A stretch of DNA of 56,933 nt, counting the filler, from Platydemus manokwari (Eukaryota): NCBI GenBank assembly GCA_037951405.1. It is 4 parts of 4 records of this genome, joined end to end, with 100 filler letters (N's around TTAATTAATTAA, not from the genome) between each part and the next. Parts side by side here need not be neighbours in the genome. Positions count along the whole stretch, not along the records: positions 42,028 to 56,933 come from JBBMOY011374758.1; 3 more parts are not named here. One strand, written 5' to 3'. The position numbers and the translations under genes were made by a program. Below the pieces are notes generated by a model, which worked only from the letters and a program-made list of their open reading frames with translations, searched no databases and was not told the DNA's origin. This document shows, in pieces, positions 1 to 56,933 of the stretch. How positions within the stretch are numbered: position 1 is the stretch's first letter; every line of letters begins with the position of its first letter.

Positions 1-28818: not shown

Positions 28819-29470
28819 GATCAGTTGAAGAATCTCCCTCTGAACAAATCTAGGGGATTTTCTAATTGATTCAAGTTATAGCGGAGATTTTTCAATTGGT
28901 GAACATTTCAGATCCAATCTCATTTCTTTAGGAGGATCTTGAGTAGTTGTGGAGATGAACTAATCTTGTTTTCACCCACAAGTTAAAATACCATTGTAGA
29001 AGAATTCCCGCTACAATTTTATGGGTTTTGGGTATATTTGATACCAGTGTAAGACTCGCAATGGGTTATATATAGATTAAGGATAAGAGATACAGGCGCA
29101 ATTTTACCCATTATTCAAGCAATTGTATGACCTGGATCTATCATCCACACGGAATGATGAAGATCTTACAGGAATTTACAAGGTCTTGGAATTACTCACA
29201 GAACAGTTAACCATTATGTGAACTTCGTTAATCCAATAAACGGAGTTCATACACAACTTGTTGAGTCTTACTGGAACAAATACAAGGCTCAAATAAAGAA
29301 TATGCGTGAGTGTCGAAGAGAAGTGTTGCTATCATTCATATCAGAATTTATATAGAAAGACCGATTTGATTTGAATGTATTTGAAAATCTATGCCAACAC
29401 ATCCACAATAAATAAAGTTGGTTAATATTTGTCTTTTATTAATTTTGGGGTGGAGATTCTTCAATTGATT
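28819..29470 (+). mobile_element. Internally deleted Merlin (IS1595/ISXO2-like) DNA transposon
   Basis: Inverted termini GATCAGTTGAAGAATCTCC / GGAGATTCTTCAATTGATT. Decayed transposase LGGS*VVVEM...LWVLGIFD...PIIQAIV*PGSIIHTE**RSY...HRTVNHYVNFVNPINGVHTQLVESYW...SFISEF matches Merlin PGSxIxTDxWxxY / HxxVNH / VHTxxIESxW motifs. No TSD seen. Confidence 0.88.
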
Positions 29471-32158
29471 AATATGGAGTGGAGAGATTTGAATAAAGCT
29501 TACGTGCTGTAAAAATAAGGAACCAGCCCGATCAATATAAAGTAGTTCAATACTATGAATGATCATTATATAAGATTTGTATTAACTAGAAATCAATGAA
29601 TAAATATCACACCTCTATAAAAACAAGCACAAATATTCAGTTTGCATTTAGAATTTGTGACATTTATTTCTAGTTATGTTATAAATAAAAATCTACTGTA
29701 GCATCATAAAGTAGTAACTCATCATAGTGCTAGTGGATAAATTGGTTATTCTTAGAGTTTGATATTAAAATATATTGAGTTATGTAATGATGATGTAACT
29801 CAACAATTTCTTTAAAATAGTAGCAACGATAATAATAATAATAATAATAAGAATAATAATAATAATAAAAAAATACAAGCTTATTAAATCCCAAAATTAA
29901 CAAAAGATTGATTAAATATAACAGAAACATGCCGATTTAGAAAAATATATTGATTACATCGAAACAATAGAAATTTTCTATATATATATTAGAGATGACT
30001 AACGTCATAAACACCGAACAAGAAAACCCAAGGATAATAAATAAATTTTGACGAAACGCATTTGGTACAAATGACAAATCTAATAAAGAAATGTAAAAAA
30101 AAATTAAAAAACTTTTTATATGATAAACAAATCGATTGTGTAAAATAGAAAATCTCTGAAAATCTAAGGATTAATCAATTATTAATCGCAGCGAAATATC
30201 TACAATCAATCAACGATAACTTAGGGAAAGAAGACATAAGATACCACAAGCAATGAACGCCGATAACAAATGTATAAACAAGGACCAAACAGTGTCGTTT
30301 GTCATTTGAAAGAAAAAACAAAGCGAAATGAGTATGAATTTGCGGATGTTTAGTGTTGGTGTAGATTTTTATTGGTTCGTGAATGTGAGCATTAATCACA
30401 TTGTAACTACATACGTACTGAGGATTTTAGTAACAGTCACAAGTAGTGACATGATCGTAAGTTAAGAATATCACACCGAAATCTTATGTGAAAAGTTCAG
30501 TCCTTGTGTATGTTATCGACAGATAAATAAATAGAGTTTCTAATCGTTAGTGTTTTGAATTAAAAGGAAATCTAAAATAGTACCAAAGTCAGAATAAGAG
30601 ATGAGAGTTACGTTTGGAGCTGAGTTGTAACAATAAAGTGGTGTATTCTGGTATTCATAATGTAGTGCATATGGATATATGTTAGTATAAATATTTGTAA
30701 TCAATTATATTGATGGTCCCAAAATCGATAATAATCAATAAATACATGAACTATAATGGCTCACAAACGTTTACTGAAAGTCTTAATATTAAATATAATT
30801 TTAATGTTAATCCTAATAGTAAAAACAATAGCATTGATAATATTATTAATAATAATTATAATAATAATCATAGTTATGATAATAACAATAATGATAATAA
30901 TGCTTAAGTTATAAAATCTTCAGATTGCTTAATAGGGTACAACTAAATCAATAAAGATGAAAATTTAAGTAATGTCTTGGAAAGGAAAATTTATTCATTG
31001 GAACGAACTCTAAAGATAACTAAGTTGATTAAATATAATAAATATGCTGATTGACATTTGTTACTGGAAAAATACCCTGATGTGAAAAAAATGTGTAGCA
31101 GATGTTTTTTCCATTATTTGATGTTCAGCAATTATTGATTCAATAGCTTTATAATAATTTTATGATAATTTCTTACAATGCGTTTATTGAAATAAATAAA
31201 ATTGAAATAAAGTAAAAAAAATAAAATAAAAATAAAATGATTATTAAATGAAAATAATCGTAATAATAATATATTAATTAATATATCTGAAGCTTCTGAT
31301 GACAACGAAGCATCAAAAATTAAATAATCTCAGTCTCATTCATTCCACTGCCTACATAAATATTATGAAATCAATTCGAACGAAAGGCTTTATCAAAAAC
31401 AAATCAACTCTCATCCACGCTTCACTTATCACAACAGATAATAATTCCACCAAATCATTCATCAGTTATTGTGGAACTGTAAGAATATTGGGGGCAATAT
31501 TTCAATGGATGTCATAAACATAATGATATCGAATATGATATCTCCAACCACATCATTGTTTATCAGATTCAAGCGGCAATTGTCTGTCATCATTTGATCA
31601 CCACAGATTGTTTATTCTCACATATTGATGACGAAAATATTTATTTATCATAAGATATATCATTTATTAAATGATTGGATGCAATGATGTCATCGATAAT
31701 GTGGAATCTCTAAACAATGATATAAATTATTTGAATACATTGTCGCTTATTTTTTGGAGATTGTTTTCAATGAAGTCTTTTGAAATTCTTTTCGCTAAAA
31801 TGAGTTTACGGATTCAATAATCAAAACAAAACGATTGAAATTTCATTTCATATCGTGCAAATAATAGGAAACTCGTTTCAGTGGGTGTGATTTTCATTTA
31901 ACGAGAGCTGTCGGATGTCGGTCGGACATAAAGAATTTTTTTATTTCCACATGATATGTCGCATGAGTTAAGGTTGAGGAATTTTACACATGTTAAATCA
32001 TTGACTACCAAAAAAAATTTACCGAACAGTCCAAAATACACATTTTCAACAGCTTCTTGCAAATATTGCTGAAACTAAAACCAATTTTTTTTATATTATA
32101 AACTTATAAGACACTATTGGAAAATGGATATTAGGGTTTTCGACGATCCACGATCTTT

Positions 32159-32307
32159 TTACATCCTGAACACACCATAACGTGCAGAATCTTGTCCGAA
32201 AGTGCGATTAAAACAAGCACGGAGACTTTGAGCTAATATTGATCTGGTATCTTTCGGATCGATTATTTCATCATCCCATAGTCGAGCGCTGGAGAAATAC
32301 GGATGAC
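32159..32307 (-). CDS. MCCC2: 3' end of methylcrotonoyl-CoA carboxylase beta subunit (truncated by gap)
   Basis: Translation HPYFSSARLWDDEIIDPKDTRSILAQSLRACFNRTFGQDSARYGVFRM* matches the conserved MCCB C-terminus (PYYSSARxWDDGIIDPxDTR...FGxFRM*). Not in the ORF track. Confidence 0.9.
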
Positions 32308-32407
32308 NNNNNNNNNNNNNNNNNNNNNNNNNNNNNNNNNNNNNNNNNNNNTTAATTAATTAANNNNNNNNNNNNNNNNNNNNNNNNNNNNNNNNNNNNN
32401 NNNNNNN
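32308..32407. other. Assembly gap with TTAATTAATTAA linker
   Basis: 100-nt N block with central linker. Confidence 0.98.
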
Positions 32408-35400
32408 TATATAAACACCTTTCTAAAAAAGTATTACCATACGACATTATATGCAAGCAATACTCCCAGCGACATCTTTTATCACATCGAAATTTTAAGG
32501 TTATACACCCAATAGTTTCTATAAATAATTCTTGTATTTATATATAATTTATTTATTTATAAATGATACACATAACAGAATGTGATTAGATTTTGCATTG
32601 TATTTACATTCCAATAGCTTTTCTAACATCGCAAGTGAATTATTCTCTCAAACCCTTCAATCCAATGAAAAACTTACTAAAATTTTAAAAACTGAAAATA
32701 TATTTTAATATTTTACACAGTATACATGAGCTTCACAATTCAAGTTTGAAATATCATAAATTAAGTTTGGAAAAACTTTCAAATTCAACCAACAATTAAA
32801 TGAAATTCTAAAATTAATATTCAAAATTTGGTGGAATAAAATTTTATTCAGCTGAGTAAATAAAATTTCATTTATAGTAAATTATTAATTAGCAGAATTT
32901 TAGAATTTTGTTGAGTATAATTAACGTTGAATTTTGCAGACTATAAGTGACATGAATTTGAAACTTCATCAAAAAATTAAGTTTCACCAAGTTGTTAAGT
33001 AATAAGACGTTTTATGGAGCGTTTTACTTTTGGAATTTAAATATATTTCATGGAGCTATCTTAAATATTATTTTGGAATTTAAAAATCTTTAATATACAG
33101 ATCGAAATTATTTATCAAATATTAGAAATTACATTTCAATCTTCTCTGATATTTTATACTAATATAGTAATCCATAACATATTCCCCATTAAAATTATTC
33201 ATTCAGGTTATCTTCAATTTCTCTGGAAATTGAAATAATGAATTCTTTTATAAATTAAATTTGTGGCCATAATACAGTGTTCATTTGTTTCAATATATTT
33301 TTAATTTTTATAATAAATCTTTTCTATACAGTCGTTTTGGCTTTTAATATAAAATGTAACAATATTACGTTTATCGAAATCTGTTTTAATATTCAATATG
33401 GGAGTTTATCGATTGCACATGAATTGGTTTCGCATGTTATTCTATTTTGAAGTTTTAACTAAATTGCATTTAAAATGACAAAATTTTTGGAAATTTATAT
33501 AGTGATAACAATAATGATGATAATAATAGTGTTGGGTTTCATTTAAATTCACATGATTTACGAGTCCTAGGTCAATTTGATTAACATTTTCTCTTAATGA
33601 GGTAGATAATGCTTCAATTAGATTAAATCGAACATGATATTTTTCCTAAAGGCATGAATCAATCAATGAGTTCAGTATAATCTGTTGTTTCGTCAAAAAA
33701 GTGGTTGCTTGTACAATATGAATTTCTAATGCGATATCGAAGTCACAATTATGATAAGTGTCACAACTCAACTTATATTAATTTCAAAATAAAAATGAAG
33801 ATGCAAAATACAATTATAAAATGTGTGACGTGTTGGATTAAAAACGAATGTATTTCTATATTGTCACTGCAGCCTCACGAGAAAAAAGAAAAGGGTAGAA
33901 ATGTCTGAACTTTTAAAGATCCAATAATTAAAGCTGCCTTTATTTATGAAAAAAAGGTCATGAGAATTTAAAAGAACTTTTATAGTTAATCACAACTGTG
34001 AATATTTTAAAATGAATTGAAATTTGAAAGAACCGACTAACAAACCAACACGTAAACTATTCCAGAGAATGGAAAAGGTTAAGCCAAAAGATAAACTGAA
34101 ACAGTAGATCTATATAAAGGAATCAGATCTGGGATGTAACTACCAGTATTTCAAAGTCGGTAACCTTATTCCATATTACTCTTTTTGTGTGAACATTCAA
34201 TGGTCCATGTTTTATGGTTTTGTTTCTATTTTTGCTTCATCTTTCGAGTGCTAATCCCGCTATGAACTGATTATTGACCTTGTTCTGGAGCGTGTTTAGA
34301 GTGCAGTTAATGACATGTTGATTTCAAATTGTATTTTGTGATTAAAAGTACATTTTAGCGCAAATTCAGCATTTATGGATATCTAACAGATATATCGATA
34401 TCAAAGTCTTCTCTAATCATTACAATTTTGTAAAACCTCAAATGCATCATTTTGTTGGAAATACAGTAAAATAGAAACTGATCAACACCATTTTACTGGA
34501 GCCATATTTGAACCTACGATATACACATACACTACAAAGCGACTACAAGCGGAATTATAATTTTTAGTGTTTAAAAAATGAAGCTACAAAATACAGCACA
34601 CCCTTCAAGTGCATCTCCATGTATGATAAGGAAATCTCACATTCATTACTACCTCTAAATTTATTGTTAAATCACTTTCAATTTGTTCATAAGTCTGATA
34701 GATATCGGAAAACTATTGCATGGATTTACAATAAAAATAATAAGAAATACGTCCTACGGTCTAATAATATTAATAATAAATAAACTCTGTAGCTTAAAAA
34801 AGAATAAAATGAATTATAAAATACCAGAAGCCTGAATGGAATGATGAGTTTGAATTAGCATAATCAGGGAACTCCTTGTGTTTACAACAGCTGAAATATC
34901 TTCTCGAACAAGAATACTGTTTGAGTACTGGAGTTCGCTAAAGACCACACATTATTGTTACGACACTATAACAATTGTCAGTTTATGTTGTGAAGTTTAT
35001 TTTAAAAGAAACAAAACGATCTTTTAAAAATGCGATAAATAATTAAAATTTGGATAATATCAAAACCATTTAAAAAGTATGTTAAAAATAAACAAACCAT
35101 ATTAATATTTAAAATGATCTTGATTAAAAATACTGTTAAACTCTCTGCATAAAAATTATTAAAATAAAATTGAAATTTTTGATAAAATGATATATTATAA
35201 AAATGTGAAAACTTTTATATTTTGCTAAAAAATGTAGACAAATCTGATGTGACAAATTTTAATTTTGAAATTTTAAAATTTAAAATGTATTAAAAAATAT
35301 TTGTATGTAAATGTAAAATTGATGTAATTATAAATATATTATTGTTCTTATAAAAATGAATTCTGATTTAAATCTCGTAATGTAATTGTTTATACACACT

Positions 35401-38400
35401 GAATCGGCAGAAAAGACTATAAGTAATTGGAATTAACTGAGATAATGAACTCTGTTATTTGTCCACGATGATAACAAATAATCATAAATTTACTAATTTG
35501 ACAATAGTTGAAACGTTGTGTGCATAAATTTAATTTTAAATGTACAGCTGGAATCTTTCCTTGTTATAATAACATTCTGAATACCGGCTATCATAACATG
35601 TTATTGATAGCTACACATAACTTTTAGAAACCTCTCAACTTGCAATTTCATCAGTTGACAGAACACCAATTATGTTGGATTTTGATACAGATTATTGTGT
35701 ATATATTACTGCAAGTAGAATGGTAAATAACAGTCATACAACTCTTGTTTTTGTTCTTTAGTTAATTATTAATAGAAATCAATAATAATTTATTAAAAAT
35801 CAGAACTCCGAAAAATTAATCTGTCAAACTACTTCAAGGTTGCCAATATATATGACTAGTTATGATCACTTCTCTGATAAAATAGGTATTTAAGTATTTG
35901 TATCTCTTTTTATCAAAAGTCATTTGTTCGTAATTAAAAATTCAAATATATTTTCTAACGTTATCAACTGTTGACCAATCTTACAATAGTTCACAAGAGT
36001 TTCTTTACCCATTGGTTTAGCAAAGACACGAGCTGTTGCTTTGAATTTTTATTTATGCGATTATTGACTGAAGGCTTGCTTATATACTGATTTTACGCTC
36101 TTTTTAAGCAGGCTAAATCATATTGATTTATTTCATTTCCCTGAAATCTTTATTTTTAATATTTCTCTTTTGAACATAATTAAATCATTTTATTTATATT
36201 GTTATTTGCTGCAACCTGATTTATGTTTATATTGATTTTTTCGAGATCTGATTTATTATTTTTTGTTCAAACTGATTACATATATTTTTGATTTTTAATA
36301 TTAATAGTAATTTTTCCTACTATAAATAATAATTTTGAAATATAAGTCTAGATAATATCAATATCATTTTTGCATTCTCTGAATTAAATCATTTTCAATA
36401 AACCATTAAATTATTCATTACATTTATTGTTCAAAAATTGCAAAATTGAAAGCTTGTAATAAAGATTACAACATACGAAAGTCCGTTGCGCTGATGTCCG
36501 GTTTCCATTCCATATTTTTGAGCTCGATACATTTGGTATATGATATCACCCCTTTTCATGTAGTTGGTTGGTTCATTTTTGCTGGTAATCACTTGGTGAG
36601 GTGTGTTCTTGTTTTAAATATTCGATGGCCAACATTCCTCATTGCTCCAGGTAGGCTAATATTTTATCATTCAATACCTCGTAGTTTCCTGATGATCCCT
36701 CGTCTTTAATCTGGTCTATGATTTTTAAGGCATCGATACAATGTGGTTTATTCGTTTCATAGGTTTTATGGTTGCAGATTGCTGATACTTTATTCCTGGA
36801 TTTTCCTCCATCCATTTTTTCATATTATCTTGCCCTTATTGCGAGTGCCTTTTCGATTAAATATGGGGTATTGACACAAATATTTTTTCACGTAGATAAT
36901 TTTTTAATATAAACATCATACAATAAATTATTACTCGAGATCCAATTGTATTATTCTTTCGTGAAAATTGGATTTTATAAATTTGTATGTATTGTAGAGA
37001 ATATAATAATTTGACATCCAGCATCACACACTTTTCATCTATTCATTTCTTCTAACATATGGTCAAGTCACATATTTTCATTATGAATTTCCCTTTGACT
37101 ATAGATATCCATCATTATTGCATATTTATTTCCTTATCGTCATGTCCTTCTTGGATAATTATGTTAAATTGTTTTTCACGATTTCATCTTTTAATAAAAC
37201 CAAACTGGATAAAAGATATAAAAATAAAAAAAAAATTTGGAAAACAATCGCATATTTTAAATATTGAATGTTATTAAATTTGAATTAATATAAGATTTTT
37301 TTAATAATTAATTTTTAGCCATTTATAAGATAATTAACATTCAATCAATGAAAGATTTATGGAAAATGTAAGAAATGAAACCAGTTACGATATTAAATTG
37401 CTCTGCACAAATAAAATAAACATTTATCAAAAATGCCGATAGACTACATTAATCATTTCTCTCAATTTAAATTTAGAGAAATTCAAATTAAGTTTCATTC
37501 AGTAATAATTTTTATAACAATATTTGACTTAATTTTCAACTTTAATGTAATTTTTTTTCTAAAATATGCCGACAAATATCATTGAAAAATTCAAAATTGT
37601 TTCTCAATTATTGAAACAATAATAGTAAATAATTACATATTAATGAAAATCTTTGCGAAAAACCTATGCTCTGGAGTGCGTAAAAAACATCTCGATTCTA
37701 GATCATTTAAATTACTACGCTCCGAGACTTTTCACTGAAGAATGTTCCGATTTGCTATTCCGGGGACCTGTACTAAAACAAAAGGTATCGAAAAAATATG
37801 GTAAATACGTTAAATAAATAAACAGGCTTTATTTTTATTAATATTTTTACAAATCAACATATTTTCATGAATTATTTTATGTATAAATTTTCTTCACCAT
37901 TACTAATAAAGAAATAATTAATTTCGTTTAATTAATTTCCAATTTGTTGTCTCCTAGATTTTTATAGAAGAAAGCAAGTTTTGATTTTTAGATTTAATCT
38001 CATTATCCAGCTAAATTATTTTTTCTGTGTTTTTAAAATTCACTCCGTATTGCAAGGCTTCTCTGGTTATTAATGGCAATATTATTTTGATAACAAATCG
38101 ACAGGAAACTGGAGTCATTTGATCAACAACATTTTTTAATTAGACTCTGTACTATTATTAATATGCATTAACTATGAAAAGTGGTTTTATTTCATTGTTA
38201 AATCTAGAAAACGAATCTCAGAAATCGACTGAAAGTATTATAAAGCATTTTGTAAGCTACGTTTAATTTAATTAATAATATAAATATCTCATTAAGGTTA
38301 AATCATGCTAAATATTTGCGTTGAGTTTAAAAAATGAGAAATATCGAACAAGGTTGAAGATGAATATCAATAAATAATTTTCTGTTTTCCACTTCATTCA

Positions 38401-39730
38401 AGTTCAATTGACGTAATTTGTTTAATTTAATTAAATTTAAAATAGAGCAAATTTATTAAGAATTTTATTATCAATATTAGCCTTAATTTGGACCAAGGAT
38501 TTAAATTCAATGAATATTCAAACAACACACTCTAATATAACCTTTTTATTCGTAATTAACTCGCATTTATTTATTAATTATTTTATTTAATTAATTATTT
38601 TTATTTAATAGTCGATAATAAATAATAAAACCACTCCCTAAACATATGGATAGAAAAACCAAAATGCTTGAAGAGTCATCCAATGATAATTTGAGACAAT
38701 GATTATTTTGTTTAAATTTTGATTGTTGCTGTGTATTCTATGTTGATGAAGTTTAGTGAAGTATTTTTATAATATAAGTTTAGGATATTTCATTGGTGTT
38801 TAGTGTTTTCGTTGTCGGATCTTTGAATAGTTGAGTAATTTGTTGATAAATATCTTGGAATCGCTATAAATTCCACAATTATGATAATATAATTTTTAAT
38901 GAATTCCTAATCGATATCTTTACTGATTGACTCACGTGCTTGTCTGTATGTCTGTGAAAGCTAATAAAGGATTTTCGAAGTAGTTAATATATTAATTGTG
39001 GTACTATTGAAACTTAACCTACTCTTTTTCTAACGTTTCATTATATAGATTCACACTGAATGAACAACTTTTCCTGATTACTATGTTTTATTTATTACAA
39101 CAATTTTACAGCATATTAATCTCCCCGGGTACAACTCTGATAAGAATTAACAACTGTCCAGAAGTTAGAACACAGTCAAAAATTTCTTTTGACTATACCA
39201 GTACAAACACTACTTCTTGCTGCTATCACTGATTACTCCTGTAACTGTTAGGGTCTCAATAGCACACTCGTTAATTAATTTAAAGTCTCATCTACTTACA
39301 TTGTAATTTTAATTTCTAAAAATAAGCTCAGAAGTGATATTTCTTTTGTTCCAACTGCCCATTTCTTAGATAATACCAAGATGAAATTGAATCATTTTGC
39401 TCATCATTATATCAATCCTTATTTTATGTTAATGTGTATCCATTTATTTTATTTTGTCATAAAGGCTATAATAATAATTATTATTATTATCATTATTATT
39501 AGTTATTTAATTATTTTTTTTAATTATTAATTATTTAATCAGCACATTAATCATTATATTGTTATATTATTGAATTATATTTTATTGGTACTAGTTTTTT
39601 AATAACTATAATTAATAATAATGAAATTTATATAGTAAAAACATAAGTTGTTTCCATCAATATTTTATTTTATTTCAAAATCACACGCGTTTGTTTTTAA
39701 TATTAAAACAAATCTCATTTTTGTTATCTA

Positions 39731-41927
39731 ACTTCCCTCTCCCGTTGTTTTTGAGATCCTTTTTAACCACTCAATTCTTCGAGATTTTGGCTGCCCCTGG
39801 AAACCAAGGAGGACTTGATGTGGGCTTAAAAATTTCAAAACTCTCTGAGAACTTTCATAACGATCTCCATTCTTCTTTATCTTGTGTAGTTCTTTCTTCA
39901 CTAAAACTTCTTCTCCAACTGTGAAAATTCTACAACCTCTTTTTGTAGCATTAAATTTCTTTAAGTTTGTGCCTACTGATTTTAGCTGGTTTTTTGTTTA
40001 TTGGATGATCTGGTCGTGATGGCTTGGTTCATTTAGTCGTGGACATTAATTCTTCGTCCAAACAATATTTCAAAAGGAGAATGTTGAATTGAACTTTGAT
40101 AGGTTGCATTGATGATAAATTTTATCCGCGGTATTAATTTATCCCAAGCCTGTTTCTCTGATGCCATCGTTGTTATCACCATGTCTCTCACCGTCCTAAT
40201 CATCCTTCGGTTAAGCCATTTGTCTTATGTTGGTAAGGAGAGACAAATTCTTGTTTAATTCCAAAACGTATCACTAATTCTTTCATTTCCCTTCTTTCGA
40301 AGACTCTACCCCGATCAGTGAGCATTGATTTTGGGGCATTATACCTATAGATCCATTTATCAATTATGGACTTGGAAATATTTGTTTTGTCTTGTCGAAT
40401 AAGTGGCACCAAGCCTACTAACTTACTGAATCTATCTACAATAACCAACAGATACTTGGTTTTAGTCATAAATTTCGCAAAGTGCGCAACATCTACAACG
40501 ATCTGTTACAGAGGACCAAACCCTTCCTTGGGGATCTTAATCTCTTTAGACTCTCCAGTGTATACCTTCCATTTAGCACAAATATCACAATTCTGTATTC
40601 CATATTCAATGCTTCGTGACAGATTCGATCAGAAGTAAATTTTTTGAATGTAATCAACCAATTTTTTATTACCAATATGCCACAACTCCTCATGAAGGTA
40701 TATTGTAAGTTTCTGCAAATAAACCTCTGGTACAACAATTAGCTTCTTTCCATTCTTATTATACACCACCATATCTTCAAACAACTCATATTTCTCTAAA
40801 CTGTTAAAATATTTGCTTTTCTTGACCACTAAATTAATTTCTGTTCCTGATTTCCCTAACCATTTTTGAATAGAACCAACGACACTTTCTTCTTATTGAA
40901 TCTTCCTTAGTTCGTCATTATTTGCAATTGAATGCTCGACAACATTAATAAACCGGCTTTTTGGTTTACCTTCTTTAGCTGAGTTAAGCATTGTGAACAA
41001 AATGCTTCACCTATCCTTGAAAGTACATGTGCATTTCTATGATCTGATCCTTTCCGATATTGAAGTTCGAAATTGAACCCGGATAAGTTTGAAAACCATG
41101 TTTGAAACTGAGTGCTTATCAGTTTGTTATTTTTTATAATGTATGTCAAGGCTTTGTGATCGGTGCGAGTCACAAATTTCTTTCCCAACAAATAATGTTT
41201 AAAATACATAGTAAGCTTGTGGATTCCCAAAACTCTTTCCTCGTGACGCAATAACTTTTTTCATGATTGTTAAGAGTTCTAGAACCATTGGCCACTACTA
41301 TCTCTTTTCCATTGTCATCCAGCTGACTTAGAACACATTAAATCGCTCCGAAACTAGCATCCGTGTCTAAAATCATCTCTTTGTTTGGATCCTGAAAGGC
41401 CAAAATCCTTAAGGTTTCCAAAACTTTCATCACAATCTGTACTCCACTCCAATTTCTAGTCACTTCCAGTCATCGTCGCATATGACGGAGCCGTAATAAA
41501 TGCATAATCTTTGATAAATCTTCTGTAATAATTGCATAATCTTATGAACGACCTCAATTGAATGATACAACCAGGTTCTATTGCTTCCTTAATCTTCTTT
41601 ACTTTGCCGTTATCAGTTTCTAAACCTTCTGCACTAACCGTATGACCTAGGAAATTCAATTTTCTGGTACCAAAAGTGCATTTCTCGGGATTGATTTTCA
41701 AACCTGATGATTTAATTAACCTGAATATCTTTTCGAGTTTCTCATTGTGTTTCTCTACCGTTCTTTCATACACTAAAATATCATCCAGATAAGCAAGAAC
41801 ACTTTTGTAAATCGAGTCCTTGAATATAGTATTCATTCTGAATCGTTGCGGTACATAATCCAAAAGGTAGTCTGTTAAAACAGAACTGCCCAGTTCTAGT
41901 GCTGAAAGCCGTTTTCATTTTAGAATC
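39731..41927 (-). mobile_element. Decayed Ty3/gypsy LTR retrotransposon, pol region to polypurine tract (5' part lost in gap)
   Basis: Domain order RT-RNaseH-IN. RT: KTAFST..FCFNRLPFG, LAYLDDILVY, INPEKC, FLGH. RNase H: DTDAS..VLSQ, FKHYLLGKKFVTRTDHKAL. Integrase: HEELWHIG, VIVDRFSK, LTDRG, SPYQHKTNGLTE. PPT GGGAGAGGGAAG at 39732-39743. Multiple frameshifts. Confidence 0.95.
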
Positions 41928-42027
41928 NNNNNNNNNNNNNNNNNNNNNNNNNNNNNNNNNNNNNNNNNNNNTTAATTAATTAANNNNNNNNNNNNNNNNN
42001 NNNNNNNNNNNNNNNNNNNNNNNNNNN
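41928..42027. other. Assembly gap with TTAATTAATTAA linker
   Basis: 100-nt N block with central linker. Confidence 0.98.
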
Positions 42028-45000
42028 TTTCCATTTATTATCACATGTATTACAAGAACTGATATAATTGGTCAAAATTATTTTTTTTGTTTTAATTTCT
42101 TATTTATTTTATTTTTAAATTTAAATTTAGGATTTGGGTTAGATAACATTGATAAGATCATGATATTCTGTTATATCACCTGTGTAGCTAAAATCATCAT
42201 ACGCCATTATTATTTACCGAGAAAACTTAAAAGAACCTTTGTTAAACACGAATACAACCATACATACAGACAACTCGAAACAAATCGAATGACAAATGTC
42301 CATAATAATAAGACACACAAACACATATTAACAAACGAAAATCCAATCAAAATTGTCCAAATTATAAAGCACAAATGAAAATCATTAAAGAAATGAATTT
42401 AAGTCGAACCAACAATAGAATTGTCGCAAGAGCTTACTTGTAGAAAAATATTACAAAATTGATCAACTTTGTACAGATTTGTATAATTTTACATAAAATT
42501 CTTTTACTTGGCATTCAATAAGAAATTTACGTGTGTTCTTTCAATGAATCGATTCATTGATAGACCGCCTTTCGTGATTACCAGTTTTAATAAAATATTA
42601 TTGATTAAATTATTTTCGACGATTCGTCGGTCCCTTTACGATTATTATAATAAAAAATAATATGTGATGATTTTGAAATCAATCAATATTTAAATGATTA
42701 TTTTAAATTGAAAATATATTGTTATTAAATGATATAAATGATCAATATAATTTATTAGAATGTTTCATCAAATATATTTTGTGGTTTGAAATTCTTGAAT
42801 TCCTTTTCAATTCATATTAAATGAAGTGATATCAGCTTGCTATGGTGACCATGAATTTGGAATCGATTCTAATACAATGAGTAATAGAATAGATCAAATG
42901 AAGATATATGATAGATATAATTCAGATGTGATATGTGAGATTTATATACAGATAAATGTATAAGGAATACTGACAAAGAGAATAGAGATAGTATTTTGAG
43001 AATCTCAGATGGAGAATGCAGATAAATATAAAGTGAATTTGTTAACAAATTATTTGATGATTTTTATGTAAAATTGGGTGTGAGGATTCAGAAATCAAAC
43101 ATTATTATTTAAACGATCGATTTAATTTGTTTGAATATTTGGATTAAATGCTGTATTTCCACCTGAACTGCTGAGTCTCAAAGATTAGTCTGTAGGCGAA
43201 GATCAGGAGCTACAGATTTGGTTTTAATAAACCATTTTTGATTAGCTGATTATGTATCTATCAATCTATAATTATTTATGCCTTTTCGAAAATATTCTGG
43301 AGATTTATTTATCTTATTTGGAATAAATGTTTATCGATATTCAGTTTGATTGTTGTGGACATTGATTTGGCATTAAAAATCGTTATTTTTAGTAGAAATC
43401 ATTAACTTTCTCGTTTGAACAAAGGTAATTATCGATGAGATTGTGTTTTGATCCAATTAAATATTTCACAAATAATTTGTCGAATGTGTTTGTTTGTCGT
43501 CTTTATGCTCAATAATGGTCGAGAAAAACACTGGCATTGTTTCATCTGATATTCAAAGCTAAAAATTATTGTTCACTGGCAGTTTTGGCTGTCAGTTTCG
43601 AAAGAAAAGAATGAATTTGAAATGGATATTTACGTGATGTCTTACGATTAAAAAAAATACATATTAATAACTTTGGAAAAACCTCTTTGAAGAGATTAAG
43701 TTTTAACATGTTATTGATTGGTAAAAGATATATTGGTAAATATATTTGAGCATTGTTAATGTGAAGGTTTCGATGGTTGGTTGATTGAAACTGAGGTGCT
43801 GATTTCGTTGTCCTTTCTAATCATCAATATCTTATAGGTCAACACCTCCCAAGCATTCGAACCAAATACTCAACCGAAAAAATCGATATAACTTACTTAT
43901 GATTTGTGAGCATCTGTTATGGATTTTTAATAAATGTTCGAGATTTTTTCTCAAAGATATTTTTTTCGTTTAGACCACCGTCTATCCAGTACGTTAATCT
44001 TTTTTCGATAAACACTACTAGATTGTTAAAGGTTAATATACGTTTATCATATCGATATTCCAGAACACTCATTCGAATCGCTAAAATTGAATTTTCCCAT
44101 CTTAAATTGAGAGATTAGATTCTGATTTTATTGGATAAAATTTCAAAATATGTTCCTTGGATTGTATTGAGTCGATAAGGAGAAATTGTTATGTCACTGA
44201 AATTCAAAACAGGACACCAATGAGTGACATGATCTTTATTGATAATAATTATCTAAAATTATTAACAAATACGAAAAGGGAATCTCTGTTTTGTACAATA
44301 TATATTCCGGCGAAATATAATTGTCTTTATATTATCAAATATATGTGCTGTAAAATCCCGAATGTAAGCTCTAAGCTATTCGTGTAAAAATATGATGTGC
44401 TGCTTGTAAGACTAAAATCCGTTTGATTTCAGGTATGAAATAATGGAAATGCTAAAAACACGAAAACCATTTCAAGATAACTTATTTATTTATCTCAATT
44501 CTTTTAAACAACAAAATTCATGCCTTCCATGAAATTATCAGCCAATGAGAGCTTGCCATAAATCCTTTAAGTTTCATCTCTTTGACAATGGTATTTGTCT
44601 GTAATCGAATTCATATAACTGATACTTGGAGTTCTCGTTCACATTGCATTAACATTACCATTCATGTAATTTCCATTTCGGATATCTAGTATTATCACCG
44701 CTCAATATGCCTTTATTCGTATTCATTGCTTTGTTAGCAGGTGTCTTTGACAGTCCACAGTTGAATTGCAGTTTCGTTGATATCATGTCATCGATCAGCT
44801 TAAAATCAGTGGAAATTTTATTAATTTTCTACAATTGAATAAATATAATCTTATATAGGTGCGTGTGTGTGTTATCGTTATTATTAAAATTGTTGGTTAC
44901 TCTAAACAGTATTGCTCACATGAAAAGGCATACTCGAGTCATCAGTGATTGGTCAAAACAATATCTAAATTGCATTAAATAATGCGAAATTATAAAAATA

Positions 45001-47496
45001 ATAATTTTAATCATAACATCACGTTGTCGCTTATCATTTAACCATGTAACTTACATTAAAAAATTGAATAATTGTTAATAATATTGATAATTAATAATTA
45101 TTTTAACTTATTTCGATTTCAAAGAACATATCTGTTGAACAAATACCGATTGATCTCAAATGAAAGTTGTATATTTTTCTGTGGATTGAAAATTTTATCG
45201 ATCTGTATAACTGAGACAAATATATTTCTGATCAATTTAAAGTTCGACAATTTCTTTTTGTCAAAATTAGATCAAATTATTGATTCTTCATATTATTATA
45301 AAAAATTCAATATGAAGACTTATAATCGATTGTTTCTTGTAATTATTTGTTTAAATTAATATTAATTTTTTTCATCTCTAATTGGATAATAATTTATTAT
45401 TTTATTACAATTTGTATTAATAAATATAATTATATTAGATGAATATATGATTGGTCTTAATCTTTTTAATTATTTTCTTTATTTATTATTATATTATACT
45501 ACTTTATATTAATTTATAAGTAATATTAAATTATAAAATTTTTATATTTGCTTTTGATAATATTGTTTACAATCAAGCATTACTCTTTAATATTGGATTT
45601 CAAAAACAGCCACAATTTTTAAATAATATTTATAATTTTTATTATTAATTTTATTATTATCTTTGATTTTTGGCTAAAGTTATTGGTGCTGAGTGATATT
45701 ACCATATCAGATTTTATATTAATCATAATAATTTAAAATATTGTTGGATAAATATTATTAGATTATCGAGTCTGGCATTACTCATTTATCATATTAAATT
45801 TCTCACAACTATAAAAGCTCGCACTGAAATAATCCATAAACAAGTCTGATTATAACGATTTGTTAATTATCTCATTTGAAACAACAAAATAATCTCAATA
45901 AAGTGAGGAACACTTTATTAACTGCTAATAGTTTATTAACGGGATCTCATTTCACATACCTGTTATAAACTACCAGCTGGGAAAATTTTTCTGGGAACTA
46001 TTACAAATGCCCATGTCATAAACGGACATTATCTATACAGCAATACCGATTCGCTTGACGCTAACCATAAAATATCGTTAATTATGTCTTTCTAACTCAT
46101 TAAAAAATAACATATTTCCTTCATTGATTTTTCTTTGAGTTAGAATGACATTTTGCCATTCTTTACCATTCTTTAAATACCATTTTTCACGCATGTATAC
46201 ATCTTTTCGGTGTGCCAATTGCTATAGTTCCACAATGGTCACGTTTTCACAAAGTTATCGTGATGGTTACTAATTTCTTCTCTAAGTGTATGTATGTGTG
46301 TGTATTTGAAGATTTTGAATTATTATCTTTATTTTCATGATAATATGTCATGCAATCATGTTTTATATTCATATGTTTGGTTAAATTTATTTTCATGGGT
46401 TTTATTAAATTATTGTCTTGCACCTATCTAGCTGTTTCCCACTCATCTTATAATCTCGTAGATTTTTATATTTATAAATTAAATTTACATATCAATAATT
46501 ATTATTATCACTATTAATATTATCTAAAACCTAACTGGATATTTCCCGCTGTTATTTTTAGCGCTACTTGTTAGTCATTTGTACTTTTTTGTTGCTGAAC
46601 TTACTCCCGTGCTTACCTCTAAAAATATCTGATTACAACGAGATAAAAGGCACTTTTTATATCTAATATAATGTATGATTATGATTAGGAAATTTTCTCA
46701 TTTTCTCAATAAAAATCGATAAAATCTACGCCCCTTAATTTGTTAGATTATTAACAATATTTCTCCTCTAAAAGTCAAATAATTCTGCAACAGTTTCGTA
46801 AATAATTATCAATTTTGAATTGATAATTTAGGGCGTATGAAATTGTAATGCGTTTTGTGATGAAAAATGAGACAAAAATAGCTGATAAATTGATAGATTT
46901 CTGATATAAGTTAAATCATCGCAGCTGTTGTTGATGCTGTTCGAAGGTTGCAATGAATTAAGCTCGTACTGACAAATATCAATCTAAGTAAAGTCGATTC
47001 AAATTAGACCTTTAAGAGAAAGAAATTTCAAAACATCAAACATCACGAATGATCACGAGAAAATATAACTGCTAATAGTGATTAGAGTGGAGAATGAAAT
47101 TATAAGTGAATTATTATTTATGTTATTAATAAATCTAGTTTCATTCGCTACCGATTATTAAAACATATGAATGGTGTTTTGAGAAATGATAATTATTTGA
47201 GATTTCTTTATAATTATCTGAATTATTATATTGAAATGGTTTGAAACTATACGGAGTGGAATGGAGCTGAAATATTTTGTGAAATTGCTCAAACTTTATT
47301 GATATATCGATTAGGAAATGTTTTTAACTATATAATTTATTGAATATCTGATTGAGAAATGTTTATATTTTGTTGAAAGAATCTCACTGATTTGCTTATA
47401 AAAGCTGATATTATAATTACAAAATTTACCATTATTATTACTATTATTATTATCTTTATTATTATTATTATCTAATTATTATTATCATTGTTATTA

Positions 47497-47652
47497 NNNN
47501 NNNNNNNNNNNNNNNNNNNNNNNNNNNNNNNNNNNNNNNNNNNNNNNNNNNNNNNNNNNNNNNNNNNNNNNNNNNNNNNNNNNNNNNNNNNNNNNNNNNN
47601 NNNNNNNNNNNNNNNNNNNNNNNNNNNNNNNNNNNNNNNNNNNNNNNNNNNN
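47497..47652. other. Intra-scaffold N gap (156 nt, no linker) next to an ATT repeat
   Basis: N run preceded by (ATT)n-like sequence. Confidence 0.97.
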
Positions 47653-48859
47653 TCCTCGTTTAGCTGTCCCTAGATTTTAAATATTTATGGCTGAAAATGC
47701 AAATATGGCTGTAGGTTGCGATAATAATACTATTGATTCCACAAGGCAGTGTAAACCTTTATATTATTAATAATATGTCAATATATAATCAACATATTAT
47801 GATCAAAATAACACAAAATAAGATCAATAAAATACATTCCAGATGATAATAACAAAGTAGATTTCATAATGATTGAATTACTTTCCAGCTAAAGTATTCT
47901 TAATTATTGCATATTATAACGAGATCGACATAGTGTCAACTTTGCTTACCAATGCATGCGTTGGAGAAAAATATAAGGCGGTGTTGATAATTTTTTGAGT
48001 CTTATTGATATAAATGAACAATAGGTGAAATGTGATGGAACGATTTATGGACTAGAATTATTAAGTTTTAGACAAAATAACAATGACCGCTGTGCATTAT
48101 TAAATGGGTTGTAAAAATGAATTGTAGAAACGAACTGGATTATCGAATATCCAAAAGGGATTTTCTTCAATCAACCTCATAGTGTGTACAGACAATACCT
48201 CAATGACATGAAATATGATCGTAAATTGTGTTGAAATTTATTAAGAAAATCATTTCCGAAATTCGTTTGTGCTTTATTTCATGTTTCGTTGTTAGTTTGA
48301 TAGTAAATATAAAGATTAAAAATCTGGTATTTCTCGATACAAAAAATTTCGTTGCTGTGGATATATTGGGTGTCAAGTGATTGATTAATGAGTTAGCAAG
48401 TTGAGAATATTATCAGTAGATCTTTGTAATTCTTATAATTATAATCATAATTATTACTAGTATTATTATCATTTTTATTTAATTTAATAATAATAATTAT
48501 TATTATTATTAATATTTTAATTATTAGACATTTTCTACTCTATTAACTAGAGTGCTTTGATAAATAAGGATTAATTAATATATATTAATATTATTCGAGT
48601 TTTAAGGAAAATCTCGTGATAATAAATGATATATCTGACATTCTTGCTCACTGAAGTTTTAGAGATGCCGATATTTTGTTTCTTTTGCCAAAAATAGTTT
48701 GTTGGAAATGACCAACAGATTTTGTAATAATTTTTTCAACCCAAAAAATACTTGAATTGTTGACACATAATGGAAAATGATCATTATTATTTATGAGGAT
48801 TATTATTTTTAAATGAAATTGAATTTTTATTTACAATAATGTACGATTTTGTTTTCCAG

Positions 48860-48999
48860 CTCGACAGATTTAAGGAGCCACCAGCATATGGTCCTATGTG
48901 TGATCTACTGTGGTCAGATCCTTTGGAAGATTTTGGCAATGAGAAAACGTCGGAGCATTTTTGCCACAACAGTGTTCGCGGTTGTTCATACTTTTTCAG
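48860..48999 (+). CDS. PPP3CA: Internal exon of calcineurin A (PP2B catalytic subunit, PPP3C/CanA family)
   Basis: 140-nt exon flanked by TTTTCCAG and GTGATT, encoding [46 protein letters not shown], nearly identical to animal calcineurin A. Neighbouring exons were not found in the window. The symbol denotes the family, not a resolved paralogue. Confidence 0.95.
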
Positions 49000-49563
49000 G
49001 TGATTAAAATCATTATTTTTGTACTTACCTTGATATTGATTAGTAAGGGTAGCCGTTAATGATATTTATCAGTAAAAAAATGACAAAAAAATTATTTCAA
49101 ATTCACTCCATTGTTTATGAAATTGTTATTTATCAAGGAAATCGACCAGTCAAATCGAAACATAAATAATATTTCTCTCAAAAATATGATTGCATGATTT
49201 CGTTCTCAATTTATATGATTCTATTTTATGTTCTGTATTGATTTTTATAAAATTATTTTTCATTAATGTTTATTAAAACACACACACACACACACAAAAG
49301 AAACAGAAATATAAATAATATGAAGTTTAGATTATAATTTTCTCTTCTTTATCTCATAGATTTTATTTTTATATTTATTTTGTTGTATCTTATATTGCGA
49401 GTGGATAACTGTTTTGCTTGTTCATATTTATAATACCACCAGGTGTTTTCAAGGTGAATTTATGCTCATTTATTTATGCATTTCTAATTATTCTTGTTTG
49501 TTATCACATTGTTTTATTGATAAAGTTTTGATTTTTGAAATTTTATTTAATTTCTTTCGAAAT

Positions 49564-49854
49564 ATGAAATAATAGTAATAATAATAATAATAATGATCAC
49601 TATAATGACAATAATAATGATAATAATAATTATTATTATTATTATCACTATAATGATAATAATAATGATAATAGTAATTATAATGATGATGATGATGATA
49701 ATGTTAATAATAATAATAATGACAATGTTAATAATAATGGTGATAGTAATAATAATGATCACTATAATGATAATAATAATGGTAATAGTAATTATAATGA
49801 TGATGATGATAATAATGATAATAATTATTATTATTACAATGATAAAAGTAATAA
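49564..49854. repeat. Degenerate (AAT/GAT)n trinucleotide tract with internal duplication
   Basis: AAT/GAT/AGT triplets; blocks such as ATCACTATAATGATAATAATAATG and ATAGTAATTATAATGATGATGATGAT recur. Confidence 0.9.
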
Positions 49855-50562
49855 TGTTGGGTCTACCGACTGTAGAGCGCAACAGTTCTCGTAATCACCT
49901 GACTCAAAAATCAAAACAAAGTTGTTGCTCACTAAGTTATATTTCTACAAAATTTACAACTTAGATTTAATTACACAAGGACCTAGCCCCTAATAAAGTT
50001 CTGTCAACAAAATACGGATCAGGTCCGTGCACCAAATTGAATTACTGGCCGAGGACTACTCCTGGTCTATACTACAATACCAGCGTGCGTAACGGTTTAC
50101 GGACGCTCAATATACTCTTCGATACACTACCGATATTCGGAGGCACTGTCCGCGAATATCACTATACAATTTAAATACTAATATTCGGGATTCACTATCC
50201 ACGAATATTCTACTACTAGATAATTTACTGTTTCCAATATTCGGGAATGCTTCTTCCTCGAATAATACACTACTTGCTAAAAATAAAAAGAAATAACCTG
50301 ATTCTTCTAGGCTTCTGATTAAAAACAAATCAAATCTTCTTTTGCAAATTCAAATTAATATTCTTCTTCTAGGCTTCTGATAAAATCCAAATCAAATCTT
50401 CTTTCTTGCTCCTGATTAATTGTTCTGATAGCTTTTTCCTTGCCTGGTTCTGCTAATTGTGACTTGTTCTCCACAAGTCCGTCTTTTTATACTATTCTTG
50501 TGCTCGCACCACTTGCAGCACATTTTTCTAACCTGAGTTGGCATGTAGGTTCAACGCCTACA
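49855..50562 (-). mobile_element. Solo-LTR-like element (708 bp) with internal hairpins and direct repeats
   Basis: Locally GC-richer block bounded on the minus strand by TGTAGG...CCAACA. TATAAAAAG box ~70 nt from the 5' end (50481-50491). A ~43-bp direct repeat at 50301 and 50363; three related hairpins at 50132-50266. No TSD found. Confidence 0.5.
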
Positions 50563-50992
50563 TTTGGATCAATATCACCCGATATTGATCGACAATTACT
50601 GTCTTGAAATCTTGGATTCTATTTAATTATTTTACTTTGCTAAAACAAATTTTATTTTCTAAATATAATTTAAAATTTCTTATTTCTCTTTATTTATCAA
50701 ATATTTTTTTCTTATTAAAAATTTAATTTTAAAATTATTTTTATACTTTATTTATTTTTAGAAAAATAAATTTATTTCCTTTATCTTTAGACTTATGTTT
50801 ATTCTTTAATAATTCACTCTTGTTTATCTTTAATTATTTTTAAAATATGAACTCTTCATTATTATTATTATTATTGTTATTATTATTATTAATATTATTA
50901 GGCGGCATAATAAAACGTTATACGACCTTAAAAATATATAGAGAAATAGGATAGTACAATACATATTTTTAAAAAGTGGTTCTAAACTCAAC

Positions 50993-51700
50993 TCAAAACT
51001 CAGTTCCTTTAACATTTAATACATGTATTTGAACATCAACATTTTCATTGAAAAAATTCTCCGCTTCAGATCGAGTAATCATATCGACAGAGTCCTCCGA
51101 TTCGTCACTCATAATTTCGGTACTCGGTGCAGATACATAGAATCTCGGAATGGGAATCAAATTCTCTTGATTTTCGAAACGATAAGGAAAGTCTTGATCT
51201 TGTTGTCGAGTTTGAAATTTAAATAATTGTTTGTATTCGTTAGAATTTCTACGATTAACATAATATTCAATATCATTATGTATAAGTGGCAATTTCAAAC
51301 ACACATAATGCGGAGTAATTATCAGATAATCAGCAAAACACGCAGGATTAAAACAGCACACAGGCAAAAATCCATGCTTATTTTCATGTCGTGGATAATG
51401 AGGATTACATAAAGTACATGCTTTGTGAAACATAGAATAACTTATACGCTTTACAGTAACCATGCGCTAATTAATACATTGACCAAAAGTATGTTTATTA
51501 TAAAGATTATTATTACAACTAAAACATTTAATCTTCGAAACATATTTTCGTTTACAAATCAAAGGTCGAGATAAAATCAATTGTTGGATTCCGACATTCG
51601 AGCGTCTCCATCGTTCGTATCGTCCAACGTTGGCGATTCCATTTTCAAGGCCACTGGGGTAAGTATGGATTTTCCATTGGCGAGACTGAAGAATCCTTAA
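50993..51700 (-). pseudogene. Cys/His-rich ORF downstream of Rep, one internal stop; function unknown
   Basis: Track ORFs 51467-51754 and 50993-51463 are in the same frame, separated by a single TAG. They contain CFSC...HKACTLC..H...CCFNPAC and an acidic C-terminus (SDESEDS). Start codon uncertain. Confidence 0.55.
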
Positions 51701-52755
51701 TGTACAATAAATCATCAAATTTATGCACGACAGTTCGCCTCTCGATTGCTGCACGGTGTTCTAATAACATTTTGGGCAAACCAGCATCCCAATTGTTGGT
51801 TTTAATAATCCTAGACATGAACATGGGTATTTCTGTGTACCCGTATTTAATATTGCACGAATATTGCCTTTTGAGATCACAAAGGTGGATAATTTCCGTG
51901 GCATGAAATCCCTTGAGCGTAAAATCATCAAAACTATATCATCTGTGATGGAGGGATCTTGTGATACTCGAGATAAGTTTTGAGAACAACTGGCCAAAAT
52001 TGGATTATTAAAATGAGATAAAGCATAATTAGTTTTCTCGATTCCAGTATGCCCTTGAAAGATGTGCGTTCTCCCATCTCATACATTTAAAGGAGGATTT
52101 TTGAACTTGTGATAATTTTTTTTGGCTGGCTCTCCATAATGAGTTGTAAGAGTTTCATTTATAGCTTTTCTTTTAAGCATAAATTCTTTCGGGTCAGAAG
52201 TTCTCAACAATAGCATTGCTTCATTTTTATTTTTACAATTATAGGCCATCCGCCATGGATTATTACAATCAACATCTTTGATTGAATTTGAAGAAGAACC
52301 AGATTGCCCGTCATTTGCCATTGTATTTTTAAAAAAAACACTCGTTGCTTTGACATTATCGAGCCGCTTATTGGTAGTTGTACCCAATTGACTAATTTGA
52401 ATTGGAGGATATTCTTTCAATCTGGTTTCGTCTTTTTGCGTGTACTCAAAAACTTTAATTTTATCTTTACCTGAAGATTAAAACAACGATAATTAATCAT
52501 AACCAAATTATCCCCAGAATTAACCAACCTGGATTTGGTTTCACTTAGTTGACTCCCAATAAGTTTCTGGCCGTGCCGAAAAACATGGCATACTTCATTA
52601 CTAGAAATATTGCACGTGTTCGAAATTCTTTTCAGACATTTCAACTTGCCCATAGAAATAGGTGCAATTTTTGGTCCTTATTTCCATAAATTTGTCTCGC
52701 ATCAACTCGAAATCATCATTATTATTATTATTATGGATTCGACTTGCTATCGCTT
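51645..52755 (-). pseudogene. rep: Endogenous CRESS-DNA-virus-like Rep (HUH endonuclease + SF3 helicase), decayed, with one putative intron (52471-52528)
   Basis: Reconstructed motifs in the canonical order: motif-I-like RIHNN; YFYGQVE; motif II EHVQY (52610-52618); motif III EYTQKDETR (52433-52444); Walker A GHTGIEKT (52031-52054); Walker B IVFDD (~51930); IIHLCD..NIKY..IP; motif C IIKTN; Arg finger AIERR; stop at 51645. Two in-frame stops and two 1-nt frameshifts. Confidence 0.88.
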
Positions 52756-54582
52756 ATTAATTCACTTTAGTAATTTTTTGATTTGAAGACGTTATATTAC
52801 ACTTAATACTTTGAAGTTTATTTTAATTCATAGCGGCTTTTAAAATTTATACAGAAATTCTGGTTAAAGTTAAGAAGTGAAATCCTAAAAAAATTTGAAA
52901 TTTGTTGTTTGTGTTGCAAAAAAGTTTATTTAATTATACTGATTAAAAACATTTTGAATTTTTTATTTGAGTACCTAAGCAGAATTTTAGTTGTTTGGAA
53001 TCAAATATTAAATAACTAGAGCTTTAAAATCTTGTAGAAATTGATTATTTAAAAAACGGCTCAAAGTATGCCAAATAGCAATTTATTGAAAATTAGTGAT
53101 AACCACATTTTTAAAATCGTTAATCCATATTTTTAAACTTTGTTTTATATTAAAAGTGATTGGAGAAATAATAATGCATCGAAATATAATCGGTGCCGAA
53201 ATATCATATTGAAACTAATGAGGTCTTCTTCGAAAGGGTAAAGTGTAAGCGCGATGGACGAAGACCAAGTATTTGGGTTGCTGAAGGATTCATATGATGC
53301 AATAAGAGGAATTTCAATCGAATTCCAGAAATTTTATGTGAAAATTTTATATAATAACGTTAGAAATAAATTTTGAAATTAAACACACGAAAATTTATGA
53401 ATTTACTTAACCGAAATTCTTGATGAAATTAATCCACATTATTCTTGAATAATTATATTTTGTACATATTATAGTAATATATATTCCTAAACAATTTTCA
53501 TTGATAAAATACCAATTTTCAAACCAAAACACATACTGATCATGAATCGTGGGCTTGACTTAAGTAAGATTGAATTTAATTTTATGAAATGATAAGATAA
53601 TATGACTGATATTGAGAATGATTGTAAATTGTGGATAAATCCATTTGTATTCAGTGGAATTGATTAATTCTAAAAATAAAACACATCAAAATATAACAAA
53701 TCAACTTTCATATACAATATGAAATTATTTTGGAAGAGTTAAGAAAATTATTTAATTGCTATTTCAATAAAGATAAACAAATCTCATTTGCCCTTAAACT
53801 ATATCCTTAAGCATCATTTGTGTACTCAATATCAAATTGCAACGAATTATACTAGTCGTCTCATAATGCTGGTATAATTTTTTGTATCTATCGATAATTA
53901 GATTAATTTTATAACAGAATGAATATATTTCGATATTTCGTTTTGGTTTATTTTTGAAAAATATAAGTTCTACAATACTAACGAAAAATCAGACAATAAT
54001 ATTCGATGAAGACTACCGCTAATGATAATAATATTACATGATTACATAAATCATCAATAAATCCCATTAATCCCATAAATTGTTCAGGGAAATTCGGCTT
54101 TCGCTTTGTTAATAGTAAATATATTACCCATGAAATATACAATGGTTTCCTGTTTCAATAAATTAAACATCTTTTACTGATTATTTCTGAAGAATTTAAT
54201 TTCTAACAAATACTACATGGTTTGTTTTAGATAAATTTCATTTAATTTTATTCTCGAATTTTTATCTTTTTGAAATGGATTTTTAAATATTTATTTAATG
54301 AAAAATTTATTATTTATTAGTGATTTTCTAAGTCAACGAGGCTCTTGCTAGAAATAAAATTGAATAAAATTTATTGAATAAATATTATATTTATTGAAAA
54401 CAATACAAAGGGATTTTATTAGATTCTTCATCCCCATTTATAATAACACCAACACATACAATTTATAATAAATGTAGTATGTTTCGTAAACATTATCATA
54501 ATATATATAGTAAAAACATCGATTGTTTGCATCAAAATTTATGGTTTCTAAAATAACACGAGTTTTTTCGCATATCTAAAGT

Positions 54583-54668
54583 TTATCTAACCTTCTCTCC
54601 CGTTGTTTTTGAGATCTTTTTAGCGATTCAATTCTTCTATAATTTGGTTGTTCCTGGTAATCAAGAAG
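54583..54668 (-). mobile_element. Second fragment of the same gypsy family (PPT/3' end)
   Basis: TTATCTAACCTTCTCTCCCGTTGTTTTTGAGATCTTTTTAGCGATTCAATTCTTC closely matches 39724-39810. Confidence 0.8.
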
Positions 54669-55469
54669 CGGGAATTTAATAACTCAATTTTTTGAATTTT
54701 TTGCTGGTTAATTTACTTTTAGAAACTATATATAAGAACAGCTATTATTAAAAATCTTATGCCTCTTTTCCTCACTCAGTTGAGGCCTAGATATATCTTA
54801 AATTGGATTATAAAAGTCAAATTCGAATCCTCAAATATGTAATTATTATTTTATTTTATTAATTTTTAATAACTTTACCATAAAAATAAAAACCTGTCAT
54901 TATAAAAGTGATAATAGAAACGAGAATAGTAACAATGGTAATAATAATGATAATACAAATAAAACACAAATTACAAATAAATAAAACTCTGATATTTGCG
55001 ATCAATGGTTGATCGTTCCATAATTAAGCTGATTGTAACCCAGTAGCAAAAACACAGTTCATTAATTGCTACATAAGCTATTGAAAATGCAATTAAATTT
55101 CACAACTAGTGTTATTTTCTTTTTATAGCTTAAATAATTTATAGGAACCATACCTGGATAATAGAATTAATAACCTCTCTCGAGGAGGACAGTTTGAATA
55201 ATCTTAATGTGCTGATATTAATAAAATAAAGTTTAAACATATTAGGAAATTTCGTAAAGGAAATATTAATAATAATTTTTAGCCTCTACTATTTTAAAAA
55301 CCACTCATTAAAAATAAACTGAAAAGTCAAGACACCACAAATCTATTTTAATACAAATAATTAAACAAATAAATATAATTTTATATAAATATGATTTTAT
55401 ATTAAATCCGAATTAAATTATAAATAAAATTTTAATTATGTAAAATTTTAATTCACAAAAAATTTAATT

Positions 55470-55480
55470 TAATAATAATC

Positions 55481-55523
<43 letters not shown>

Positions 55524-55562
55524 TAATAATAATAATGGTAATAAACACAATAATGATAATAA
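55470..55562. repeat. (AAT)n microsatellite
   Basis: Near-perfect AAT run. Confidence 0.9.
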
Positions 55563-56156
55563 TTATAAATTTATTGTTTCTATATCATTTGTTATAAAAT
55601 TTAAAGTTTTACTCAAATTGACATCAAGTAATAGTATAGTGATCAACTTATGATCAAGTCTAGTTGAATTCCGTAATACAACGGCGTCATCTGGTGTCTC
55701 GAAAGAAGTCCAGTATATAGAAAACATGCATAAGGAACAATATTAAACTCTTGTATCAATAAAGAGTGTTTCCCGAAAATTATTTCTCAAAGATTTTGAT
55801 TTAAAAGAATTAATCAGAAAATTAAAGATGATTTACACTGAAAATTGTTCCTGGAAAACTTTTAATCGTAGATATTTAAGGCGCATTTCGAAATAATTTT
55901 TTAAAATAATTTTTATTAAGAATTAAGTTTTGAGATAAAGATGTTCTTGCCGCTTTACTTTTAATTTGTTAGAATAGTTGAAAGACTAGGTAATTGACAG
56001 ATAATCTTCTATCTTCCGTGGCATTGAGATATATCGATTTTCATTGGTTTGCAATAACTGACGATGGTATTCTAACAATAAGTTGATATTTTGGAGACAT
56101 CTGTTAAGTTTCTGGTACGTGCACTATTTGAGTATGTGTATATTGACCCTTTTTGG

Positions 56157-56523
56157 CAGCGGTTCTTAGTCTTTTATCTATGGCGACCCATTTTTCCATT
56201 TTTAAGGTCTCGGAGACCCCAAAGAACATCAATATTACTAAATATAACTAAATATCATTTGATTTACATTTCATTGATTTACAACAAGTAATGAATTACC
56301 TATTATAATAAGATTATTATTATTATTATTATTACATTGCCTATAAAATACTTAACTGTAGTAGTCAAGGTAATCGTGAACAGAAGTAGTTTAGTCAACA
56401 TCACAAACTATTTATTTAATAGCATCATAAAACATGATTTTTCACATTAAATGGTTTGTACACCTACCATAATTTGGCGACCCCTTTAAAAATGCTTACC
56501 GATTCCGGGGTTGAGAACCACTA
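56157..56523. mobile_element. hAT (Charlie-like) MITE
   Basis: Termini CAGCGGTTCTTA / TGAGAACCACTA with subterminal GGCGACCC motifs at 56182 and 56476. TSD not evident. Confidence 0.65.
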
Positions 56524-56529
56524 AGGGTT

Positions 56530-56933
56530 ATTTCATGGTCTTTGTAAGTATTAAGTTGTTTTAATCAGAATCTCTTCAACGGTGTCAACTATCGAATTGA
56601 TATTTGGATTTTTGTTATTGCATTATACATTTGAAGTTAATTTGGATGTAATATTGATTTTAAATTGGATTTTAATTCTGATCTACTTTTAGTAATACAA
56701 TTCGTTTTAATGTATATGAAAACAGACTTAATTAGTGATTTCAAATGACATTTAAAATTAAAATGAAAGAATTAGCATTTAAAGTCTCTGGAAATTTACT
56801 TCAATTTTAGTATTCTCACATCCCCCTTTCTTTAAAATCTTTAATTTTCTTTGTAGTCTTACTTGACATATTTATCTCCGAAAATGTCTTTAATTTCTCT
56901 CCCTTTTATATCTTTTCTAAATCTTCTTTATGT
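56530..56933 (-). mobile_element. Probable PPT and start of the 3' LTR of another LTR retroelement
   Basis: Minus strand reads AAAAGAAAGGGGGA|TGTGAGAA with the junction at 56821/56820, a classic PPT-TG boundary. The other end of the LTR is undefined. Confidence 0.45.

What the first reader, a model, noticed from the sequence alone, without database searches (positions are those of the whole stretch)
51645..52755. Hidden endogenous CRESS-virus-like Rep (HUH + SF3 helicase) in an animal genome
Seen in sequence: stitching minus-strand frames across two stops and two 1-nt frameshifts gives RIHNN...YFYGQVE..EHVQY...EYTQKDETR...EAMLLLRTSDPKEF...GHTGIEKT..ALSHFNNP...IVFDD...IIHLCD...NIKY..IP...IIKTN...AIERR. 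Established: this is the motif set and order of rolling-circle Rep proteins of Cressdnaviricota, and differs from Helitrons, which use a Pif1/SF1 helicase. Inference: germline integration of an ssDNA virus or a Rep-encoding plasmid-like or transposable element, possibly from an undescribed lineage. The ORF track breaks it into unrelated-looking pieces.
Basis: partly seen in the sequence, partly recalled or inferred. Interest (0 to 1): 0.88.

Follow-up and report, generated by a model that had tools for sequence, protein, structure and literature searches.

The report
Fossil spliced virus Rep in animal
A broken copy of a single-stranded-DNA-virus replication gene (nickase plus helicase) lies in an animal's DNA, likely left by an old infection with an unclassified lineage whose Rep genes are predicted to be spliced and whose one full-length in-clade genome found here has inverted ends, so is likely linear rather than circular.

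Summary
The Rep is real. All quoted motifs lie in order on the minus strand at 52753-51645. Pfam misses each piece, but a 1.8-billion-protein search found 14 Rep-like relatives whose profile hits the locus at E 4.5e-27 and 3.9e-21. The gene is dead: two stops, two frameshifts, an altered Walker A. A family-less, Cys/His-rich 157-codon ORF follows it. No capsid, origin hairpin or terminal repeat was found. An animal calcineurin A exon lies 1.9 kb away. Nuclease, helicase and full-length trees place it in one clade (98/93 to 100/99) apart from the environmental capsid-bearing CRESS genomes tested. That clade holds unnamed Logan proteins, three soil-metagenome copies with predicted introns (one inside a eukaryotic retrotransposon) and L023, a 5.7-kb genome with 243-nt terminal inverted repeats resembling the planarian element PEVE. 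Verdict: an endogenous fossil of an unclassified ssDNA virus-like lineage. Endogenous Reps are common; the lineage is the interesting part. Junction reads and copy number could not be tested.

The parts
50900..52755 (-). Approximate extent of the foreign insert (Rep + ORF2)
   Evidence: GC 0.35 (Rep) and 0.32 (ORF2 region) against 0.10 and 0.22 in the flanks and 0.26 for the window; ends not resolved to the base
52604..52753 (-). Rep piece 1: degenerate motif I region with an AAT microsatellite, and HUQ-type motif II (His codon at 52618). No start codon found; two stops lie directly upstream
   Evidence: (iE 1.3e-5)
52603..52606 (-). Break 1: frameshift just after motif II, in a short homopolymer run
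52529..52604 (-). Rep piece 2 (between motifs II and III), with a premature stop at 52547-52545
   Evidence: 35.4 bits with this piece; 0 of 200 shuffles of it reached that score
52471..52528 (-). Predicted 58-nt spliceosomal intron (GT...AG, pyrimidine-rich acceptor; the same five bases CAGGT stand at both ends)
   Evidence: no RNA evidence
51935..52470 (-). Rep piece 3: motif III (Tyr codon at 52444), linker, helical oligomerisation region, premature stop at 52081-52079, altered Walker A
   Evidence: (P0007: 37% over 115 aa)
51933..51935 (-). Break 2: frameshift inside Walker B, in a short homopolymer run
51645..51932 (-). Rep piece 4: end of Walker B, motif B', motif C, arginine finger, stop
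   Evidence: (iE 3.9e-21)
50993..51466 (-). ORF2: 157 open codons (Met at 51463), Cys/His cluster then acidic tail, no known family. The same frame is open upstream (51760-51470) apart from one stop at 51469-51467
   Evidence: (1 of 2000 shuffles as long)
52925..53032 (.). Host-type repeat (84% over 110 nt to 19650-19758), about 170 nt upstream of Rep
48860..48999 (+). Host context: intact internal exon of animal-type calcineurin A with AG/GT ends. The element lies antisense, probably in the following intron
   Evidence: (E 6e-28; 98 bits to the alpha-isoform chains, 78-80 to the next group); no later exon found by word search

Best explanation
The locus is a broken HUH-nuclease plus SF3-helicase Rep gene with a second, family-less ORF, likely integrated into the animal's germline from an unclassified ssDNA virus or virus-like element and likely inert today. 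Shown: domain order and motifs, the breaks, placement in one clade by both domains, absence of a recognisable capsid, origin or terminal repeat, and the neighbouring host exon. Inferred from established CRESS biology: in the donor a spliced Rep mRNA gave a protein that nicked the origin through its motif III tyrosine and unwound the template as an SF3 ring. Inferred: a fragment of the replicating DNA was captured in the nucleus by Rep-mediated or illegitimate joining, antisense in a calcineurin A intron, and decayed neutrally. Inferred more weakly: the donor was linear with inverted ends like L023, and ORF2 was a zinc-binding accessory regulator.
For:: 15 hits at E<=1e-3, 14 sharing the helicase motifs. 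Viral_Rep in 5 of 15 (one above the curated cut-off), Gemini_AL1 in 1; profile iE 4.5e-27 and 3.9e-21; clade profile matches PCV2 Rep (1e-6) and nanovirus Rep nuclease (5e-5); the folded relative P0004 (pLDDT 81.5) matches vientovirus Rep, the FBNYV nuclease (TM 0.77 on the target) and the PCV2 ATPase. Trees: helicase 98/98, nuclease 98/93, full length 100/99. Decay: two stops, two frameshifts, and substitutions at two positions invariant in 10 of 10 relatives shown. Predicted GT-AG introns in 4 of 4 in-clade DNA loci (L017, L018, L019, L023). L017's Rep interrupts a Ulp1/RT retrotransposon, so the clade does enter eukaryotic DNA. Host exon and host repeat beside the element.
Against: No direct Pfam or PDB sequence hit for any window piece. 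No capsid in the window, so viral origin rests on relatives, and L023's candidate capsid is unproven. Junction reads and copy number untested. Both frameshifts lie in short homopolymer runs and could be sequencing errors (the stops and substitutions would remain). The subgroup with L023 has only 88/95 and 91/85 support and is unresolved in the helicase tree. In the viral-structure search three Reps named as circular-DNA or CRESS viruses outrank the PEVE Rep for P0004 and could not be put in the tree, so the clade may include circular viruses. The intron has no RNA support and could be an insertion with a 5-base duplication.
Confidence: 0.7

Rival explanations
1. Remnant of a capsid-less eukaryotic transposon that moves with a CRESS-type HUH + SF3 Rep, a helicase-retaining counterpart of Replitrons and Helitrons.
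For: Three divergent copies (L017-L019) come from one soil metagenome; none shows a capsid on the DNA held; L017 sits inside a non-LTR retrotransposon and is followed by tandem repeats. Intron positions vary across the clade, as in long-resident nuclear elements. All 10 relatives looked up come from Logan/ENA assemblies and none carries a name.
Against: In-clade L023/L024 carries 626- and 277-codon ORFs on the opposite strand and is held in a viral collection. No terminal repeat or hairpin at the window's ends. No second copy in 57 kb. L018 and L019 are too short (1.2-1.3 kb) to show absence of a capsid.
Confidence: 0.15
2. Endogenous fragment of a conventional circular CRESS virus of a classified family or of the crucivirus-type environmental group.
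For: Same general helicase type as 16 IMG/VR genomes, many with capsid-like ORFs and terminal direct repeats. Top structural matches of P0004 are named CRESS or circular-DNA virus Reps at 24-34% identity.
Against: Three trees separate the window's clade from those genomes. An AU test rejects grouping it with 6 of them, p=0.012 (the group was chosen after seeing the tree). No origin hairpin near the element.
Confidence: 0.08
3. Assembly chimera: exogenous viral DNA mis-joined to host sequence, with the frameshifts being read errors.
For: Both frameshifts lie in homopolymer runs; junction reads could not be examined.
Against: Two premature stops and substitutions at invariant helicase positions do not fit a replicating virus. 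There is no N gap between 47652 and the window end. A host repeat lies 170 nt upstream.
Confidence: 0.05

Closest known systems
Planarian extrachromosomal virus-like element (PEVE; Rep Q910M2) and the L023/L024 genome
   Same: L023's Rep is in the window's clade. The fold of relative P0004 matches Q910M2 at E 2e-18. L023's Met-initiated Rep frame is 272 aa, the length listed for Q910M2. Liu 2011 (PMC3198968, Fig. 5 legend and section 8) draws TIRs in its comparison with PEVE and says PEVE has not been found integrated.
   Different: The window copy sits in host-like DNA, is broken, has no TIR, no opposite-strand ORFs, a different intron position and an unrelated ORF2. No sequence comparison with Q910M2 was possible, and the PEVE paper was not available (what I say of its circovirus-like Rep is recalled).
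Endogenous CRESS-virus Rep elements of invertebrates (Liu 2011: 302 Rep-like sequences in 35 eukaryotes, e.g. Hydra 18, salmon louse 59, Varroa 56)
   Same: Rep-only, degraded by stops and frameshifts, in non-coding host DNA (PMC3198968 sections 6-8).
   Different: The word 'intron' does not occur in that paper's main text and its Table 1 lists no flatworm; the window's lineage could not be matched to any listed group (supplements not read).
Unclassified environmental CRESS viruses and cruciviruses (L001-L016), Circoviridae and Nanoviridae Reps
   Same: HUQ-type nuclease closest to nanovirus/circovirus structures; SF3 helicase with arginine finger.
   Different: Separate, strongly supported clade with its own motif I and B' patterns; no capsid or stem-loop origin in the window.
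Replitrons (Craig 2023, PMC10288648) and Helitrons
   Same: HUH nuclease in a eukaryotic genome; Replitrons share the Y1/HUQ type.
   Different: Replitrons lack a helicase; Helitrons have a Y2 Rep and an SF1B helicase; the window has a fused SF3 helicase.

Membership tests
Cressdnaviricota (CRESS-DNA viruses) | Rep with N-terminal Y1 HUH nuclease fused to SF3 helicase | tested here: met
Cressdnaviricota (CRESS-DNA viruses) | Circular ssDNA genome | not testable with these tools
   Integrated fragment; the one full-length in-clade genome has 243-nt terminal inverted repeats
Cressdnaviricota (CRESS-DNA viruses) | Nonanucleotide on a stem-loop origin | tested here: not met
   37 nonanucleotide-like matches are scattered over the AT-rich window; the two nearest do not sit on a hairpin. 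It may have been lost on integration
Cressdnaviricota (CRESS-DNA viruses) | Jelly-roll capsid gene | tested here: inconclusive
   ORF2 matches no family and no ORF of the fetched capsid-bearing loci; its fold was unusable
Cressdnaviricota (CRESS-DNA viruses) | Rep nests within a classified family | not tested
   No labelled ICTV reference set was available; trees used unlabelled IMG/VR, JGI and Logan rows
PEVE-type linear elements (L023/L024) | Rep in the same clade | tested here: met
   (clade 98-100; direct subgroup 88/95, not starred)
PEVE-type linear elements (L023/L024) | Terminal inverted repeats and opposite-strand ORFs | tested here: not met
   None in the window; the insert is a fragment
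Parvoviridae NS1 | Parvo_NS1-type nuclease and helicase sequence | tested here: not met
   Relatives hit Viral_Rep, never Parvo_NS1; the clade profile's significant PDB hits are circovirus and nanovirus Reps. By fold alone AAV Rep68 also scores, and Parvo_NS1 was a weak Atlas lead
Helitron | Y2 Rep fused to Pif1/SF1B helicase | tested here: not met
   Helicase is SF3
Replitron | HUH transposase without a helicase; short terminal direct repeats | tested here: not met
   Fused SF3 helicase present; no terminal repeat found
pCRESS / bacterial plasmid Reps | Occurrence on plasmids or in prokaryotic genomes | tested here: not met
   No match in 72,556 plasmids; GTDB scan gave 1 locus, a 976-nt MAG contig closest to out-group rows

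The most novel reading that the evidence does not exclude
The locus is a genomic fossil of an undescribed, widespread lineage of invertebrate ssDNA viruses that pair a spliced CRESS-type Rep with a linear, inverted-repeat-ended genome and a parvovirus-like capsid: a living counterpart of the proposed step from CRESS viruses to parvoviruses, which also colonises host genomes in multiple copies.
Probability: 0.22. Interest if true: 0.82.

Novelty: new variant of a known kind. Interest (0 to 1): 0.45.

Why it matters
Endogenous CRESS Reps in invertebrates are common, so the fossil alone is modest. Its value is as a host record for an unclassified Rep clade known otherwise from unnamed contigs and one PEVE-like genome. 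Predicted introns at five different positions suggest that ORF-based annotation truncates or misses these Reps, including motif I of L023. If the clade is linear with a parvovirus-like capsid, it would make the proposed origin of parvoviruses from CRESS viruses (Kazlauskas 2019, PMC6668415) testable. If it is capsid-less, it would be a Rep-SF3 transposon group not found in my searches.

Tried and rejected
No whole genome is held, so copy number was not tested. Pfam on 7 element pieces: 0 hits; on 13 other window ORFs: nothing significant. PDB sequence search of two pieces: chance hits only. Word-indexed protein searches with window pieces: 0 hits among 15 and 92 candidates. IMG/VR scans with the C-terminal piece and ORF2: none. 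Atlas: SF3/AAA+ families at 0.80-0.84 for the helicase piece and unnamed arthropod/Mucoromycota clusters at 0.85-0.87 for ORF2, leads only. ORF2 single-sequence fold: pLDDT 37, not searched. Parvovirus-capsid test of the 277-codon L023 ORF: no Pfam or PDB hit; a profile of 14 fetched parvoviral VP stretches gave 3.6 bits, E 0.78 among 617 ORFs, 0 of 500 shuffles as high, aligned on the motif seen by eye: inconclusive. Alternative readings of 52603-52471 (three frames without an intron) scored 21.9-25.3 bits against 35.4. Terminal repeats and origin hairpin: none. Domesticated host gene: rejected because of the breaks. In one search the first exon of L023 was read in the wrong frame; one search corrects it with the same grouping. 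Rows left out of trees: L011, L014 (truncated), L018, L019, L024; P0007; P0011 (ankyrin) throughout. Three look-ups of earlier findings returned nothing. Literature searches found no paper describing this clade; the library lacks most subscription journals and Repbase.

Full report
Observation. No single piece is recognised directly: 0 of 7 element pieces hit Pfam, and two pieces gave only chance hits in the PDB. A search of the 97-aa C-terminal piece against 1.84 billion representatives returned 15 proteins at E<=1e-3. Fourteen share SF3 motifs; one is an ankyrin protein. Five of the 15 carry Viral_Rep (one above the curated cut-off) and one carries Gemini_AL1. All 14 map back to the locus by tblastn, and 11 of 14 also match the upstream Walker-A piece that was not the query. 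A profile of seven of them scores iE 4.5e-27 (52684-51929) and 3.9e-21 (51929-51690); the best other site in the window scores 1.7. A nuclease-only profile finds motif II at iE 1.3e-5.

Anatomy. Reading with X at every break, the gene has four pieces: a frameshift just after motif II (about 52605), a stop at 52547-52545, a 58-nt GT-AG segment (52528-52471), a stop at 52081-52079 and a frameshift inside Walker B (about 51934). The 58-nt segment is best read as an intron. Motif II His to motif III Tyr spans 58 codons in the raw DNA, 38.7 without it, and 36-47 in 24 of 24 full-length relatives. The nuclease profile scores 35.4 bits on this reading against 21.9-25.3 on three others, and 0 of 200 shuffles of the intervening piece reach it. 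No RNA confirms the intron, and the same five bases flank both ends, so a small insertion with a duplication is not excluded. Two helicase positions invariant in 10 of 10 relatives shown, one in Walker A, are altered. Motif I is degenerate and no start codon was found. The gene is therefore very unlikely to work. Downstream on the same strand lies ORF2, 157 open codons; 1 of 2000 dinucleotide shuffles gave a frame as long. It has a Cys/His cluster and an acidic tail but no family and no usable fold. Reading it as a zinc-binding accessory regulator is an analogy recalled from geminivirus and densovirus accessory proteins, not a result. Rep and ORF2 form a GC island (0.35, 0.32) between flanks of 0.10 and 0.22. 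No terminal repeat, origin hairpin or capsid was found.

Host context. The window is 26% GC and holds Ty3/Gypsy RT, RNase H and integrase remnants, a host repeat 170 nt upstream of Rep and an intact internal exon of calcineurin A at 48860-48999 with proper splice ends (E 6e-28). No later exon was found by word search, so the element probably lies antisense in an intron of that gene. There is no N gap from 47652 to the window end.

Relatives. All 10 protein relatives looked up are unnamed Logan or ENA products; a profile search added four more. A JGI scan gave 6 loci, of which three from one soil metagenome are in-clade. L017's Rep interrupts a Ulp1/reverse-transcriptase retrotransposon. L018 and L019 are frameshifted copies. 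All three show a GT-AG segment at the same position and phase just before motif I (48, 45 and 80 nt); L017 and L018 show another at the arginine finger and L019 one after motif C (read by eye). An IMG/VR scan gave 4 loci, of which L023 is in-clade, 45% identical to L017 over 273 aa. Its 5699-nt contig (L024) has 243-nt terminal inverted repeats at 98% identity, Rep on one strand with a predicted 56-nt intron between motifs I and II, and 626- and 277-codon ORFs on the other. Whether the 277-codon ORF is a parvovirus-like capsid stayed inconclusive.

Placement. The helicase tree (37 rows) puts the window in a 16-row clade at 98/98; the nuclease tree (28 rows) in a 13-row clade at 98/93; the full-length tree (26 rows) in a 14-row clade at 100/99, within it with P0007, L023 and L017-L019 at 88/95. 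The environmental genomes with capsid-like ORFs fall outside, and an AU test rejects joining the window to six of them (p=0.012, group chosen after seeing the tree). The trees are unrooted and hold no labelled ICTV references. The clade profile matches PCV2 Rep (1e-6) and nanovirus Rep nuclease (5e-5). The model of relative P0004 (pLDDT 81.5) matches vientovirus Rep, the FBNYV nuclease and the PCV2 ATPase, and also AAV Rep68. Among viral models its best matches are unclassified CRESS Reps, with the PEVE Rep Q910M2 at rank 12 (E 2e-18, 272 aa); L023's Met-initiated frame is also 272 aa. The higher-ranked Reps are named as CRESS or circular-DNA viruses and could not be fetched, so a linear genome may not hold for the whole clade. 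No plasmid matched, and the single GTDB hit is an out-group Rep on a 976-nt MAG contig.

Mechanism. Shown: domains, motifs, breaks, clade, missing capsid and origin, host neighbourhood. From established knowledge of CRESS Reps: tyrosine-mediated nicking at an origin and SF3 unwinding. Inferred: splicing, capture of a fragment in the germline nucleus, neutral decay. Weakly inferred: a linear donor and a regulatory ORF2. I put 0.70 on a viral or virus-like fossil, 0.15 on a Rep-SF3 transposon remnant, 0.08 on a classified circular virus and 0.05 on an assembly chimera.

Literature. Liu 2011 (PMC3198968; passages and sections 6 and 8) lists 302 endogenous Rep-like sequences in 35 eukaryotes, mostly degraded, and says PEVE was not found integrated; its supplements were not read and may bear on whether this clade was seen. 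Kazlauskas 2018 (PMC5923481; parts 2 and 3 of 4) reports chimeric Reps in about 71% of unclassified viruses; here both domains agree. Kazlauskas 2019 (PMC6668415; passages) proposes that parvoviruses arose from CRESS viruses. Craig 2023 (PMC10288648; passages) defines Replitrons as lacking a helicase. Rosario 2018 (PMC6186406; passages) notes intron-interrupted Reps in arthropod-associated CRESS genomes, so splicing alone is not new. PMC9241645 and PMC10269781 (passages) cite PEVE without detail. The PEVE genome paper was not held; what I say about its Rep is recalled. Nine searches found no description of this clade.

Verdict. A real, dead endogenous Rep: an ordinary kind of fossil from an unusual, unclassified lineage. 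New variant of a known kind; interest 0.45.

Noticed in passing
L024 1-5699 (= L023 contig): Ambisense genome with 243-nt terminal inverted repeats, genes diverging from the centre, a CRESS-type Rep whose motif I lies in a predicted upstream exon, and a 277-codon ORF (4660-5490) with a weak, unproven likeness to parvovirus capsid.
   Followed up: partly
L017 about 1700-3600: In-clade Rep with two predicted introns inserted into a Ulp1/zinc-finger/RT non-LTR retrotransposon whose RT core appears missing; about three tandem repeats of ~118 nt follow the Rep.
   Followed up: partly
window 48860-48999 (+): Isolated internal exon of calcineurin A; no neighbouring exon was found by word search within the window, implying long introns.
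   Followed up: partly
window 40200-41914 (-): Broken Ty3/Gypsy pol: RT (5e-14), RNase H (3e-9), integrase (7e-12), next to an N gap.
   Followed up: partly
window 16786-17730 (-): Intronless 314-codon ORF with several hydrophobic segments, GPCR-like by eye, but no Pfam hit at E<=1.
   Followed up: no
window 49900-50600 and 53100-53300: GC- and CpG-richer patches on both sides of the element with short open frames and no Pfam hit; possibly further mobile-element remnants. A 62-nt tandem duplication lies at 50291-50404.
   Followed up: partly
window 39625-39811 / 54500-54668, and 4305-4390 / 5889-5967 / 55262-55351: Two further families of short dispersed host repeats (73-84% identity).
   Followed up: no
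P0005, P0006: In-clade helicases whose N-terminal region lacks a recognisable motif II and whose C-terminus has a long Cys/His-rich extension; possibly derived or domesticated Reps.
   Followed up: no
L004 1-4180: Contig with two similar but distinct Rep/capsid units in tandem.
   Followed up: no

What the first reader, a model, noticed from the sequence alone, without database searches (positions are those of the whole stretch)
50993..51700. Capsid-less Rep + Cys/His-rich ORF cassette: candidate novel Rep-based element
Directly behind Rep on the same strand, overlapping its end, is a frame of more than 200 codons broken by a single TAG. It has zinc-ligand-like spacing (CFSC...C...HKACTLC..H..H...CCFNPAC...H..C) and an acidic tail. 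It lacks obvious jelly-roll capsid features as far as I can judge. A unisense Rep plus Zn-finger-like gene pair suggests either an unusual virus accessory gene or a non-viral replicon/transposon built on a CRESS Rep.
Basis: inference. Interest (0 to 1): 0.7.

Follow-up and report, generated by a model that had tools for sequence, protein, structure and literature searches.

The report
Fossil virus Rep with zinc-binding partner
A broken replication gene of the kind used by small circular DNA viruses lies in an animal-like genome right before a second broken gene with no known relatives, likely a zinc-binding helper protein rather than a coat protein; diverged copies of the pair exist in the same sequencing run, so it is likely an old viral fossil of an undescribed lineage, with a smaller chance that it is a new coat-less jumping element.

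Summary
A 255-codon minus-strand frame (51760-50993) with one TAG follows a decayed CRESS-type Rep (HUH nuclease, oligomerisation domain, SF3 helicase; E about 1e-19 to an unclassified McMurdo-pond virus Rep). The frame, its Cys/His content and its acidic tail exceed chance. One correction: the part overlapping Rep is probably not the gene, which likely starts two bases after Rep's stop in another frame, so it has a second break. No relative was found in Pfam, PDB, 5.8 billion proteins, 1.84 billion representatives or 51 Rep-bearing loci. The fold prediction failed (pLDDT 30), so a capsid is unlikely but not excluded. Contigs of one run hold at least three other copies, 13-19% diverged, in which this gene stays next to Rep; the few listed differences avoid second codon positions. 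No capsid gene, origin hairpin, termini or target duplication was found. Best reading (0.5): the Rep-strand arm of an unclassified ssDNA virus with a zinc-ribbon/acidic accessory gene, like geminivirus AC2, endogenised several times. A capsid-less Rep transposon (about 0.2) is not excluded.

The parts
51645..52705 (-). Decayed CRESS-type Rep gene in several frames: HUQ motif II (His at 52618), motif III Tyr (52444), oligomerisation domain, degenerate Walker A (about 52054-52031), Walker B (about 51930), motif C and arginine finger; stop at 51647-51645. Its 5' end may reach about 52790.
   Evidence: tblastn E 3e-19 to P0002 and 1.9e-20 to P0044; a profile of 26 related Reps matches positions 28-222 (E 8e-22) and 228-306 (E 3.5e-14) of 306; motif positions
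52471..52528 (-). Candidate 58-base GT...AG intron between Rep motifs II and III (inferred)
   Evidence: His-to-Tyr distance is 174 bases here against a median of 40 residues (range 36-63, n=56) in relatives; GT and pyrimidine-rich AG ends
51577..51642 (-). Likely true start of the second gene: ATG two bases after the Rep stop, 21 acidic/polar codons, in a frame other than the Cys/His frame
   Evidence: sequence; 51574-51680 is kept in another copy (table 8)
51431..51576 (-). Variable 5' part of the second gene, holding CFSC...H...C, the TAG at 51469-51467 and the frame change from the start segment
   Evidence: falls below 80% likeness in two other copies; one has 168 letters in place of 143 (table 5)
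50993..51434 (-). Conserved core of the second gene: H-x2-C-x2-C-x17-C-x4-C zinc-ribbon-like cluster, further His/Cys, acidic tail, stop at 50995-50993
   Evidence: covered by three other copies with 43 of 326, 67 of 406 and 33 of 170 other letters (table 8)
50855..50900 (.). (ATT)n microsatellite just downstream of the second gene; the element's 3' boundary probably lies between here and about 50990
   Evidence: other copies' matches end at 50986
49860..50620 (.). Neighbouring abundant repeat with four short hairpins and a 62-base-period duplication; no protein family, no capsid similarity; a link to the Rep cassette is not shown
   Evidence: summed contig depth 400-16,600 against 11-16 for unique contigs
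52835..53191 (.). Neighbouring very abundant repeat upstream of Rep, with a second copy at 19591-19758 that has no Rep beside it
   Evidence: summed depth up to 112,000; blastn E 1e-23; no Rep profile match near 19.6 kb
48860..48999 (+). Host context: internal exon of an animal-like calcineurin A gene; the cassette likely lies in the following intron
   Evidence: phmmer E 3e-27 to calcineurin A alpha chains, weaker to fungal ones; no further exon found by motif scan

Best explanation
This is a broken, chromosomal Rep gene of CRESS-virus type followed on the same strand by a second broken gene, likely the Rep-strand arm of an unclassified circular ssDNA virus that entered the germ line, with the second gene likely a zinc-binding accessory protein and not the capsid. 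In the living virus Rep would nick the origin with its single-tyrosine HUQ nuclease, assemble through the oligomerisation domain and unwind DNA with the SF3 helicase (domains shown; chemistry from established knowledge). The second protein likely started just after the Rep stop and is predicted to bind zinc through a four-Cys ribbon plus further His/Cys. With its acidic tail it would work like geminivirus AC2/TrAP, as a transcription or silencing regulator (inferred from position and layout only). The capsid gene would have lain on the other strand and was likely not integrated or was lost. Several related genomes were likely integrated, or copied with Rep's help, while still under coding constraint. 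The copy in the window is broken in both genes.
For: Rep architecture and relatives: named relative; unclassified. 43 of 51 Rep-positive loci carry a long opposite-strand ORF; Pfam of 8 large non-Rep ORFs picked as capsid candidates coat proteins (L024, L027, L012). Chromosomal location: exact contigs at depth 11-16, one bridging Rep and the flanking host repeat, next to a calcineurin exon. Gene pair kept in other copies: records 1 and 4 hold both genes, record 3 probably too (joint at the same depth). Of 11 listed differences in coding parts, 7 are at third, 4 at first and 0 at second codon positions. The C-x2-C-x17-C-x-NP-x-C spacing occurs in open frames in 14 of 23 viral-contig matches, several in long phage ORFs. 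AC2 layout of Cys/His middle and acidic C-terminus on Rep's strand: PMC8062710 (passages). Capsid-less, multicopy Rep+accessory fossils: PMC5014472 (passages and conclusion). Invertebrate fossils found were all rep-derived: PMC6069186 (passages).
Against: No free virus with this gene pair was found: none of the 51 Rep loci has a relative of the second gene. There is no sequence similarity to AC2 (Pfam 0 families; AC2-type pattern not matched) and no basic N-terminal segment. The nearest Reps (P0044 and three Reps in a 58-kb contig) are not known to come from capsid-bearing small genomes. All displayed copies cover the same two-gene span, which a transposon would also give. The codon-position count rests on 11 of 383 differences. 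No origin hairpin was found.
Confidence: 0.5

Rival explanations
1. A capsid-less mobile element: a CRESS-derived HUH+SF3 Rep acts as a rolling-circle transposase and the zinc-binding protein is its cofactor; the family spread in this genome and left diverged and internally deleted copies.
For: At least four copies 13-19% apart keep the same pair; record 1 is about 0.5 kb shorter internally (384 letters for 892). One contig at depth 691, about 45-50 times the unique depth, matches Rep in two short pieces in order, and about 640 of depth covers some 35 bases of the second gene's tail (tables 2, 3, 5). A candidate intron lies in Rep. No capsid in the flanks. The nearest Reps include three without a capsid neighbour. 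The yam paper proposes such a turn to transposition (PMC5014472 conclusion).
Against: No terminal repeats, target duplication or terminal hairpin were found around the cassette. The abundant flanking repeats are not shown linked to other copies; the second copy of the right repeat has neither Rep nor the left repeat beside it. The high-depth matches are only 35-55 bases at 80% likeness and may be chance or a free virus in the sample. Introns also occur in viral Reps (recalled for mastreviruses and genomoviruses).
Confidence: 0.22
2. The second frame is not a separate gene but a zinc-binding C-terminal extension of Rep, joined by splicing or read-through.
For: The best-scoring relative P0044 has a 97-residue tail after the helicase with two H-x2-C-x2-C motifs, the only Cys-containing tail among 16 listed Rep tails.
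Against: P0044's tail does not align significantly with the second gene (E 1.0). Rep ends in a stop followed two bases later by an ATG, and this junction is kept in another copy.
Confidence: 0.1
3. The pair is a fragment of a larger DNA virus or element that had captured a CRESS Rep, and the second gene is one of that carrier's own small zinc-finger genes.
For: A 58-kb, 33-35% GC metagenome contig holds three Reps of this helicase type among unclassified genes; they group with the window's Rep and P0044 at local support 0.81. Rep capture by poxviruses is published (PMC10193959, passages).
Against: No other large-virus gene was seen in the window's long ORFs. Support is weak and long AT-rich branches may attract. 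The carrier nature of that contig is my impression, not a database result.
Confidence: 0.1
4. The second gene is a very divergent capsid gene of a unisense circular genome of about 1.9 kb, so the insert is a near-complete ordinary viral fossil.
For: Its size (about 215 codons) suits a small capsid; unisense second ORFs occur in 4 distinct contigs among the 51 loci; the fold could not be tested.
Against: Cys 5.1% against at most 3.0% in 43 likely capsids, an acidic start and tail, and no similarity to 228 non-Rep ORFs of related genomes beyond short chance hits; no capsid family in Pfam or PDB.
Confidence: 0.08

Closest known systems
Rep of McMurdo Ice Shelf pond-associated circular DNA virus-2 (YP_009047130.1; unclassified ssDNA virus) and its metagenomic relatives
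   Same: HUH-oligomerisation-SF3 layout and the same helicase subtype; 24-37% identity, E 3e-19
   Different: That genome has a 290-aa Arg-rich ORF on the opposite strand and no Cys/His gene behind Rep; the window's Rep is broken and has a candidate intron
Endogenous CRESS/circovirus-like elements (CVe) of invertebrates (Dennis et al. 2018, PMC6069186; passages read)
   Same: Divergent Rep remnant in an animal-like chromosome without a recognisable cap
   Different: Here a second, non-capsid-like gene is kept with Rep in several copies; the paper's Table S3 was not seen
Yam endogenous geminivirus sequences EGV1/EGV2 (Filloux et al. 2015, PMC5014472; passages and conclusion read)
   Same: Multicopy Rep plus one same-strand accessory gene, no coat protein; transposon-like behaviour proposed
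   Different: Plant begomovirus origin, ren partner, EGV1 keeps an origin hairpin and near-intact rep; here a different Rep lineage, an orphan partner, no origin, decayed
Geminivirus AC2/C2 (TrAP) (PMC8062710; passages read)
   Same: Same strand as Rep, Cys/His cluster in the middle, acidic C-terminus
   Different: No sequence similarity, no basic N-terminal segment, longer, more Cys/His; an analogy only
Replitrons (Craig 2023, PMC10288648; parts 1-2 of 7 and passages read)
   Same: Eukaryotic, chromosomal, single-tyrosine HUQ Rep with oligomerisation-like domain and introns
   Different: Replitrons lack a helicase and have short direct terminal repeats; they were reported from algae, plants and protists. 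Here an SF3 helicase and a second gene are present
Helitrons (as described in PMC10288648)
   Same: Rolling-circle HUH logic
   Different: Two-tyrosine Rep fused to an SF1B helicase; here one tyrosine and SF3

Membership tests
Cressdnaviricota-derived endogenous element | Y1 HUH/HUQ endonuclease motifs II and III | tested here: met
   profile match from position 28 on; HVQ at 52618 and YxxK at 52444; motif I not clearly seen
Cressdnaviricota-derived endogenous element | Fused oligomerisation domain and SF3 helicase | tested here: met
   helicase pieces score 144 and 119 against shuffle maxima 49 and 47
Cressdnaviricota-derived endogenous element | Integrated in host DNA | tested here: met
   calcineurin exon 2 kb away; exact contigs at unique depth, one bridging Rep and flanking repeat (this run may be the assembly's source)
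Cressdnaviricota (complete virus) | Jelly-roll capsid gene | tested here: inconclusive
   none recognised in the second gene or flanks; fold model unusable, pLDDT 29.9
Cressdnaviricota (complete virus) | Origin stem-loop with nonanucleotide | tested here: not met
   a nonamer-like word near 52792-52800 has no stem of 7 pairs or more; hairpins lie only in the left repeat; consensus word recalled
A named cressdnavirus family | Rep falls in a family clade with reference members | not tested
   no family reference set was fetched; nearest named relative is unclassified; tree of 89 retrieved Reps only
Replitron | Rep without helicase | tested here: not met
   SF3 helicase present
Replitron | Short direct terminal repeats | tested here: inconclusive
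   ends undefined; only microsatellite-like repeats flank the cassette
Helitron | Y2 Rep fused to SF1B helicase | tested here: not met
   single YxxK and SF3 helicase
Any transposon | Dispersed copies with shared precise ends, and empty sites | not testable with these tools
   no genome held; contigs show at least three other copies but not their ends
Geminivirus AC2/C2 | Sequence homology, basic NLS, CCHC finger, acidic activation tail | tested here: not met
   no Pfam match, pattern not matched; only the Cys/His middle and acidic tail are shared
RING, PHD, LIM, CCHC knuckle, C2H2 fingers | Canonical ligand spacing | tested here: not met
   0 of 5 canonical patterns matched; loosened LIM and knuckle patterns did (patterns recalled)

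The most novel reading that the evidence does not exclude
An undescribed class of animal rolling-circle transposon: a capsid-less two-gene element whose transposase is a complete CRESS-virus Rep (Y1 HUQ nuclease plus SF3 helicase, with an intron) and whose second gene is a new zinc-ribbon protein, with a young subfamily of some 45-50 copies in this genome. It would be a third eukaryotic HUH transposon group beside Helitrons and Replitrons, and a direct virus-to-transposon transition.
Probability: 0.2. Interest if true: 0.78.

Novelty: new variant of a known kind. Interest (0 to 1): 0.38.

Why it matters
As a viral fossil it ties an unclassified CRESS lineage, known from ponds and metagenomes, to an animal-like host, and shows that such viruses can carry a same-strand zinc-binding accessory gene with no database relative. 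That is useful but modest. If the copies prove to share ends and to have moved without a capsid, it would make the proposal that viral Rep genes can turn into transposases (raised for yam, PMC5014472) testable in an animal genome.

Tried and rejected
Second gene, no relative found: Pfam, 0 families at E 1; 5.8-billion word search, 0 of 42 candidates; 1.84-billion representatives, 0 hits; PDB sequences, 2 chance hits at E 1.7; ORFs of loci L001-L039, best E 0.4; loci L040-L080, no tblastn hit; earlier findings, none. No language-model look-alike result exists for it, so remote relatives remain open. The single-sequence fold gave pLDDT 29.9, so no fold search was run. A Cys/His spacing scan of viral contigs gave 23 matches, none with a Rep nearby.

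Rep pieces alone found nothing in Pfam, phages, plasmids, the word search, viral contigs or PDB. The Atlas gave only leads under 0.9. P0044 found no locus in viral or metagenome contigs. Two lineage patterns gave 15 phage chance matches.

No RNA holder listed. No Rfam match in 48000-56933. The left repeat as a decayed capsid or third gene was rejected: its lowest stop count is ordinary (431 of 2000 shuffles) and no family matches. The TAG as a splice acceptor was considered; I saw no strong donor in matching phase (by eye), so this is left open. An 8-base word near both ends was dismissed as chance by a rough estimate. Window plus P0044 as sisters has support of only 0.22; the first tree run failed at display.

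Paper searches for a described capsid-less CRESS-Rep transposon or a zinc-finger partner gene listed none; I saw only their listings, except the six papers opened. The library lacks most subscription journals, and no supplements were read; the element could be listed in supplements such as Table S3 of PMC6069186.

Full report
Observation. The frame is there as described: minus strand, 51760-50993, 97 codons, one TAG at 51469-51467, then 157 codons. It is more than chance: 0 of 2000 shuffles gave so long a run and 0 of 2000 so few stops. The core has 16 Cys+His in 90 residues, a level reached by 4 of 3675 windows of the six frames. The tail is acidic, 11 D/E against 2 K/R in 45 residues.

Setting. 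The window is AT-rich eukaryotic DNA; no whole genome is held. An internal exon of an animal-like calcineurin A gene lies at 48860-48999 (E 3e-27). A motif scan found no later exon, so the cassette likely sits in an intron. One public run holds the stretch. Its exact contigs have depth 11-16 and one bridges Rep and the flanking repeat, so the cassette is chromosomal; that run may be the source of the assembly. Both flanks are abundant repeats (summed depth 400-16,600 on the left, up to 112,000 on the right; summed depth is not a copy count). Neither is shown to belong to the cassette.

The Rep. Its pieces alone matched nothing. A degenerate helicase pattern fetched 39 viral loci, mostly small genomes with Reps. 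Because the pattern came from the helicase end, the independent evidence is the extension of the match upstream: the oligomerisation domain and Walker A region (E 2e-12) and, with 59 further proteins, a profile match over positions 28-222 (E 8e-22) and 228-306 (E 3.5e-14) of 306. The nearest named relative is the Rep of McMurdo Ice Shelf pond-associated circular DNA virus-2 (24-37% identity, E 3e-19), an unclassified virus. The best-scoring relative is the unnamed singleton P0044, first of 99 for both helicase pieces, second for motif II and fifteenth for motif III; it was found with a query that included the window's pieces. In a FastTree tree of 89 Reps and 185 columns, the window, P0044 and three Reps of one 58-kb contig group at local support 0.81; window plus P0044 has 0.22 (one sequence without a clear Walker A was left out). 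The window's Rep has stops and frame changes in both halves and a degenerate Walker A. The span between motifs II and III is 174 bases against a median of 40 residues in 56 relatives, which fits a 58-base GT...AG intron at 52528-52471 (inferred).

The second gene. It has no detectable relative: Pfam, 5.8 billion proteins, 1.84 billion representatives, PDB, or 228 non-Rep ORFs of the 51 Rep-positive loci among the first 80 fetched, some of them duplicates. The fold failed, pLDDT 29.9, so a capsid fold is untested. Composition argues against one: Cys 5.1% against median 1.1% and maximum 3.0% in 43 long opposite-strand ORFs. Canonical RING, PHD, LIM, knuckle, C2H2 and AC2 patterns (recalled) do not match. 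The core spacing C-x2-C-x17-C-x-NP-x-C occurs in open frames in 14 of 23 viral-contig matches, none near a Rep. That supports a generic zinc ribbon, not a family. P0044 has a Cys/His tail fused to its helicase, but the similarity is not significant (E 1.0).

Other copies (likeness from 80%; only 8 of 3789 pieces are displayed). Three contigs at unique depth carry the second gene with 67 of 406, 43 of 326 and 33 of 170 other letters; Rep pieces differ by 19 of 114 and 18 of 107. The threshold truncates these figures. Records 1 and 4 hold both genes; record 3 probably does, by a joint at its depth. Record 1 is about 0.5 kb shorter inside, and a contig at record 4's depth has a one-base gap at 51287, so other copies look decayed too. 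Of the 11 listed differences in coding parts, 7 are at third, 4 at first and none at second codon positions (40 of 383 rows were shown), a weak sign that copies diverged while coding. The stretch 51435-51573, with the CFSC motif and the TAG, drops below 80% in two copies, so the conserved core begins near HKACTLC. One 30-letter loose end shows changes that are silent in Rep's frame but missense or stop in the finding's frame, so the overlap is probably not part of the gene. An ATG two bases after Rep's stop, in another frame, is the likely start, which implies a second break. One contig at depth 691 matches Rep in two short pieces in order, and about 640 of depth covers some 35 bases of the acidic tail. 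This may be a young multicopy relative, a free virus or chance; it could not be followed up.

No origin or ends. A nonamer-like word near 52792-52800 lacks a stem; hairpins lie only in the left repeat. No terminal repeats or target duplication were seen beyond (ATT)n runs. The left repeat shows no coding signal.

Mechanism. Shown: a CRESS-type Rep with nuclease, oligomerisation and SF3 parts; a real second gene tied to it in other copies; chromosomal location; decay. Established knowledge: such Reps nick an origin and drive rolling-circle replication (PMC10288648, parts 1-2 read). Inferred: zinc binding; a regulatory role like geminivirus AC2, which lies on Rep's strand and has a Cys/His middle and an acidic C-terminus (PMC8062710 passages); loss of an opposite-strand capsid gene; repeated integration or Rep-aided copying. 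Capsid-less fossils are common: all new elements in a 675-genome screen were rep-derived (PMC6069186 passages), and yam EGVs keep rep plus ren in many copies without a coat protein (PMC5014472). I give this reading 0.5, a capsid-less transposon 0.22, a Rep extension 0.1, a fragment of a large carrier 0.1 and a divergent capsid 0.08.

Comparison. It works like the Rep-strand arm of a CRESS virus and resembles the yam EGVs in content. It is not a Replitron (helicase present) and not a Helitron (one tyrosine, SF3). It cannot be placed in a named family. PMC6668415 (passages) and PMC10193959 (passages) gave background on HUH replicons and Rep capture by poxviruses. Earlier AI notes on other genomes report similar fossils and small Rep introns; I did not check them.

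Verdict. A real, decayed, multicopy endogenous CRESS-type element with an orphan zinc-ribbon-like partner gene: a new variant of a known kind, interest 0.38. The transposon reading (about 0.2) would deserve 0.78 and can be settled by mapping the ends of the natural copies.

Noticed in passing
L065:3586-4407, L079:3419-4489 and L079:4648-5763 (contig Ga0160429_1000276, 58 kb): Three Rep genes of this helicase type (one lacking the nuclease part) with no capsid neighbour, among paralogous membrane-anchored ORFs and a P-loop kinase-like ORF without database family; looks like a large DNA virus with captured Reps (my impression).
   Followed up: partly
P0044 residues about 300-398: A CRESS-type Rep with a C-terminal extension bearing two H-x2-C-x2-C motifs; singleton in the protein collection.
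   Followed up: partly
window 40203-41914 (-): Broken LTR-retrotransposon pol remnants: reverse transcriptase, RNase H and integrase (Pfam E 5e-14, 3e-9, 7e-12).
   Followed up: no
window 16789-17730 (-): Intronless 314-codon ORF with several hydrophobic segments that looks like a seven-transmembrane receptor, yet has no Pfam or NCBIfam match.
   Followed up: partly
window 49860-50620: Abundant repeat with high-depth ends, a lower-depth middle with variable tandem duplications in other copies, and two adjacent hairpins at 50543-50590; a short Cys-rich peptide frame starts near 50545 on the minus strand. Class not determined.
   Followed up: partly
window 52835-53191 and 19591-19758: Two diverged copies of a very abundant AT-rich repeat.
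   Followed up: partly
window 49520-49895: Compound ATA/ATG microsatellite array between the calcineurin exon and the left repeat.
   Followed up: no
window 4305-4390, 5889-5967, 55262-55351; and 39625-39811, 54500-54668: Two further small dispersed repeat families.
   Followed up: no

Follow-up and report, generated by a model that had tools for sequence, protein, structure and literature searches.

A putative 58-nt intron inside the endonuclease domain of a decayed viral Rep gene in Platydemus manokwari

Introduction

In mastreviruses, and usually in genomoviruses, the intron of the Rep gene lies downstream of motif III. On this basis, the first-pass annotation of the DNA treated here took an intron between motifs II and III to be distinct in position. 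Published descriptions of other small single-stranded DNA (ssDNA) viruses contradict this. In cyclovirus CN9E, a 56-nt GT-AG intron between motifs II and III has been predicted after 217 nt of the coding sequence, that is, in phase 1 in codon 73; by our count by eye, the motif II His is residue 44 and the motif III Tyr is residue 83 (PMC8622408). CN9E is a free virus of ambisense organisation that has a capsid and a stem-loop, and its intron, like the one proposed here, is a prediction. In the Reps of cyclovirus Mon-58 and of a bat cyclovirus, 161 nt of the coding sequence precede the split (PMC8471302), and the genomovirus BcssDV1 was found both with and without a 381-nt Rep intron, which we infer to lie within about the first 60 of its 380 codons (PMC8262958). 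As far as the coordinates in these two sources go, the introns of Mon-58 and BcssDV1 would also lie inside the endonuclease domain. Spliced Reps have further been predicted in 36 cruciviruses (PMC7468197), free viruses in most of which the helicase motifs fall in exon 2, and in 10 of 45 ant cycloviruses (bioRxiv 2022.12.13.520061).

Degraded Rep fossils are common in eukaryotes, and among the fossils of circular ssDNA viruses in eukaryotic genomes 302 Rep sequences contrast with three capsid sequences (PMC3198968, PMC6186406, PMC8384839). The planarian element PEVE belongs to this setting as an invertebrate element with integrated kin, PIVE (PMC3198968). The word “intron” is absent from the main text of that survey, and we found no intron-bearing CRESS fossil in the open-access literature, which is weak evidence of absence. 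Here, we describe a Rep fossil that carries a putative short intron in nearly the same place as CN9E.

A decayed Rep gene and its 58-nt segment

The DNA analysed, hereafter the window, is a stretch of 56,933 nt (filler included) from the Platydemus manokwari assembly GCA_037951405.1; positions 42,028 to 56,933, in which the Rep gene lies, come from JBBMOY011374758.1. The features of the gene are as follows.

52529..52750, minus strand: upstream Rep exon remnant, with motif II (HxQ) at 52618-52610
52471..52528, minus strand: putative U2 intron of 58 nt, phase 1, donor GTTGGT, acceptor CTTCAG
52497..52499, minus strand: stop codon inside the segment, reached from the upstream frame
52492..52496, minus strand: branch-point-like YTRAY, 26 nt before the acceptor end
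52469..52531, minus strand: 5-bp direct repeat CAGGT (52531-52527 and 52473-52469) spanning both junctions
51645..52470, minus strand: downstream Rep exon remnant, with motif III (YxxK) at 52444-52433
minus strand, SF3 helicase motifs: Walker A (decayed) at 52054-52031, Walker B at 51929, motif C Asn at 51797, Arg finger at 51740

The locus is a pseudogene of a small ssDNA virus of the CRESS-DNA type: HUH endonuclease motifs II and III and the fused SF3 helicase motifs are present, and, besides the 58-nt segment, there are at least four breaks. Two of these lie in the upstream exon (a frameshift near 52603 and a stop at 52547) and two in the downstream exon (a stop at 52081 and a frameshift near 51933). 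Motif I was not recognised; the profile match starts at 52726 and the region upstream is stop-ridden. Like the eukaryotic fossils, the locus has a degraded Rep; no capsid gene was recognised beside it. There is no second copy within the window.

The linker between motif III and Walker A (52430-52250, minus strand) has 130 residues, compared with 95-109 in four relatives (21-35 longer); it is open and A-rich and is read as a coding expansion. Extra introns were considered upstream of motif II (12 candidates) and in the linker (five in-frame candidates), but none was T-rich and all were set aside. A tentative lengthening of the Rep C-terminus through a frameshift found no support.

The first-pass annotation had described a 58-nt GT-AG segment between motifs II and III whose removal restores the frame and a plausible spacing of the motifs, and this is confirmed; it had made no mention of the two breaks in the exon immediately upstream (near 52603 and at 52547). 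The segment is flanked on the minus strand by the motif II His (52618) and the motif III Tyr (52444), the latter nine codons downstream; its length is 1 modulo 3, and its omission leaves a His-to-Tyr spacing of 39, as in the two nearest relatives. From the upstream frame, an unspliced transcript would end at the stop inside the segment, before motif III. Of the other two frames, one has four stops and the other is open, running from 52677 to 52420. The branch-point consensus YTRAY is frequent in AT-rich DNA, and the 58 nt hold three matches to it (the other two at -11 and -53). At the donor, position +3 is T instead of the common purine. The composition of the segment departs from that of the A-rich gene around it: 28 of the 58 nucleotides (48%) are T, compared with 28.5% in the remainder of the Rep. 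None of 941 non-overlapping 58-nt windows reached 28 T, the highest count being 27, and this T-richness resembles that of the host intron described below. The CAGGT repeat at both junctions is compatible with an ordinary AG/GT context or with a target duplication.

Relatives and placement of the Rep

A phmmer search with the unbroken helicase piece retrieved 15 Reps among its 16 hits; the remaining one (P0011, with ankyrin repeats) was discarded as spurious. Profile searches contributed eight further relatives. In a tree of 22 rows, in which the window Rep was entered with X at its breaks, from which P0002 and P0025 (both short), P0011, and P0001 were omitted, and which has no circovirid Rep among its rows, the window Rep falls in a six-row clade with P0022, P0007, P0019, P0020, and P0021 (100/99). 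The clade Reps are up to 44% identical to it over 167 columns, and P0002 is 47% identical across the helicase piece. Two other relatives, P0005 and P0006, are long Reps with an intact helicase and no recognisable motif II; they may have lost endonuclease activity or been domesticated. In P0019 and P0021, the N-terminus leaves the family pattern shortly ahead of the motif II hairpin, and an intron at another site is a possible reason; in P0019, a two-residue variation would explain it equally well.

The predicted structure of P0019 (pLDDT 73.9) matches known Rep domains. Its N-domain aligns with the nanovirus Rep nuclease (Z 11.6, rmsd 1.8, 88 aligned) and with the circovirus Rep nuclease (Z 10.3, rmsd 3.3, 96 aligned), and the model aligns with the PCV2 ATPase (Z 10.2, rmsd 2.9, 118 aligned). 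In this model, the exon junction would fall on residue 72, the first residue of a helix (72-82) bearing Tyr81. The top Foldseek match in the PDB for the relative is PCV2 Rep; among viral folds, unclassified CRESS Reps match best and circovirid entries rank low. For the two models, the Rep of PEVE (Q910M2) comes at rank 8 (27% identity) and rank 10 (30% identity, E 0.027) of the viral fold matches, and it is no closer than unclassified CRESS Reps from bird swabs (36-37% identity). As for the other marks of the PEVE/PIVE type, no terminal inverted repeat of that kind is among the 25 of 57 inverted pairs listed for 49900-54500, and no ORF for a second, E1-like helicase was seen.

Three further features were looked for. 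Between motifs II and III, at a spacing of 39, there is no stretch resembling the GRS motif of the Geminiviridae and Genomoviridae; the pattern used in the scan matched none of the compared proteins. No nonamer-like match sits in a convincing hairpin between 49000 and 55500, so that an origin stem-loop was not found there; it could have decayed or sit outside the insert. The frames neighbouring the Rep gave no Pfam, PHROG, or significant PDB match, and no capsid gene was recognised on the opposite strand. Because GRS motif, origin hairpin, and capsid gene were not found, the Rep is placed in no named family; it belongs to an unclassified clade.

Broader searches added little. There was no match for eight pieces of the element in Pfam, for the helicase piece in a word search, for the element against phages and plasmids in tblastn, or for seven window frames in PHROGs, and PDB sequence searches with the element pieces gave chance matches only. 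A first scan of GTDB yielded none of 83 candidates and a second yielded one of 14, a distant 976-bp locus without the motif III region. On this contig (L001, 1-665), which sits in a bacterial metagenome-assembled genome, a Rep relative has a motif-II-like stretch shortly before Walker A, in another frame and with the middle missing; it is probably a contaminant of viral origin, either defective or misassembled.

The segment is extra to the protein

The first-pass annotation had proposed an alignment of homologues, in which the intron would fall if they ran through the 58 nt as coding sequence. The alignment has now been made, and the relatives do not do so. With the motif III Tyr as anchor, the upstream flank scored best at offset 0 of 30 in all four of the nearest relatives that span the site (30, 35, 11, and 22, compared with next-best scores of 10, 6, 8, and 0), with a thin margin in P0007 (11 vs. 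8, over 10 residues). A profile of 12 relatives matched the Rep without the segment gaplessly across 79 positions (40.5 bits), whereas four readings that keep the segment reached 19.9-29.3 bits and required an insertion of 18-20 residues. Thirteen of 15 relatives have a His-to-Tyr spacing of 37-47 (the other two have no His); in the window Rep, the spacing is 39 without the segment and about 58 with it. Judged from these alignments, the 58 nt contribute nothing to the encoded protein.

The site is uninterrupted in all four of these relatives, which could be RNA-derived, where the window Rep has its 58 nt. This speaks against an ancestral intron inherited from the virus.

In CN9E, the likeness extends to several details: a short phase-1 GT-AG intron (56 nt) between motifs II and III and a His-to-Tyr spacing of 39. 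The CN9E intron lies 10 codons before the Tyr, whereas that of the window Rep lies nine codons before it, and by local alignment the two are 1-2 codons apart; they are probably independent gains. The introns of Mon-58 and BcssDV1 are canonical, as here, but they occupy other sites, are 100 and 381 nt long, and belong to free viruses.

Neighbourhood of the element and host signals

The surroundings of the Rep gene contain the following features.

50993..51760, minus strand: Cys/His-rich second reading frame, directly after the Rep, broken by a stop
48860..48999, plus strand: host calcineurin A exon; the element lies about 2 kb downstream on the opposite strand
8328..8370, plus strand: host intron of 43 nt (GTTAGT..TTTTAG) in a tetraspanin-like gene

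The Cys/His-rich frame matched no family, homologue, or database entry; from its adjacency and GC content, it is probably part of the element. Cys-rich tails occur in several relatives (P0005, P0006, P0008, and P0013), and that of P0005 resembles the frame by eye, though without statistical significance (E 0.13). Further along, the GC content is higher (up to 43%) in 49960-50620, a stretch that holds a broken frame on the minus strand and a duplication of 62-bp period at 50291-50404. It has no Pfam, PHROG, or Rfam match and could represent either a third section of the element or a separate relic.

The calcineurin A exon is animal-like (96 bits to mammalian entries vs. at most 78 to the next group, which we take to be fungal). 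A scan of the window for motifs of the other exons gave no further calcineurin A exon, so that the element may sit within a long intron of the host gene, in antisense orientation; the lone exon implies either that the introns are very long and contain nested genes or that the scaffold is fragmented.

The 43-nt intron, which the first-pass annotation had assigned to a host tetraspanin, stands as an intron between exons at 8160-8454 (plus strand), while the tetraspanin label has only a CCG motif and a Pfam match below the cut-off (E 0.081) behind it. Host splice signals in the window comprise the donors GTTAGT, GTATGT, and GTGATT and the acceptors TTTTAG and TTCCAG. For the view of the first-pass annotation that the element was adapted to host splicing, the sample for comparison consists of one 43-nt host intron and three donors, and a length of 56-58 nt also fits a free virus.

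It should also be mentioned that the window contains other relics. An IS1595/ISXO2-like transposase relic lies at 29161-29352 (plus strand; Pfam E 2.8e-6), presumably of the Merlin type, and a broken LTR retrotransposon pol at 39700-41930 (minus strand), with reverse transcriptase (E 5e-14) and integrase (E 7e-12) in an order that is Ty3/gypsy-like by eye. A single-exon hydrophobic ORF of 314 residues at 16789-17730 (minus strand) resembles a seven-transmembrane receptor by eye and has no Pfam match. Three gaps of one and the same build (44 N, 12 bases, and again 44 N) at 14124-14223, 32308-32407, and 41928-42027, and a gap of 156 N at 47497-47652, are read as assembly or masking marks.

A probable carried-in viral intron and its alternatives

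On the sequence evidence, the segment is very likely a real U2 intron. More specifically, we favour, at a probability of about 0.7, a genuine short spliceosomal intron in the rep gene of a nuclear ssDNA replicon, viral or virus-like, from an unclassified lineage, carried into the genome by the element itself. A nuclear ssDNA replicon would transcribe rep with the host polymerase, and the host spliceosome would remove the 58 nt. Both the nicking and the helicase activity would depend on this step, since the junction opens the predicted helix of the catalytic Tyr and translation of an unspliced message would end within the intron. The element would have entered the germline as DNA with its intron, and the gene would then have decayed. 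Mastrevirus RepA is an active unspliced product; in contrast, the unspliced product of the window Rep could hardly be an active endonuclease. By analogy, the window Rep may have worked like a spliced cyclovirus Rep. We infer actual splicing, the presence of the intron in the free virus, and any regulatory role.

The first-pass annotation read the retained intron as a sign of integration at the DNA level rather than from cDNA. Our observations agree (the copy is unspliced, the second ORF follows directly, and there is no poly(A) run longer than 5 near the ends), but they add little, because DNA-level integration is already the default for ssDNA viruses.

An unlikely alternative is a real intron that arose only once the element had integrated, during a period when the host still transcribed it; a short insertion that duplicated CAGGT, and so created its own splice sites, could have produced it. 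The 5-bp direct repeat at both junctions, the absence of an insertion here from all four nearest relatives, and the resemblance of the donor to the host donor GTTAGT would all fit. On the contrary, CAG/GT at both ends is the usual consensus of exon-intron junctions, and no match of the segment longer than 15 nt occurs elsewhere in the window, nor any Rfam match. The Rep layout is also compact and virus-like, with no other T-rich candidate in the linker (five) or upstream (12), which likewise argues against a gain in the host. A tandem duplication was considered as the origin of the segment and rejected (identity to the flanks only 17/58 and 15/58).

A 58-nt neutral insert into a dead pseudogene, intron-like in appearance and never spliced, is improbable. 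The locus does collect indels, as its two frameshifts and two stops show, and the host DNA is AT-rich. The question is how easily such DNA would produce the signature by chance, and two null models were used: random slices of the window set between the real flanks (n = 5000) and shuffled segments (n = 5000), each counted at spacings of 37-41 and at 39 exactly. Bare GT..AG was found in 2340 and 762 of the random slices (15-47%) and in 3637 and 1353 of the shuffles, so that it is weak evidence here, easily obtained by chance. With a YAG acceptor and a pyrimidine tract (8 of 12 pyrimidines), the counts dropped to 168 and 41 for the slices and to 422 and 105 for the shuffles; with G at donor position +5 in addition, they were 4 and 0 and 38 and 8, respectively. 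The segment itself passes the GT donor, YAG acceptor, 8-of-12 pyrimidine, and +5G tests; these strict criteria are canonical, although they were picked with the sequence already known. An earlier run of 2000 samples agrees with these results. Among the 38 frame-compatible omissions of 58 nt, only that of 52471..52528 has GT..AG ends; two longer GT..AG options (64 and 76 nt) use the same donor and give spacings of 37 and 33. Against a neutral insert, in other words, stand the scarcity of the full signature in the exact register (41 of 5000 slices, and none with +5G) and the fact that GT..AG sits on the sole register that restores the exact spacing of the relatives.

The weakest alternative, that the 58 nt are an in-protein insertion read through the open frame with compensating frameshifts, is highly improbable even though the linker after motif III does hold a coding expansion of 21-35 residues: it is largely refuted by the profile scores (19.9 bits for the open frame vs. 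40.5) and the flank-offset test, its spacing of about 58 lies beyond the largest value (47) among the 13 relatives measured, and the site would be the start of the modelled catalytic helix.

Implications

Short introns at nearly the same Rep site have already been described in free viruses, and what is novel here is the fossil example; known CRESS gene structure is left unchanged by the finding. Taken further, the locus might belong to an unclassified Rep lineage that infects invertebrates and in which introns are gained and lost at various sites, and be its first germline fossil with an intron; a hotspot for short phase-1 introns, at the start of the catalytic helix, would then be shared by convergence with the cycloviruses, whose site is 1-2 codons away. 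We regard this wider reading as doubtful; the one additional observation that points to it is the divergence of the N-termini of P0019 and P0021 before motif II, somewhat like a read-through of the CN9E intron. If the hotspot were true, Rep activity would have been made dependent on host splicing.

The putative intron of the carried-in element links an unclassified Rep clade, otherwise known here from contigs, to the nucleus of an animal-like host. It also adds a case backed by homology to the Rep introns, most of which have been annotated by eye, and it warns that screens based on ORFs only will overlook or truncate such Reps. Should the closeness to the cyclovirus site turn out to be a pattern, these genes would offer a small system for the study of intron gain in fast-evolving viruses.
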